This document shows positions 1 through 64,000 of a stretch of 64,000 bases of DNA, piece by piece (within the stretch, counting starts at the first letter, position 1; each line of letters begins with the position of its first letter). The translations under genes and the position numbers were made by a program. Under the pieces are notes generated by a model, which worked only from the letters and a program-made list of their open reading frames with translations, was not told where the DNA came from and made no database searches. Origin of the DNA: an uncultured delta proteobacterium (GTDB taxonomy: Bacteria; Desulfobacterota; Binatia; UBA9968); contig CAWFJP010000018.1 in the NCBI GenBank assembly GCA_963816145.1, positions 128,001 to 192,000 on the forward strand, given 5' to 3'.

Positions 1-252
1 TCTTAGGCGGGATCGATCCATGTGAGTCAATCTAGCGGATGGCGGCAGCATCTTGTCGAACCGACGGCGACTTCGCTAAAGCAGCCTCGTTCTGGAAAAC
101 CTCTAATTCTTCGCTCATGCGATGATTGCCACCACTTTCGAATGCTCTCCGCGGTGACCATTCCCGAAAAAGCCGCACTGTTCAAGAGCGCGAAGTTCCC
201 GGTCCAGGACACCACTCCGGTTCCCATCGTTCCATGGGTTCCATCAAGCTAG

Positions 253-441
253 TCAGTTAAGATCTTTGCCGTAGCGCGCGGCGCGTTCTTCGACCAAAAA
301 GCCGATCTTGCGCTTCTTGGGCTCCGGCGGGGTCATCAACTGGCGGATGGCTTCGAACAGCGATCGAATGTGGACGTCATGGCTCTCCAATTTGCGCTCC
401 AACGCGTCGAGCTTGCGGGCCAAATCCATATTGGACGCGAT
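253..441 (-). pseudogene. C-terminal fragment of an ORF6N-domain-like protein, copy 1
   Basis: Manual translation [62 protein letters not shown]; 5' end abuts the repeat at 443; resembles typical ORF6N protein C-termini. Confidence 0.65.
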
Positions 442-664
442 CGTTCCAATGGTTCCAGTCGTTCCAAAGGCTCCAGCAGTTCGGTTTCCTAGGATCGTTC
501 AAGTGTTCAACTAGCGTTAAGCATGGCTTCGGGCGACTCGGGAGCAAAGATAAAGGCGGAAGCATGGGGCGATTCGGCTCAACGGTTCCCTTCGGCGGGC
601 GCAGGGCCTGAGTTTATCGAGGCAACAGTTCAGACGTTTAACGATGGACTCGGAGGGGTGTCGC

Positions 665-874
665 TCATTTACCGGCGGTTAACTCGGCTTCAAGGGCCGC
701 TCCTTGCGAAACCGGCTAACGCCGAGAATGCGGAATCCAACCAACTGTCCATGCTCGTCGACTCGCTCCATGAGCGCGTCGTGGGCGGTTTCGCGCATGA
801 ACCCGGCGGCATCGCTGAACCGTACTTCTAAAAAGTCACCTCGGGATCGCACCAGACTTTTACTTATCGGCCAT
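665..874 (-). pseudogene. Frameshifted DUF2283-like antitoxin
   Basis: Across frameshifts reads MADK-VKVW-DP-GDFLEVRFSDAAGFMRETAHDALMERVDEHGQLVGFRILGVSRFRK-PLEAELTAGK*. Confidence 0.6.
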
Positions 875-960
875 ACGATTTCTCCTGCTATTCACAGTGT
901 CCGTCAAATACGCGGTAATGACAAAAGGATCACTCGGCAAATACTTTACCACCACGCACC
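860..960 (-). pseudogene. 3' fragment of a DUF4258/BrnT-like toxin partner
   Basis: CVVVKYLPSDPFVITAYLTD immediately upstream of and overlapping the DUF2283-like gene; no 5' part. Confidence 0.45.
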
Positions 961-992
961 GAATTAAAGATATCGAGCGCGCTATTTGAAAG

Positions 993-1403
993 TTATCGGG
1001 CCGGTATGATCGCAAAGCGACCGAGCCTGGCTGGCCGATAAACCTGAAAATCACGACGGTCGAGGGTGAAGATTCGCCGCAACCGTTCGCGCTCGGCAAC
1101 GCGAACCAAGGCGCCGTCCGCCAGATCCATCGGCAAATCGCGGTACTTGCGCATCAATTCTCTAATGCGCGGGACGTCCTCAATGCCTAACGGCAGGATC
1201 TCTATCGCGCCGGTCGCGATCATTTCCCAAAGCGCATCCTGGGCGCGCCAAGAAAAATTCAAAAGGTGCAGGGCTTCGGTGACTACGGGCCACACCGTGC
1301 CAAGCGGTTCGTCGAGCGCGGCAAAGGCGTCTCGACAACGCTCATGTTGATTGTCGTCTTGGTGGATGAGGGCGATCAACGGCCCGGCGTCGACAAGGAT
1401 CAT
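993..1403 (-). CDS. vapC: PIN-domain (VapC-like) toxin
   Basis: MILVDAGPLIAL, VVTEA, MDLADGALV, IFTLDRRDF PIN motifs; overlaps the antitoxin stop. Confidence 0.9.
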   Translation of the reverse strand: MILVDAGPLIALIHQDDNQHERCRDAFAALDEPLGTVWPVVTEALHLLNFSWRAQDALWEMIATGAIEILPLGIEDVPRIRELMRKYRDLPMDLADGALVRVAERERLRRIFTLDRRDFQVYRPARLGRFAIIPAR

Positions 1404-1666
1404 CGACGCTTGCGGGCGCGCTCGACAAGCATTTCGCGGACCTTCTTGCCCGTATCTATGGAAAGATCCCGGGGTCCGCCTTTGACACAGCCAATCAGAT
1501 GAGCCACCAGATCATACGGGCGCGTTTTCACCGCGCCCGTCCCTTCCTGTTTGGCAAGCACACCGATCGCGTCCCGGATGACTTCCGATTTGGTTTGTCG
1601 TCTTCTGCGAGCCAACCGCCCGATCAACGACTCCGTCTTTTGATCTAACCGAACGCTTAAAGGCAT
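1400..1666 (-). CDS. Ribbon-helix-helix (CopG-like) antitoxin
   Basis: LSVRLD...LARRRRQTKSEVIRDAI; upstream of the PIN toxin. Confidence 0.85.
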   Translation of the reverse strand: MPLSVRLDQKTESLIGRLARRRRQTKSEVIRDAIGVLAKQEGTGAVKTRPYDLVAHLIGCVKGGPRDLSIDTGKKVREMLVERARKRR

Positions 1667-2226
1667 AAACGCGGCGCCCCCATGTGATACAGCAGTGTAC
1701 TACAAACCAGCTCAAGACCTCAATACAGCATTCTATGAATAGAAGCCGTTCCAAGTGTTCGAGACCTTCGATACGGTCTTTGCGACCTACTCAGGGCGAA
1801 CGGAATTTTTTAATTGGGGTCCGTTCAAGTCCTTACTCGATCAAGGTCGTCGGGGCCGTTCCAATGGTTCCAGCCGTTTCAATAGTTCCAATCGTTTCAG
1901 AGGTTCCAGCGGTTATCGATCAAGAAGCGCTCAAGAACAGATTCGGGAGGGTTTACCGATCGGGGTCTGTTCAAGGGTTCAAAACGGTAGAAACTACGGC
2001 CTGACAATACGGCAATCGGTCATGACGTGAAGCCGATCAGTCGAGCGACTGGTCGATTCCCTGCTTTTCGTAATGCAATTCGTGCATCAGTCTGCTGACG
2101 TTACCTAATTCACTACCCAATGAACTAGGTACTACCTATTTCCATTTAGCGGTTCGCTGCCACTCCGCGCTTTGACCGCGGCGTAGGAATCTAACGCCTA
2201 GACGCAGGTCCGGAACCAGCACCGCT

Positions 2227-2634
2227 CTATGGTTTTTCCGTTAAAGTCTTGACGAGCGATCGAATCTCGCGAAGAAACTCCTCGCAATCTTCAAGTTGCT
2301 GGCGCACGTATGGCTCATCGAATTTTACGAATTCGATGTAGTCGCCTTCTTGCCGGTCCCGAAACAGACGGTTGTACAGATCGCCATGTTTTCGAGCGAG
2401 TCTGCCGGTTTTGATGAGGTGTTGGTTAAAACTGGCACGCACACCGCTGTGCTTCCGGAATCGACGCCCGTCCTCCAAAAGCAAAGCGCTCACCGCGTAG
2501 AAAGCAGCATAATATGCGCGGTTGATCGCGAAAGAGAAAGATTTCGCGGCAAGGTCTCTATGGGCGGCTTCCAAGCTTTCAACGGCTTTGTCCCACCAGT
2601 AGCGAATCGCTTCTGCTTTGGCGTCATTTTTCAG
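2227..2634 (-). CDS. HEPN-domain protein (MNT-HEPN pair)
   Basis: AINRAYYAAFYAVSALL, KHSGV, LFRDRQEGDY; start uncertain (CTG overlapping the MNT stop chosen). Confidence 0.85.
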   Translation of the reverse strand: MKNDAKAEAIRYWWDKAVESLEAAHRDLAAKSFSFAINRAYYAAFYAVSALLLEDGRRFRKHSGVRASFNQHLIKTGRLARKHGDLYNRLFRDRQEGDYIEFVKFDEPYVRQQLEDCEEFLREIRSLVKTLTEKP

Positions 2635-2975
2635 AGCGAAACGCCCTCTTCTTCGATGATCTTGTGAATCGGCAGGGCGGAGGGAATGCCGTGATCCCAT
2701 GTGTCGCGGTCAACGATCAACTCGCTGAGGTTCGTTCCATGGGCAAGATTCAGATCAAGGATCATGCTCGAAATCCGATCGCGATTCCGATGACTGGCCG
2801 GCTCAGCCAGGACGATTAACAGATCCTCGTCCGATCCCTCGCTCGCCGCTCCTCGAACGATCGAACCGAAGAGCAAGATACGATCGATATTGAATTCTTT
2901 GGTGAGCCGCTCTTGGGCTGCACGAAGTGCGTCACTGACATTCTGCGGAAGCTTAAGATCGTCGAGCCTTTTCAC
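2631..2975 (-). CDS. Minimal nucleotidyltransferase (MNT)
   Basis: ILLFGSIVRG...SDEDLLIV motif; coupled to HEPN. Confidence 0.88.
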   Translation of the reverse strand: MKRLDDLKLPQNVSDALRAAQERLTKEFNIDRILLFGSIVRGAASEGSDEDLLIVLAEPASHRNRDRISSMILDLNLAHGTNLSELIVDRDTWDHGIPSALPIHKIIEEEGVSL

Positions 2976-3046
2976 AGATCACCCCCGGTAGAAGGCCATC
3001 ATACGCTTATTTCTACCCTCAATTAACGGTACTACGCTTTCTCCCC

Positions 3047-3235
3047 TTATATTGCCAGGCGGAGGGATGGGCTTTTCTTCGTCGACGGCCCGCGCATCTT
3101 CTTCAATTCCTGAATCGGGTCGCCATCTCGCTTCTTCCACCGGCCGCGCGCCCTCGCCCAGATCGTCAACCGCTCTTTGCCTTTGATGATTGGCGAGATG
3201 CACGAATGTGACAGAGGTTGAGCGCGTTTTGCCAT
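3047..3235 (-). CDS. Small basic antitoxin-like protein, possibly degraded
   Basis: ERLTIWARARGRWKKRDGDPIQELKKMR resembles short orphan antitoxins; TA context. Confidence 0.35.
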   Translation of the reverse strand: MAKRAQPLSHSCISPIIKGKERLTIWARARGRWKKRDGDPIQELKKMRGPSTKKSPSLRLAI

Positions 3236-3724
3236 GCTGAAATAATATATCAGGCGCATTGGGGTGAAAAGAGCCGACGCCGCCCGGCAAGCTCGAGAGT
3301 GGGGACTGTTCCGTCATGCCTTATACTTCCAATCGTTCCACTGCTTGCAGCGGTTAGATGTTGCTGAATCGTCCAAAGGTTCAAGGTCAAATCCGGACGG
3401 TTAGCGTTCCAACGGTTCCAGTCGTTCCATGGGTTCCAGCGGTTAGCCTTCATAAGGTCGTTCAAGGGTTCAAAAAATCTAAAGATCGGCCCGTTCAAAT
3501 CGTTATCGGATCAGGTCGTCGGGGCCGTTCCAATCGTTCCAGCCGTTTCAAAAGTTCCAATCGTTTCGATTAGGAGGGATACCGTTCCAATAGTTCCAAT
3601 GGTTCCATCGGTTCCAGTAGCTGGTTCGGATCGTTCAAAGGTTCAAAGTTCAAGAGTTCACGGACGGATTCGGACGGAAACTGCCACGTTGGCGCAATTT
3701 CGAATACGCGGAGACGAACGCCGG

Positions 3725-3880
3725 CTAGCGATTGCCGTAGCGCGCGGCGCGCTCTTCGACCAAAAAGCCGATCTTGCGCTTCTTGGGCTCCGGCGGGGTC
3801 ATCAATTGGCGGATGGCATCGAAGACTACCTTGAATTGCGCGTCGTATTTCTTCTCCAATGCTTCCAACTTGCGGGCAAG
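3725..3880 (-). pseudogene. C-terminal fragment of an ORF6N-domain-like protein, copy 2
   Basis: [51 protein letters not shown]; ~90 bp nearly identical to copy 1; bounded by repeats. Confidence 0.7.
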
Positions 3881-4126
3881 TCGATCGTTGGAAGTTCAAA
3901 AGTTCAACGACAGATTCGGAAGGATACCGTTCCAATAGTTCCAGTCGTTCCACAGGTTCCAGCGGTTGGGCTTCCTAGGATGGTTCGAAGGCTCAACGAC
4001 GATTCCGCAAGGCCACCGTTCCGATGGTTGCTGTCGTTCCAGTGGTTCCAATCATTCCAGCAGCTGCTGCACAAGGGTTTATTGACTCAATCGCCTGTGT
4101 TGTCGAGGAGATTTGAGAATCGCCGG

Positions 4127-5491
4127 TTAGTTTTTCGCAGCGGGCGTCGCGCGCGTGGTTGTAGCGTTGACCTGCTCCGCAAACAACGGGCAATCGCGCG
4201 CGAGTTTGGTCAACTGACGCGATGCCACCACCCGATGTTCCCTGACGTAGGACTCGTGGTTGGCGTCGACATCACCGAGCCGATAGAGGTAATTGACCAT
4301 GATTCCGGCACAGCGCTTCAAGCCCTGCTGTGAAATATCCGCGAGCCAATTGATCCGTTCGAGCTGCGCGCCGTTGCCAAGGTGGAATCGTGCCACAGAG
4401 TCAGCCGGCTCCGCTTCTTGTTTTACGAAAAGTAGGTAATAGGCGCACAACGACATCAGATCGGGCTCAAGGCGAGCGCTATACTTGCGTTTGAACCATT
4501 CGTCGTCCTCCAGCCACTTGAGCGCTTCGCTCACGGCCCTTCCGGCGGCAGTCGATGCGAGCAAGTCTTTGACGGAGGCGAGCCAGGCGCCGAAGCCGGG
4601 AACCGGCGACAAGGTGGCAAACTGCCTGATGCGCGGAAACTCCTGGCCGAGCTCTCGGGCCACCTGTTTGATCAGCAAATTGCCGAACGGTATGCCGCGC
4701 AGGCCTTCTTGACAGCTGGTGATTGAATAAAACATCGCCGTGTCCGCGGCTTCCGGATCCGCTACCGGGGAATCCAGATCGAGCAGTGGTTGCACTGCCG
4801 TGCTGATACCCTTGGTGAGCGCCACCTCGATGAAAATGATCGGCTGTCCCGGCAGCGCGGGATGAAAGAAAGCGAAACAACGGCGATCGGCTTCAAGGCG
4901 CCGGCGCAAATCCGTCCAGCTGGCGATTTCATGGACGGCTTCGTAGTGAATAAGCTGTTCAAGGATGATAGCCGGTGTATGCCAGTCGATCCGCTCAAGC
5001 TTGAGAAAGCCAGGATTGAACCAGGAGCGGAATAATTGGACAAGGTCGGCGTCGATAACCCGCCACTCTGGATGCGATTTGAGCCCTCTAAGCACGCCGC
5101 GCCGGATCGCCACCAAGGTGGTTGTGCCGCCGGGCGCGATGTTGAGGCGATGAAAAAGCTCCTGTCGCGGCGGCGCGACGACGCGCTGCAATTCAAGCAG
5201 GTTTTCTCGCGTCGGCTGATCGCGGTAACAATCCGCAACGCGCAAGACCTGCTGTGGATCGGGGGAGAATTCCGCTACCAGCAAGTCGAAGAAAAGCGCC
5301 ATCCCCGCTTCGGAAAGATCGTCACATGCGGCGAGCGCCGCGCGCGCGTGCACGGCGCCGGAAACCTCGCCGCGGTCCGACATGAGGGCTTGGCAGAGTA
5401 CAATAGCTTTCCTTGCCTGGCGACTCAGACGCGCCCGTCCACTCGGATTGGCGGATACGATCAAACGTTTTAGAAATGAAGTGGCGTCCAT
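4127..5491 (-). CDS. Malonyl-CoA decarboxylase
   Basis: YEAVHEI, DRRCFAFFHP, FIEVALT, FYSI...GLRGIPFGNLLIKQV, TLSPVPGF, VARFHLGNGA motifs. Confidence 0.92.
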   Translation of the reverse strand: MDATSFLKRLIVSANPSGRARLSRQARKAIVLCQALMSDRGEVSGAVHARAALAACDDLSEAGMALFFDLLVAEFSPDPQQVLRVADCYRDQPTRENLLELQRVVAPPRQELFHRLNIAPGGTTTLVAIRRGVLRGLKSHPEWRVIDADLVQLFRSWFNPGFLKLERIDWHTPAIILEQLIHYEAVHEIASWTDLRRRLEADRRCFAFFHPALPGQPIIFIEVALTKGISTAVQPLLDLDSPVADPEAADTAMFYSITSCQEGLRGIPFGNLLIKQVARELGQEFPRIRQFATLSPVPGFGAWLASVKDLLASTAAGRAVSEALKWLEDDEWFKRKYSARLEPDLMSLCAYYLLFVKQEAEPADSVARFHLGNGAQLERINWLADISQQGLKRCAGIMVNYLYRLGDVDANHESYVREHRVVASRQLTKLARDCPLFAEQVNATTTRATPAAKN

Positions 5492-6001
5492 GCGGTGTCT
5501 CCTGGTCCAAGCTCTGTCTGGGATGGCGATTGGAATCGACCGGCTGTCGGGTTCATCGCGCCTGTCGCAAAAACGTCGGTCAAATTGCCGTCAAATGTGA
5601 GCCCCTGCGTCACCTTTATCGGCGGCCTCTGGCCGCTAGCGCCTTTCGGACAGGGTCGTCGCTCACCCAATGAAAGCAAAAGTCGACGATCGACCCGCCA
5701 TCAGGGAGTGTTCCAGCCGCCAACTAAAGTTTGCAAAAAAGCGCGCTCTCATTCAAACACCTGCGTAAAATATTTACCGCGGTGGGTTGATTGCTCAGCG
5801 CGACCGCCCGCGCGACAATCACGTTCAAACAGCTCGACTTTCTTCAGCCAGGTTTCGCCTTCATCCGGGTCGGACCCGGCTTACTGCGAGGAATCGCAGC
5901 CTTGTCGTCTTATAAGACTGTGTTATCGGATCTTATAGCGTCATTCTCACCGGCAAAATAGCCATCAACTATCGAGATCGGAACCGATTCAGAAGAAGAC
6001 C

Positions 6002-6040
6002 GTTCCAATAGTTCCAGGGGTTCCATCGGTTCCAGTAGTT
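6002..6040 (+). repeat. GTTCCA 9-bp tandem repeat cluster
   Basis: gttccaata gttccaggg gttccatcg gttccagta, similar to 3584-3620. Confidence 0.85.
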
Positions 6041-6310
6041 TGATAGTCGACGGCAGCACTGAGTCGCGGCGCGAGCTCTAACGAGACTCTAGGACCCAAA
6101 AGAAACGCGCCGAACAGATTTGGGCAGTGTATTTTCGCTGAATCGCCATGCTGCGGCGCCGCGGCACCACGCATGGTGATGCCCACCGCTGTTATCGCCG
6201 TGCTCATGCCCCGCTGCGGCCGCGATGAGATTCTCGCAGCCGGCAAACGCCCAGGCAGCTCCAGCGTAGAGAATCGAAAAGCAAATAGCGATGACAAGTG
6301 CGCGTTTCAT
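6041..6310 (-). pseudogene. Exported His-rich (metal-binding-like) small protein, frameshifted and running into the repeat
   Basis: Signal peptide MKRALVIAICFSILYAGAAWAFA, then GHEHGDNSGGHHHA; continues in another frame as GAAAPQHGDSAKIHCPNLF. Confidence 0.5.
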
Positions 6311-6350
6311 GTATAACCGAAATCGAAGCTAGCGCGCAGCGCCGCCCGTT

Positions 6351-7133
6351 TCAAGCCGCCGGCCGCGCCGGGCGCAGGCACAACATCAAAACCCCAAACC
6401 CAACCAGCAACATGCTGAACCACTGCGCCTCGGAAAAGCCGAAACCAAGCGATGGATTGATGCGCCAGAACTCGACGATGAAACGCATCAGCCCGGCGAG
6501 AATCAAATAGAGCCATGTGATAGTGCCCACCGCCAAGCCCTTCTTGCGCAGTGACCAGAGAATCGCAAAGACGAACAGACCCTGGAGAAACTCATAGATC
6601 GGCGTCGGATGGACGACTACACCCGAAGCGTAGGGAATTCCGGTGGTCGGATCGGCCCAGCCGACAATCGCCTTGGTGTAAGCCACGCCCCAGGGAACCG
6701 TCGTCACCGCGCCCCAGTCGCCGTCGCCGGCGAAGTGACAACCGAGGCGACCGATGCCGTAAGCCAAAGCCAGCGCCGGAAAAGTCATGTCGGCGCCGAC
6801 CAGCCAGGGAATTTTGTTTTTCCGCAGGACCCAACTCACCGCCGCAACGCCGCCAAAAAGACCGCCATACCAGGTAAACCCAGCGCCGGTAAAAATGTAG
6901 TGCATCGGCGCGGCGAGAAAACCCTGCCACTCCTCGACGATGAACAGCAAACGCGCCCCGACGAGGCCACCGAAAGCAGCGGCGAAAACCAGGGTCGAGG
7001 CTAACTCAGAATCGTAGCGGTAACGCTTTAGCTCGCACTTGACCACCCAAGCCGCGGCCAACGCCGCCACTGCCATGAAGGCGCCAAAGCTGTAAAGGGT
7101 CAGCGGTCCTAGCTGGAAGAGAATCGGGTACAT
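6351..7133 (-). CDS. lgt: Prolipoprotein diacylglyceryl transferase
   Basis: GARL, GFTWYGG, IGRLGC, HPTPIYE, RFIVEFWR. Confidence 0.93.
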   Translation of the reverse strand: MYPILFQLGPLTLYSFGAFMAVAALAAAWVVKCELKRYRYDSELASTLVFAAAFGGLVGARLLFIVEEWQGFLAAPMHYIFTGAGFTWYGGLFGGVAAVSWVLRKNKIPWLVGADMTFPALALAYGIGRLGCHFAGDGDWGAVTTVPWGVAYTKAIVGWADPTTGIPYASGVVVHPTPIYEFLQGLFVFAILWSLRKKGLAVGTITWLYLILAGLMRFIVEFWRINPSLGFGFSEAQWFSMLLVGFGVLMLCLRPARPAA

Positions 7134-7181
7134 GGATATGGCTGACTCAGAAACTAACAGATCGACGGAGCAAAAACAGCA

Positions 7182-7919
7182 CTAGCGGGTTTTTTCCAAG
7201 GCAAAAACGACATCGACATCGGTCGTGCCATGGTCGCGGACAGCGATCCGATGCGATTGCCGGCCGAGCCGCTCGTGCCAGATCTCGATTTCATAAACAC
7301 CGGCCGGTACGCGGTCAAAAAAGAACTCGCCCCGATCATTGCTAACAAAATAATACGGACTGTCAGTAACGATAATCGCCGCGCTCATCCAGGTATGCAG
7401 CACGTCGCAATCGATCCTGATGACACCGCCGCGGTCGAGCCGTTTGGTCACCTGACGCCAGTTCGGCAGTCCGATATTGAACAGCGTCTCCTGGCCCAAG
7501 CGCGCGTGCACCGTGTGCAGGATCGGATCGCTATTCTTGAGCAGCAGCTCGCTGCCCAACGGCGCGACCTGAACATGGGGTGTAAAGGCGCAGCGTTGGT
7601 TGTCGAGGACGATTTTGATCGGTTGCGCCGGAACTACGGTAACGTTCAGCGGCCGCAGGATCACCGCCGCGTTGCGCAATCGCCTGTCGGCGCTGACCAA
7701 CAGGGTCTCATTGGGCACATTGGCGCCGCAGAAAGAGCGGCTCTTAAATACTGGCAAGGGCTTGGGCTTTTCCAGCGCACCTACCACACTGACAACGCCG
7801 ACGACTTTGCCCCCGGCGAGCGGCAGGACCGATACGAAATCCGCTGCCTGAGCGAGTGCCGCGCCTGCCCACAGCAAGCAAACCAATAGATAAGGCGTGC
7901 AAAATCGAGTGGCGATCAT
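7182..7919 (-). CDS. Exported cupredoxin-like / carboxypeptidase-regulatory-like domain protein
   Basis: Signal peptide; CAFTPHV, NSDPILHTVH, CDVLHTWM, IWHERLG. Confidence 0.7.
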   Translation of the reverse strand: MIATRFCTPYLLVCLLWAGAALAQAADFVSVLPLAGGKVVGVVSVVGALEKPKPLPVFKSRSFCGANVPNETLLVSADRRLRNAAVILRPLNVTVVPAQPIKIVLDNQRCAFTPHVQVAPLGSELLLKNSDPILHTVHARLGQETLFNIGLPNWRQVTKRLDRGGVIRIDCDVLHTWMSAAIIVTDSPYYFVSNDRGEFFFDRVPAGVYEIEIWHERLGRQSHRIAVRDHGTTDVDVVFALEKTR

Positions 7920-7993
7920 TGCCCATCGTTGAGACCGACAAACTTCTCTGGTAACAATTTACAGTCTACGTTAATACTCGATCCAAATCACCA

Positions 7994-8431
7994 GTGCGCC
8001 TAGTCATTCAAAGAGTCAGCGAGGCCAGTGTCACGGTGGACGGCCAAATCATCGGCCGCATCGGTCCAGGCCTATGTATACTTGTCGGCGTCGGCAACGA
8101 CGATAATCCAACCAAGGTCGCCGCTCTCGCCGACAAGGTGAAGAAGCTGCGCATTTTCCAAGATGAGTTGGGCAAAATGAATCTCTCGGTGGCGGATATC
8201 GGCGGTGCGATCCTGTTGGTCTCGCAGTTTACGTTGTATGCCGACTGTCGCAAGGGCAATCGGCCCTCGTTCACCGATGCCGCGCCGCCCGCTATGGCCG
8301 AGGATCTCTACGAGGTATTCGCCCAACAATTACGCACCGCTGGTTTAAGCATCGCCACCGGCCAGTTTCAAGCCCATATGCAAGTGGCGCTGGTCAACGA
8401 TGGACCGGTGACCGTGGTTCTCGAAAACTAA
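7994..8431 (+). CDS. dtd: D-aminoacyl-tRNA deacylase
   Basis: [19 protein letters not shown]. Confidence 0.96.
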
Positions 8432-8433
8432 CC

Positions 8434-8886
8434 ATGCATGTCGTCCTCTACGAACCGGAGATTCCGCCCAACACCGGCAGTGTCGCGCGATTATGTGCCG
8501 CGACGTTGACGCCACTGCATTTGATCGAACCGCTGGGTTTTAAGATCGACGATAAACATCTCAAGCGCGCCGGTCTCGACTATTGGCCGTTCGTCGATCT
8601 CCACCTGCATAAGAACTGGCAACGGTTTCTTGCCGAAGTCAAACCGTCAAGACTGCTTTATTTCACCAAGAAAGCCGAACAATCGTACACATCTGTACGC
8701 TATACGGACGGCGACTTTCTCGTCTTCGGCCCGGAGACCCGAGGCTTGCCAGAGGAAATGTGGCAGGAGCTGGCGGCGTGCGCGTTGCGTATCCCCATGA
8801 GCGGCACAGGCGTGCGCAGTTTGAACTTATCCAACGCGGTTTCGATCGTCCTTTATGAAGGGTTGCGACAGCTGGGAAAGGTGTAA
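8434..8886 (+). CDS. trmL: tRNA (cytidine/uridine-34-2'-O)-methyltransferase
   Basis: PEIPPNTG, LKRAGLDYW, FGPETRGL, RSLNLSN. Confidence 0.94.
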   Translation: MHVVLYEPEIPPNTGSVARLCAATLTPLHLIEPLGFKIDDKHLKRAGLDYWPFVDLHLHKNWQRFLAEVKPSRLLYFTKKAEQSYTSVRYTDGDFLVFGPETRGLPEEMWQELAACALRIPMSGTGVRSLNLSNAVSIVLYEGLRQLGKV

Positions 8887-8970
8887 TTATCATAAGGCCC
8901 TTGACCATATACAACTTTGTGTTAATTATCGGCAGCAAATCTTTCGAAATTAGGATGGGGGGTTGCATAT

Positions 8971-10212
8971 ATGAGGATCGGGGCCGCACGTATCCGCCCG
9001 CGCATGCTTGGTTACACTCTCGCGTTTATTTTCATCGCCTCGGCAAGTTTGATCACCCAGGGCCTGGCGGCTGACTCAACCAGCACGCCATCCAAGGAAT
9101 CATTCAATTTGATTCTCCCGTTCAAGGATCTCACCGTCGGCCAGGGCCAAGAGGCGACGATGGACGCCGAAGTGGTGAACCGAACCAAAGATCCAGTGGA
9201 AATCAGTTTGCAAATCGAAGGCGTTCCCGCCGGCTGGGATGTCAACTTCAATTCCCGCTATCCGAGCTTCCCGATCCGTTCCGTGATGGTTCAAGGCGGC
9301 GATCAAACCACCAACAAGTCGACCACTCTAGAATTTAAAGCCAAAGTTCCCGAGAACACCCGGCCGGGAAACTATCCTGTGAAGGTCACCGCCAAGGATC
9401 TCAAAGGAACGACCCAGTACGTCGAAACCATTACTTATCGCGTGACCTCGAAGAAAGTCGAGACCGGCGGCCTCAAGCTCACCAGCCAGTATCCGGTCTT
9501 GAGCACCGGCTCGGGTCAAACGTTAAAATTCACGGTCGATCTCAAAAACGAAACCAACAAACCGTTGACCACTTCGCTGGCCGCAAAAGCCCCGCCAGGT
9601 TGGAACCTGCGTTTCAAACCGCAGTTCGGCGATCAACAGATCTCGTCGATCCAGCTAAAAGAAAACGGCTCGGAGACTCTCAGTGTCGAGATCGACACGC
9701 CGGCGAAGGAGGATGCCAAAGAGCAGCCGATTACGGTGACCGCCCGTTCCGGCGCCTATGAAGCTTCGGCAACGATTAAAGTCAGCCTCAAGGGCACCCA
9801 AGATCTCAAGATGGGCTCACTCGGTGGCACCCTCAATACTTCGGTTACTGCCGGTAAGAAATCGCCGGTGGATTTTGTCGTCGGTAATGCCGGCACGGCA
9901 CCGATCCGCAACTTAAGCTTCGTCACCAAGAAGCCCAGCGACAAGTGGACCGTCGAGTTCAAGCCCGATAAGATCGCCGCCATCGAGCCCGGCCAAGTTC
10001 AAGAAATAAAAATGGAAGTGCTCGCGCCGGACCGGACCATCGCCGGCGACTATCTGCTGACACTCACCGCCAATTCGCCGGAGGTCACCAAATCAGTTGA
10101 ATTCCGCGTTACCGTTTCGACGCCGACCATCTGGGGCTGGGTTGGCTTTGGTATCGTCGGCTTAGTCGTGCTAGGCCTAGCCATCGTATTCTTCCGTCTA
10201 GGTCGTAGATGA
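8971..10212 (+). CDS. NEW3/NPCBM-associated Ig-like repeat membrane-anchored protein
   Basis: Signal peptide, three beta-rich repeats (PAGW, PPGW, DKWTVEF), IAGDY motif, C-terminal TM helix ending FRLGRR. Confidence 0.75.
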   Translation: MRIGAARIRPRMLGYTLAFIFIASASLITQGLAADSTSTPSKESFNLILPFKDLTVGQGQEATMDAEVVNRTKDPVEISLQIEGVPAGWDVNFNSRYPSFPIRSVMVQGGDQTTNKSTTLEFKAKVPENTRPGNYPVKVTAKDLKGTTQYVETITYRVTSKKVETGGLKLTSQYPVLSTGSGQTLKFTVDLKNETNKPLTTSLAAKAPPGWNLRFKPQFGDQQISSIQLKENGSETLSVEIDTPAKEDAKEQPITVTARSGAYEASATIKVSLKGTQDLKMGSLGGTLNTSVTAGKKSPVDFVVGNAGTAPIRNLSFVTKKPSDKWTVEFKPDKIAAIEPGQVQEIKMEVLAPDRTIAGDYLLTLTANSPEVTKSVEFRVTVSTPTIWGWVGFGIVGLVVLGLAIVFFRLGRR

Positions 10213-11141
10213 GCACAGTTATCGACACCAAGAATCTGACCAAGCGCTACCGTGAAAAGCTCGCGGTCAACGCGCTGAATCTGACGATTGAAGAAGGAGA
10301 AGTTTTCGGCTTTCTCGGCCCCAACGGCGCCGGCAAGACGACAACCATCCTGATGCTCCTGGGATTGACTGAACCGACGTCCGGAGAAGTCTCGGTGTGC
10401 GGTTTCAATCCGAGCAGCCAATCCCTCGAAGTCAAAAAGCGTGTCGGCTACCTGCCGGAAAGTCCTGGTTTCTACGACGACATCAGCGCGCGGGAAAACC
10501 TCCTGTACATGGCGCGCTTAAACCGGATTCCAGAGGATGAAGCACGCCAACGCACCGCGCAGGTTTTGGACCAGGTCGGGTTGCCGGATGATGGCCGCCG
10601 CCTGGTTCGAGAGTTCTCACGCGGCATGAAACAGCGCTTGGGCATCGCCGAGGTCTTGGTAAAAAAACCGACGGCGATTATTCTCGATGAACCGACCCTG
10701 GGGATCGACCCCGACGGCGCTATCCGAATCCTCGAATTAATCAGAGATCTGAATCGTGATCACGGCTTGACCGTCATGCTCTCGTCGCACCACCTCCAGC
10801 AAGTCCAGCAAATCTGTAGTCGCGTCGGCATCATCGTCAAAGGCAAGCTGATCGTCCAAGGCGCGATGGACGCGCTCGGCCGAGCAGTTTTGAAAGGCCG
10901 GGAATGGAACTTCCTGCTCGAAGCAACCGGCAACACCGACGGCCTGGAACGTGATCTGCAGAGCATCAAGGGCGTCAATGAAACTGAAAAACGCACCCAT
11001 GGATGGTTTCTTCGCTGCACCGAAGACGTTCGGCCCGAAGTGCTATCCGTGGTTTCACGCCGGGGACTGAACTTGTTGCAGCTTCGCTCCGAAGACCCGA
11101 CCCTGGAAGAGATCTACCTGAAATATTTTCGCGAGGCGTAA
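10209..11141 (+). CDS. ABC-2 type ATP-binding protein
   Basis: GPNGAGKTT, FSRGMKQR, ILDEPT. Confidence 0.93.
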   Translation: MSTVIDTKNLTKRYREKLAVNALNLTIEEGEVFGFLGPNGAGKTTTILMLLGLTEPTSGEVSVCGFNPSSQSLEVKKRVGYLPESPGFYDDISARENLLYMARLNRIPEDEARQRTAQVLDQVGLPDDGRRLVREFSRGMKQRLGIAEVLVKKPTAIILDEPTLGIDPDGAIRILELIRDLNRDHGLTVMLSSHHLQQVQQICSRVGIIVKGKLIVQGAMDALGRAVLKGREWNFLLEATGNTDGLERDLQSIKGVNETEKRTHGWFLRCTEDVRPEVLSVVSRRGLNLLQLRSEDPTLEEIYLKYFREA

Positions 11142-11144
11142 AAA

Positions 11145-12068
11145 ATGAGCGTGGTGTTTTGGAAAGAGCTTGCCGACCACTTCAGCAGCCGGCGTTTCAT
11201 GATCCTGCTGATCCTCATCGTCTTTTCCGGGCTTTGGGCAGCGTACGCCACCGGACAAGCGATCCGCGCCAATACCGACACCGTGCCGACTCAGTATGTG
11301 TTTTTGCTCTTGCTCACCTCCAGTGGCGACACGCTTTTTTCTTTGGCGACCTTTTTAGGCTTCTTCGGCCCGCTGGTCGGCATCACCCTCGGCTTCGATT
11401 CGATCAGCGGCGAGTACGCCCGCGGCACTCTTAGCCGGGTCCTTTCGCAACCGATTTACCGTGACAGTCTGATCAACGGTAAGTTCTTTGCAGGCCTCGC
11501 CACGGTTGGCGTATTGTGGGGATCGATCTTGCTCTTAGTCATCGGCTTGGGCATTACGCTGCTCGGCTTCCCACCCAACGCGGAAGAACTCTGGCGCATG
11601 ATTATTTTCACCGCGGTCGGGGTTTTTTACGTCGGCTTTTGGCTGGCTCTGGCCATGCTCTTTTCACTGCTGTTTCAAAAAACCGTCACCGCCGCTCTCG
11701 CCTCGATAGCGGTCTGGCTATTTCTCTCGCTCTTCGTCGCGGTCATCAGCGGGGCCATCGCCAACATGGTCGTCCCCGACGCCACCACTCCAGAAGCGGT
11801 GGCGCGAAAATCGGATGTGGAAAATATCGTTGGCCGGATTTCACCCAGCACTTTGTTTAACGAAAGCGTCGGTATCCTGCTTAATCCAGCCGCGCGAGTC
11901 TTCGGCATGGCGCTGCAAAGCCAAGCCGAAGGCATCCTGCCGACTCCGCTAGCCCTGGATCAAAGCTTAACCTTGATCTGGCCGCATATCACCACGTTGT
12001 TCGCCTTGGTGGCGGTTTGCTTCGGCATTTCGTACATCATCTTCATGCGCGCCGAGATCCGCGCCTAG
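11145..12068 (+). CDS. ABC-2 permease (NosY-like)
   Basis: Multiple TM helices, GFDSISGEYARGTLSRVLSQP. Confidence 0.88.
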   Translation: MSVVFWKELADHFSSRRFMILLILIVFSGLWAAYATGQAIRANTDTVPTQYVFLLLLTSSGDTLFSLATFLGFFGPLVGITLGFDSISGEYARGTLSRVLSQPIYRDSLINGKFFAGLATVGVLWGSILLLVIGLGITLLGFPPNAEELWRMIIFTAVGVFYVGFWLALAMLFSLLFQKTVTAALASIAVWLFLSLFVAVISGAIANMVVPDATTPEAVARKSDVENIVGRISPSTLFNESVGILLNPAARVFGMALQSQAEGILPTPLALDQSLTLIWPHITTLFALVAVCFGISYIIFMRAEIRA

Positions 12069-12231
12069 CAAGGCGTCACTATCCATCGCACGGGGTTTCT
12101 CTTCGGACACATCCAGATAGCGTTTTTCGCGATTGCCATAAATCATTTCACATCGAGATCGTTGATACTTTAACGATTTCTGTCTAGTATACGAAAAATT
12201 TCATTTTCGTGTTCTTCGCACAGGAGGAATC

Positions 12232-13653
12232 ATGGCATATAAAGATCTGCGCGAGTATGTCTCGACGCTTGAGAAGCATGGCAAATTGAAACGAATCAGC
12301 AAAGAAGTCGACAAGGATTGGGAGATCGCCGCCGTCTGCCGCCAGCTGTTCAAAAAAATTCCGCCGAACAAACGCCCCGCGCTGGTCTTTGAAAACGTCA
12401 AGGGCTTCGATATGCCGGTGGTCGCCGGCGTGCTTGGCGCGTCGCGCGAAATTTATGCTTTGGGTCTGCAGACCGAAACCGTCGAGGGTATCAACCGCAA
12501 GTGGGACCACGCCCTTGAACACCCCATCGCGCCGCGTATGGTCAAGACCGCGCCCTGCAAGGAAAACATTCTGCACGACAAAGATGTCGACATTACCAAA
12601 TTACCCGTGCCGACCTGGACGGTGGGTGAAGATCCGGCGCCCTTTTTCACATCCCCCTACTTGATCACCAAAGACCCCGAAACCGGCGTGCGCAACATCG
12701 GTACCTATCGCATGCAGGTCAAAGGCCCCAACAAAACCGGACTATTGATCGGCGTGCGCCAAGATGCGGCGCTGCATATCCGCAAAAACAACGCCCAGAA
12801 CAAACCGACTCCGATGGCCGTGGTAATCGGCGCTGACCCATCGATCGGTTACGTGTCGGTTTCGAAGATGTCCGAGGTGCTCGATGAGTTCGCGGTTGCC
12901 GGCGCCCTGCGCGGCGAGCCGGTCGATCTGGTGCCCTGTGAAACCGTGCCTTTGGAGGTTCCCGCGAGCGCAGAGATCGTCCTAGAAGGCGAAATTCCAG
13001 CCAATGCGGTGGAACCCGAAGGCCCGTTCGGCGAATACACCGGCTACATGGGCCCGGCAGGCAACGAGCCGTTCTTCAACATCAAGTGCATGACATTTCG
13101 CAACAAGCCGCTTTATCAAGCGTTCATCAGTCAGATGCCGCCGTCGGAGTCGAGCTGCATCCGCGGCATCGGCCGCGAGTGGCCGCTGTTCAAGCACTTG
13201 CGGGACACACTGCATATTCCGATCAAAGACTTGCGCTTGAAGGAAGCCGGCGGCAGTGGCGCCTATCTGGTCATCTCCCTCAAGAAACAGTTCATTGGTC
13301 AGGTTCGCCAGCTCATGTATGGCGCCTGGTCGCTGCGCACGGGTTTTGGCAAAATCACCGTTGTCGTCGACGACGATATCGATGTCTGGGACGACTTCGC
13401 GGTTGATTGGGCAATGAGCTGGCGGGTTAGGCCCGACAAGGACATTTACATCGAACGCGATGTCCAGGCGGTCGGCCTCGATCCGTCACAAGCCCCAGCC
13501 GGGGTAATACAGCATGATCCAAGCCGCAACATCGGCACCCGCGTCGGCATCGACGCGACGCGCAAACACGCCTACCCTGCGGTATCGCTACCGCCGAAGG
13601 AGCACCTGGATTTGGTTGCGAGCCGGTGGAAGGACTACGGGATCGAAGACTAA
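12232..13653 (+). CDS. UbiD-family (prFMN-dependent) decarboxylase
   Basis: NIGTYRMQ, EGPFGEYTGY, VVVDDDID, GIDAT. Confidence 0.93.
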   Translation: MAYKDLREYVSTLEKHGKLKRISKEVDKDWEIAAVCRQLFKKIPPNKRPALVFENVKGFDMPVVAGVLGASREIYALGLQTETVEGINRKWDHALEHPIAPRMVKTAPCKENILHDKDVDITKLPVPTWTVGEDPAPFFTSPYLITKDPETGVRNIGTYRMQVKGPNKTGLLIGVRQDAALHIRKNNAQNKPTPMAVVIGADPSIGYVSVSKMSEVLDEFAVAGALRGEPVDLVPCETVPLEVPASAEIVLEGEIPANAVEPEGPFGEYTGYMGPAGNEPFFNIKCMTFRNKPLYQAFISQMPPSESSCIRGIGREWPLFKHLRDTLHIPIKDLRLKEAGGSGAYLVISLKKQFIGQVRQLMYGAWSLRTGFGKITVVVDDDIDVWDDFAVDWAMSWRVRPDKDIYIERDVQAVGLDPSQAPAGVIQHDPSRNIGTRVGIDATRKHAYPAVSLPPKEHLDLVASRWKDYGIED

Positions 13654-13665
13654 AAGGTGCCAACT

Positions 13666-13769
13666 GTTCAAGGCGTTCAAAAAGTTCAAACCGTGGGTGT
13701 GAGTTGACTCTGGACTGACATCCGGAAAAACGGCTTGAACGATTTGAACGTTTGGAACAGCTTGAACGT
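13666..13769. repeat. Palindrome with GTTCAA tandem left arm and TTGAAC tandem right arm
   Basis: gttcaaggcgttcaaaaagttcaaac...cttgaacgatttgaacgtttggaacagcttgaac between convergent genes. Confidence 0.85.
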
Positions 13770-14282
13770 TTAAGCGCGGCTTCCGCGCATCTTCTTGGCC
13801 GCGGCCATAATCGATTCGATGATCTTCTTATAGCCGGTGCAGCGGCAGAGATTGCCGTGCATGAAGTGTTTCAGCTCGGCTTCGGTCGGGTTGGGGTTTT
13901 CATCCAGTAGCGCCTTTGAGGCCAACAGCATACCCGGCGTGCAAAAGCCGCACTGAAAACCGCCATGCTCGATGAAGGCTTCTTGGAGCGGATGAAGCTT
14001 ACCATCGTCTGCCATTCCTTCGATCGTCATCACTGAACGGCCGCGCACTTCGAAAGCGAGCGTCGTGCAAGCGCTCACCGGCCGGCCGTCGACCAATAAG
14101 GTACAGGCGCCGCACACCTGCACGTCGCAGGAACGTTTGGCGCCGGTCAGTCCCAAACGATCGCGCACGACATCGAGCAGTAACTCGTTGGGTTCGACAT
14201 CGATTTCCTGCAATCTGCCATTGAGGGTGAAGGACACTGGAATGGTTTGCACATCGGCATGCCGGGTCATGGGCTTGGACAT
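13770..14282 (-). CDS. Molybdenum hydroxylase small (2Fe-2S) subunit, CoxS-like
   Basis: CDVQVCGACT, QCGFCTPG, NLCRCTGY. Confidence 0.93.
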   Translation of the reverse strand: MSKPMTRHADVQTIPVSFTLNGRLQEIDVEPNELLLDVVRDRLGLTGAKRSCDVQVCGACTLLVDGRPVSACTTLAFEVRGRSVMTIEGMADDGKLHPLQEAFIEHGGFQCGFCTPGMLLASKALLDENPNPTEAELKHFMHGNLCRCTGYKKIIESIMAAAKKMRGSRA

Positions 14283-14319
14283 GAATAGTTCTCCTCGATG
14301 GTCGACTACCTGGCGCTAA

Positions 14320-15171
14320 TCAGCTGACGATGCTGTTAAATGCGCGCTTCAATAACACGCCGACGATATGTTCTTTATAATCTTGCGCACCGTGCAAATC
14401 ACTGATCGCCTCAGATGCACGGCCGGCTATGGCTCCCGCCTGTGGCAATAAACGCACCGCCTCATCCTTGCTCTTGCCGTTCAGTAAAGCTTCAGCTTCG
14501 GCAACGCGCCTGGGTGCCGGACCGGCGCAGCCGACAGCGATCTTGACGTTGTTCACGGTTTCGCCGTCAAGCGTTAAGGCGACAGCGACACCGACACTCG
14601 GCCGTTCCAAATAGCCGAATTTGAGATACGCGCTGCGACTATTGGCGCCGGGTGTCGGCACGCGGATTCCGGTGAGAAGCTCATCTGCTGCCAGCGACGT
14701 CTCATAGGCATCGACGAAAAAATCCTCGGCGGCGATCTCACGCTTGCCGGAGATCTTCTCAGCAACCAATTTCGCGCCGAGCGCCATCAACAAGGTTCCC
14801 GGATCGGCGTGGGGTTCGGCGAAGCAAAGATTGCCGCCGATGGATCCGGCTTGCCGAACCCGCACATTGGCGACGTTTTGCTCCAGCTTGACCAGGGACG
14901 GCAGCTTCTGTTGCAACAGCGACGAGTTTTCCAATTGGTGATGGGTGCATAAAGCGCCGATCTTGATCGTGCCATTCTCGCCGGAAACTTCGCTGAGACC
15001 CTTGAGTTTCTTGACGTTGATCAGACGCTCGTATTGAACTAGCCCTTCCTTCATCGCCAACAAGAGCTCGGTCCCGCCGGCGTAGATCTTCGCGCTATCG
15101 CCGAAGCGGCCAAGCAGTTCGGAGACTTCGGCGGCACTTTCGGGTTCTTCCAATCGAAACCTCTTGAGCAT
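14320..15171 (-). CDS. Molybdenum hydroxylase FAD subunit, CoxM-like
   Basis: AGGTEL, VRQAGSIGGNLC, HADP. Confidence 0.92.
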   Translation of the reverse strand: MLKRFRLEEPESAAEVSELLGRFGDSAKIYAGGTELLLAMKEGLVQYERLINVKKLKGLSEVSGENGTIKIGALCTHHQLENSSLLQQKLPSLVKLEQNVANVRVRQAGSIGGNLCFAEPHADPGTLLMALGAKLVAEKISGKREIAAEDFFVDAYETSLAADELLTGIRVPTPGANSRSAYLKFGYLERPSVGVAVALTLDGETVNNVKIAVGCAGPAPRRVAEAEALLNGKSKDEAVRLLPQAGAIAGRASEAISDLHGAQDYKEHIVGVLLKRAFNSIVS

Positions 15172-15172
15172 G

Positions 15173-15625
15173 TCACTGGTCTCCCTCTAAGGTCGTTTTC
15201 ACCGCCTGGGCGAACTCATCGAGCACTTGATCGGCCTTGCGTTTGATAATCCCATGGCCGAGCGCGGCGAGCTTGCCCAAGATATCGACACCGGCGACGA
15301 AACTCACCACGGTCTTGTTATCCTGCTCGCGCAAATTGACATCGAGAGCGATTTTCATGCGGCTACCGATCTTGTTGTCGGCGCCGGAGGCTTGGGCTTT
15401 GATATGGCTGAGTTCTTCGCGCTCCAAGACGTCGATCGTCGTCGGAAACTCGACTTTGAAAGGACCGACCTTCTCCACCATGGTCGCCGTGTACCGTTTG
15501 CCGTCTTCGACGGTTTTCGCGTCTTTGCACCCCGGCACGCAGGCGATAAAGCGGTCGATATCCCAGATAAACTTCCAAACTTTTTCGCGCGGCGCGAGAA
15601 TTTCTACTTGTTTTTCAAATTGCAA
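15173..15625 (-). CDS. CoxG/SRPBCC-family protein
   Basis: ACVPGC, KVGPFK, GKLAALG; TTG start with GGAGG RBS. Confidence 0.85.
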   Translation of the reverse strand: MQFEKQVEILAPREKVWKFIWDIDRFIACVPGCKDAKTVEDGKRYTATMVEKVGPFKVEFPTTIDVLEREELSHIKAQASGADNKIGSRMKIALDVNLREQDNKTVVSFVAGVDILGKLAALGHGIIKRKADQVLDEFAQAVKTTLEGDQ

Positions 15626-15742
15626 ATACGTTCCTCCGAGATTCGATCTATTTTTGCTATCAAATGGCGCCGATTCGCGCAAGCGAACAGAGTTAATATT
15701 GCTCCTGGAAATGATTGAGGCGGCGTTCGGCGCAAGCGGCGA

Positions 15743-16699
15743 TCAACCGGCGCCGGTGATATCGGTGGCGTCTTTGAATTCCTTGCTGAGATAGGTCTTC
15801 AATTTTTTCTTGACGCGCTCTTCGATCTGGCGCACACGTTCGCGGCTGATGCCGTATTTATCACCGATTTCACGCAGTGTCAGCGGGTCTTCGTTGAGCA
15901 AGCGTTCGCGGTAAATCACCAACTCCTTGTCCTTCAAGCCATTGGCGAACTGCTCCATCTTTTCCCGCAGCATCTGCTGGTACTGAGTCTCGGCGTATTC
16001 TTCTTCCGGATTCTGCTTATGATCGGGCAAGAAATGCAGCAGCGTCGCCTCGTCATCGTCGCCAATGGGCACGTCCACCGAGAGATCTCGGCTGGATAAA
16101 CGCTGCTCCATCTCGATGACTTCGTCTTCCTTGACGTTCAAGCGCTGAGCCAGGAGTTTCGGCCCCACCGTGAGCCCCTCGGCCTCGATACGCTCTTTTT
16201 CTTTTTGCAGATTGAAAAACAGTTTGCGCTGGGCTTGCGTGGTGCCGATCTTGACCATACGCCAATCGTTCATGATATAGCGAATCATGTAGGCGCGAAT
16301 CCACCAAACCGCATAGGATGGGAAGCGTACGCCGCGATAGGGATCGAAATTCTTCACCGCTTCCATGAGCCCCATGTTTCCTTCCTGTACCAGGTCGAGC
16401 AAAGTTTTGAAGGACTTTTGGTACTCACGGGCGATCATCACCACCAAGCGCAGATTGGCAGTGACGAGCTTGTAGGCCGCTTCGAGATTGCCAAACTCTT
16501 TGTATTCAACCGCAAGCTTATGCTCTTCCTCGCGACTGAGAACGGCAAAGCGGCGAATCTCGCCGAGATACCGTTGCAGAGGATCGTACGGCACCAGCGC
16601 CTTCTGGCTGCTGTGCGGCTCCTCCTCATCGACGATTTTGGGCAGATCGAATTCGGCGAAGGAACTATCGTTTTGCGGCGTTTTATCTTCTTCGGCCAT
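15743..16699 (-). CDS. rpoH: RNA polymerase sigma-32 (RpoH-like) factor
   Basis: DLVQEGNMGLM, VKIGTTQAQRKLFFNL (RpoH box), TLREIG..SRERVRQIE. Confidence 0.88.
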   Translation of the reverse strand: MAEEDKTPQNDSSFAEFDLPKIVDEEEPHSSQKALVPYDPLQRYLGEIRRFAVLSREEEHKLAVEYKEFGNLEAAYKLVTANLRLVVMIAREYQKSFKTLLDLVQEGNMGLMEAVKNFDPYRGVRFPSYAVWWIRAYMIRYIMNDWRMVKIGTTQAQRKLFFNLQKEKERIEAEGLTVGPKLLAQRLNVKEDEVIEMEQRLSSRDLSVDVPIGDDDEATLLHFLPDHKQNPEEEYAETQYQQMLREKMEQFANGLKDKELVIYRERLLNEDPLTLREIGDKYGISRERVRQIEERVKKKLKTYLSKEFKDATDITGAG

Positions 16700-16817
16700 G
16701 AGCGGCGTCAAACCCTCACCGCCAAAGACCTCGGTCAAATGGCCTGCGCGAGGGTGTCAATTTGATCTATGCAGCTGGATCTTAAGGCTAGAATCTGGGC
16801 GGCGATGGGTTTCAAGA

Positions 16818-17012
16818 CTAGGAATCTGTCCGTATCTTACGGACTTTGCCGGCGGCGATCTCACGCAGCGCAACTACCACTTCGCGATTATCGGAATCGA
16901 TCAGCGGCTTGGCGCCTTTGAACAGATGACGCGCCCGCTTCGACGCCAACACCACCAACTCAAAGCGATTCGTCACCTTCTCCAAACAGTCTTCGACGGT
17001 AATGCGTGACAT
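16818..17012 (-). CDS. rpoZ: RNA polymerase omega subunit
   Basis: [32 protein letters not shown]. Confidence 0.96.
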
Positions 17013-17187
17013 GTCAGTCTCCTAATCAAAAGTGAGGAGATTGAACCAGATTTTCTCGCGAATATCAATGAAGTGGCGCGGTTATGCGCCTTCAGCGGTA
17101 CACGGTGACAAAGCTTCGGGGTCCGCACAACGGCCGGTATGCCGTTGAATCGACCGGGACGGGAAGTGTCAATCCTGAATGGCTATT

Positions 17188-17397
17188 TTAGTGTTCGGTC
17201 TGCGCGTAGCACTTGCTCTTGGCGAAGGCCATGTCGAGTGCCATGCCGGTCACCACGGCCTGCCAGGCTTCATCCTCGGAAAGACCGCGTCCTTTGATCG
17301 AGCGCCAAAGAAAGATGATTTCTTCCTCGGTAACCGTTTCAAAAAGATCCGGATCGCGCTCGTGGTTCAGTAAGGATATCTCGTTGGTACGCAACAT
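17188..17397 (-). CDS. Hypothetical small protein
   Basis: 69-aa ORF MLRTNEISLL... with plausible upstream purine-rich RBS. Confidence 0.45.
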   Translation of the reverse strand: MLRTNEISLLNHERDPDLFETVTEEEIIFLWRSIKGRGLSEDEAWQAVVTGMALDMAFAKSKCYAQTEH

Positions 17398-17591
17398 GTG
17401 AATCTTGGAGCCACCTTTGGAAAAGAATGGCTGGTAATTCAGCAATTCGCGGGCCAATCAACTAACTAGCTGAAACTGCGATAATTCGCATCGCATCAGC
17501 GATTGGAGACCCGGGAGTAATGAGCGAATTTTGTCTAACCTCGGGCAAAATATGCAAAACCGCGCAGGGGAAACCCTTCGGCTGGTACGCT

Positions 17592-17993
17592 TCAATCGAT
17601 CACGGCAACCGCGGAAATCTCCAGCATACAATCGGGGTTGTACAAGCGCTTGACCTCCACCAGGGTGATGGCCGGAAAATGTTTACCGAACACCGCGCGA
17701 TAGGCGTTGCCGAGGGGCTTTTTATTGTTCCAGTAGGCTTCCAGCTCGGTCACGTAAATGGTCAGCACGGCATACTGATTGGGTTTGCCGCCGACAGCTT
17801 CGATCGCCGTCTTGAGATTGCTCATCACTTGGGTGAACTGAGCAACGAAATCACCCGTGCCGACGACCTGACCATTGACATCGAAGGGTGCCTGTCCGGC
17901 GATATGGACCACCGTGCCGCCGCTAATCTTGGCGACATGGGCGTATCCGACTGGGGGTTCCAATCCGGCGGGGTTAAAAAGCTCGAACGGCAT
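17592..17993 (-). CDS. RidA/YjgF family protein
   Basis: GYAH, IAGQ, FPAITLVEVKRL, LEISAVA. Confidence 0.88.
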   Translation of the reverse strand: MPFELFNPAGLEPPVGYAHVAKISGGTVVHIAGQAPFDVNGQVVGTGDFVAQFTQVMSNLKTAIEAVGGKPNQYAVLTIYVTELEAYWNNKKPLGNAYRAVFGKHFPAITLVEVKRLYNPDCMLEISAVAVID

Positions 17994-18006
17994 GAGTCAC
18001 TCCTAG

Positions 18007-19023
18007 CTAGTCAAGAGAATTTGTCACGGCGGGGCTCCAGTAGTCGATAAAATTTTCCATCTCACCGACCACGTCGTCTGAGGCCGCGACGTAGGGTAAG
18101 ATCACTCGGGTAGCGCCGGCTTCAACATACGGCTTGATCTGCTCGACAACCTGCGGCGCCGAGGTCGCCGCGACCAGCGGCAAGCTGGCGAACATTCGAT
18201 CGGAAACCAGCTTGCGCGCCGCATGAAATCCGCCGGACTTCCAAGCCGCACGCATCGCCTCAACCTCGCCGGCAAATCCCATCCTGCCGAGCAGATCGCG
18301 ATAATAATCGGCGAGCGCGTAGTAAGTCAGCGCATGGCTCAGCGCTTCGCGGGCGGTGTCATACTTGGGCGCAATCGAGCAGCGAATCTTGCAGATGATT
18401 TCCATCTTCGCCGGATCCTTGCCGGCTTCGATGGCACCGGCCCTCACCTCATCGGCGATGCGGCGAATCTCAGTGGGATTAGCCATGTTGATCAGCACTC
18501 CGTCGGTGAGGCGCCCGGCAAGCCGGGTCATCTGCGAACCGAACGCCGCCAGGTAGATCGGAATATTTCGGCCCGAGGGCTTGAACGCCATCTTGAAATT
18601 CTGCGCTGTGAAATACTTGCCTTCGAAGCTCAGTTTGTCGCCGCGCATCGCCGCCCGTACAATGTCGATATATTCGCGCACCCGCCCGAGCGGATGATCG
18701 AAGGTCTGGCCATGCCACCTAGCAATGGTCGGATTGGACGAGCCGATCCCCAAAAGAAAACGGCCGCCGGTCAATTCGTCGAGTCCCATCGCCTGCAACG
18801 CCAAGGTCGCCGGCGTGCGGCCGAGAATATGATAGATCGCCGAGCCGACTTTCAATTGGCGGGTCACCGCGGCGATCGCCGATAGCATCACCGTAGGATC
18901 CTTGTTGTTCGCCTCGCCGCCCCAGGCACAGTCGAAGCCATGGGCTTCGGCTTGGCGCGCCAGCTCAGGAATCGCATCCATCGGCAGCTGGGCGCCGGAG
19001 TTGAATTCGATATCGATTTTCAT
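18007..19023 (-). CDS. LLM-class flavin/F420-dependent oxidoreductase
   Basis: AEAHGFD, GGRFLLGIG, IPIYLAAFG, LAGRLTDG. Confidence 0.88.
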   Translation of the reverse strand: MKIDIEFNSGAQLPMDAIPELARQAEAHGFDCAWGGEANNKDPTVMLSAIAAVTRQLKVGSAIYHILGRTPATLALQAMGLDELTGGRFLLGIGSSNPTIARWHGQTFDHPLGRVREYIDIVRAAMRGDKLSFEGKYFTAQNFKMAFKPSGRNIPIYLAAFGSQMTRLAGRLTDGVLINMANPTEIRRIADEVRAGAIEAGKDPAKMEIICKIRCSIAPKYDTAREALSHALTYYALADYYRDLLGRMGFAGEVEAMRAAWKSGGFHAARKLVSDRMFASLPLVAATSAPQVVEQIKPYVEAGATRVILPYVAASDDVVGEMENFIDYWSPAVTNSLD

Positions 19024-19044
19024 GGTCAGAAATAAGCCTGCAGG

Positions 19045-19650
19045 TTAAACGTAACTCGCCGGCAGATTGGTCTTGAAGATCTCGATCTTTTCCGATTTTT
19101 CAATATAACGGATGAAGCGATACTTATTCTCCACTTCATCGATGGGGAAAGGCGGCACCGCGGTTCTTTCGGTGCTGACTTTAGCGCCGATGAAACAGAG
19201 TTCGTTGCCGCGGAGCGCGGCCGCCGCACTCATGGCGAACTCGTCAACCGTTCTTGCCCATTGCGCATTCTTGATCCCCGCAGCGCGGGCGATGCCGACG
19301 AGATCCGTGCCCGCGCCGGTGGCGGTCTGCTTACTGCCAGAGGCTTCGTACACCTCATTGTCGAAAACCATGTGAACGAGATTTCCCGGTCGCATCCGCG
19401 CGATTGTCGGCAGCGAGCAAAGATTCATCAACAGCGAGCCGTCGCCGTCGAGCGCGACCACCTTGCGGTGCGGCAGTCCCAGCGCCATGCCGAGGGCGAT
19501 CGACGAGCACAACCCCAACGTACGGACACGAAAATTACCGTCGCTTGGATGGAGCGAGTTCCACTCCAACGTCATGGCTCCGGCGGAACTGACCACCAGG
19601 GCGTCTTTCACCTCCGCCGCCAGCGCCCGTAAACAGTCGTATCGTTTCAT
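19045..19650 (-). CDS. TPP-binding subunit, sulfopyruvate/phosphonopyruvate decarboxylase beta-like (ComE-like)
   Basis: DGDGSLLMNL...FDN TPP-binding motif. Confidence 0.85.
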   Translation of the reverse strand: MKRYDCLRALAAEVKDALVVSSAGAMTLEWNSLHPSDGNFRVRTLGLCSSIALGMALGLPHRKVVALDGDGSLLMNLCSLPTIARMRPGNLVHMVFDNEVYEASGSKQTATGAGTDLVGIARAAGIKNAQWARTVDEFAMSAAAALRGNELCFIGAKVSTERTAVPPFPIDEVENKYRFIRYIEKSEKIEIFKTNLPASYV

Positions 19651-19666
19651 GGCAGTGCCAAAATCT

Positions 19667-20188
19667 TTACAGCGATTGCAGCGCCGGGCGCCGTCCCAGC
19701 AGCTCCTTGGTCAATAAAAGCGCGATCGGCTTTTTGGAATCTTCGGCGAGCACCTGCGCGCGCTTGATCAACTCCGGCGCATCGCCGATGTCGCGCATGA
19801 TGTAGTAGCGGATTCCGAGTGCTTGCAGCACCGGCTCGGTCATGCTCCCGGTAGTAGCAAACGTCCGGTCGCCGATATCGCCGGCGTAATAAATAAGCAG
19901 CAGCACGGGGATCTGATACTGCAACAACGTGCTGATAATGGCGTTGTTGCTGTTGAAGAATCCGCCGTTCTGCATGATCGCGGCGCACTTCTTGCCGACC
20001 AAGTAGCCGCCGGCGCAGATGCCCATGCCCTCTTCCTCGCGGCACAGCGGCACATGGATCATGTCATTGGCTTCTTCCACCTCGCGCAGCAAGTCGGACA
20101 AATTGACGTCCGGCAAGGTCGCGATCAAGTCGATGCCCGCGTCCTTTAAGCCATTGACGAGTATCTTCGCCGATTCCACTGCAGTCAT
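19667..20188 (-). CDS. Sulfopyruvate/phosphonopyruvate decarboxylase alpha-like (ComD-like)
   Basis: REEEGMGICAG, MQNGG. Confidence 0.85.
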   Translation of the reverse strand: MTAVESAKILVNGLKDAGIDLIATLPDVNLSDLLREVEEANDMIHVPLCREEEGMGICAGGYLVGKKCAAIMQNGGFFNSNNAIISTLLQYQIPVLLLIYYAGDIGDRTFATTGSMTEPVLQALGIRYYIMRDIGDAPELIKRAQVLAEDSKKPIALLLTKELLGRRPALQSL

Positions 20189-20349
20189 TTAAAAATGCTC
20201 CTATTTTCGCCGAGCCGTTCTCCGCTTAACATCAATGCTAGAGCACTGCAAGCAATGGCGAGCCTTAGTCAGCACTTTTTCTTTGGTTGGTTTCTTAGTA
20301 TAAATGCAGCGTGTCGAACCTAATTCTCTAACGCGAAAGGACCAATTCC

Positions 20350-20949
20350 ATGATCAAGCTTTACGACTTCAAATCGTCACCCAACTGTCAACGGGTCAAA
20401 GTTGTTTTGGCCGAAAAGAAACTGCCCTACGAAATTGTCCCGGTAGATTTGACTAAAAAAGAACAGAAGAGCCCGGAGTATTTGAAAATGAACCCCTACG
20501 GCAAGGTCCCCGTACTGACCGACGATAGCGCCGTGCTTTACGAATCGTTGATTATCAACGAGTACTTGGAGGAAAAATATCCGACGCCGGCGCTGTTGCC
20601 CAAGGACCCGGCAAAGAAAGCCAAAGCGCGCATCCTTACCGATTACGGCATGGCGCACTTCGACAGCCCCTATCAAAAGCTGCGCATGGAGCTGATGAAA
20701 GAAGCCAAGGAGCAAAGCCAGCCGGTCATCGACGGCGCCAAGGCCGACTTGAAAAAGCTTTTGCAGCGTTTTGAAGAGGAACTTGGCGATCAGCAATACT
20801 TGCTCGGCGACTTCTCTCTGGTCGACGCCAATTTGATCCCGCGCTTCACCCGCTTGGAAGGTTTCGGCATCCTGCCCGATCCGTCGCTGCCGCGCCTCGG
20901 GAAATACCTGGAACGCATGAAGGCGCGTCCTTCGGTCAAAGCTTTGTAG
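20350..20949 (+). CDS. Glutathione S-transferase
   Basis: SPNCQRV, NPYGKVPVL, YESLII, FSLVD. Confidence 0.92.
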   Translation: MIKLYDFKSSPNCQRVKVVLAEKKLPYEIVPVDLTKKEQKSPEYLKMNPYGKVPVLTDDSAVLYESLIINEYLEEKYPTPALLPKDPAKKAKARILTDYGMAHFDSPYQKLRMELMKEAKEQSQPVIDGAKADLKKLLQRFEEELGDQQYLLGDFSLVDANLIPRFTRLEGFGILPDPSLPRLGKYLERMKARPSVKAL

Positions 20950-20984
20950 TAGGGCTAAGACTTTCTCCAGTTGTCGATTTAGTT

Positions 20985-23406
20985 ATGCAGGCGCCGAAAA
21001 GCGGTTTGTTCGCGACCGTCTTTTCGGCGCTGCTTTCTCCGGTCATCGGTTTTCTCGACAAGCCATCCCAGCCGCGCTATCGCGGCGAAATCAGTCTCAA
21101 GGGATTGCAGCAAGCGGTCGATGTCTCATTCGATCGCTATGCGGTGCCTCATGTGCGCGCCGCCGGCGAGGCAGATCTGTTTTTCGCTCAAGGTTATCTG
21201 CACGCCCAAGAGCGGCTCTGGCAGATGGAGCTGAGCCGGCGTTTTCTCAGCGGCCGCATGGCCGAGCTATTCGGTGACTTCACGTTGCCGTGGCGCGAGC
21301 TCTCCAGCCAATTCCGCGGCCACAAGACCAGCGATCTCGATTTTTTCATCCGTCTATTGGGAATTCGCCAGTCGGCGATTGAATCGTCGAGCCTGCTGAC
21401 CGACGACGATAGCCGCCGTCTCAGTGCTTACAGCCAGGGCATCAATCGCTACATCGAGCAATGCGGCAAAAAGCTCCCATGGGAATTTCGCTTGCTGCGA
21501 TTTGCCCCCGAACCCTGGACGCCGAGGGACAGCCTGACCGTCGGCAAGGGGTTGGCGTTTTTACTCTCCACCGCGCTTTACACGAGACTCGGTTTAATTC
21601 CGCTCGCGGCAAAGCTACAGCATGATCCAGAAAAGCTGCGCTCGCTGTTACCCGCCTACCCAGCCGCCGCGCCGACCATCAGCCGCGCCATCAGTCGACC
21701 AGGCTACCTCGCTCTGCTGCTTCACAAACGGGGTACTCGGCGCCACCGATTGGCATGGCGCGGGACATGGCAGCAACAACTGGGTGGTCGGTCCGGGTAA
21801 GTCGAAGTCCGGTAGCGCGATTCTGTGCAACGATCCGCACCTGCGCATGACGCTGCCGTCGATGTTTTACTTAATGCATCTGGCATCCGGCGCAAACAGC
21901 GAATCTGACCGCTACGAGACCTGGGGCGCATCGATGCCGGGGTTGCCGTGCATACAACTGGGACAAAACCGTTGGCTCGCCTGGGGCATCACCGCGGCGT
22001 TGTGCGACGACGTCGAACTGTATCGTGAACGGATTCACCGCATCGAATCAGATCGTTACCTGGCCGGGGAAGAGTGGCGCAAGTTTGCCGAACGGCGCGA
22101 GCTGATTGGTATTCGCGGCGGTAAAAACCTCGAACGCATCGTCCGATCAAGCCGCCACGGAGCGATCATCAGCGATTTTTCCGGCATCGACAAGTCCGGA
22201 GAAGTTTTAGCGCTGCGCTGGTGTGCCACCGAAGCAAGCCAGGAAAGCGATTCGGTCTATCGCCTCAACCAAGCGCGCGACTGGCAAGAGTTCTTGACTG
22301 CACTGCGCTACTACAGCGCGCCCAGTTTGAATTTCGTCTATGCCGACCGCGGCGGCAATATCGGTTACGCTCTGGCTGGAAAAATCCCCCGGCGTGACCG
22401 AGAACCGTCTTTCCTACCGCTCGCGGGTTGGGATGAAGCCAACGACTGGCGTGGCTACATACCATTCGACGAACTGCCGCGGCTGTACAATCCGCCCGCC
22501 GGTTATCTCGCCACGGCCAACAACAAGATTGTCGACGCCGCCTATCCCTATTATCTCTCTAATTTTTTCGAACCGCCGCAGCGGATTCGCCGGATCAACC
22601 AGCTATTGCAGGCGCAAGACAAATTTACCGCTGAAGATATGGCAAACATCCAACTCGACCTAGTGTCACTCCATGCCGTCGAACTCATCCAAGCGCTCAG
22701 CGCCGACCTACGGGGAATCTCAACCGACAACAGTTTGGCACACGACGCTGCGGCGAAGTTGCTGGCGTGGGATGGCAACTGTTGCGCGTCGAGCGTGCCG
22801 GCGGCGATCTTTCATGTTTTCCATCAGCGGCTGCTGGCGAACTTGTTGTGCGACGAACTCGGCGACGATTTGTTCGGCGCCTACACCGAGATTCTCAATC
22901 AGTGCATCGTGCCCACCGATAAAATCTTACACGACGAAAGCTCCTGTTGGTTTGCCAGGCGGCCAAGGAAAGCCTTGGTTGTCCAATCGTTAAATGAAGC
23001 TTGCACCGAGCTAAGCCACGTCTTCGGTACCGACTGCGAGCGATGGCAGTGGGGTAAAATTCATCGCTTGTCCCTTAATCATGCGTTGGGCCGCCTCGCC
23101 GTTCTGCGTCAGGCCATTTCGCTCGGTCCCATGCCCGTCGGCGGCGACGGTATGACCGTCAACCTGGGCTTTTACCGCCACTCCAGCCCATATGGGCAAA
23201 CCGTCGGCGCCGCGCTGCGCTATGTCATCGATTTTAGTGATGCGGAACATTCCGGCTACGTTTTAGCCTCTGGTCAATCGGGCCATCCTGGATCGCCCCA
23301 TTACCGCGATCAAACCAAGCCGTGGCACAAGGGCGAAAGAATCAGGTTAGATTCAGACAGCACCGATTCACCTCATCCCAGGCAATTGCTATTAAAACCG
23401 GACTAA
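20985..23406 (+). CDS. Penicillin acylase (peptidase S45, Ntn hydrolase), frameshifted near 21693
   Basis: Alpha part (AQGYLHAQERLWQME) in ORF 20985-21800; beta part (SNNW, NDPHL, SGHPGSPHYRDQ) in ORF 21622-23406. Confidence 0.88.
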
Positions 23407-23472
23407 TCAGGCAAGACAGCGTCCGCCGCAGTCACGCCAATGACGACTCGATCGTTTCTGCAACTGAATGAC

Positions 23473-23670
23473 CGTCAGCTTTAAGCCGAGGGGTTCTGAA
23501 TTCGTCGACTAGGAGTCGACTCCTCTTTTCGTCATTCCGGCGTAAGACGGAATCCAGGTTTTCTTTGGCCTGCCAACGAAACCGAAGATGGATGCGGCCC
23601 TACGCCGGCATGACAAACCTTCGCTCCGCCTGAAGGCGAGGGATTCAACCATCCCCGAAAGAGACATTAC
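23473..23670. repeat. Composite intergenic element containing a GTCAT...ATGAC REP-like palindrome (23531-23614)
   Basis: gtcattccggcgtaagacggaatcca...tggatgcggccctacgccggcatgac plus flanking hairpins. Confidence 0.65.
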
Positions 23671-23734
23671 TCAAGCACCGGCCGCCAAGCTCATTAGCAC
23701 TTGTCCGACGAGGCTTGGCGGCGCGAGGCTCCGC

Positions 23735-24376
23735 CTACTTCACCGGCGCCGTTGGGTTAGTGCTAACAATAATCCCTTGAGCTAAAATGGCCCCGTCTTC
23801 GCCTTGGCTCCCTTGGACTCTCAATTCCGCGCCTGGTTTGAGCATGTCGCGGCTTCCGCTCACGCGCTTCATGATCGGCGTGGTGGGGGGCACGAACACC
23901 TTCACTTCCCCGTCTTTGAATTTGAGAGTCAACATCCGTCCGTTGACGTCTTGTACCGTAAGATTTTCTATCGTTTCGACCGTCGCGTTGGTCATCGTGT
24001 GACTGGGGAGTGAAGTCTGAGGCCTATGCCCTTCTGACAACCCCCGCTCTTCCTCGCGAAAAATATTGATCTGCGCGGCGCGAAACGTACCGTCTGCCTG
24101 TTTCTGTGCTGAGGCGCCAACGAACACGCCTTGGGTAATGTCGGTAAGCCTGGCTGGCGCCTCGCCGACGATGCTAGTCCCCGAAGTCAACTTGACGGAA
24201 ACTTGCCCGGCATTAGTCGCGACCGACAGCGCCGGTTCTGTGTATGCAACAATTTTTCCTCTGATGGCGACCGCCGGTCCGGGCGAACTCACTTGAGCAT
24301 CCAGAATGGCGTCCCCCGGACGAAGCGCCGCAACAATCAACATTGAAAGAAAAACATATCGTAAAATCTGCATCAT
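23735..24376 (-). CDS. Exported DUF5666-like (OB-fold) protein, paralog A
   Basis: Signal peptide; KQADGTFRAAQINIF, EGHRP, MTNATV; strongly similar to 26720-27337. Confidence 0.75.
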   Translation of the reverse strand: MMQILRYVFLSMLIVAALRPGDAILDAQVSSPGPAVAIRGKIVAYTEPALSVATNAGQVSVKLTSGTSIVGEAPARLTDITQGVFVGASAQKQADGTFRAAQINIFREEERGLSEGHRPQTSLPSHTMTNATVETIENLTVQDVNGRMLTLKFKDGEVKVFVPPTTPIMKRVSGSRDMLKPGAELRVQGSQGEDGAILAQGIIVSTNPTAPVK

Positions 24377-24663
24377 GCACTCCTCGAGATTTGCCATAAG
24401 CGGGGCGCTGGCTTGGCCCGCATCACGAATCCATTGGCAACTCTAGCAGGATTTCAGCATTGCGGAAGTAGGCGGATTGGTTTTTGCGCCGAGGTATGCG
24501 AGAAAGTTTTGCAGAAACTACATTCTTGGTTAAAAAAGTGATTCGCCGGGGACAAGGGCATCCCCAACCCCCATTGTCAGGGTAAATCACCAGATTCCGT
24601 GACATTTGATAGATGATAAGGCGCCGGCAAATTCAAGAAAGATCGCTAAAAAATTATCCCTTG

Positions 24664-24690
24664 GGAATAAACCACGCACGCCAGCTGTTT
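24664..24690 (+). promoter_or_regulatory. Putative ECF autoregulatory promoter (GGAATAAA-N15-GTT)
   Basis: ggaataaaccacgcacgccagctgttt ~85 nt upstream of the ECF start; matches the ECF26-type consensus as recalled. Confidence 0.5.
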
Positions 24691-24771
24691 ACAGGGGTAG
24701 GGTTAGGTTGCGGCCTCGAGCGGTTAGGCCGGGCATAAGTCTCGTTTCCCCGGGCGGAGCAAAAATAAATT

Positions 24772-25278
24772 GTGAACGATGCCGCGGACATAACCAGCCA
24801 TATCCCGCGCTTGCGCCGTTATGCGCGGGCGCTTACCGGCGACAGTTCCGCAGCCGACGACCTCGTCCAAGACACCCTTGAGCGGGCATGGCGGCGTCTG
24901 GCCTTATGGCGAACCGGCAGCGACTTGCGGGCATGGCTCTTCACGATTATGCACAACATCTTTGTCAACCAATCGAGAGCCGATCCGCGCAAGCTGGCTC
25001 AGGCGACGGCGCTTGCAGGCACCGATTTATCCGTCACTACGCCCCAGGAAGACCGGCTGATCTTACAGGACCTCAACAAAGCCTTGAGAAATCTGCCCCA
25101 TGATCAAAGAGAAGTATTATTGCTGATCGGCCTTGAGCAGATGACATACGAAGAGGCAGCTAAAGTTATCGGTATACCGGTTGGAACGGTAATGTCGCGC
25201 CTGTCGCGCGGGCGCGAACAGCTGCGCGCCATGATGAGCGGGATCGGCGCCGTGGTTCAACTTAAGGTCGTCAAATGA
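24772..25278 (+). CDS. ECF sigma factor (ECF26-like)
   Basis: LRRYARAL..ADDLVQDTL, AWLFTIMHN, GTVMSRLSRGR. Confidence 0.92.
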   Translation: MNDAADITSHIPRLRRYARALTGDSSAADDLVQDTLERAWRRLALWRTGSDLRAWLFTIMHNIFVNQSRADPRKLAQATALAGTDLSVTTPQEDRLILQDLNKALRNLPHDQREVLLLIGLEQMTYEEAAKVIGIPVGTVMSRLSRGREQLRAMMSGIGAVVQLKVVK

Positions 25279-26036
25279 CATTGCCGGACTCCACCCTTTC
25301 AGAATCTGATTTGCACGCTTATGTCGATGGCAGGTTGCCGGTGGAGCGCCGTCGCGAAGTGGAGCAATTTCTCGCAACCCATCCCGAGGACATGGAACGG
25401 GCGCGCGTCTACCAAGAACAAAACAAAGCATTGCACGCATTATTCGATGGGGCGTTATCCGAGCCGCTGCCGCCGCAATGGCAAAGTCCAAGACGCAGAT
25501 GGAATTCACTGCTTAAGCCTGCAGCGGCGGCGGCGCTCTGGATTCTCATCGGCGGATGGTTGGGCTGGTCGCTGCGCGGTACTTACAACGGCAGACCTGC
25601 CGCGACTATTAACTTTGCCAAACAGGCCGCAATCGCCCATGCCGTGTATACTCCTGAGGTGCGCCACCCTGTGGAGGTAACTGCGGGCGAGGAAGAACAT
25701 TTGGTGAATTGGCTCTCGAAGCGTCTCGGCAATCGGCTGAAAGTCCCCCATCTATCGACGCTTGGCTTCGAACTGGTCGGCGGACGCCTGCTGCCTGGGG
25801 ACCAAGGCCCCGTGGCGCAGTTCATGTATCAAGATAAAAACGGCCAACGTCTAACCCTATACGTAAGAACCGATACCAAGACGGAACGGGAAACCGCTTT
25901 CCGCTTCGCGCAGGAAGGAAACGTGAATGTATTTTATTGGATCGATCACCGATTGAGCTATGCGCTCTCCGGCGAGCTTCGCAAAGACGAGTTACTGCGA
26001 ATCGCCAACGTCGTCTACGAGAAACTCAATCCGTAA
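25275..26036 (+). CDS. Transmembrane anti-sigma factor
   Basis: LHAYVDG, one TM helix, AHAVYTPEVRHPVEV, WLSKRLG, LVGGRLLP; ATGA overlap with the sigma. Confidence 0.9.
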   Translation: MTLPDSTLSESDLHAYVDGRLPVERRREVEQFLATHPEDMERARVYQEQNKALHALFDGALSEPLPPQWQSPRRRWNSLLKPAAAAALWILIGGWLGWSLRGTYNGRPAATINFAKQAAIAHAVYTPEVRHPVEVTAGEEEHLVNWLSKRLGNRLKVPHLSTLGFELVGGRLLPGDQGPVAQFMYQDKNGQRLTLYVRTDTKTERETAFRFAQEGNVNVFYWIDHRLSYALSGELRKDELLRIANVVYEKLNP

Positions 26037-26112
26037 CTGAGAAGAGCGCTGGGCAAAACCAGGCTCTCAAAAATAGTGGCGTGTAGGTAAAACTAAAGAA
26101 AGAAGGTGGCAG

Positions 26113-26661
26113 ATGGCTCTAACAAGAAAAATGTTACCATGTGCGATAGTAGCGATACTATTCCTGTTCGCGTCGGCGCACCCTACTACGGCCCTCGAAG
26201 TGGGACAGAAAGCGCCGGACTTTGAACTGGACAGCAGCAAGGGGGGCAAGCTGAAGCTGAGCAGCTTAAAGGGCAAGAACGTCCTTATCAATTTTTATAT
26301 ACTGGATTTTAACCCAACGTGAATCGCCGATCTTCAAGCGTCCGGTTCGGACAATTACTCGCAGTTCCAAGCCGAAAACACCGAAGTCTTAGGCATGAGC
26401 GTCAACACAGCCTTCTCACAGAAAGCTTTCGCCGAAGTCGCCAAAATCAACTACCCGCTACTCAGCGACCCAACCGGTAAAATTATGACCGCCTTCGGTG
26501 TGTTCGAACAAGAAAGACGGCAAGCCAAGCGCTCGTATATCATTATCGACAAAGAAGGCGTGGTGCGTTATATAAACATCCGTCCCACCAACGGCCCGGC
26601 AGATCTGCTCTCCACGGAAACTTTATTGAACGAGGTCAAAAAGGTGAACGGGCGGAGTTAA
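26113..26661 (+). CDS. Exported peroxiredoxin/AhpC-TSA-like selenoprotein (Sec at TGA 26320-26322)
   Basis: Two track ORFs are in one frame separated only by TGA: ...VGQKAPDFEL...FYILDFNPT-U-IADLQ...EVLGMSVN...YPLLSD...AKRSYIIIDKEG; hairpin gtccg-gtt-cggac at 26340-26352. Confidence 0.82.
26340..26352 (+). promoter_or_regulatory. SECIS-like hairpin of the Prx gene
   Basis: gtccggttcggac, 17 nt after the UGA, with G then U in the apical loop. Confidence 0.55.
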
Positions 26662-26719
26662 CCCGGTACGTCAAACCCATAACATCTCATGATGGAAAAT
26701 TAATCTGCCCAGGGAATTT

Positions 26720-27337
26720 ATGAAAAAATCTACTTTAACGCGTGCATTAGTGGTGGCATTGGGGCTTGGAGCAGGATACGCCTTTCCCGCCAATGCCCAA
26801 CCCGCCCCCGCCGGCAATCCGACGAATGTTTCCGGCAAAGTCGTATCTATGAAAGGCCCGGAACTGGTCGTTGCGAGCCCTAGCGGCGACGCGAAAGTCA
26901 CTGTTGGCGAAAAGACCATCATCCGCGCCGAAGTGCCGATCAAATTTTCCGAGATCACTTCAGGCATGTATGTCGGAGCCACGGCAACCAAGCAGCCGGA
27001 CGGAACCTTTTTGGCTTCCCAAATCAACATTTTTTCCGAAGACCAGCGCGGTACCGGAGAAGGTCACCGACCGCTGGGTTCTGCTACAATGACCAACGCC
27101 AATGTCGAGCGCATCGAAGAGGTCACCGTGCGGGACGTCAAAGGCCGGATGATGAATCTCAAATATAAAGGCGGCGAGGTAAGCGTGCTCGTGCCGCCGG
27201 ACATCCCGATAAACAAACGAGTGGTGGGTGATCGCACCCTCATCAAAACTGGTTCAGTTGTGTCGATAACCGCGACTCAAGAAGCCGATGGTTCGCTGAC
27301 GGCACGACAGATCACCGTGCGTGCGCCCAAGTTCTAA
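26720..27337 (+). CDS. Exported DUF5666-like protein, paralog B
   Basis: Signal peptide; KQPDGTFLASQINIF, GEGHRP, MTNANV. Confidence 0.75.
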   Translation: MKKSTLTRALVVALGLGAGYAFPANAQPAPAGNPTNVSGKVVSMKGPELVVASPSGDAKVTVGEKTIIRAEVPIKFSEITSGMYVGATATKQPDGTFLASQINIFSEDQRGTGEGHRPLGSATMTNANVERIEEVTVRDVKGRMMNLKYKGGEVSVLVPPDIPINKRVVGDRTLIKTGSVVSITATQEADGSLTARQITVRAPKF

Positions 27338-27476
27338 CCAGCCGGATGCAAAGGAGGAGAATGGCTGTTCCGGTAGAGCGAGACGGATCTTCTCGCCACG
27401 GACACACTAGTGGATGACTAAACAAGATGATAAAAGGCAATGAATATAGAAGCGTCAAGAACAATGGAGGTGCAAA

Positions 27477-27926
27477 ATGAATAAACTACTTCAGAAATTT
27501 GGACCAGTTTCGATAGTTCTTCCTCTGGCGCTGCTGATCATGGTTGGCTGTGCGGCGACTAATGGTTCGAGCCAAGAGGGTATAAAAGTATCATTGACCG
27601 GCAACCAGGAGGTTCCGCCGGTGAAGACATCGGCAACTGGAAGCGCCACTGTTACGATTAAATCGGATAAGTCCGTCAGCGGCACTATTACAACCACTGG
27701 CATCGATGCGATCGCGGCGCACATCCACGACGGCCCAGCAGGTAAAAACGGACCGGTGATTGTACCGTTTACCAAAGCCTCCGATGGTACCTGGTCCATC
27801 GCGCCGGGAGCGAAACTCAGTGACGCTCAATACGCGAGCTACCTGGCCGGGAACCTCTACGTCAATGTGCATAGCGCCGCGAACAAAGCCGGAGAAATAC
27901 GCGCGCAGTTAACGCCGAGTAAATAA
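27477..27926 (+). CDS. CHRD-domain lipoprotein
   Basis: Lipobox MVGC; LTGNQEVPPV, AAHIH, YVNVHS, GEIRAQL. Confidence 0.9.
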   Translation: MNKLLQKFGPVSIVLPLALLIMVGCAATNGSSQEGIKVSLTGNQEVPPVKTSATGSATVTIKSDKSVSGTITTTGIDAIAAHIHDGPAGKNGPVIVPFTKASDGTWSIAPGAKLSDAQYASYLAGNLYVNVHSAANKAGEIRAQLTPSK

Positions 27927-27975
27927 CTGCAGACTCAGCTCAAACATAAATTTAATTAGAGAAAGGAAAGTAACC

Positions 27976-28446
27976 ATGTCTTTAGGTCAATTTTTGACGA
28001 TCGCCACAGTTCTGTTGTTAACCGGAGTAGTCATGACAGCGCAAGCTTTTGCACAACAGGATATCGTCGACAAACGAAAAGAGGTCATGCAGTCTAATAA
28101 TGCGGATGTAAAGGCCATCGGCAAAGCTGCAGAGGCAAAAGATTTCGCGACAATAGAGTTAAAGGCAAAAGAGATCGTGGAAAACATCGATAAATATCCA
28201 TCGGTTTTTCCGAAGGGAAGCCTAACCGAGAAATCGCGAGCTCACCCGGATATTTGGGTCAAGAACGATGAGTTCAAGAGTCTAACCGCGAACGCGCGGA
28301 AGGCAGCCGAAGCGCTGGTGAAGGCCGCCGCAGACAAAAATGAAGCCGAGGTAAACGTTAAAGTTAAAGATCTGGGCAACAATAGGGATGGTGCCTGCGG
28401 CGCGTGTCATAAGGTTTTCCGAACGGATTTTCGTAAAGACAGTTAG
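27976..28446 (+). CDS. Cytochrome c' (class II cytochrome c)
   Basis: Signal peptide, RKEVM, IW motif, C-terminal CGACH. Confidence 0.88.
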   Translation: MSLGQFLTIATVLLLTGVVMTAQAFAQQDIVDKRKEVMQSNNADVKAIGKAAEAKDFATIELKAKEIVENIDKYPSVFPKGSLTEKSRAHPDIWVKNDEFKSLTANARKAAEALVKAAADKNEAEVNVKVKDLGNNRDGACGACHKVFRTDFRKDS

Positions 28447-28544
28447 TACCACGGCCGCTGCGCGCATGCGCTATTGGCAGCACGCGGCCGCCTTCGGATC
28501 GCAGACGGCGGCTGTTATGCAGACATATAGGTAATTTTGAATAT

Positions 28545-28580
28545 GAAAGCCCCTGCCCATGGCCGGGGCTTTCTTGTTTC
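28545..28580 (+). terminator. Rho-independent terminator
   Basis: gaaagcccc...ggggctttc followed by ttgtttc. Confidence 0.7.
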
Positions 28581-28627
28581 TACGTCTTTGGTCCGGTAGT
28601 ATTCGAGAAATTTTGTGTCGAGGTCTT

Positions 28628-29642
28628 ATGCTCATGACTATTGGAAAGAATCTTTGTGTTACCCTTACTTCGATGGTGTTGACGTTGTCTCTAGGCTCGC
28701 TTTCACAGGCGCAAATGACCCGGCTCAATGTCGGTTACAGCGCCACCAGCGGCGATCAGTTACCGGCTTGGGTGGCTAAAGACAGCGGCATCTTCGCCAA
28801 GAATGGCTTGGACGTGCAGGTAATCTTTTTCACCGGTGGCACGACGGCGGTGCTGGCGCTCGTATCCGGCGATGTGCCGATCGCGCAGATCTCCGGCCCC
28901 GGCGTGGTCAATAGCGTACTCGCCGGTTCGGACGCCGTTTTTATCGCCGCCGGCATGACATCATTGAATTATGTCCTTATGGGCAAACCGGGCGTAAAAA
29001 CCGCCGAGCAGATGAGAGGCGGTACGCTGGCAATCAGTCGCTTCGGTTCCGCCACCGATTCGATCGCGCGCTTTGCCCTTCGTAAAGTTGGTTTAACTCC
29101 AGGCAAAGATATCACAATCGTGCAAGTGGGCAGCGGTCCTGAGCGTCTAAGCGCTATTACTCACCGGCAGAGTTACAGCAGCAGTGATCAATCCGCCGTC
29201 GAGCTTTCAAGCCGAAAAGCGCGGCTTGGCCATTTTAGCCGACGTGGCAAAAATGGGCTTGGTGTTTCAGCATACCGGCGTGGTAACCACCAAGAAATTC
29301 ATTCGTGAACACAATGATACGGTGCGGCGCTACATGCGCGCTCACGTCGAAGCGGTGCACAGAATGTGGACCGACAAAGAGTCGTCGATCAAAGCCTTGG
29401 CGCGATTCATGGGTGGCGGTATCGACCGCGAGACTCTCGAACGGACGCGCGAAGATGTGATGACCGAAGCGCTCTATCCGAAAAAACAATATCCCAGCGT
29501 CGAAGGTCTAAAGACCGTCATTGACGACATCGCCGAACGGGATCCGCGGGCGAAAAGCGTCAAACCGGAACAGTTCATCGACGCCTCGTTTATCCGCGAG
29601 CTCGACCAAAGCGGCTTTATCGACGGACTTTACAAGAAATAA
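28628..29642 (+). CDS. NMT1/TauA-like ABC substrate-binding protein, frameshifted near 29156
   Basis: GIFAKNGLDV, ISRFGSATD; removing one base restores SALLTGRVTAAVINPP and joins ORF 29184-29642. Confidence 0.82.
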
Positions 29643-29665
29643 GATTAGCCTCCACGCGGCAATAA

Positions 29666-29926
29666 ATGTTAAGCACCCAGCGCGGTAACGCCGCGACAGC
29701 GGACCTCCAAGCCTGGGCCCAAGAGGTTAGTAAGCGCGCCGATCCCGCCGTCCAAACCGAAGTCCTATTCGAGGAAGATTCCAACACCTTCATCCTGCGC
29801 CTAGCCAAGGACGCCCGCGTGCTGGTCTTCCGCCTTTCCGCCTCCCAGGTCTACACCGACGGCCGCGAGTCCGAATGCGAGCGGACTCTCAATCGTAAAA
29901 TCAAAGATCTCTGGAATTTGATTTAG
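29666..29926 (+). CDS. Hypothetical protein
   Basis: 86-aa ORF with ATG start filling an intergenic gap. Confidence 0.55.
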   Translation: MLSTQRGNAATADLQAWAQEVSKRADPAVQTEVLFEEDSNTFILRLAKDARVLVFRLSASQVYTDGRESECERTLNRKIKDLWNLI

Positions 29927-29950
29927 CCGTAATATGAGAAACATCGATTG

Positions 29951-30216
29951 CACCACGAAGTGTTTATGAGCATACGCTCGTCTACAGAATATGAAATTGC
30001 AACCATCCCACCACCCCATGGTTTTTCCTTGATTCGTCATGCCGGCGAAGGCCGGCATCCAGGGGTGGGAGGGGATGGATACCGGCTTTCGCCGGTATGA
30101 CGGAAACCTCGTGCCAATTCGTTGCCCAGATCGTACCTGTACGTGTATTTTCGAAGGACACGAAGGTTTCGGAAGTTTATAATTCCGAACTTCGTGCTCT
30201 TCGTGCCTTCGTGGTG
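29951..30216 (+). mobile_element. Composite MITE-like element, copy 1 (CACGAAG-arm palindrome with ~190-bp insert carrying a REP-like hairpin)
   Basis: caccacgaag...cttcgtgctcttcgtgccttcgtggtg; inner gtcatgccggcgaaggccggcatcca...gccggtatgac; inverted homolog at 42358-42634. Confidence 0.75.
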
Positions 30217-30226
30217 AGATATTTCC

Positions 30227-31204
30227 CTATCCCCTGGCGAGGAAGCGCGCTGCGTCTTTAGCAAAATAGGTCAAGATCATATCGGCGCCGGCGCGGCGGA
30301 TCGCGTAGAGTACCTCCATCATGATTCTTTCCTCGTCGATCCAGCCGTTCTGGCCTGCCGCTTTGATCATTGAGTATTCGCCGCTGACATTGTAAGCCGC
30401 CACCGGGTAACCGAACTTCTGTTTCACCCGGTAGACCACGTCCAAGTAGGCCATCGCCGGTTTGACCATGACGATGTCGGCGCCTTCCCTAATATCCATC
30501 TCGACTTCGCGCAAAGCCTCGTCGGAATTGGCCGGGTCCATCTGATAAGAGCGGCGGTCGCCGAACTGCGGCGTCGACTCCGCCGCCTCGCGGAACGGCC
30601 CGTAGAAACCGGACGCGTACTTGGCCGCGTAGGCCATAATTGCCGTCTGCGCAAAGCCGTTTTCATCCAATGCTTTGCGGATCGCGCCGACCCGGCCGTC
30701 CATCATATCCGAGGGGGCAACGATGTCGGCGCCGGCGCGGGCGTGGGACATGGATTCTTTGACCAAGAGTTCCAATGTGCTGTCGTTGTCGACGTCGCCG
30801 TTTTTGATCACGCCGCAATGGCCGTGATCGGTGTATTCACATAAACAAACATCGGTGATGACAAGCAACTCGGGCAGTTTGGACTTGATCTCGCGAATCG
30901 CCTGCTGAACGATGCCTTCTTCGGCGTACGCTTCACTGCCGACCGGATCTTTGTGCTCCGGCAGACCGAATAAGATCACCGCGGGAATGCCAAGAGCCTG
31001 GGCTTCCTCGCATTCGCCGACCGCGCGATCCACCGACAACTGGGCCACACCCGGCATCGACGATACTGGCAGCGATTTGTCCTTGCCAGGGCCGACGAAC
31101 AACGGATAAATCAAATTGGCCGGCGCCAGCGCGGTTTCCCGCATCATTGCCCGAAGTTTATCGTTGCGCCGCATGCGCCGCGGCCGATATTGTGGGAAGT
31201 CCAT
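30227..31204 (-). CDS. hemB: Porphobilinogen synthase
   Basis: [33 protein letters not shown]. Confidence 0.97.
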
Positions 31205-31218
31205 GTCGTGCTCCCGGG

Positions 31219-32035
31219 TTAGTTCTTGCTGCCGCTAAAGTAAGCGATCATCGCTGCGAGCAAGCCGTCGATGGTGAACTCGCGCGCCATGACTGCGACG
31301 CGGCCGCCCAACTCTTCGATGGTCTTTGCCGTGATCGGCCCGATGCTGGCGATCGCGGCGGCACCAACCAGCGCCGCGAGCGAATCGCCGCCGCAGAGCT
31401 GGACGAAGTTACTCACCGTGCTCGAACTGGTGAAGGTGATCATATCGATGCTGCCCTGTTGTAAGCGCTGGCGAATCGCCGCCGCATCGAACCCCGGTGC
31501 GACGGTTCGATAGGTCTCGACGACATCGACGGTCGCGCCCCATTCGCGCAGCGTCTGCGGCAGCACATCGCGAGCCTTGGCGGCCCGTGGGATCAAAACT
31601 CGCTTACCGGCCAGTAGCGATGGATTCAAGGATTCAAGGATGCCTTCGGCCTGGTATCGACGCGGGATTACCGCCACGGCAACGCCCGCAGCGAAAAGCC
31701 GCTTGGCGGTCTCGGCACCGATGGCAGCCACTTGCGCGTGGCCCAGGTCGGCTGACCGCTTTCCCTGCCATTTTCAAGCGTTCAATGAACGGCTCGACAC
31801 TGTTAACACTGGTAAAAATAATCCAGTGGTAAGCGTCGATTTGTTGCACCGCTCGATCCAATTCAGCAAAACTCAAGGGCGGCTCGATTTCGATGGTCGG
31901 AAATTCGATCACTTCGCCGCCCATAGCTTCGATGCGCTGCGCCAATCCACCGGCTTGTTTACGCGCCCGGGTCACGACAATGCGCCGCCCGCCTAACGGT
32001 TTTTCGCTCGATATAGCGCCAGCTGAAATTGTCAT
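31219..32035 (-). CDS. hemD: Uroporphyrinogen-III synthase, frameshifted near 31754
   Basis: RIVVTR, FTSVNSV in one frame; [20 protein letters not shown] in the next. Confidence 0.88.
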
Positions 32036-32039
32036 GGCA

Positions 32040-32947
32040 TCAACTTGCCGCCAAGATCTTGCCCGCGCCCTGATGCCTAAGCTCCTCGGCCAACCGTTCG
32101 CCGAGATTCTCGGCTTCGTTGGTACGGCCCGCGAGCTTGGCTTTGCAGAACATCGCGCCATCCGGGCTGGCAACGATGGCGACCATAGCCAAGACGCTTC
32201 CCGCCGCGCGGGCGCGGGCACCGATCGGCACGTGGCATCCGCCGCTCAAGCTGCGCAACAGCGCGCGCTCTGCCGAGGTCTCTGCTTCGCTCATCGAATC
32301 ATGCAGAAAACCCAACATCTGCTGCAGCACGCCGTCGTCGCGCGCTTCGACCGCCAGCGCGCCCTGCGCCACCGCGCTGACGCAAACTTCATCCGGCAGA
32401 AATTCACTGATGCGTTCGGCGCGGCCGATCCGTTTCAAGCCCGCAGCCGCCATGATCAAACCGTCGGCCGCGCCGTCATCAAGTTTGCGCAGGCGGGTAT
32501 CGACGTTGCCGCGGATCGGCGTCACGACCAAATCGCCGCGATGGTGCAGCAGTTGCGCTTGACGCCGCAGACTGCCGGTCGCCACGCGTGCGCCGGGCGC
32601 GAGAGCCGCGAGCTTTATACCGTTCTTAGTGACCAGGACATCCCGCGCATCTTCCCGCGCCGGGATCGCGGCGATGGTCAACCCGTCGGGGAGTTCCGTC
32701 GGCAAGTCCTTCATCGAGTGCACCGCCAGGTCGATGGTTTGGTTCAGCAGCGCGTCCTCGATCTCCTTGGTGAACACGCCCTTGCCGCCCACCGCCGCGA
32801 TCGGCCGGTCAACGAAGCGGTCGCCACTGGTCTTGATGATCGACAATTCGACCTGAAGATCCGGATAGTGCGCCTCGATCTGCTGCTTGACCCAAGTGGA
32901 TTGGGCGAGCGCCAACGCGCTGCCCCGGCTGCCAATGCGCACCCGGT

Positions 32948-32951
<4 letters not shown>
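32040..32951 (-). CDS. hemC: Hydroxymethylbilane synthase
   Basis: GSRGSALAL, GKGVFTKEIE, AVHSMKD, RGNVDTRL. Confidence 0.97.
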
Positions 32952-34231
<1,280 letters not shown>

Positions 34232-34234
34232 GGC

Positions 34235-35054
34235 TTATTCGAAACCGGCCTCCATGCCGGCTGGGGAAAACCGTATCGCCCCAGAGGAAATAACCAAGCA
34301 CGACGCAGAAACCGACCATGGTCAAGAGCGCCGCCTTCTTGCCGCGCAGCCCGGCGGTGATCCGGCCATGCAGAATCGCGCCGTAAAAGAGCCAGGCAAT
34401 ACCCGAAGAAATCTCGCGCGGTTCCCATGACCAATAATCACCCCAATGGATTCCCGCCCACAGGCTGCCGGTGAGAATGCCCAGAGTCATGAGCGGAAAG
34501 CCCCAGACCAAAAGCATCAGGTTGAGACGGTCGAGGGATTCCAACGGTGGCAAGCGCTTCAATAGCGCGGTCATTTTCTTATGCTTGAGATGTCGCTCTT
34601 GCAGCAGATAGATCAAACTGACGCCGAAGGCGAGAGCGAATACGGCGTTGCCGAGAAACGCCAAGGTGACATGCAGCGGCAACCAGAACGACTCCAGACC
34701 GGGAGGAATTTCCGCGCCCGATTTTCCGAAGGCCAACGCCGCCACGCACATGAGAAACGCTAACGGCGCGACAATGCCGCCCAACACCGTGAGCCGGTAT
34801 TTGAGCTGGATCAACAGATAAACCCCAACCATCAGCCAACTCTTGAATAACAGCGCTTCGCCCATCAGCGCCACCGCGGCAAAACCTTCGTTGGCATAGC
34901 GCACCAACAACGCCGCGGTATGAAAGACCAAACCGCTCGCCAGCGCCAGCGCCGGCAACTTGGACGCCGTGTCCTTGCGAAAGACGAAATAGAAATAGCT
35001 CACCGCGGTGAGCAGATAAATCACCGCGGTAATCTTAACGAAAGTGGCTTCCAT
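34235..35054 (-). CDS. ccsA: CcsA/HemX-like cytochrome c biogenesis membrane protein
   Basis: LPLHV, GSLWAGIHWGDYWSWEPRE (WWD motif); probable true end GGRFE* masked by an extra base near 34242. Confidence 0.88.
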
Positions 35055-35089
35055 AGGCAGGGGTCATTATAAGCTAACCCGGCGTGCCT

Positions 35090-35599
35090 TCAAGACAACT
35101 GATGACAGAGGAAAGCACCACCAGAGAACTGATCGATTGAGAACTTGAACGGGAAACCCGGCCTCAGCGGGCCGCAACTTTCAACGACTGGCGCGCCATC
35201 AAATCGTTGACCACTTCCAACTTCGTCCTTCGTGATATACCGTCCGGAGATTCTCAGCCCCTCGCTAAATTGCTCCTTGGCGCCCCGTTGGCTTCGGATT
35301 CGTGTCTCTTCCTCGGCCAGATCGTAGGACACGGCGATGCGCGCGCGCTCCTTACTGACCAAGGCGCGGCCCTGCTCGGAATCCGGCACACGCAATACGC
35401 TGTACGTCGTCCCCAGGTCCGCGGGATCGAACAGGATCACTTCGCCGAAACTACGGCGCGTGAACACTTGCTTCCAGAAGTCCACTGCGCCCTGCAACCC
35501 GGCGGGCACTGGGAACAGAGTTTCTCGGGCGCAAACCGCCACAGGCAAGCGACCGAGAGCCAGCAAAATGAAAAATAAAGAGAATAAGTATCGAGACAT
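35090..35599 (-). pseudogene. Lytic transglycosylase (MltD-like) N-terminal part lacking the SLT domain
   Basis: FPVPAGL..VDFWKQVF, RIRSQRG..F.EGL..SGRY, then similarity stops. Confidence 0.55.
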
Positions 35600-35673
35600 C
35601 GGCAGCGGTTGAAAATTGACCGATATTCGTAAACAGGCTAGAGTCAGTCAAAATTGTCTCGCCGAGAAATTAC

Positions 35674-37200
35674 TTGCCGCCTTACTTTTATCGATTCGCC
35701 ATCGTTTTCGTTGGTCTACTCATCACCACCGGCTGCCGTTCATCTCACCGCGACCTCCCGCCCAACTTTCTGGTCGTCGGCATCGAAGCCAATCCAGCGC
35801 AGCTCGACCCGCGCTACGCCACCGACGCCAACGCCGTGCGCATCGGCAATCTAATTTACAACTCGCTGCTACGCACCGATGAAAAGCTGCGCTTGCAACC
35901 CGAACTCGCCGAGCGCTGGCAGATAATCGACCGGCAGACGTTTCAATTCGATCTGCGAACAAACGTCAAATTCCACGACGGCCGGCCGCTGACGGCCGCG
36001 GACGTGAAATACACTTTCGAGTCGATTCTCGATCCGGTCAATCGCTCGCCCAAGCGTGCCCTGCTCAAGCAGTTGCAAACCGTCGAGATAACCGGCACCC
36101 ATCGGTTGCGCTTTCACTTGAATGCGCCCCACGCCCCCTTCGTCGAGCATTTCACGCTCGGCATTGTCCCCCAGGGCTCGCCGCCGGACACTCGCCCACC
36201 GCCCGGCTCCGGGCCGTTTGTGTTAGACAGATTCGAGTCCGGCGAAAAGGTTTTGCTCAGGGCCAACTCCGACTACTGGGAGCGCAAACCGGACCTCGCC
36301 GGCGTGATGTTTAAAATTGTCCCCGACGCCATGGTGCGGGCCCTAGAATTCAAGCAAGGCGCCATCGATTTCATGCAAAACGATCTCGAACCCGACATGT
36401 TGCCGTGGTTGAAAAGCCTCGCCAATGCCGAGGTCAGCGCAAATCAAGGCACGACGTTTCAATACCTCGGTATCAATCTCACCCACCCGATCTTAAAGCA
36501 GCTCAAAGTGCGCCAAGCGCTGGCCCATGCCATCGACCGCGAGCGCATCATTCATCATTTGCTCAAAGACGGGGCGATCGCCGCCAACGGCTTGATTTCG
36601 CCGCTTAATGAAACCTACGACGAAAACCTGCCGGCATGGCCCTACGATCCGGCGCGGGCCAAACAGTTGCTCGACGAAGCCGGCTTTCGCGATCCCGATG
36701 GTGACGGGCCAATGACGCGATTCCGGCTTTCTTACAAAACGACCAATATCGACCTGCGCCGGCGCATCGCCGAGGCGTTGAAGGAACAACTGCTGCAAGT
36801 CGGCATCGAGCTGGATATTCGCAGCTACGAATTTGGAACTTTTTTCAGCGATGTGAAAAAGGGCAACTTTCATCTCTACTCGCTTGCCTGGGTCGGCATC
36901 CGCGACCCGGATATTCAGCATCAAATATTTCATTCGTCCAGCGTGCCGCCCAACGGCGACAACCGCGGCCGCTACGCCAACTCACAAGTGGATCGCTTGC
37001 TCGATCAAGCCCGCGTTACCATGGAGCCAAGCCAACGCAAACAGCTCTACGGGGCGGCGCAGCGATTGATCGCCGAGGATCTCCCCTACGTGCCGCTGTG
37101 GTGGCAAAAAAATGTCGTCGCCAAGAAAACTAACATCCAAGGCTTTGTCCCCTATCCCGACGGCGATTTGATCTCTCTAAAGAAAGTGACCTTGCACTAA
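35674..37200 (+). CDS. Peptide/nickel ABC substrate-binding lipoprotein (family 5)
   Basis: Lipobox TTGC, LDPRY, KFHDG.PLTA.DV, GSGPF, VRQALAHAIDR. Confidence 0.92.
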   Translation: MPPYFYRFAIVFVGLLITTGCRSSHRDLPPNFLVVGIEANPAQLDPRYATDANAVRIGNLIYNSLLRTDEKLRLQPELAERWQIIDRQTFQFDLRTNVKFHDGRPLTAADVKYTFESILDPVNRSPKRALLKQLQTVEITGTHRLRFHLNAPHAPFVEHFTLGIVPQGSPPDTRPPPGSGPFVLDRFESGEKVLLRANSDYWERKPDLAGVMFKIVPDAMVRALEFKQGAIDFMQNDLEPDMLPWLKSLANAEVSANQGTTFQYLGINLTHPILKQLKVRQALAHAIDRERIIHHLLKDGAIAANGLISPLNETYDENLPAWPYDPARAKQLLDEAGFRDPDGDGPMTRFRLSYKTTNIDLRRRIAEALKEQLLQVGIELDIRSYEFGTFFSDVKKGNFHLYSLAWVGIRDPDIQHQIFHSSSVPPNGDNRGRYANSQVDRLLDQARVTMEPSQRKQLYGAAQRLIAEDLPYVPLWWQKNVVAKKTNIQGFVPYPDGDLISLKKVTLH

Positions 37201-37216
37201 TTCGACATTCAAACTT

Positions 37217-37239
37217 GTAGGGGCGACCGGCGGTCGCCC
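37217..37239 (+). repeat. GTAG-type REP palindrome
   Basis: gtaggggcgaccggcggtcgccc. Confidence 0.7.
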
Positions 37240-37263
37240 GTTTGCCTCGGTGCATTCAAATCG

Positions 37264-38187
37264 ATGAAACGCTACCTCATTCAGCGCCTGCTGCTGCTGC
37301 TCCCGACCCTCTTCGGCGCGCTGTCTTTGGTATTCCTACTGGTTCATTTGATTCCCGGCGATCCCGTCGAAGTGATGCTCGGCGAGACCGCCAGCGGCGC
37401 CGATAAACAGGAACTGCGCCGGGCTCTAGGTTTGGATCAACCGTTGGCGCTGCAATACCGATCCTTTCTCACCAAACTCGCCGTCGGCGACCTGGGCGAT
37501 TCGCTCTTCGAACAATCGAGCGTCAGTTCAATCATCGGCCAGCGGCTGCCGGCCACGCTCCAATTAGCAATGTGCGCGATGGTCGCGGCGCTGGTTATTT
37601 CATTCCCACTGGCGTTTCTGGCCGCACGCCGGCCAGGGAGCTTATCGGATCGTTTCGCGTTGCTGTTTTCACTGTTAGGTCTATCGTTGCCAAATTTTTG
37701 GCTTGGACCGCTCCTAATGATTCTATTTTCCATCCAGCTCGGTTGGATGCCGGTTTCCGGGCGCGGCGGCTTACTTCACGTCATCTTGCCGGCGCTCACT
37801 TTGGGCTTGGGCATGGCGGCGATCCTGACGCGCATCTTGCGCGCCAGTCTAATCCAGGTCGCTCGCGCTGAGTTTGTCCAAACTGCTCGCGCCAAAGGGC
37901 TGAGCGAAAAGCAGGTGTGGCTCAAGCATATGCTGCGCAACGCGCTGTTATCGGTGGTGACGATCATGAGCTTGCAATTCGGCGCCCTGCTCGCCGGCTC
38001 GTTGATAACTGAAACCGTTTTCAGCTGGCCCGGCATCGGCAGATTGACCGTCCAGGCGATCCAAACCCGCGACTATCCGTTGGTGCAAGGCTGCGTATTG
38101 GTCATCGCGGTCGCTTATGTGCTGGTAAATTTTTTCACCGACATCGCCTACAAACTAATCGACCCGCGGGTGAGCTATGGCGAGTAA
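37264..38187 (+). CDS. Peptide ABC permease (DppB-like)
   Basis: PGDP, LGLDQP, TARAKGL, ETVFSWPGIG, RDYPLVQG. Confidence 0.93.
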   Translation: MKRYLIQRLLLLLPTLFGALSLVFLLVHLIPGDPVEVMLGETASGADKQELRRALGLDQPLALQYRSFLTKLAVGDLGDSLFEQSSVSSIIGQRLPATLQLAMCAMVAALVISFPLAFLAARRPGSLSDRFALLFSLLGLSLPNFWLGPLLMILFSIQLGWMPVSGRGGLLHVILPALTLGLGMAAILTRILRASLIQVARAEFVQTARAKGLSEKQVWLKHMLRNALLSVVTIMSLQFGALLAGSLITETVFSWPGIGRLTVQAIQTRDYPLVQGCVLVIAVAYVLVNFFTDIAYKLIDPRVSYGE

Positions 38188-38977
38188 GGCATGGCTCTGC
38201 GCCGGCGCGTCAATTTTGCTTTTGCTGCTGGCCGCAGCGGTGGGCGCGCCGATCATCGCGCCGCACAATCCCTCACGGCAAGATTTGGCCAACGATCTGA
38301 TCGCCTATAGCGCCGATCATCTGCTCGGCACCGATAAACTCGGCCGCGACATCTTGAGCCGGACGCTTTATGGCGCGCGCATCTCACTTTCGGTCGGCTT
38401 TGCCACCGTCGCATTGTCACTCGCCATCGGCCTGATCGCCGGATCACTGGCCGGCTACTTCGGCGGCTGGATCGATCTCCTGCTGATGCGCCTGGTCGAC
38501 ATCCTATTGGCGTTTCCTGGCATTCTCTTGGCCATCGCCTTCACCGCCGTGCTCGGCCCAGGTCTCGATCATGTCATTCTTGCGCTTTGTCTGATCGGCT
38601 GGACCGGCTACGCCCGTCTGGTGCGCGGTGAAATCATCGCGTTGCGCGAACGAGAATTTATCCACGCCGCCCGCGCTCTCGGCGGCGCGCCAAGCCGCGT
38701 GATCCTGCGCCACCTCTTGCCGAATCTTTTGGCGCCGCTCTTGATCCAAGCGACCTTCGGCCTCGCCGCTGCGATCATCGCCGAAGGCAGCTTGAGTTTC
38801 CTCGGCCTGGGCGTCGAACCGCCAACGCCGTCCTGGGGATCGATGTTAAACGACGGCCGTCAGTTCCTGCTTGTCGCGCCGCATCTCACCACCTATCCAG
38901 GGCTGGCGATCATGGTCACAGTTTTTGCCCTCAATCTGGTGGGCGACGGGCTGCAGGAACGCCTCGGAAGGCAATAG
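38177..38977 (+). CDS. Peptide ABC permease (DppC-like)
   Basis: LGTDKLGRDILSR, LSFLGLG, PSWG. Confidence 0.93.
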   Translation: MASKAWLCAGASILLLLLAAAVGAPIIAPHNPSRQDLANDLIAYSADHLLGTDKLGRDILSRTLYGARISLSVGFATVALSLAIGLIAGSLAGYFGGWIDLLLMRLVDILLAFPGILLAIAFTAVLGPGLDHVILALCLIGWTGYARLVRGEIIALREREFIHAARALGGAPSRVILRHLLPNLLAPLLIQATFGLAAAIIAEGSLSFLGLGVEPPTPSWGSMLNDGRQFLLVAPHLTTYPGLAIMVTVFALNLVGDGLQERLGRQ

Positions 38978-39095
38978 CTCAAACCGTTCAAATCGCTCAA
39001 TCGCTGCGCTCCGTTCAAACCGTTTTCGGACCGGAAGTTTTTTTCAATTTCTGACAATTTGAACGGCTTGAACGTTTTGAACGAATTGAACGAGC
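38977..39095. repeat. Palindrome with GTTCAA / TTGAAC tandem arms
   Basis: gctcaaaccgttcaaatcgctcaatc...ttgaacggcttgaacgttttgaacgaattgaac. Confidence 0.85.
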
Positions 39096-39157
39096 TCAAC
39101 TAGATTGCCTAACCCGGCTCACGATGGTAATTAGCAAGGAATCAGGAGGTCACGTCC

Positions 39158-39718
39158 ATGAAACTTTACACCAGCTACACTTGACCCTACGCCCACAGGA
39201 CAAGGATTGTCCTGTCCGAAAAGAAAATCCCCTATGAAACGATCGAAGTCGATCTCAAGCATAAGCCCGAGGATCTCGTCAAGCAGAACCCCTACGGTAA
39301 AGTGCCGGTTTTGGTCGACGGCGACGGCGTCATCTACGAGTCGGCCGTGATCAACGAGTATCTCGACGAAAAGTTCACCAATGTGCCGCTCATGCCGCGC
39401 AGTCAACTCGACCGCGCCAAGGTGCGAATCTGGGTCGACTTCTTCAACACCCGAGTCCATCCGACCGGCAGCGATCTGCAGAAAGATCGCGATCCGGAAA
39501 AAGCCCGCGCGCGCATGGCCCAGCACCTGCGCACGATTGACGACGCCTTGGCCGGCAGAGACTATTTAGTCGGGGATCAAATTTCGCTAGCGGATGTAAC
39601 GTTCATCCCCTTTTACACTAGGCGAGAACGCTACAAAGTAACGTTTGACGACTATCCCAACATCGAGCGTTGGGCGGAGAATCTCATCGCGCGCCCGCAG
39701 GTCGCGCCGACTCTATAA
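39158..39718 (+). CDS. Glutathione S-transferase selenoprotein (Sec at TGA 39182-39184)
   Basis: AGGAGGT RBS; MKLYTSYT-U-PYAHRTRIVLSEKKIPYE...NPYGKVPVL in frame with ORF 39302-39718; perfect hairpin at 39195-39215. Confidence 0.88.
39195..39215 (+). promoter_or_regulatory. SECIS-like hairpin of the GST gene
   Basis: acaggacaa-gga-ttgtcctgt: 9-bp perfect stem 10 nt after the UGA, G-led loop. Confidence 0.7.
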
Positions 39719-39725
39719 CAGAAGC

Positions 39726-39800
39726 GAGATAGAGATATGAGATAGAGACCGCCCAAGGCCTCCCCCTCTGTCTCTGTCACAACTCTCTATCTCTACTCTC
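39726..39800. repeat. Palindrome with GAGATA(G) tandem arms
   Basis: gagatagagatatgagatagaga...tctgtctctgtc...tctctatctcta. Confidence 0.6.
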
Positions 39801-39810
39801 AGGAGTTCCC

Positions 39811-40866
39811 ATGCACCCCATCCTCGTCAGTCCCCAAGAGATTCGCGGCATCGTCACCATGAACGAAGCGGTCGAAGCGGTCCGCCTCGGCTTTCGCGAG
39901 TGGGGCGAAAATCCACAGTTAAACGCGCCGCGCCGGCGCATTCACATCCCCACCGGTGTGCGCGTAAGCGTGCACCAGGGCGGCGTGCCGGCAGCCAAAG
40001 CCACCGGGCTCATGACCCACTGCGAATGGGTCAAACCGATGGCCAACGAGCAAGTCTATCCGCGCCTCAATCATCCGGTGATCGTTCTGTATGACTCTGC
40101 CGAGGGCGAGCTCAAAGGCATCATCGTCGGCGAGATCACCTGCTCGGAGTTGCCGGATAACATCGCCGTCACCGGCCTGCGCACCGCCGCCACCAGCGCC
40201 GTCGGCACCGACGTGCTGGCGCGCCCGGATGCGTCGAGTCTGGGCATCTTCGGCGCCGCCGGCCAGGCAAAAAATCATCTGCTCGCGCTCATGCAGGTGC
40301 GCAAACTGAAAACCGTCAAGGTCTACAGCCGCAATCCCGAAAACCGCAAACAGTTCTGCGACGAAATGGGACCAATCACCAATTTGAATATCATGCCTGT
40401 CGCGACTCCGGCCGAGGCGGTCCGCGGTGTCGATATCGTATTGACAGCCACCAACTCCAGCGTGCCGGTGTTCGACGGCAATCTGTTGGAACCGGGGCAG
40501 CATGTCACCACCATCGTCGGCAGCAACGTCGGCCTGGTCAAAGGCGGCTTCACCGCCGCCAAACGGCGCGAGATCGACGACGCAACACTATCGCGCAGTA
40601 ACGTCCACGGCATCGTCTCGATCCAGCAAGCGGTACAGGACGAGCAAGCGGATATCTACGATCCGGTCAACCGCGGCGTGATCAAATGGGAGCAGCTAAT
40701 TGAAATCGGTTCCATCCTCGCCGGCAACAGCGAAGGCCGCACCCGCATCGACCAGATCACCTTCTACAAAAACAACGCCGGCCAAGGCGTCGCCGATGTC
40801 GCGCTGGGAGCGAAGGTGCTGGAGAATATTAAAGCCAACCAAGCAGGACTGACGCTGAACTATTGA
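39811..40866 (+). CDS. Ornithine cyclodeaminase/mu-crystallin family protein
   Basis: TGLRTAATSAV, KVYSR, ATNS..PV, REIDD, GQGVADVA. Confidence 0.9.
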   Translation: MHPILVSPQEIRGIVTMNEAVEAVRLGFREWGENPQLNAPRRRIHIPTGVRVSVHQGGVPAAKATGLMTHCEWVKPMANEQVYPRLNHPVIVLYDSAEGELKGIIVGEITCSELPDNIAVTGLRTAATSAVGTDVLARPDASSLGIFGAAGQAKNHLLALMQVRKLKTVKVYSRNPENRKQFCDEMGPITNLNIMPVATPAEAVRGVDIVLTATNSSVPVFDGNLLEPGQHVTTIVGSNVGLVKGGFTAAKRREIDDATLSRSNVHGIVSIQQAVQDEQADIYDPVNRGVIKWEQLIEIGSILAGNSEGRTRIDQITFYKNNAGQGVADVALGAKVLENIKANQAGLTLNY

Positions 40867-40867
40867 G

Positions 40868-42299
40868 TTAAGTGCTTCTTTTATCCACGCCGCGCAGCGC
40901 TGAGGTGACGATGGCGATCGCTGCCAAGCAGGCGATGATCGTCCACGAGCCCTGAAACGCTTTGATGTAGATCTCGGCATTAGCACCCCACTGCGTGTAA
41001 GGCGGCACGCTGCCGCTCGCGAGGCCGTAATAGTTCAGCCAGCGCATGAACAGCACGCTGCCGACCGCCACGCCCATGGCGTTGGCGATGTTCGCGGAGG
41101 TCAGCGATAGACCGCTCACCGCGCCGACGTAGCGCGGTTCGACGGCGTTGAACATGCCGCTCAAGTTGGGCGACTGGAACAGCGACCAGCCCAAGCCCAA
41201 CAGCATCAGCGGGATCACCACACCTATCTGGCCAGCGGGCCCATCCAGCCGCGAGAAGCCCAACATGCTCAACATGGTGAGCGCCGACCCGACGGTGCAA
41301 AGCATGCGTGAGCCGAGGCGGTCGGCGAGCCAGCCACCGATCGGCGCGAGGACCACAATCACCAGAGAAAAACAGATCACCGTAAAACCGACCTGCGTCG
41401 GTGTATAGCCGGCAATCCCTTGGAGATAAAACGGCAATAAGAAAAACGTCGAGGTGTGCGACAGCGACACGAAGAAATGGCTCAGCAGCCCGGCCGTGAG
41501 CAAGCGGACTTTGAAGAGCGACAGATCGAGCAGCGGCGACTGGTCGCGCCGTTCAAAATATAGCAGCAACAACAGCGACGTCACCGCCACCGCGCCGGCC
41601 AGCAAAGCCGGCCAGCCGAAGCCGCCCTTGGCCACCTGCTGCAGGCCGACGACCAACGCCACTACGGTCGTGAGCAACGTCACCATGCCGACGGGATCGA
41701 TGGAGTAATCGCGCTTCTCGGTAACAGTCTCGGGGAGAATCTTCCAAGCCATGGTCGCCGCCGCCAGCGCCACCGGCAAGGTTCATGAAGAAGATCCAGC
41801 GCCAACCGATGGTATCGACCAAGAATCCGCCCACCGACGGGCCGGTGATATAGCCAAGATGAAACGACATCGACATCATGCCCAGGGCGCGGCCACGCCC
41901 TTCTTTGGCGTAGAGCCCCGAGGCGATGGCCCGGCCGTTGGCCAACACCAGCGCACCGCCGATGCCTTCGATGGCGCGAAAGCAAACGATCAACCATAGA
42001 TACGGACTCAGACCGCAGGCCGCCGAGCCGATGCCGAGCATGATGAAGCCGAGGGTATAAAGCCCCTTGCGGCCGAGCTTGTCGCCCAATCGCGCCATGC
42101 TCAAGACCAGACCGACGATGGTCAATTGATAAGCCAGCGGAATCCACTGCACCGCCGCCATCGTAGTATCGAAATGCAAAGAAATGGTCGGCAGAGCGAC
42201 GTTCACCGAGCGCGAATCGAGCGCGCTCAAGAACTGCCCGAGGCAAACATTGGCGAGGGCGAGCCTCTGGAGATTGGGAGTTATGGGTGCTTGAGCCAT
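40868..42299 (-). CDS. DHA2-family MFS transporter, frameshifted near 41781
   Basis: RLGDKLGRK, GPSVGG, WRWIFFMN then PVALAA in the next frame; PLLDLSLF. Confidence 0.88.
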
Positions 42300-42357
42300 C
42301 GCGGATTGATTATCTGCTAAAGTACTGTCTTACCTGCTAGTCGTTACCGGAATTACT

Positions 42358-42634
42358 CACCGCGAAGGCACGAAGAGCACGAAGCTCGGAATATCACATT
42401 TTCGAACGCTTCGTGTCCTTTGCGCCACCTTAGAAAATACCTGTGTCGGTACGATCTGGGCGAAGAATTGGCACGAGGCTTCCGTCATACCGGCGAAAGC
42501 CGGTATCCATCCCCTGCCGCCCCTGGATGCCGGCCTCCGCCGGCATGACGAATCAAGGAAAAAACCATGGGTTGGTGGGGGGCGGCAATTTCATACTCTG
42601 TAGACGAGCGTCAGTTCATGGACACTTCGTGGTA
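42358..42634 (-). mobile_element. Composite MITE-like element, copy 2 (inverted)
   Basis: Reverse complement aligns with 29951-30216 over both the outer arms and the insert. Confidence 0.75.
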
Positions 42635-42726
42635 AGAAACACTTTCCCATCTCGTCTACCGATTGACGCAGCTAATCTACTTGGATAGCTTGACTCGCAA
42701 AGATAATCCAGGCTGAAAGATAACTC

Positions 42727-43536
42727 ATGAGCAAGATCGCCATCGCCCAAGTGCAGTCCAGCACGGATAAGGCCAACAATCTCAAGAAAGCATTGCGGCT
42801 GGTCGACCAAGCCAAAAGCCAAGGCGCTGAACTGGTCGCTTTTCCGGAGTTCCTCATGGCGTTTTCGCCGGCAAGCCAGAGCGCCGCAGAGTTGACCGCG
42901 GTGGCCGAGCCCGTCGACGGGCCGTTTATCGCCGCACTTCGTGAATCTGCCAGAGTAGCCAACCTTGGCGTCTTGGCGGCGATTTATGAAACCAGTCCGA
43001 TAACCCATCGCGTCTACGACACTGCCGTATGGCTCGACGCGGCGGGAAACATTGCGTCGGTCTATCGCAAGCTCCACCTCTATGACGCCTTCGGCTTCAA
43101 AGAATCTGACAAATTTCATCCCGGCGCCGACATCGCGCCATTGGTCAACATCGGCGCCGCGCACTGCGGCATGATGATCTGTTACGACCTGCGCTTTCCC
43201 GAGCTGGCGCGGCTGCTCGCGCTTGAAGGCGCCAATATCTTATTTGCGCCGTCAGGCTGGGTCCAAGGCGATCTCAAGGTCGACCACTGGCAAACCATGA
43301 TCAAGGCCCGCGCCCTGGAAAACGGCTGCTTCGTCGTCGCGCCCAATCAAGTCGGTAATATCTACACCGGTCATAGCATGGCAGTGGACCCGCTCGGGCG
43401 CACGCTGGTCGATCTGCAAGAGAAAGAAGGTCTGGCGGTAGTCGATATCGATTTAAGCATAGTCAAAGAAGTGCGCGAGAAACTGCCGTTGCTGCAAAAT
43501 CGCCGCACCGATGTCTACGCTAAGCATCTCCGATAG
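42727..43536 (+). CDS. Carbon-nitrogen hydrolase (Nit1/deaminated glutathione amidase-like)
   Basis: FPE, YRKLHLYD, ICYDLRFPE, ARALEN. Confidence 0.9.
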   Translation: MSKIAIAQVQSSTDKANNLKKALRLVDQAKSQGAELVAFPEFLMAFSPASQSAAELTAVAEPVDGPFIAALRESARVANLGVLAAIYETSPITHRVYDTAVWLDAAGNIASVYRKLHLYDAFGFKESDKFHPGADIAPLVNIGAAHCGMMICYDLRFPELARLLALEGANILFAPSGWVQGDLKVDHWQTMIKARALENGCFVVAPNQVGNIYTGHSMAVDPLGRTLVDLQEKEGLAVVDIDLSIVKEVREKLPLLQNRRTDVYAKHLR

Positions 43537-43604
43537 TGATTCTCCTTGGTAAGGTTGAAATCTCTCGGCTCTCCGTTATGACTATTACAACACGGAAGAA
43601 ACTC

Positions 43605-43688
43605 GTCATGCCGGCGAAAGCCGGCATCCATCATCATTCGTTTCAAGTCGCAAACTCGAAGATGGATTCCGGCATGCGCCGGAATGAC
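43605..43688. repeat. GTCAT...ATGAC REP-like palindrome
   Basis: gtcatgccggcgaaagccggcatcca...tggattccggcatgcgccggaatgac. Confidence 0.75.
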
Positions 43689-43728
43689 GGATCAGAATAG
43701 GAGAATCAAGGAATCAGCTTCACCGATT

Positions 43729-44307
43729 ATGAGCGACAACCCAATTGAACGATTTCAAGAACTGTTAAACCAGGCTGATAAACTTGGTATCGAGCTGCAC
43801 AACGCCTTCGCTTTGGCCACCGCCGGCAAAGAACTCGATCCCACCGTGCGCATGGTGTTGTTGAAGGATGTCGATGAGCGCGGCTTGGTCTTCTACACCA
43901 ATCTGCGAAGCCATAAAGCTAGTCAATTGATCGATAACCCGTGCGCCTCGGCCTGTTTCTGGTGGCCGCAGCTAAAGCGCCAAGTGCGCATCGAAGGCCG
44001 GGTGGAACTCGTCAGCGACCAGGAAGCCGACGAGTACTTCGCCAGCCGACCGCGCGGCAGCCAAATCGGCGCTTGGGCCTCGCCACAGAGCAGCGAGCTG
44101 GCGTCGCGCCAACAACTTCTTGACGCTGTAGCGGCAATGACGAAGAGGTTTAAAGACCAACCAGTACCACGGCCGCCGTCTTGGTCCGGCTACCGGCTCG
44201 TGCCCGAGCGCATCGAGTTCTGGAAAGAACAGCCGGATCGTCTACACGAGCGCGAAGTCTACACGCGCCAAACCGACGGTTGGAATTTTAGTCTACTGGC
44301 ACCCTAG
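43729..44307 (+). CDS. pdxH: Pyridoxamine 5'-phosphate oxidase
   Basis: RMVLLK, FYTN..S.K, RQVRIEG, YFASRPRGSQIGAWASPQS, EFW..RLHER. Confidence 0.94.
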   Translation: MSDNPIERFQELLNQADKLGIELHNAFALATAGKELDPTVRMVLLKDVDERGLVFYTNLRSHKASQLIDNPCASACFWWPQLKRQVRIEGRVELVSDQEADEYFASRPRGSQIGAWASPQSSELASRQQLLDAVAAMTKRFKDQPVPRPPSWSGYRLVPERIEFWKEQPDRLHEREVYTRQTDGWNFSLLAP

Positions 44308-44382
44308 CCCGCGGATTTGGCTGAAGCTCGATAGCCAATTCTCGTCGTTGAGTTTCCCCAAGTGAAAGGCTAAAGTCGCGCC

Positions 44383-45678
44383 ATGAATTTGCCGCACCTT
44401 GAATCGTCTCTCAATCGGCTGCTGACGACAACGTCGCGAACGACCGCGGCGATTCTCGACCGCGCGCTTTCCGGGCAGGATCTAAGCGTCGACGAAGCGA
44501 CCACGCTCTTCGAGGCCGAGGGCGCCGATCTGTTGGCGATGCTCGCCGCCGCCGACCAACTGCGCGCCCAAACCGTCGGCGATGTGGTCAGCTACGTAAT
44601 CAATCGCAATATTAACTTTACCAACGTTTGCGTTAAGCAATGCGGCTTTTGCGCCTTCAGCCGCGGCCATCTCGCCGAAGAAGGTTACTTTCTACCCATC
44701 GAAGAGATCATCCGGCGCGCTACCGAAGCGCGCGATCTCGGCGCCAGCGAAGTATGCATCCAAGCGGGACTCGCTCCCGGCATGGATGGCTGGCATTACG
44801 TCAAACTTTGCCGCGCCGTCAAAGAAGCGCTGCCGGAACTGCATATTCATGGATTTTCTCCCGAGGAAGTGCTTTACGGTTCAACACTCACCGGCGTCAG
44901 CATTCGCGACTATCTTTTGGCGCTGAAAGATGCCGGCGTCGGCAGCTTGCCGGGGACTTCGGCGGAAATTTTCGTCGACGAAGTGCGCCAGCGCATCTCG
45001 CCGGGGCGGATCAGCATTGACAACTGGATCGACGTGATTCAAACCGCCCACGAAGTCGGCATCCCGACCACCTCGACGATCATGTACGGCCATATCGAAA
45101 GCGCGCGCCATCGCGCCATCCATCTGAGGGTCCTGCGCGACGTCCAGAAGCGCACCGGCGGCATCACCGAGTTCGTGCCGTTGAGCTTCGTCTTCGAAGA
45201 AGCGCCGATGTCGCACCGCAAGGCTCTGCCCGAACTGCGCCACGGCGCCAGCGGCGCGGAAGTCATGAAGATGTACGCGGTGTCACGGTTGATGCTCAAC
45301 AACTGGATCCCCAACTTGCAGGTCTCCTGGGTCAAGGAAGGACCGAAGCTATCGCAGATCGCTCTATTGGCCGGCGCCAACGATTTCGGCGGCACGCTGA
45401 TCAATGAAAGCATATCCACCGCGGCCGGCGCCGGCTACGGCCAGCTGATGAAGCCGTCGGAGTTCCGCAGCTTGATCCGGCAAATGAGCCGCATCCCGGC
45501 GGAGCGTTCGACCACCTATAAAAAGGTCCGCGTGTTCGAGTCCGAGGACAACCACCGCGACCTGCTCGACGAGATTAACGACCCTTCACAACGCTTCGGC
45601 TCCTATCAAAATCTAATTCACCTCAAAGATTATCGCTTCCGTGACTTTTACAAGGAACAGCGCGATCTAAAGCAGTAG
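44383..45678 (+). CDS. cofH: FO synthase subunit CofH (radical SAM)
   Basis: NRNINFTNVCVKQCGFCAF, PGTSAEI, TIMYGH, QVSWVKEG, GANDFGGTLINESIS. Confidence 0.85.
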   Translation: MNLPHLESSLNRLLTTTSRTTAAILDRALSGQDLSVDEATTLFEAEGADLLAMLAAADQLRAQTVGDVVSYVINRNINFTNVCVKQCGFCAFSRGHLAEEGYFLPIEEIIRRATEARDLGASEVCIQAGLAPGMDGWHYVKLCRAVKEALPELHIHGFSPEEVLYGSTLTGVSIRDYLLALKDAGVGSLPGTSAEIFVDEVRQRISPGRISIDNWIDVIQTAHEVGIPTTSTIMYGHIESARHRAIHLRVLRDVQKRTGGITEFVPLSFVFEEAPMSHRKALPELRHGASGAEVMKMYAVSRLMLNNWIPNLQVSWVKEGPKLSQIALLAGANDFGGTLINESISTAAGAGYGQLMKPSEFRSLIRQMSRIPAERSTTYKKVRVFESEDNHRDLLDEINDPSQRFGSYQNLIHLKDYRFRDFYKEQRDLKQ

Positions 45679-45718
45679 GTTCGCGGCTCTCCGGCCAGTC
45701 GACGACGACTCCTAAGAA

Positions 45719-46351
45719 ATGATCGGCGAACCAAGTCAGTTCGAAGCCATCGGCAATCGCCTTGGCTTCAGCATTGTCGAAGACTCCCCGGAGCGGCTGC
45801 GTTTGGGCTGGCAAGGAGCGCGCTTCCCGGCCTTTCTCTGTGTCGGCATCGCTGTCTTGCTGCTATTCGTCAGCGTGCCGATCCTGCAAGCGCTTTCGTT
45901 GCGCGGTTTTACCGGCCCCGCCGGTTCCCTGTGGTACTTCCCGGTGATGAATCTCGTGCTCTTTGGGATTGCTATTTTTTTGGTCACCCAGCGGCGCACC
46001 ATTGAATTCGACAGCAAGACAAAATCTTTCGAGCTCTGCCGCCGCAGTCTCTACCGCAAGACCACACTGACGGCGTCTTTTAGCGAGATTGAAAAAATCA
46101 CCCTGGGCATCGACCAAGTCTTCAGCGGCTTTGCCATTGGCGGCTCCACTGCCGCGCAAAGCTTTCCGGTGCCGGCGTTAAGAGTACATTTCAGCGACGA
46201 CCAAGCCGCGCTCCTCGATCGCGGCAGTTTGCGCAGACTGGAGGACGCGGGCAAAAAGATCGCCGCAAGAATCGGCAAGACGCTAGAGATCGCGACCGAA
46301 CTGGCGGACGGCGATCCAAATTTGAAACCGAAGGTAAGGCAGCAAAACTGA
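45719..46351 (+). CDS. Hypothetical two-TM membrane protein
   Basis: Two hydrophobic segments followed by a soluble domain. Confidence 0.65.
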   Translation: MIGEPSQFEAIGNRLGFSIVEDSPERLRLGWQGARFPAFLCVGIAVLLLFVSVPILQALSLRGFTGPAGSLWYFPVMNLVLFGIAIFLVTQRRTIEFDSKTKSFELCRRSLYRKTTLTASFSEIEKITLGIDQVFSGFAIGGSTAAQSFPVPALRVHFSDDQAALLDRGSLRRLEDAGKKIAARIGKTLEIATELADGDPNLKPKVRQQN

Positions 46352-46422
46352 CGAGACCTTTAGGTCAGAGCTGATTTCGGAAAGAGCCATCGTAGGATCT
46401 GGATGGCGGCTTTTCTAGGTTT

Positions 46423-46448
46423 GTCATTTCGAGCGGAGCGAGAAATCT
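46423..46448 (+). repeat. REP-like half element
   Basis: gtcatttcgagcggagcgagaaatct; second copy at 61660. Confidence 0.65.
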
Positions 46449-46536
46449 CTTCGCTGCACTGCCGCGGGATTGGCATGAATCTCAACCGCGGCCGAATGAT
46501 TCACCCTAACCCAGCAATTAAAACGACTCCCAAGGA

Positions 46537-47205
46537 TCAGGAGGCCGGTCGCCGCGCCAGAACGTCGTGCAACTGGCCGATGGCTTTTTTGACCCCTTCC
46601 TGGGCCAATTGATCTGCGCTCAGCCAGCGCACGCCGCGCGCGCCGATATCGCCGAGCGAGAAGATGCTTTCACTGAGCGATTTCTGGGTTTCGTCGAAGC
46701 GCGCCGTCCAAACGATATCGCCGCGCCGGACATCGACCAGGTCGAGGATAAACGCCACCGACGCCGGACTCTTGGCGCCCCACTCGTCGCCAACCCGTTC
46801 GCGAAAGCGTTGCAGCCGGCTCATCATCACCGCATCGGCGTAGACCATCTCACCGACACGCTTGAGCCTAACTTCTTCGCTGCCCGGCGGCACGTTCAGG
46901 AGGGCCTCGCGCACTTCGCTCTCGGAAACCACTTGCCAATCGGGCAGCGCGACCATCGAGGCGTGGACAAAATGCGCCAGCGACTCGGCCGCTTCCTTTT
47001 CCGAAGTCCGCGGCGTCGGCACCGTGCTGAACGGCACACTCGGCACCGGAGCGGCCACGGACACCGGCGGCGGCAATACGGCGATTCGGCGAATCCGCCG
47101 ACCCTCCAAATCGGTCGACTGTTTACTCTGCAAAGTTGCCGGCGCAAAACCGCACGCGGAAAATATCGACAACAAAAGAAATGCTATCCCAATCGGCTTT
47201 AACAT
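46537..47205 (-). CDS. Putative lipoprotein (CsgG/LpoB-like fold)
   Basis: Lipobox FSAC; RIAVLP, ADAV, LVDVRRGDIVW. Confidence 0.7.
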   Translation of the reverse strand: MLKPIGIAFLLLSIFSACGFAPATLQSKQSTDLEGRRIRRIAVLPPPVSVAAPVPSVPFSTVPTPRTSEKEAAESLAHFVHASMVALPDWQVVSESEVREALLNVPPGSEEVRLKRVGEMVYADAVMMSRLQRFRERVGDEWGAKSPASVAFILDLVDVRRGDIVWTARFDETQKSLSESIFSLGDIGARGVRWLSADQLAQEGVKKAIGQLHDVLARRPAS

Positions 47206-47250
47206 AATTGGCATTGAAACTATCAGAAGCACCGCGCCGGCTCAAGAAAA

Positions 47251-47290
47251 ACTTGTGCCGCCGCAGCTGACTGCCGGGGACGGCACAAGT
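47251..47290 (-). terminator. Hairpin after aspS
   Basis: acttgtgccg...cggcacaagt followed by a T-run on the minus strand. Confidence 0.55.
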
Positions 47291-47293
47291 AAA

Positions 47294-49096
47294 TTACTTC
47301 TCGGCGCCGATTACCCGTATGCCCAACTCGCGCAGCTGGCGCGGCGAGACCTCAGCGGGCGCTTCGGTCAGCATGCAAACCGCCCGCTGGCTTTTGGGGA
47401 ATGCTATGACATCGCGCAGCGACTTGGCGCCACTCAAAAGCATCGCCAAGCGATCGATACCGAAGGCGATGCCGCCATGGGGCGGCGCGCCGAAACTCAA
47501 CGCTTCGAGAAAAAAGCCGAACTTGGCCTGCGCTTCCTCCGCGTCGATGCCCATGAGGCCGAGAATTTTCTTTTGCAGATCGACCTGATGGATACGGATG
47601 CTGCCGCCGCCGACCTCCATGCCGTTCATGGCCAAATCGTAGGCCTTGGAGCGCGATTTGGCCGGCTCACTGTCGAGCAGGTGCAGGTCTTCGTCGAGCG
47701 GCGCGGTGAATGGATGATGCAAGGCAACGTAGCGTTTTTCTTCCGGATCGAAGTCCATCAAGGGAAAGTCGACGACCCACACCAGAGCGTAGTCTTTTTC
47801 CGGGATCAGACCGAGTTTTTCGCCCAAGTGAAGTCGCAGATTGCCCAGCGAGTCGTGGACGATCTTGGCGCTGTCGGCGGAAAACAGCACGACATCGCCG
47901 ACCTGTGCTTGTGAAATCCGCTCGACTTCCTTTTGCTCCGCTTCGGACAAGAATTTGGCGATCGGTGACTGCCAACCCTCGGCGGTAATTTTCGTCCAGG
48001 CAACTCCCCTGGCACCGAAGGTCGCGACGAACGGCGTCATGTCGTCCAAATCCTTGCGCGACAGGGCGCCGCCGTTGGGAATGCGAATGCCTTTGACCAC
48101 ACCGCCCTTTTGAATCGCCGCGGTGAAGACCTTGGCCTGGCAGTTCCGCAGTATGTCGGTAAAATCGCACAACTCCAAACCAAAGCGCATATCCGGTTTG
48201 TCCGAGCCGAAGCGATTCATCGCCTGTTCGTAGGTCAATTTAGCGAACGGCCGCTTGAGCTCGATGCCCTTCAGTTCCTTAAATAATAACGCGATCATGC
48301 CCTCGACCAACGCCATGACATCTTCGGGCTGCACGAAGGAAAGCTCCATATCGAGCTGGGTGAACTCGGGCTGGCGATCGGCGCGCAGATCTTCGTCGCG
48401 AAAACATTTGACGATCTGAAAATAACGGTCGAGGCCGCCGACCATCAAAATTTGCTTGAACAGCTGCGGCGACTGCGGCAGAGCGTAGAATTTGCCGTGG
48501 TAGATCCGGCTCGGCACCAGATAGTCTCGCGCCCCCTCGGGCGTGCTCTTGGTCAGCACCGGCGTCTCGACGTCGATGAAGCCCAAGCCGTCGAGATAGT
48601 CGCGGATCAACTTGGTCATGCGGTAGCGCAATAGCAGCGGCTTCAGACTCTGCGGGCGGCGCAGATCCAGGTAGCGATATTTGAGCCGGGTGTTCTCGTT
48701 GGCGTCGGTCTCGTCGTCGATAACAAACGGCGGCACCTGCGAGGCGTTGAGCAAACGCAAGCCGCGGCTCTTTAATTCCACTTCGCCAGTGGGCAAATCT
48801 GGATTGATGGTTTCCGGCGAGCGCTTGGCGAGTATGCCGCGCACGGCGATGACATCTTCGGAGCGAATCTGTTTCGCCTTCTCATGGGAAGCCGCGTCCC
48901 CTTCGGGGTTGAAAACGATCTGACAAAGGCCGCTACGGTCGCGCAGATCGACGAAGATCACCCCGCCGTGATCGCGCCGGCTGTGCACCCAACCGACCAA
49001 GGTCAATTCCTGCTCCACCGATGCCGCGCGCGGCTCACCGCAATAACAACTGCGCTTCCAATCGCCCAACTGATCGTTAAAGACTCGCTCCGCCAT
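47294..49096 (-). CDS. aspS: Aspartate--tRNA(Asp/Asn) ligase
   Basis: [35 protein letters not shown]. Confidence 0.97.
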
Positions 49097-50379
49097 TAAT
49101 TTGCCTTCCTCGCCATCAATGCCGCTTCCAGATTGTCTAACGGAATTTCCTGTTGCTCTTTGCTGCTCATATCACGCAGCACCGCGCGCCCCTTGCCGAG
49201 CTCGTCGTCGCCCAGGATCACCACCGAATGGGCCTTGAGCTTGTCGGCCCGGCGCATTTGGCTTTTGAGACTGCGTGACTCGGCATCGATTTCGACGCCG
49301 ATACCCTGCCGTCGCAATCGATGCACCACGGGAAAAGCCCAATCGCGCGATTTGGCACCGATCCAAGCAAAATAGACAGCGGGACCGCCGGTGTCGCCCC
49401 GCTTTTGCAAGCGCAGCAACATGGTCAACCGCTCGACGCCTATGGCGAAGCCGACACCAGGAATCGGCGGCCCGCCGAGCTGCTGCACCAGGCCGTCGTA
49501 ACGCCCTCCCGCCGCCACTGCGCTCTGGGAGCCGAGCATCTTAGTGGTCCACTCGAAGGTGGTGCGGCAGTAGTAATCCAGACCGCGCACCATGCGCGGG
49601 TTGATGGTGTAATTCACATGGGTCTCAACCAGCAACCGTTGCACCGTATCGAAGTGCTCGCGGCAGGCTGCGCACAGGCTATCCACGATGGATGGCGCAT
49701 CTTTGGTTGCGTCTATGCAGCCCGGCTCTTTGCAGTCCAAGGCACGCAGCGGATTGCGATCGATGCGCCGTTGGCAGTTGCCGCAGAGCGCCGCCTCCCG
49801 CTCCTTCAAGAACGCCAGCAAGCGAGCGCGGTACTGCGGCCGGCAGTCAGCGCAACCGAGCGAATTAATCTGCAAGGCCGGCTCGGTCAAGCCCAGCGCC
49901 TGGAAAAAATCATGCAGCAGCAAAAGAATCTCGGCGTCGATGTAGGGGTCGCCCCGGCCTAGTGCCTCGGCGCCGATCTGATGGAACTGGCGCATGCGCC
50001 CCTTTTGCGGCCGCTCGCGGCGAAACATCGGTCCCAGGTAATAGAGCTTGCGCACCGGCTCGACCTTGTACATTTCGGCTTCGACATAGGCGCGCACCAC
50101 GCCGGCGGTGCCTTCCGGGCGTAAAGTCAGCTTGGTGCCCTCCGCGTTCTCTCCAGCGCGCGCGTCGCGATCTTCAAAGGTATACATCTCCTTCTCGACA
50201 ATATCCGTCGTCTCGCCGATCGAACGGCTGAACAATTCGGTCTTCTCGACGATCGGAATGCGAATCTCGGCGAAGTTATAGGCGCTAAACACCTGGCGCG
50301 CCTGGGCTTCGACCCACTGCCAGGTTTCCACCTCGCCGGGGAGAACATCGGCAAAGCCTTTTATGCTGGTGATTTTCAT
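49096..50379 (-). CDS. hisS: Histidine--tRNA ligase
   Basis: [32 protein letters not shown]. Confidence 0.97.
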
Positions 50380-50462
50380 AAGCGAATTTTCGGCGTCCCC
50401 ACAAGACACCATAAGAGCTGGGCGAGTTCAAGTTAGCGCGCCCCGCACCGTCGCACGGCAGC

Positions 50463-51185
50463 CTAGCTACGGGCATCGTAACGGTAAATCCGCGTGCGCC
50501 GGGTGGTGCCGTGCAACTGGCTGAAAAGAAATCCGCGAAAGGTCATGAAATAAGCGAGCAATAGGCCAATCATGAAAGCGGACGCGAATAGCCGGACAAA
50601 CGTCGGCAGACCGAACAGCAACGAATCAAAGAAATCCAAAAACAAATAACCGGCGGCGAAAAGGATCAGGTTGGGCACCAGCCACTCGATCCAGTTCTCG
50701 ACGATAAAATTGTAGCTCGCGCCGATCAGCTCCAATCCCGAAACGCGCCCTTGATAAATCATTTCGGGGACAGCATTGAGCAGCAGGAACAAGCCCAAGC
50801 GCAGCAAGAGGTAAATAAGCGCGCCGTTGGGCACGCCGGCCAGGCCATTGGCCGCCGCCCACATGGGCAGCCAGAGAATAAAGAAAAACGTCAGCAGTTC
50901 ACCCAGATAGGCCGTGAAGCCATTGAGAAAATCGTTGCTATCGGTCTTGCCGCTCTCGACCAAGTTCTTTACCAGATAAAGCCCCGAGCTGGCGCAAGCC
51001 GAGCTGACCAACGAATAGACCAGGCCGCCGATCATGCCGAGCGGACCAACGACGATGCCAGTCACGGTTAGGATGATTCCATAAATGACCGGTGCGAAGC
51101 TGACGACCCAGTTCTTGCGCAGGCAGTCCCAGGACTTGCTGAGCGACGTGGCATACAACCAAAGGGTTACTTGGAGAATTTTCAT
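50463..51185 (-). CDS. Hypothetical multi-TM membrane protein
   Basis: Long hydrophobic ORF, NAVPEMIY, FIVENWIEW. Confidence 0.75.
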   Translation of the reverse strand: MKILQVTLWLYATSLSKSWDCLRKNWVVSFAPVIYGIILTVTGIVVGPLGMIGGLVYSLVSSACASSGLYLVKNLVESGKTDSNDFLNGFTAYLGELLTFFFILWLPMWAAANGLAGVPNGALIYLLLRLGLFLLLNAVPEMIYQGRVSGLELIGASYNFIVENWIEWLVPNLILFAAGYLFLDFFDSLLFGLPTFVRLFASAFMIGLLLAYFMTFRGFLFSQLHGTTRRTRIYRYDARS

Positions 51186-51229
51186 GGCGTCCAGTTATAG
51201 CAGAAAAAGTTTGCCGATTCAGAGCCCGC

Positions 51230-52056
51230 GGCGATAAGGTTTCTTCGCTCGCGAGGGGATCGACCTGGAAATGATTCCCATCGACGGCGGCACGGCAAAC
51301 ATGGTCGTGGCGCTCACCAAGGGCGTGGTCGCTATCTCCCGTAGCACCACACCTTACCTGATCCAGGACATGCTCAGAGGCTCCGACAACCTGGCGATCC
51401 TTGGCAAATCCGCGACGCCGATCTGCAGCTTGATCGCCAAACCGGAAATCAAAAGCTTTGGCGATCTCAAGGGCAAGACCATCGGATTAGACCTCGCTGT
51501 CGACACAATTGCGATTTCGACGCGCAAGCTCATGCCGCTCAACGGCATCAAGGAAGCTTATTTCAAGGTCAAATAGTTGGTCGGCATGGCGGCCCGGGCC
51601 GACTGCTTGAGAAAAGGCGAATGCGATGCCGTGCCGCTCGGTCAGCCCGAAGATTTTCTCCTAATGAAACAAGGCTACCATCGCCTCGGCGTTTCCACTG
51701 ATGCGATGAAAGATTTTCAGTTTATCGTCAGCGCGGTACGCCGCTCCTGGGTCGAGAAGAATAAAGACGCGCTCATCCGCTACGTCCGCGCGCTGGCCTC
51801 AGTCTTTCGCTTCATGCGCGATCCCGCCGGCCGTGACGAAGTCGTCCGCATGGTCGTCGACACTACCGGCTCGTCGGAGGAGATCGCGCGCCAGACCTTG
51901 GCGCTTTACTTCGATCCGGACCGCGGGGTAACAGCCAAACAAGGCGAGATCGATGTCAAAGGCTTCGCCCCGGTCATTCAGGTGACGGCGGAAGCCGGCG
52001 AACTGGCGCCGCTCCTGCCTCAAGAGCGGAGCGTTTTATCGACTTGCAGTACTTAA
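51230..52056 (+). pseudogene. Degraded NMT1-like ABC substrate-binding protein
   Basis: No signal peptide, internal TAG at 51574-51576, 3' frameshift; IKSFGDLKGKTIG motif. Confidence 0.7.
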
Positions 52057-52088
52057 AGGCGGCAAGATCGCAGTGAGCGATTGGCAGG

Positions 52089-52373
52089 TCAGCAGGAATA
52101 GATCTGGACATCGTTTTCCTCGATGCGCTTGCCGCGGGTAATCAGCTTGACGATGCTGCAAACGTTGCGGCTGACATCGGCAAGATTGGCGACCGGGAAG
52201 CCGTCGTTCAAGTAGCGGCCGATAAACTTTTCCGCACCGAGGTCGACGATTTGCAAATAATCGTTGCTAGCGTCGATATACTGCTTCATCCCCGGCGCCG
52301 GGCTATCCAAGTCTTCCTGCAGCGCCCTGGTGATCTTGATCCCGACAAACAGGCGCTTGGCTGCTTCATCCAT
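52089..52373 (-). CDS. Hypothetical protein
   Basis: 94-aa ORF with AAGGAG RBS. Confidence 0.7.
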   Translation of the reverse strand: MDEAAKRLFVGIKITRALQEDLDSPAPGMKQYIDASNDYLQIVDLGAEKFIGRYLNDGFPVANLADVSRNVCSIVKLITRGKRIEENDVQIYSC

Positions 52374-52516
52374 CCGAAAATTCTCCTTACTACCGGGTTT
52401 TAACTTCCTAATGATAAATTAACTTCACACTGAGTAAAAGCCAAAATAGTCCTCGAACCGTACCTCTAGATAGCGTGTTACGACGCCCAGCGGCATGGCA
52501 ATTTTGACATTGCCAG

Positions 52517-53839
52517 CTAGGCAAACACGAGTTTGCCGTCCTTATCACGGATCAATCCAGCGCCGTTGCGCGATGACGGCATATTGTCTGCGCCTATCTT
52601 GAGATCGTTAACATGGACATGGCCATGAAACGTATCGACTTCAAGCATTGGTTTCACTTCGCGCCAGACCGCCTTGGGATCGCGGCCCTCGGCAACGTCG
52701 GCCATCGCCTTATGCCAGATGCGCCGGAGCATGATCACGCCGCGGTCCGAGGTCGCCAGATGCTCCCGGCGGCGATCGGGGATCTCTCCTTGCGATTCCT
52801 GCAACACCAAGTCTTCGAGCGCGGGAATGCCCTCCCAACCTTTATAGCGCCGCTTGTCGTAGGGCCTCTCTTCGGCCGTGCCCTTGAGATCCTTGGGCAA
52901 ACCGAACAGCCAGCCGCCGGTAAAATTGCCCTTGCGCGTCAGACTGTAGCGAATCAGCTCGAAGTGGGTATCGTCGATGATCCGAATCATGCCGCCGCCC
53001 TCTTGGCGCTCGTCGGTGAAGTCGGGCGGAAAACCCGAACGGATGCCGGAAAAGCGCCAGTGCACCGGCACCACCAGGCTCCAGGTATTGACGAACTTGA
53101 CCTGCGGCTCGCCGGTGTCGAGCACCGCGACGGTCTTCATGCCGAATTCGGTTTCGATATGCTCCAGCGGCAGCGGCGACCAATTTTTAATGCTGTAGTC
53201 GTTATAAGGCTTCAGCTCATCCGGAATGTCGCGAACGACTAAACCATGGAGGACGGTCGCATGGCCCATGTCGGCGAAATTTTCCATCCAGTTGAGATAG
53301 TTATAATTCCGGATATCGCCATCGGCGAGCTTGACGACCCCGTCGTCGCGCGCCAGCACGTCGATCTTCGGCAGCGGCGGCGGATTTTCTTTTTCCGGTC
53401 CCATGTAGGTCCAAATCACGCCGCCCCACTCTTCGACCGGATACCAGAGGTGGCGGATATTATCTTTGACTTTGCTATCGCAAGGCTCGAGCGGGGTATC
53501 GATGCAGCGTCCCTGGGTGTCATATTTCCAGCCGTGGTAAGAACACATCAGGCCGTCGTCGCACACTTGGCCATATTCCAGCGAAGCCAAACGATGGGGA
53601 CACCGGATGCCCAAAAGGCCAGGTCTGCCTTTACCATCGCGAAACACCACGAGTTCCTCGCTCAGCATGCGCACCGCTATGGGAATGTCTTTCAGGTTGG
53701 TCGACAAACAGACCGGGTGCCAATAACGCCGCAACATCTCACCGCCTCGGGTGCCCGGCCCAGTGCGCGGCAATTCGTCGAGCAATTGCTGGTAGGAACT
53801 CGGCGCCGTGGTACCGCGATCATTCCTGCTATCCGCCAT
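52517..53839 (-). CDS. Rieske non-heme iron oxygenase (phthalate 4,5-dioxygenase-like)
   Basis: CPHR...CSYHGW, ENFADMGH...H, EHLATSDRG. Confidence 0.9.
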   Translation of the reverse strand: MADSRNDRGTTAPSSYQQLLDELPRTGPGTRGGEMLRRYWHPVCLSTNLKDIPIAVRMLSEELVVFRDGKGRPGLLGIRCPHRLASLEYGQVCDDGLMCSYHGWKYDTQGRCIDTPLEPCDSKVKDNIRHLWYPVEEWGGVIWTYMGPEKENPPPLPKIDVLARDDGVVKLADGDIRNYNYLNWMENFADMGHATVLHGLVVRDIPDELKPYNDYSIKNWSPLPLEHIETEFGMKTVAVLDTGEPQVKFVNTWSLVVPVHWRFSGIRSGFPPDFTDERQEGGGMIRIIDDTHFELIRYSLTRKGNFTGGWLFGLPKDLKGTAEERPYDKRRYKGWEGIPALEDLVLQESQGEIPDRRREHLATSDRGVIMLRRIWHKAMADVAEGRDPKAVWREVKPMLEVDTFHGHVHVNDLKIGADNMPSSRNGAGLIRDKDGKLVFA

Positions 53840-53978
53840 TTTCGCCCCCTTCGCCGTGCCTAAATCTTGCGTTTGGTTCGAAAGAAAATCTATAAACACA
53901 GATCATTTGCTGTCAACAATTACCTGAGTGTATTAAGTTCACCGAATAGACTCAATCCGATCGTAAGGAAAGACCCGG

Positions 53979-54995
53979 ATGATCCAAGCGACCAAATCAT
54001 CGATCAATACGCTGCTGCTCATCTTGCTGTTAACCACCCAGGCCAATGCCGGCCCCACCGCGGATAGCGCGCTCAAGAAGGGCTTCATTCAGTGCGGCGT
54101 GAACACTGGTCTGGCCGGTTTCGCCCAACCCGATAGCGCCGGCCAGTGGCGCGGCATCGACGTCGACTTCTGTCGAGCCGTCGCCGCAGCTCTCTTCGGC
54201 GAGACCAAGAAAAATCGCTACACCCCGCTTACGGCCCAGCAGCGCTTCACCGCCTTACAATCCGGCGAAGTCGACATCCTGTCGCGCAACACCACCTGGA
54301 CCTTCGCCCGCGACGCCGGCCTCGGTCTTAATTTCGTCGGGGTGAACTTTTACGACGGCCAGGGCTTCATGGTGACGAAAAAACGCCACGTGAAGAGCGC
54401 CAAGCAACTGGACGGCGCCGCCATTTGTGTCCAGCCAGGGACCACGACCGAGCTCAACCTAGCTGATTACTTTCGCGCCAACAACATGAAGTTCAAACCG
54501 GTGGTCATCGAAAAACTAGAAGAAGTATTAAATGCCTACTTCGCCGGCCGCTGCGATGTCTACACCACCGATGTTTCAGGGTTGATCGCCGCGCGCGCCT
54601 CCCGGGCAGCGAACTCGGGAGATCATATTATCTTACCCGAAGTTATCTCCAAAGAACCCTTTGGCCCGGTGGTGCGCCATGGCGACGACCATTGGTTCGA
54701 CATCGTCCGGTGGACCCTGTTCGCCATGATCGAAGCCGAAGAGCTGGGAATCACCTCGAAGAATATCGACCAGCAAGCGCAAAGCAGCAACCCGGTAATC
54801 CAACGCTTTCTTGGGACTAAAGGCGACTTCGGCAAGATGCTCAAACTGGACAACCGCTGGGCTTTCAATATTATCAAACAGGTCGGCAACTACGGCGAAA
54901 GTTTCGACCGCAATCTAACCCCGTTGGGTCTCGACCGCGGCATGAACCGGCTATGGAACAAAGGCGGCCTCATGTACGCGCCGCCGCTGCGTTAG
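53979..54995 (+). CDS. aapJ: General L-amino acid ABC substrate-binding protein (AapJ/BztA-like)
   Basis: RFTALQSGEVDILSRNTTWT, YDGQGF, ISKEPFGP, VGNYGE, YAPPLR. Confidence 0.9.
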   Translation: MIQATKSSINTLLLILLLTTQANAGPTADSALKKGFIQCGVNTGLAGFAQPDSAGQWRGIDVDFCRAVAAALFGETKKNRYTPLTAQQRFTALQSGEVDILSRNTTWTFARDAGLGLNFVGVNFYDGQGFMVTKKRHVKSAKQLDGAAICVQPGTTTELNLADYFRANNMKFKPVVIEKLEEVLNAYFAGRCDVYTTDVSGLIAARASRAANSGDHIILPEVISKEPFGPVVRHGDDHWFDIVRWTLFAMIEAEELGITSKNIDQQAQSSNPVIQRFLGTKGDFGKMLKLDNRWAFNIIKQVGNYGESFDRNLTPLGLDRGMNRLWNKGGLMYAPPLR

Positions 54996-55031
54996 ACTCA
55001 GTGAGCGCCACTGAGAAATCCGCAATTCCCG

Positions 55032-56018
55032 ATGGTCCGGCAACTCGACATCCGCCAGCGCGCTGCGCTTTATCAAATTTTCCTGTTGGCCGGCGTCTGC
55101 CTTGCCGGCTGGTATTTCATCGCCAATGCGGTGGACAACTTGCTGGCGCGCCGCATCGCCAGCGGCTTTGGCTTTCTCTGGCGCGAGGCCGGCTTCGAAA
55201 TCGGCGAGAGCACGCTACTCTCCTTCAGCGCCGCCGATAGTTATTTTAAAGCGCTCACCGTCGGACTGCTCAACACGTTCCGAGTCGCGCTATTGGCCGT
55301 AGTGTTCTCGACCGTCATCGGTGTCGCCGTCGGGCTAGCCCGCTTGTCGCCCAACTGGTTGTTGACCAAACTCGCCTCAACGTATGTCGAACTGCTGCGC
55401 AATATTCCGTTGGTCGTGCAGCTGTTCTTTTGGTACGCCGTGATCACCGAAAGCTTTCCCGCGCCGGCCCAGGCCTTGAATCCGCTGCCGGGATTTTATT
55501 TGAGTAACCGCGGCCTCGCCGTGCCGACGATCTCCACGTTGCTGCCGCTCGCGATCGACTATCCTGCGTTTAGCGGCTTTAATTTTTCCGGCGGTGTAGC
55601 GCTGTCGCCGGAATTTACCGCGCTCTTTCTCGGCCTTGCCCTTTACACCGCAGCATTCATCGGCGAAATCGTCCGCGCCGGCATCCTCGCCGTCGACCGC
55701 GGCCAATACGAAGCGGCACAGTCGCAAGGATTGAGCCCAGCTCAGCTCATGCGCTTGATCATTTTGCCGCAAGCTTTGCGCCTGGTCGTGCCGCCGGTAA
55801 CCAGCCAATACTTGAACTGCATCAAGAATAGCTCCCTGGCTGTCGCCATCGGCTATCCCGACCTGGTGTCCATTGCCAACACCACCATCAACCAGACCGG
55901 CCAAGCCATCGAAGGTATCGCGGTGATCATGCTGGTCTATCTGACCATCAGCCTGGCGATATCCGCGTTGATGAATCGCTACAACCGGCGTTTCGCCTGG
56001 CGCGGAGGCAAAACGTGA
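55032..56018 (+). CDS. aapQ: Amino acid ABC permease (AapQ-like)
   Basis: ASGFGFL, RNIPL, KNSSLAVAIGYPDL. Confidence 0.88.
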   Translation: MVRQLDIRQRAALYQIFLLAGVCLAGWYFIANAVDNLLARRIASGFGFLWREAGFEIGESTLLSFSAADSYFKALTVGLLNTFRVALLAVVFSTVIGVAVGLARLSPNWLLTKLASTYVELLRNIPLVVQLFFWYAVITESFPAPAQALNPLPGFYLSNRGLAVPTISTLLPLAIDYPAFSGFNFSGGVALSPEFTALFLGLALYTAAFIGEIVRAGILAVDRGQYEAAQSQGLSPAQLMRLIILPQALRLVVPPVTSQYLNCIKNSSLAVAIGYPDLVSIANTTINQTGQAIEGIAVIMLVYLTISLAISALMNRYNRRFAWRGGKT

Positions 56019-57103
56019 ACTTGACCAACGGGCGCGGTGCTTCGGGTTGCCAGTGGGCGCGCAGCCGACTGTTTGGCAGTTGGCCGAGCTCGCTGGCAAC
56101 CTTGGCGATCGTCTATTTAGCGGCAAGATGGTTGCCGCCGTTGCTTAACTGGGCATTGCTCCGCGCCGTGTGGTCGCCGGACCGCGCCGCTGCCTGTCGC
56201 GATAGTCAGGGTGCTTGCTGGGCCTTTGTCGCCGACAAATTTCGCTTTATTCTGTTTGCCACCTTCCCTGCCGACCAGCACTGGCGGCCGGCTTTAGTGA
56301 TCGCCATCCTGCTCGCGCTCTACGGTGTGAGTGGCTTTCAGCTGGTGCGCCGGCTAAGACTGCTCTGCCTCTGGCTCGGCGGGCTTGCTTTAATTGGCCT
56401 GCTCATGTGGGGCGGGATTTTTGGTTTGACCTACGTCGAGAACGAACGCTGGGGCGGACTGACGCTGACGCTTCTGCTCAGCACCTTTGGCATAGCTCTG
56501 GCGTTCCCCCTATCGATCCTATTGGCCCTCGGGCGGCGCTCCGAGATGCCGCTCCTACGTTGGTTCTCGATTGGTTATATCGAATTGATTCGCGGTGTGC
56601 CGCTGATCTCGGTGCTGTTCATGGCCTCGGTGATGCTGCCCTTATTTCTGCCGCAGGGAGTTTCTATCGACAAGCTGCTGCGCGCGCAATTGGCAATGAT
56701 TCTGTTCGCCGCAGCCTATCTGGCGGAAGTCATCCGCGGCGGCCTGCAAGCGATCCCGCCGCAGCAAGAAGAGGCCGCCCTCGCCACTGGCCTGAGCTAC
56801 TGGCAACGCGTCTGTTACGTCACCCTGCCGCAAGCCTTGCGCGTCGCCATTCCGCCCTTGGTCAATACCTTTATCGGCTTTTTCAAGGACACTTCATTGG
56901 TCGTCATCATCGGCCTGTTCGATTTTTTCACCACCATCAAGGTCTCTCTCAATGAGCCGGCCTGGAGCGGCTTCGGCATCGAGGCCTACCTGTTCGCCGC
57001 CCTTGGTTATTTTGCCTTCTGTTATCCCATGTCGCGCTATAGCCAGGCGCTTGAGCGCCAAACCGCCCATGGCACCGGCTTGAGCGCGCTACGAGAAAAT
57101 TAG
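56015..57103 (+). CDS. aapM: Amino acid ABC permease (AapM-like)
   Basis: GACW, WGGL, RGVPLISVLF, FKDTSL. Confidence 0.88.
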   Translation: MNLTNGRGASGCQWARSRLFGSWPSSLATLAIVYLAARWLPPLLNWALLRAVWSPDRAAACRDSQGACWAFVADKFRFILFATFPADQHWRPALVIAILLALYGVSGFQLVRRLRLLCLWLGGLALIGLLMWGGIFGLTYVENERWGGLTLTLLLSTFGIALAFPLSILLALGRRSEMPLLRWFSIGYIELIRGVPLISVLFMASVMLPLFLPQGVSIDKLLRAQLAMILFAAAYLAEVIRGGLQAIPPQQEEAALATGLSYWQRVCYVTLPQALRVAIPPLVNTFIGFFKDTSLVVIIGLFDFFTTIKVSLNEPAWSGFGIEAYLFAALGYFAFCYPMSRYSQALERQTAHGTGLSALREN

Positions 57104-57168
57104 CCGCGCCGGTTTGGGCTGGGCAAGCGGCATGTGCTAAAATTCACTTCATCCACTCGACAGCGAAG

Positions 57169-57915
57169 ATGAGGAAACTGTTAGTCTGCCAGCATGTGCC
57201 GCACGAAATCCTCGGCACCCTCAACCCGATGCTCAAGCGCGCCGGCTTTCGTATCCGCTACGTTAATTTTGGCCGCCATCCCGACGCCGAACCAACCCTG
57301 GACGGCTACGATGGCCTGGTCGTACTGGGCGGACCCATGTCGGCCTACGACGACCATCGGCTGCCCCACTTGGCGGTTGAGATGAGACTGATCGAAAGCG
57401 CCATGCAACGGAATTTGCCGGTCCTGGGCATCTGCCTCGGCGCCCAGTTGGTGGCCCGCACCCTCGGTGCGCGGGTCTATGCCAACCACATCAAAGAGAT
57501 CGGCTGGTACCATGTCGCGCCGTCGGACCATGCCGCACAAGACCCGCTGTTCGATGAGTTCGGCGAATCCGAAACGCTCTTTCAATGGCATGGCGACACC
57601 TTCGAGATTCCCAATGGAGCGATCCATCTGGCCTGGTCGCGCCACTGTGTGAATCAAGCGTTTCGTTACGGCAACAACGTTTACGCCTTTCAATTCCATC
57701 TCGAAGTCGACGAAGCGATGATCCTGCGTTGGCTCAAGGTGCCGGAGAACCGCCGCGAAATCGCCAGCCTGCATGGCGACATCGACCCGGACCAGATTCA
57801 CCTCCAGAGCGGCCACCACATCGGCCGGCTCCATGAGCTGAGCGACCGCGTATTCGGCGAGTTCATCGAGCTGTTCGGTCTGGACAAAAGCCGTCGCCGT
57901 TTGGTTTCGAGGTAG
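57169..57915 (+). CDS. Type 1 glutamine amidotransferase-like protein
   Basis: LGGPM, GICLGAQL, WHGD, QFHLE. Confidence 0.92.
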   Translation: MRKLLVCQHVPHEILGTLNPMLKRAGFRIRYVNFGRHPDAEPTLDGYDGLVVLGGPMSAYDDHRLPHLAVEMRLIESAMQRNLPVLGICLGAQLVARTLGARVYANHIKEIGWYHVAPSDHAAQDPLFDEFGESETLFQWHGDTFEIPNGAIHLAWSRHCVNQAFRYGNNVYAFQFHLEVDEAMILRWLKVPENRREIASLHGDIDPDQIHLQSGHHIGRLHELSDRVFGEFIELFGLDKSRRRLVSR

Positions 57916-58065
57916 TCGGCGATTCAACCGACGGTTGAACCGCAAGTGAACCATGGGATCAGAGTTTATGACAGATTTGAACGAATTGGCGTGAATTTGA
58001 CTTGAATGGATGGAAGACGTGAGAAGAAAAATTTTACCGTGAAAGTCAGCTCACGAACCTCCACG

Positions 58066-58197
58066 TCACGGCTCCGGCCGGTGCCTTCTAACTGCCACAA
58101 GGGATTTTCTTTGCTTTCGTAACGCCACCGTTGCGAAATAGGAACCGAGCGAGAGCACCGCAGCGAGCACCGACCGTTCAAACATGTGATAGAGCAT
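58066..58197 (-). CDS. Small protein (43 aa), hydrophobic N-half and basic tail
   Basis: MLYHMFERSVLAAVLSLGSYFATVALRKQRKSLVAVRRHRPEP*, with AGGAG shortly upstream of the ATG. Confidence 0.45.
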   Translation of the reverse strand: MLYHMFERSVLAAVLSLGSYFATVALRKQRKSLVAVRRHRPEP

Positions 58198-58400
58198 GGC
58201 AGTTTTACTCCTGATGCGATACACAGCAACACTGATGCCATGTGTCGAGGCGAGAAATAACGGCGGCTTAGTTGATCGCGGCGCTGGACTGAGTTGTGAC
58301 AGATGCGGCAAGACTGTCAGGAATGACTGCACCCATGGCAATTGTGATTGATCAAGCTGAAACGAAACGCTAACCGAAATAGACCCAGGAAATTCTTACA

Positions 58401-59528
58401 ATGACTCGAACATGGCCGAACCTATTCCTCGTACTGCTATTGAAGCTGACGCTGGTCGCGACCGGCTCAGCCGCCGAACCCAAGCCGGCGACCGGCCAAG
58501 AATGGGAAATTTTCGTTAAGAAAGCCGAGGAGGAGGGCGAGGTCGCCATTTATGCCACCGACTCCATCGGCCATGCTCAGACAATCTGGGCGGCATTCCA
58601 AAAACGCTACCCGAAAATCAAGCTGCTTGGCACCTCGGTCGGCCGGGGTAGCGACCTATTCCCCAAGCTTTTCAGCGAACGGCGCGCCGGCAAATATCTC
58701 GCCGATGTCTTTCTCGCCGGTCCGACCGCAGTCCATCTCAACCTCTATCCGGCCAAGGTCCTCGATCCCGTGCCGCCGGCACTGATCCATCCGAATGTCA
58801 CCGATCTATCTAAATGGTGGCAGGGCAAACACCACTACGTCGACCCCGAAGGCCAATACAACTTCATGTACGAAAGCGCACTCTACGGTCCGCCGCTTTC
58901 GTTCAATACCGGCATCGTCAATGAAAAGGAAATCAAATCAGCCTGGGATCTGGTTCAGCCGCAATGGAAGGGCAAGTACGCGGTGCTGCAGTTAAACGCG
59001 ACGCAGGGTTCCACCGCTTTGTCGTATGTCTATCACCATCCTCAACTGGGTGCGAAATTCATCGAGCGCATCTATCGCGATATGGAGCCAACCTTCTTCC
59101 GCGATTTGCGCCAGGGAACCGACTGGCTGTCGCAGGGGAAGTTCCCAATCTGCTTTCTCTGCCGGCGTATCGACCGCGCCCAGATGCAAGGACTGCCGGT
59201 CGCTGAGCTTGATCCTTACGCCATCAGCGAGCGGCCCGGCATCGGCTCTGGCTCAGGATCTATCGTCTTGATGAATCGCCACCCGCATGCCAACGCTGCC
59301 AAGGTTTTTATCAATTGGTTTTTGTCGCAGGAAGGCCAGACCGCCTTTCTGCAAGCCAACAAGGAGGAGCTACGCGTCGGCTCCATGCGCGAAGATTTGC
59401 CGCAAGAGATTTTGCCGCCCCTGGCGCGCCGGAGAAAAGATAAAGATTATCTTTTCATCAACAGACCGGAGTGGATGGATTTCAAACCGATCCAAGCCCT
59501 GCTCGATCAGTTGAAAAAGGGCAAATAG
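58401..59528 (+). CDS. ABC substrate-binding protein (iron/thiamine/polyamine-like)
   Basis: Signal peptide, ERRAGKYLADV, SAWDL..PQWKGK, PHANAAKVFINWFLSQEGQ. Confidence 0.88.
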   Translation: MTRTWPNLFLVLLLKLTLVATGSAAEPKPATGQEWEIFVKKAEEEGEVAIYATDSIGHAQTIWAAFQKRYPKIKLLGTSVGRGSDLFPKLFSERRAGKYLADVFLAGPTAVHLNLYPAKVLDPVPPALIHPNVTDLSKWWQGKHHYVDPEGQYNFMYESALYGPPLSFNTGIVNEKEIKSAWDLVQPQWKGKYAVLQLNATQGSTALSYVYHHPQLGAKFIERIYRDMEPTFFRDLRQGTDWLSQGKFPICFLCRRIDRAQMQGLPVAELDPYAISERPGIGSGSGSIVLMNRHPHANAAKVFINWFLSQEGQTAFLQANKEELRVGSMREDLPQEILPPLARRRKDKDYLFINRPEWMDFKPIQALLDQLKKGK

Positions 59529-59616
59529 ACAATCGCTTGCTTACCGACGGCGGTGAACAAGCCAAAGTCGATCGGTGTGCTAGCGAGTTAAAAAATCCGG
59601 GATGGAAATCGGCCGG

Positions 59617-59751
59617 CTACTTTGTCCCGACACGAAAGCTATGCACGGCTCTCCTGGTTCTCTTGGTTTTGCCCAGCATGCGCAGAATTACGATTGCTGC
59701 CAGCGGCACCAGCACCACCACTAACGCTAGTAAGATCATGTCGTTTAACAT
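59617..59751 (-). CDS. Small single-TM protein (44 aa)
   Basis: MLNDMILLALVVVLVPLAAIVILRMLGKTKRTRRAVHSFRVGTK*, GAGGAG RBS, followed by a ccgg hairpin and T-run. Confidence 0.6.
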   Translation of the reverse strand: MLNDMILLALVVVLVPLAAIVILRMLGKTKRTRRAVHSFRVGTK

Positions 59752-60000
59752 GTCGCGCTTCTCCTCTAGGGCTGCCTATCAGCAACCCGGAGGCCAGGCA
59801 GCAATGTAAACTTTTCAAACACTTAGCTTCAGTAAGAGTGTCGTTGACACTGTCAACGGTGGACAGAAATGACAAGAATGACAATCCAAGCGCGATCGTT
59901 TACCCGACGTGAGCGCTGACCACGGCAAAATATTTTAGCCACAGCGCAAAACGCCGGATATGAATTCTGAAGCAATGGAAACCGCCCATCTGGTGAAATT

Positions 60001-60420
60001 CTATTCGTCGCGCCCCGGCCGCACTGTCGACCTGCGGCCCTTCTTCTCCGACTGATGGCGCTTGTCGTCGAGCATGCGCATTTTGGCGCGGTGCGACCGC
60101 TTGCGTTTCTGCCGGCGGATCTTGTCGATGCGTTGCGCCTCGGCGCTGGCGGCACCGCGCTGCTCGGTGTCGATCTTATCGAGCAACAGTCGGCGCGCCA
60201 ACAAGCGATTGAGCGCCTGGGAGCGCTCCCGTTGGCATTTGACGCGGATTCCCGTGGGCCGGTGGTGCAGCACGACGCAAGACGACACTTTATTGACGTT
60301 CTGGCCGCCGGCTCCCGAGGATCGCACAAACTGCTCATCGATATCGGCCTCGCGCACGCCGAGAGCGAGCATGCGCGCGGCAAGCTGCTTCGCTTTGTCG
60401 GCAGAAATAAGCGTCGCCAT
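60001..60420 (-). CDS. Short GGQ peptidyl-tRNA hydrolase, release-factor-like (ribosome rescue)
   Basis: [30 protein letters not shown], basic C-terminal tail. Confidence 0.88.
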
Positions 60421-60441
60421 GGCTACTCAGAATTGACGATC

Positions 60442-61524
60442 CTATAGACCGTAAAGCGCCTTGGGATTGTCGAATAGAATTTTTCGCTTTACCTCTGGGC
60501 TTAATTCCGCCATCGCCTTGAAGCGCGCGATGGCATTAAGCTCGCTTGAGGTATCTCCATGGCCGTAGTCGGTGCCAATGACCAGATTCCCCTCGCCGGC
60601 GTAGGACAGGATGTATGGAAAATCGTCATCGGTCTGGGTCGACACATAAATATTATACTCGGCGAGACAATCGCGCGAGATCGGCCGGGCGCTGCCAAGC
60701 GAGCGGCGTATCGCCTCGTGAATCACCCAGGGCACCCATTGGCTCGACACCTCGATGAAACCCCAGCGGAGCCTGGGAAAGACTTGGGGAATCTCGCTCA
60801 TGATCAACGCATAGCAAGAGGTTACCGTCGGCACGCGAAAGGTCGAGAAACCGCCGCCGGCTTCGTTGGTCATGAGTTTGAAAAGTTCCGGGCTGCCGTT
60901 GCCCAGATGCACGGTGACCGGTATGTCGAGTCGCTGGGCCTCTTCGTAGATCGGATAGTAAAACGGATCGGTCATCATCCGGTCGCGTTCGAAAGGCCGC
61001 ATGCACACGCCGACCGCGCCGTGTTCTTTGGCGAAGCGGATCTGTGGCACGGCTTCTTCGGGTGACAATGCCGGGACGACGCAGGTCCAGCGCAAGCGGT
61101 CTTCGCCCAGCTTCCAAACATCCGCCAACCAGCGGTTCCACGCCCAGCTGAGCGCGATCTCGGCATCAGGCCGGCTGGTGAGCGGGGTGATCCACAGCGA
61201 GTTGAACAGCACCTGAACGTCGATGCCAAGCTCGTCCATATGCTGGAGCCGCTGGGTGACATTGGACAGCTCGCGCGCCGCTACCGGCGTGCCTACCTCC
61301 CGGCCAAACCGTTTGAGATGCGCTGCCGACTCTTGGTCATCGGGCGAGGGAAACTTACTGCCGAGATTTTCGCCATCAAGAACCCAAATTTGCCGTCTGG
61401 GATTTTCCGGCGACGGCATCAAGGTCGGACGAAATTTTTTCTCGCTGCCCTCAAGGTAATCCCACACCCGGTCGGTCTCCACCACATGGGCGTCAGCATC
61501 GATTACCGCAGTTTTGTAGTTCAT
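60442..61524 (-). CDS. Amidohydrolase family 2 protein
   Basis: IDADAHVVE, MDELGID, VTVH, GTDYGHGD, ILFDNPKALY. Confidence 0.9.
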   Translation of the reverse strand: MNYKTAVIDADAHVVETDRVWDYLEGSEKKFRPTLMPSPENPRRQIWVLDGENLGSKFPSPDDQESAAHLKRFGREVGTPVAARELSNVTQRLQHMDELGIDVQVLFNSLWITPLTSRPDAEIALSWAWNRWLADVWKLGEDRLRWTCVVPALSPEEAVPQIRFAKEHGAVGVCMRPFERDRMMTDPFYYPIYEEAQRLDIPVTVHLGNGSPELFKLMTNEAGGGFSTFRVPTVTSCYALIMSEIPQVFPRLRWGFIEVSSQWVPWVIHEAIRRSLGSARPISRDCLAEYNIYVSTQTDDDFPYILSYAGEGNLVIGTDYGHGDTSSELNAIARFKAMAELSPEVKRKILFDNPKALYGL

Positions 61525-61659
61525 CTGCACAACTCCCTTGATTAGCAATAATTACCCGACGGGAACTCGACTGTCCACTACGTACCGACAGCACAATTTA
61601 GTTGGTGGTTCCGTTTGGCAAATTCATTCTTTTCTTTGCCGACGCCCCTACTCACATCT

Positions 61660-61685
61660 GTCATTTCGAGCGCAGCGAGAAATCC
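61660..61685 (+). repeat. REP-like half element
   Basis: gtcatttcgagcgcagcgagaaatcc. Confidence 0.65.
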
Positions 61686-61843
61686 ACTCGACGCACGCCG
61701 GCAGGACTACCCTGAAACGGAACCATGACGAAAATTCCCCTAAGCTTGTCGTAATCCGCGCGCACACCGGCTATAACCATCCCTAACTCATCCCGCGGCG
61801 CTCAGTGCGAATCCTCGGCAGCGCGGATCGATGCGACACAACC

Positions 61844-62938
61844 ATGAACGAGTTCACCAACCTTCGTCAACAAATGCGCGGAATTCTCACCGCTCTGGTC
61901 ATCGGCGTCCCGGCCGGCTTTCTCTTCTCCTGGCTGCACACACCGATACCATGGATGCTCGGTCCGATGATCGCCGTGGCGAGCCTGAATCTCATGGGCG
62001 TGACCATGCATTCGCCGCCCTATGCACGCCAAGCAGGCCAAGTCATTTTGGGCTCGGCGGTGTCGCTTTACTTCACTCCCCCGGTGGTGGCAGCCCTCGC
62101 CGGCAATTTGCCGGCGGTGTTGGCGGCCACGGTCGCGGTATTTATTGTCGGCATCTTCGGCGCGCTGACTTTGAGCAAAGCGTCCGGTGTCGATTGGAAG
62201 TCAACCTTCTTTGCGTCGATCCCGGGTGGCGCTATGGCGATGGCCGTGCTCGCCGATCGCTACGGCGCGCAGATGTCGCCGGTGGCGGTGGCGCACAGCC
62301 TGCGGGTTTCGCTAGTCGTTATCATCGTTCCGTTGGTCCTGACCTACAGCGGTATTCCGTTGGAAGCGGCGGCCTACAAACCCAATCTACCGCTGGTTCC
62401 CGCGATCTTAGTGATCTGGCTGGTCGTCAGCGGTCTTCTGGGCGAACTCTCAGAACGGTGGCATTTTCACAATGGCTGCCTGCTCGTGCCGATATTTTTC
62501 GGCGCCGCGCTGACCATGGGCGGAGTCGAGTTGTCCGCCGTGCCGCACGTGCTCACCGACTTCGCCCAGCTCATGTTCGGTCTGGTTCTCGGCGCGCGTT
62601 ACGAACGGGCCTTCTTCGTACGCCACAAGTTGTTCATTCCCTTCGCGCTGCTCAACTCTTTCTTCATCTTGGTCGCCTCGGCGATCGCCGGCGCCGCCCT
62701 CGCCTGGGCTTTTGACCTACCAGTCGGAACCATGATACTTGCAACCTCCCCCGGCGGCTTGGCGGAGATGACAATTACCGCCCAGGCGCTCCATATCAGC
62801 GTACCGTTGGTCGTGGCGTTTCATTTATTTCGCGTGGTCGTCGTCAACATGGGCACGCAGCATATCTTCGTTGGGGTTTCGCGCTTGCTGGCACGCGCGC
62901 CGACGCCGGAAACATCGGCACCAGCGCCCGAACTCTAA
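61844..62938 (+). CDS. AbrB-family (AidB regulator-type) membrane protein
   Basis: PWMLGPM, duplicated PGG motifs, SPGGLAEM, AFHLFR. Confidence 0.88.
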   Translation: MNEFTNLRQQMRGILTALVIGVPAGFLFSWLHTPIPWMLGPMIAVASLNLMGVTMHSPPYARQAGQVILGSAVSLYFTPPVVAALAGNLPAVLAATVAVFIVGIFGALTLSKASGVDWKSTFFASIPGGAMAMAVLADRYGAQMSPVAVAHSLRVSLVVIIVPLVLTYSGIPLEAAAYKPNLPLVPAILVIWLVVSGLLGELSERWHFHNGCLLVPIFFGAALTMGGVELSAVPHVLTDFAQLMFGLVLGARYERAFFVRHKLFIPFALLNSFFILVASAIAGAALAWAFDLPVGTMILATSPGGLAEMTITAQALHISVPLVVAFHLFRVVVVNMGTQHIFVGVSRLLARAPTPETSAPAPEL

Positions 62939-63054
62939 GCGAATTAATCATTGCGCCATGGTTGGAAGAGTTCGCCGCCGAGGTTTCTCCTTGCCGAAAA
63001 CCCTGCGAGCGATGTATGATCGAGCTATCGTGTTTCCCGGGATAACTGCATTCA

Positions 63055-63333
63055 ATGATGACTGACCAACAATTGATATCTCGGGTGCGAGTCGATCCCG
63101 AGATCTGCTCGGGCCGCCCTTACATTCGCGGTACGAGAATTCAGATCGCAGTCATTCTTGACGCCCTCAGCGGGGGCTTGTCGCCGCGAGAAGTCCTCGA
63201 TCACTACCCCGATCTGGATGCCGACGACCTTCGCGCCGCGGTCGCCTACGCCTGCAAGCTCGCTCGAGAGAATGGCGGTTTGGCGGTGCTTGACCCGCGA
63301 CGCGGTATCAAAGAGAGTTTTCAGCTAAGATGA
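63055..63333 (+). CDS. DUF433 domain protein
   Basis: DPEICSGRPYIRGTRI, YPDL..DDLRAAVAY. Confidence 0.88.
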   Translation: MMTDQQLISRVRVDPEICSGRPYIRGTRIQIAVILDALSGGLSPREVLDHYPDLDADDLRAAVAYACKLARENGGLAVLDPRRGIKESFQLR

Positions 63334-64000
63334 CATGAATCGCGGTGGGCTCTAGCGAAGCCGTCACCGCGCATCCCTCGCTCAAGGCCGCAGACTGACA
63401 GCGCGCCGATTCTGCCGAGCCGACTAGCGAGAAGCCGGTGCAATCGACGACAATCTGGCTGTCTGCTTGGGCGCAAAACACTTCCCGGATTTTTCCCTCG
63501 AATCGAATCGGCCTCTCCTGGCTTGGCACGCCAGCCGCGACCTGCACGTTATTGGCGCGGAAACAAAGAATCACCTTCGCACCCACCGCGTAGCTTCCCG
63601 ATATCACAATGCTTTGGCCGCCGACCGCAACTCTCGATATCGCACCGTTCGAGGCTTCAACAACGCCGGCGAGACGATTTTCAATGCCGATAATGGCGGC
63701 GACTAGATCGTTTAGGGGACGATGGAAAATTTCCTCGCGGCTACCGAATTGCACGATGCGGCCGCGATCCAACACCGCGACGCGCTTGGCGAGCGCGAAA
63801 GCTTCGTGGCGATCATGGGTAACCAAAATTACCGTCACGCCCAGACCCTTCACGGTGCGATAAAAATCCCGTAGCAAGGCCTCCCGGCTGGTGGGGTCCA
63901 ATGCAGCGAACGGTTCATCGAGGAGCAGCAAGTCGGGCTCTAGTACCAACGCGCGGGCTAGGCTAGCGCGTTGCGCTTCGCCGCCGGATAAAGTTCGCGC
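63308..64000 (-). CDS. ABC ATP-binding protein with TOBE domain (molybdate/tungstate-like), 5' end outside window
   Basis: LSGGEAQRASLARALVLEPDLLLLDEP, VTHD, C-terminal TOBE-like domain. Confidence 0.85.
   Translation of the reverse strand, partial: ARTLSGGEAQRASLARALVLEPDLLLLDEPFAALDPTSREALLRDFYRTVKGLGVTVILVTHDRHEAFALAKRVAVLDRGRIVQFGSREEIFHRPLNDLVAAIIGIENRLAGVVEASNGAISRVAVGGQSIVISGSYAVGAKVILCFRANNVQVAAGVPSQERPIRFEGKIREVFCAQADSQIVVDCTGFSLVGSAESARCQSAALSEGCAVTASLEPTAIHVILAENSL

Follow-up and report, generated by a model that had tools for sequence, protein, structure and literature searches.

REP, BIME and REPIN elements of Enterobacteria and Pseudomonas are short, high-copy extragenic sequences whose usual form is an inverted hairpin doublet, and a single REP is already palindromic, small and marked by a conserved head. 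Chromosomal integron arrays carry same-direction sites between promoter-poor, co-oriented cassettes, among which toxin-antitoxin cassettes are common. IS607-family elements have ends with four direct short motifs at about one-turn spacing that nucleate cooperative transposase binding, and no target-site duplications (PMC6188088). TAACTGA heptamer direct repeats are intergenic in Beggiatoaceae, Cyanobacteria and Bacteroidetes and lie mostly just upstream of start codons (PMC4679880), and the S23p-carrying intervening sequences of 23S rRNA are cut by RNase III (PMC4990558). The array of GTTC(C/A)A repeats that we analyse here, or the repeat family to which it belongs, resembles each of these in part.

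The window, the whole 64-kb stretch of DNA analysed, contains 124 copies of GTTC(C/A)A (GTTCMA), against 59.4 ± 8.4 in 100 shuffles, none of which reached that number (maximum 78). A preliminary description had noted several dozen clustered units, all on the + strand, separated by genes all on the − strand. The counts agree: bases 1–6040 hold 51 units on the + strand and 2 on the − strand (binomial probability ~1e-13), the latter at 4491 and 5016, both within the malonyl-CoA decarboxylase (MCD) gene, and the remaining 71 hits are scattered across the other 58 kb. With a chain defined as at least three units at a 9-bp period on the same strand, nine separate + strand chains lie within 220–6034, most with exactly four units, and no − strand chain occurs in that interval (Table 1). 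Every gene identified there by family searches is on the − strand between + strand arms, so that the region consists of co-oriented cassettes each bounded by a site, as an integron would. These observations support a polar, non-random cluster, which may continue past base 1, outside the window.

Table 1 Coordinates of the array, its genes and the two hairpin-type repeats in the window
Feature	Position	Strand	Details
Chains, start (units)	220 (3), 443 (4), 1858 (6), 3406 (4), 3527 (4), 3584 (4), 3929 (4), 4036 (3), 6002 (4)	+	
Short arm	220–243	+	three units (GTTCCC, GTTCCA, GTTCCA), just downstream of ORF6N remnant 1
ORF6N remnant 1	253–441	−	441–265 = residues 122–180 of 186-aa PF10543 proteins
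Alpha arm	443–510	+	four units (443–475), then GCAGTT, ~20-nt linker, GTTCAAgtGTTCAA (497–510)
Small ORF, weak DUF2283 match	679–852	−	19 bits (Pfam cut-off 23), E 0.0016
VapC-like PIN toxin with RHH antitoxin	993–1666	−	toxin 993–1403, overlapping antitoxin 1400–1666
Beta junction block and arm	1818–1982	+	block 1818–1898, six-unit arm 1858–1908, GTTCAAggGTTCAA (1969–1982)
HEPN and MNT-type nucleotidyltransferase pair	2227–2975	−	HEPN 2227–2700, nucleotidyltransferase 2631–2975
70-aa ORF	3047–3259	−	no family match
Gene-free module run	3323–3660	+	degenerate arm 3323–3356, alpha module 3371–3473, beta block 3488–3567, gamma module 3568–3660
ORF6N remnant 2	3734–3895	−	residues 123–179 of 186-aa PF10543 proteins
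Alpha module and degenerate arm	3894–4059	+	module 3894–3996, arm 4015–4059
MCD	4127–5491	−	both Pfam domains present
Gamma arm with leader	5986–6040	+	four units 6002–6034, then GTAGTT
His-rich secreted-protein pseudogene	6040–6310	−	residues 1–46 and 48–79 of a 119-aa relative
LGT	6351–7133	−	
Hairpin-type member	13657–13767		4 + 4 inverted units, 45-nt loop; between UbiD and 2Fe-2S gene
Hairpin-type member, second	38973–39093		after ABC permease gene

Genes were assigned by a family scan of 17 + 66 ORFs over the 64-kb window. The scan recovered both the RHH-VapC and the MNT-HEPN pair named previously; the MNT-type nucleotidyltransferase also matches the PADLOC candidate family PDC-S09. Of the proposed DUF2283/toxin remnant there remains a weak DUF2283 similarity below the Pfam cut-off, the adjoining ORF called a toxin remnant having no family match, and the small antitoxin-like ORF at 3047–3259 likewise matches no family and may not be a gene. 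The MCD gene is apparently intact, with same-direction arms on either side. Three gene remnants end at most 2 nt from a repeat edge, as had been suggested for the two ORF6N tails and the His-rich gene. In ORF6N remnant 1, which lacks the N-terminal DNA-binding domain, homology begins at 441 and the alpha arm at 443; in remnant 2 homology begins at 3895 and a GTTCAA doublet at 3894. The His-rich gene can be aligned with its 119-aa relative only up to residue 79, which corresponds to base 6040, where the arm also ends. This gene is frameshifted near 6170, one of two frameshifted genes in the window, and a search for its missing C-terminus elsewhere in the window returned only a chance-level match (E 6.5 at 35159–35209).

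Longer blocks recur along the array, confirming the ~70-bp blocks reported at 443, 3406 and 3929 and the near-identical ~56-bp block at 1846 and 3514. Identity is 82.6% between 442–510 and 3405–3473, 78.6% between 3371–3473 and 3894–3996, and 96% between 1844–1898 and 3513–3567, the last (beta) block extending to 1818–1898 versus 3488–3567 at 88.9%. The gamma arm and its leader recur at 87% (3567–3620 versus 5985–6038). A gene tail and its module were duplicated together (266–511 versus 3732–3997, 77%), and the 3′ 92 nt of ORF6N remnant 2 are 97% identical to remnant 1. Spacer positions are shared at 8–9 of 12 among the alpha arms (443, 3406, 3929) and at 10 of 12 in both the beta pair (1858, 3527) and the gamma pair (3584, 6002), against 5.1 ± 1.8 of 12 for unrelated arms; across all seven polar arms the mean is only slightly above background (5.76 versus 5.08). 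The local array thus grew through segmental duplication, with three arm subtypes at 2–3 copies each. Since duplication preserves orientation, the duplication of a few subtypes largely accounts for the local polarity. The same mode of growth is seen elsewhere, in a tandemly duplicated hairpin (L068) and in direct arm runs without cassettes (L055 and L056). The composite ~100-bp module was not found beyond the window among the sampled loci.

The arm itself, with the consensus (GTTCMA-RHC)x4-GTT, belongs to a large intergenic family, for which we found no published description in the literature. The window itself contains two further members in inverted, hairpin form, at 13.7 kb and 39 kb. From 62 Binatia-like loci chosen by hand, 75 exact arms yield a logo that reads G-T-T-C-(A/C)-A-R-H-C with a trailing GTT, and the arms of the window carry the same ending. 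Among the matches listed in a public scan, the family occurs in many assemblies, including Binatia-like genomes, Syntrophobacter, Vicinamibacterales and Chitinophagaceae. In the sample of loci, which was baited on exact four-unit matches among those listed, the 83 arms of 39 long loci have 4 units in 55 cases, 5 in 12, 3 in 13, 6 in 1 and 8 in 2. The usual setting elsewhere is an inverted arm pair beside ordinary genes. Of 52 element clusters, 48 lie between genes, in tandem (29), convergent (11) or divergent (8) arrangement, and the flanks contain another cluster roughly every 24 kb. Neighbouring arm pairs (n = 42, window included) are oriented +− in 25 cases, with loops of 6–144 nt, −+ in 8, ++ in 7 and −− in 2. 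Orientation beyond this locus is not polar, and no toxin-antitoxin family occurs among 100 ORFs flanking family members elsewhere. The only genes enclosed by arms in the sample are two 23S_rRNA_IVP genes. The repeat is a dispersed intergenic family and not a cassette-specific site.

In its usual form the family occupies short intergenic spaces as an inverted arm pair with hairpin-forming capacity, and in this it resembles REP/REPIN or MITE elements. With REP-type elements the family shares its extragenic, high-copy distribution, local clusters and an association with sites of rearrangement, and also the inverted doublets, a feature of the family and not of the focal array, which has a single orientation. 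It differs in that each arm is four tandem nonamers with the hexamer alone conserved, in place of a palindromic REP, and in that no RAYT (Y1 transposase) gene occurs among the 100 flanking ORFs. As in MITEs, inverted terminal arms surround a short or cargo-bearing interior, the elements are intergenic and genes are truncated at their ends. Unlike MITEs, the 26 inverted pairs inspected by eye show no target-site duplication or conserved outer terminus, the sampled loci yielded no parent insertion sequence, and copies within one genome are not near-identical. Dispersed arms of one genome do not have spacers in common and are therefore not recent copies. The TAACTGA repeats are likewise a short motif in small intergenic direct-repeat sets in distant phyla with no known mechanism, whereas the present units are nonamers with free spacers, mostly in fours and usually in inverted pairs (PMC4679880).

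Comparison of related loci bears on how the elements move or change. Breakpoints had been expected to fall on repeat edges in relatives, and one does: the 96% identity between L079 and L086 ends exactly at the outer edge of an arm. L001 and L042 differ at an arm-bearing intergenic site by a 5-kb toxin-antitoxin insert. Between L027 and L068, whose flanks are 93.5–94.5% identical, seven of eight hexamers have changed from CAA to CCA, spacer bases are kept at 9 of 24 and one hairpin has become two. Arm position is conserved between species in L041/L097, in L037/L112 and downstream of lexA in L001/L042, as would be expected equally of a host function and of an old mobile element.

We put at about one half the probability that single arms of a genome-wide, multi-phylum repeat family have piled up in this region, multiplied by duplication, with arm termini as junctions of DNA loss or joining. 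The arms would have been inserted or recombined, followed by arm-to-arm deletion or duplication. Segmental and tandem duplication multiplied three subtypes together with additional local linker modules. DNA would have been lost or joined at arm termini. In this way the two ORF6N tails and the shortened His-rich gene would have come to lie directly against arms, and the MCD gene and both toxin-antitoxin pairs would have ended up between arms of the same direction. The toxin-antitoxin pairs may remain because they are resistant to loss. The driver could be an unlinked protein that binds four phased hexamers, or slippage or illegitimate recombination. Several points count against the pile-up: no transposase or recombinase adjoins any arm, among either the window ORFs or the 100 flanking ORFs of sampled loci, target-site duplications are missing, the dispersed arms are not recent copies, several arms hold their position between species, the mean spacer identity of the seven polar arms barely exceeds background, and the ~100-bp module is confined to the window in this sample. 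The integron-like hotspot of cassette accretion and deletion proposed initially is supported in part: polarity, remnant ends within 2 nt of repeat termini, duplicated blocks and, in relatives, the toxin-antitoxin insert and the break at an arm edge support a rearrangement hotspot, and the dispersed family and the window's lack of a recombinase speak against a dedicated cassette system.

If the family is as undescribed as the literature suggests, it represents a widespread class of repeats that obeys unusual rules. The hexamer is fixed, the period is exactly 9 bp and four units are preferred. Spacers are free and seldom recur within an arm (9 of 225, where 9% would be expected). At the fifth position of the hexamer an arm has either A throughout or C throughout, and elements at fixed sites are replaced more quickly than their flanks diverge. 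Such rules indicate a specific protein partner, which phyletic profiling could find. They also make arms useful markers of rearrangement junctions in little-studied lineages from soil and groundwater, and at this locus they explain the places where genes are broken.

A rather unlikely possibility is that the arms are instead host cis-elements held by selection, each offering four sites to a DNA-binding protein, which might be nucleoid-associated, regulatory or of ORF6N/KilA-N type, the array being a duplicated stretch of predicted sites. Hexamers are conserved and spacers drift, with the exact 3-nt spacing and the preference for four units retained, and single-type arms are in excess (among 75 arms, 32 are all-A where 11.3 would be expected, and 16 are all-C where 1.5 would be). 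Spacers within arm pairs are no more complementary than in shuffled pairs (2.83 versus 3.60 ± 0.34 of 9), so the hexamers, and not the hairpin, look constrained. The rarity of spacer repeats, the arm positions kept between species and the ORF6N genes add to this case: each of the three ORF6N copies seen, of which the window has two and L059 the third, has arms no more than about 110 nt behind it, always in one relative orientation. However, two of these three copies are related by duplication, a 9-bp period does not hold sites on one face of B-DNA, and neither gene truncation at arm termini nor wholesale replacement at an orthologous site is expected of a passive operator.

An unlikely reading makes the four-nonamer arms recognition arrays of an unlinked recombinase or transposase that cuts at arm termini. 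The hairpins would be its non-autonomous elements, and one-directional arrays would arise when one-arm circles insert at resident arms and bring in cargo such as toxin-antitoxin pairs or even metabolic genes. If true, Binatia and several other phyla would share a system that captures genes by the logic of integrons while lacking attC and IntI. Distinctly unlikely is a dedicated integron-like system in which each arm or module is the site of an unlinked site-specific recombinase or transposase, and one-arm circular cassettes integrate at a resident arm, leaving cargo between direct arms, and re-excise. Like chromosomal integrons, the array combines same-direction sites, co-oriented genes and toxin-antitoxin content. 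Its cargo sits between arms of one direction, with three junctions no more than 2 nt from an arm terminus. Cassettes also occupy a similar position in the module, after a GTTCAA doublet and before a GATTCGGAAGG-type leader, and the toxin-antitoxin island beside a hairpin in L042 is absent from its ortholog L001. An enzyme precedent exists in IS607-family TnpA, which nucleates on four phased direct 9-bp motifs, likewise without target-site duplications (PMC6188088), and the repeat layout here is similar. Those motifs are 9 bp, phased at ~10 bp and beside tnpA/tnpB (PMC6188088), whereas here a 6-bp core recurs every 9 bp, and neither the window nor the sampled flanks contain a match to the serine recombinase (Resolvase) family. 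The scan found no integrase, transposase or other recombinase family in the 64-kb window and no IntI next to the array. The arms elsewhere, mostly inverted pairs scattered among housekeeping genes, have no toxin-antitoxin link; the toxin-antitoxin genes of L042 and L059 are not individually separated by arms; the array's own arms are duplicates of three subtypes; and its cassettes include gene remnants and MCD with 490 bp of upstream DNA. The preliminary description was right that attC sites, CRISPR spacing and an integrase are not in view in the window. As attC candidates, the polar modules do not exceed shuffled sequences in folding (z +0.65, +0.89 and −0.51) and are not imperfect palindromes, and motif and chain scans found no inverted units in bases 1–7000. 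CRISPR is rejected by units of 9 bp, not repeats of 23–50 bp, and by the lack of cas families in the window.

We regard as very doubtful that the elements act in RNA, with inverted pairs forming long interrupted stems that are processed or stabilize transcripts, like REP or RNase III-cut intervening sequences, and single arms of the array placing UGGAAC repeats in cassette mRNAs. Folding surpasses that of shuffles by a wide margin in five of the six hairpin-type copies (z −5.8 to −8.8), and the remaining one, 38970–39100, reaches −2.9. In two related genomes, both 23S_rRNA_IVP genes of the sample lie in the loop between inverted arms (L030 1930–2453 and L001 6001–6522), the layout of S23p-carrying intervening sequences cut by RNase III (PMC4990558). 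Unlike such intervening sequences, family elements lie outside rRNA; the window has no IVP gene and the focal array no inverted arms. The lack of fold in the polar modules also tells against an RNA role, as do spacers without covariation, the absence of any Rfam match to the elements and the occurrence of 8 of 48 in divergent promoter regions.

An assembly artefact or chance is barely credible: the two frameshifted genes could signal assembly indel errors, but copies that are 77–97% identical, and not identical, make collapse or chimeric joining unlikely, the motif is enriched far beyond shuffles, and the same family recurs in many independent assemblies.

The polar array at the left end of the window is best read as an accumulation, through duplication, of single arms from a dispersed REP/MITE-like family, where an arm is typically four 9-bp units closed by a trailing GTT. 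Shuffled sequence contains 59.4 ± 8.4 copies of the hexamer GTTC(C/A)A, and the window contains 124. In 1–6040 the hexamer shows the polarity noted in the preliminary description: 51 copies lie on the + strand, and the 2 that lie on the − strand are both within the malonyl-CoA decarboxylase gene. A search for chains of at least three units in 9-bp steps, with at most one mismatch per unit, recovered nine on the + strand, spread from 220 to 6034 and six of them with exactly four units, and none on the − strand. The − strand carries all genes of this region with a family match (PIN/RHH, HEPN/nucleotidyltransferase, malonyl-CoA decarboxylase and LGT).

The recurring junction blocks reported previously were recovered. 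By their spacers the polar arms form three subtypes (see table); between unrelated arms, 5.1 ± 1.8 of 12 spacer positions agree. A block comprising the ORF6N tail and its adjoining module is present in two copies with 77% identity over 272 columns, of which the final 92 nt are 97% identical and likely represent a conversion tract. The gene-free stretch 3323–3660 is a run of modules. The composite module, about 100 bp long, is ordered as a GTTCAA doublet, a GATTCGGAAGG-type leader, a four-unit arm and a linker. Searched against all loci with nhmmer, this module was matched in its arm part alone, and folding against shuffles gave it no fold of its own.

Subtypes of arms in the polar array and inverted copies elsewhere in the window
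Feature	Window position	Arrangement and setting	Spacer positions in common
Alpha arms	443, 3406, 3929		8–9 of 12
Beta arms	1858, 3527		10 of 12
Gamma arms	3584, 6002		10 of 12
Inverted version 1	13657–13767	Four units facing four across loop; ordinary intergenic DNA
Inverted version 2	38973–39093	Four units facing four across loop; ordinary intergenic DNA

Gene remnants in the array break off at repeat edges, as had been proposed: three end within 2 nt of arm or module termini (441 and 443, 3895 and 3894, 6040 and 6040). Two are the ORF6N tails, whose identity held up, with matches to residues 122–180 and 123–179 of 186-aa PF10543 proteins. Their top match shows 98% identity. Relatives at E ≤ 0.001 number 545, some named Candidatus Binatia, and most of them are on very short contigs, the pattern expected of multi-copy genes. 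Arms follow within about 110 nt, in the same relative orientation, after all three ORF6N copies (window 253–441 and 3734–3895; 8035–8757 of L059, a locus from another assembly). The third remnant, the His-rich ORF, ends at base 6040, which is also the end of an arm. It is a pseudogene: a frameshift separates two pieces that match residues 1–46 and 48–79 of a 119-aa relative. Its missing part did not turn up in the rest of the window, where tblastn gave a single chance-level match (E 6.5). Other earlier assignments fared less well. The DUF2283 match is weak, and neither the 'toxin remnant' nor the 'antitoxin-like' ORF has family support: at E ≤ 5, Pfam returned nothing for the former (860–1099), the 70-aa and 112-aa ORFs, the leftmost ORF or the + strand ORF 523–831. 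Among ten small ORFs of the array and its flanks (32–178 to 6089–6310), the sole PADLOC match was the nucleotidyltransferase, as candidate family PDC-S09.

The arm is not peculiar to this window. A search of single genomes, one for each species, for runs of four GTTCMA units with a 9-bp period yielded at least 125 stretches (L001–L123), none of them spanning the lgt–malonyl-CoA decarboxylase locus and many of them unrelated perfect microsatellites or coding repeats; from these exact matches to the bait, 62 loci with a G+C content of 0.51–0.60 and unequal spacers were chosen by eye. They are labelled mostly Binatia, 'Deltaproteobacteria bacterium', Syntrophobacter(aceae) or Thermodesulfobacteriota and share the design seen in the window; Vicinamibacterales and Chitinophagaceae records also hold similar four-unit inverted pairs. 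From 75 exact arms the unit reads G-T-T-C-(A/C)-A-R-H-C, with GTT after the fourth unit, and arms in the window end in the same GTT. Four units make up 55 of 83 arms at 39 loci with long flanks, a distribution whose lower bound is biased by the four-unit bait and whose upper bound is unbiased. A full-text literature search found no published description of the four-unit GTTCMA repeat. In blastn searches a hairpin copy (two inverted arms and a loop) matched no plasmid, and a polar module matched no plasmid and gave one chance-level 26-nt phage hit. Rfam gave no match for 1–7000 at E ≤ 1, nor for the whole window at gathering score.

Neighbouring arms are mostly convergent, with 25 '+−' pairs (loops of 6–144 nt) against 8 '−+', 7 '++', most of which come from the window itself, and 2 '−−'. 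Of six hairpin-type copies, five form much stronger folds than shuffled sequence does (z −5.8 to −8.8), and 38970–39100 reaches only −2.9. Spacers of paired arms do not covary: across 18 pairs, their complementarity is 2.83 of 9, against 3.60 ± 0.34 in shuffled pairings, so the hexamers rather than the pairing look to be the conserved feature. The fifth hexamer position tends to be uniform within an arm (32 all-A and 16 all-C arms; 11.3 and 1.5 expected), and an arm seldom has two identical spacers (9 of 225 pairs, where chance would give 9%). Same-direction runs of two or three arms without a cassette occur in L055 (6001–6195) and L056 (5992–6074), and direct arrays can therefore arise on their own.

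Element clusters are intergenic in 48 of 52 cases (29 tandem, 11 convergent and 8 divergent), often occupying a gap of 60–350 bp and reaching to 5–30 bp from the genes; further clusters occur in the flanks at about 1 per 24 kb. Among 100 ORFs no more than 200 bp away from an arm, called as longest-ORF guesses, none belongs to a toxin–antitoxin family, a few are ABC ATPases with secondary AAA_21 hits and two are 23S_rRNA_IVP genes; taken overall, the repeat family has no preference for toxin–antitoxin genes. Both IVP genes, S23p-like four-helix bundles, sit within the loop of inverted four-unit arms (L030 1930–2453, L001 6001–6522), in an orthologous place beside an imuB-like gene where the genomes are 75% identical. 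This layout resembles that of ORF-containing rRNA intervening sequences (PMC4990558).

Comparison of orthologous sites reveals rapid change at some of them. In L027 and L068, whose flanks share 93.5–94.5% nucleotide identity, the element lies between the same two ABC-transporter genes, yet one gap holds a single GTTCAA hairpin and the other a tandemly duplicated GTTCCA hairpin (6001–6126 versus 1194–1392). CAA becomes CCA in 7 of 8 aligned hexamers and 9 of 24 spacer bases agree by hand count; element turnover here far exceeds flank divergence. L116 and L123 show the same switch, and arms are well kept in L041/L097 and L037/L112. In L079 and L086, 96% identity stops exactly at the outer edge of an arm. 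The imuA–lexA gap is 250 bp with a hairpin element in L001 (8580–8830) and about 5 kb in L042 (909–6036), where HigB/HTH and Gp49/HTH_37 pairs and other small ORFs lie beside the hairpin. L059 carries a toxin–antitoxin island with ParE and PIN_3, as well as an ORF6N gene that has a frameshift and arms after it. DNA therefore comes and goes at arm-bearing sites. L042 also contains a distinct tandem repeat of 14 bp, at about 1075–1135.

Under the pile-up reading, arm termini would serve as junctions of deletion and joining, and the array would be polar because arms are duplicated locally. Toxin–antitoxin pairs are typical survivors in unstable DNA. An enzyme may act on the arms: an active process is favoured by junctions exact at arm termini, by the exchange of an element at one fixed site and by a precedent in IS607 TnpA, which nucleates on four phased 9-bp repeats (PMC6188088). 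The integron-like cassette system proposed earlier is improbable; toxin–antitoxin genes in the L042 and L059 islands are not individually separated by arms, and no integrase (as first observed), transposase or other recombinase family occurs among the ORFs of the 64-kb window. A simple transposon is spoken against by the lack of a nearby enzyme and of target duplications (no conserved outer terminus was visible either), by dispersed copies that are not recent and by positions conserved between species.

Several other ideas were dropped. ARAGORN found no tRNA gene in the window as an island anchor; the unit, as GTTCRANNC, resembles the tRNA T-arm loop consensus G-T-psi-C-R-A-N-N-C, a likeness that is at most a lead. 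TTGAAC units as −35 boxes were set aside, promoter-like sites in the array (4 versus 2.7 ± 1.7 in shuffles) not being enriched. Read as coding on the − strand, arms give Gly-Thr-x repeats, but these are short and lie between well-defined genes. Arms beside lexA (L001, L042) suggested LexA boxes, which in Alphaproteobacteria are GTTC-N7-GTTC; the spacing differs and arms occur everywhere.

Elsewhere in the window, a glutathione S-transferase gene (39160–39718) just past the 39-kb hairpin is apparently frameshifted, its ATG at 39160 being out of frame with ORF 39302–39718; this and the His-rich frameshift near 6170 may be assembly indel errors or real pseudogenes. In an 88-aa ORF (26395–26661) the match to the AhpC/TSA profile is confined to its C-terminal half (profile positions 66–124), and the ORF may therefore be a fragment of a gene; close to it are two DUF5666 paralogs (23735–24397, 26720–27337). 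The right end encodes a small DUF433 protein (63055–63333), a family often found as the antitoxin-like partner of PIN toxins.
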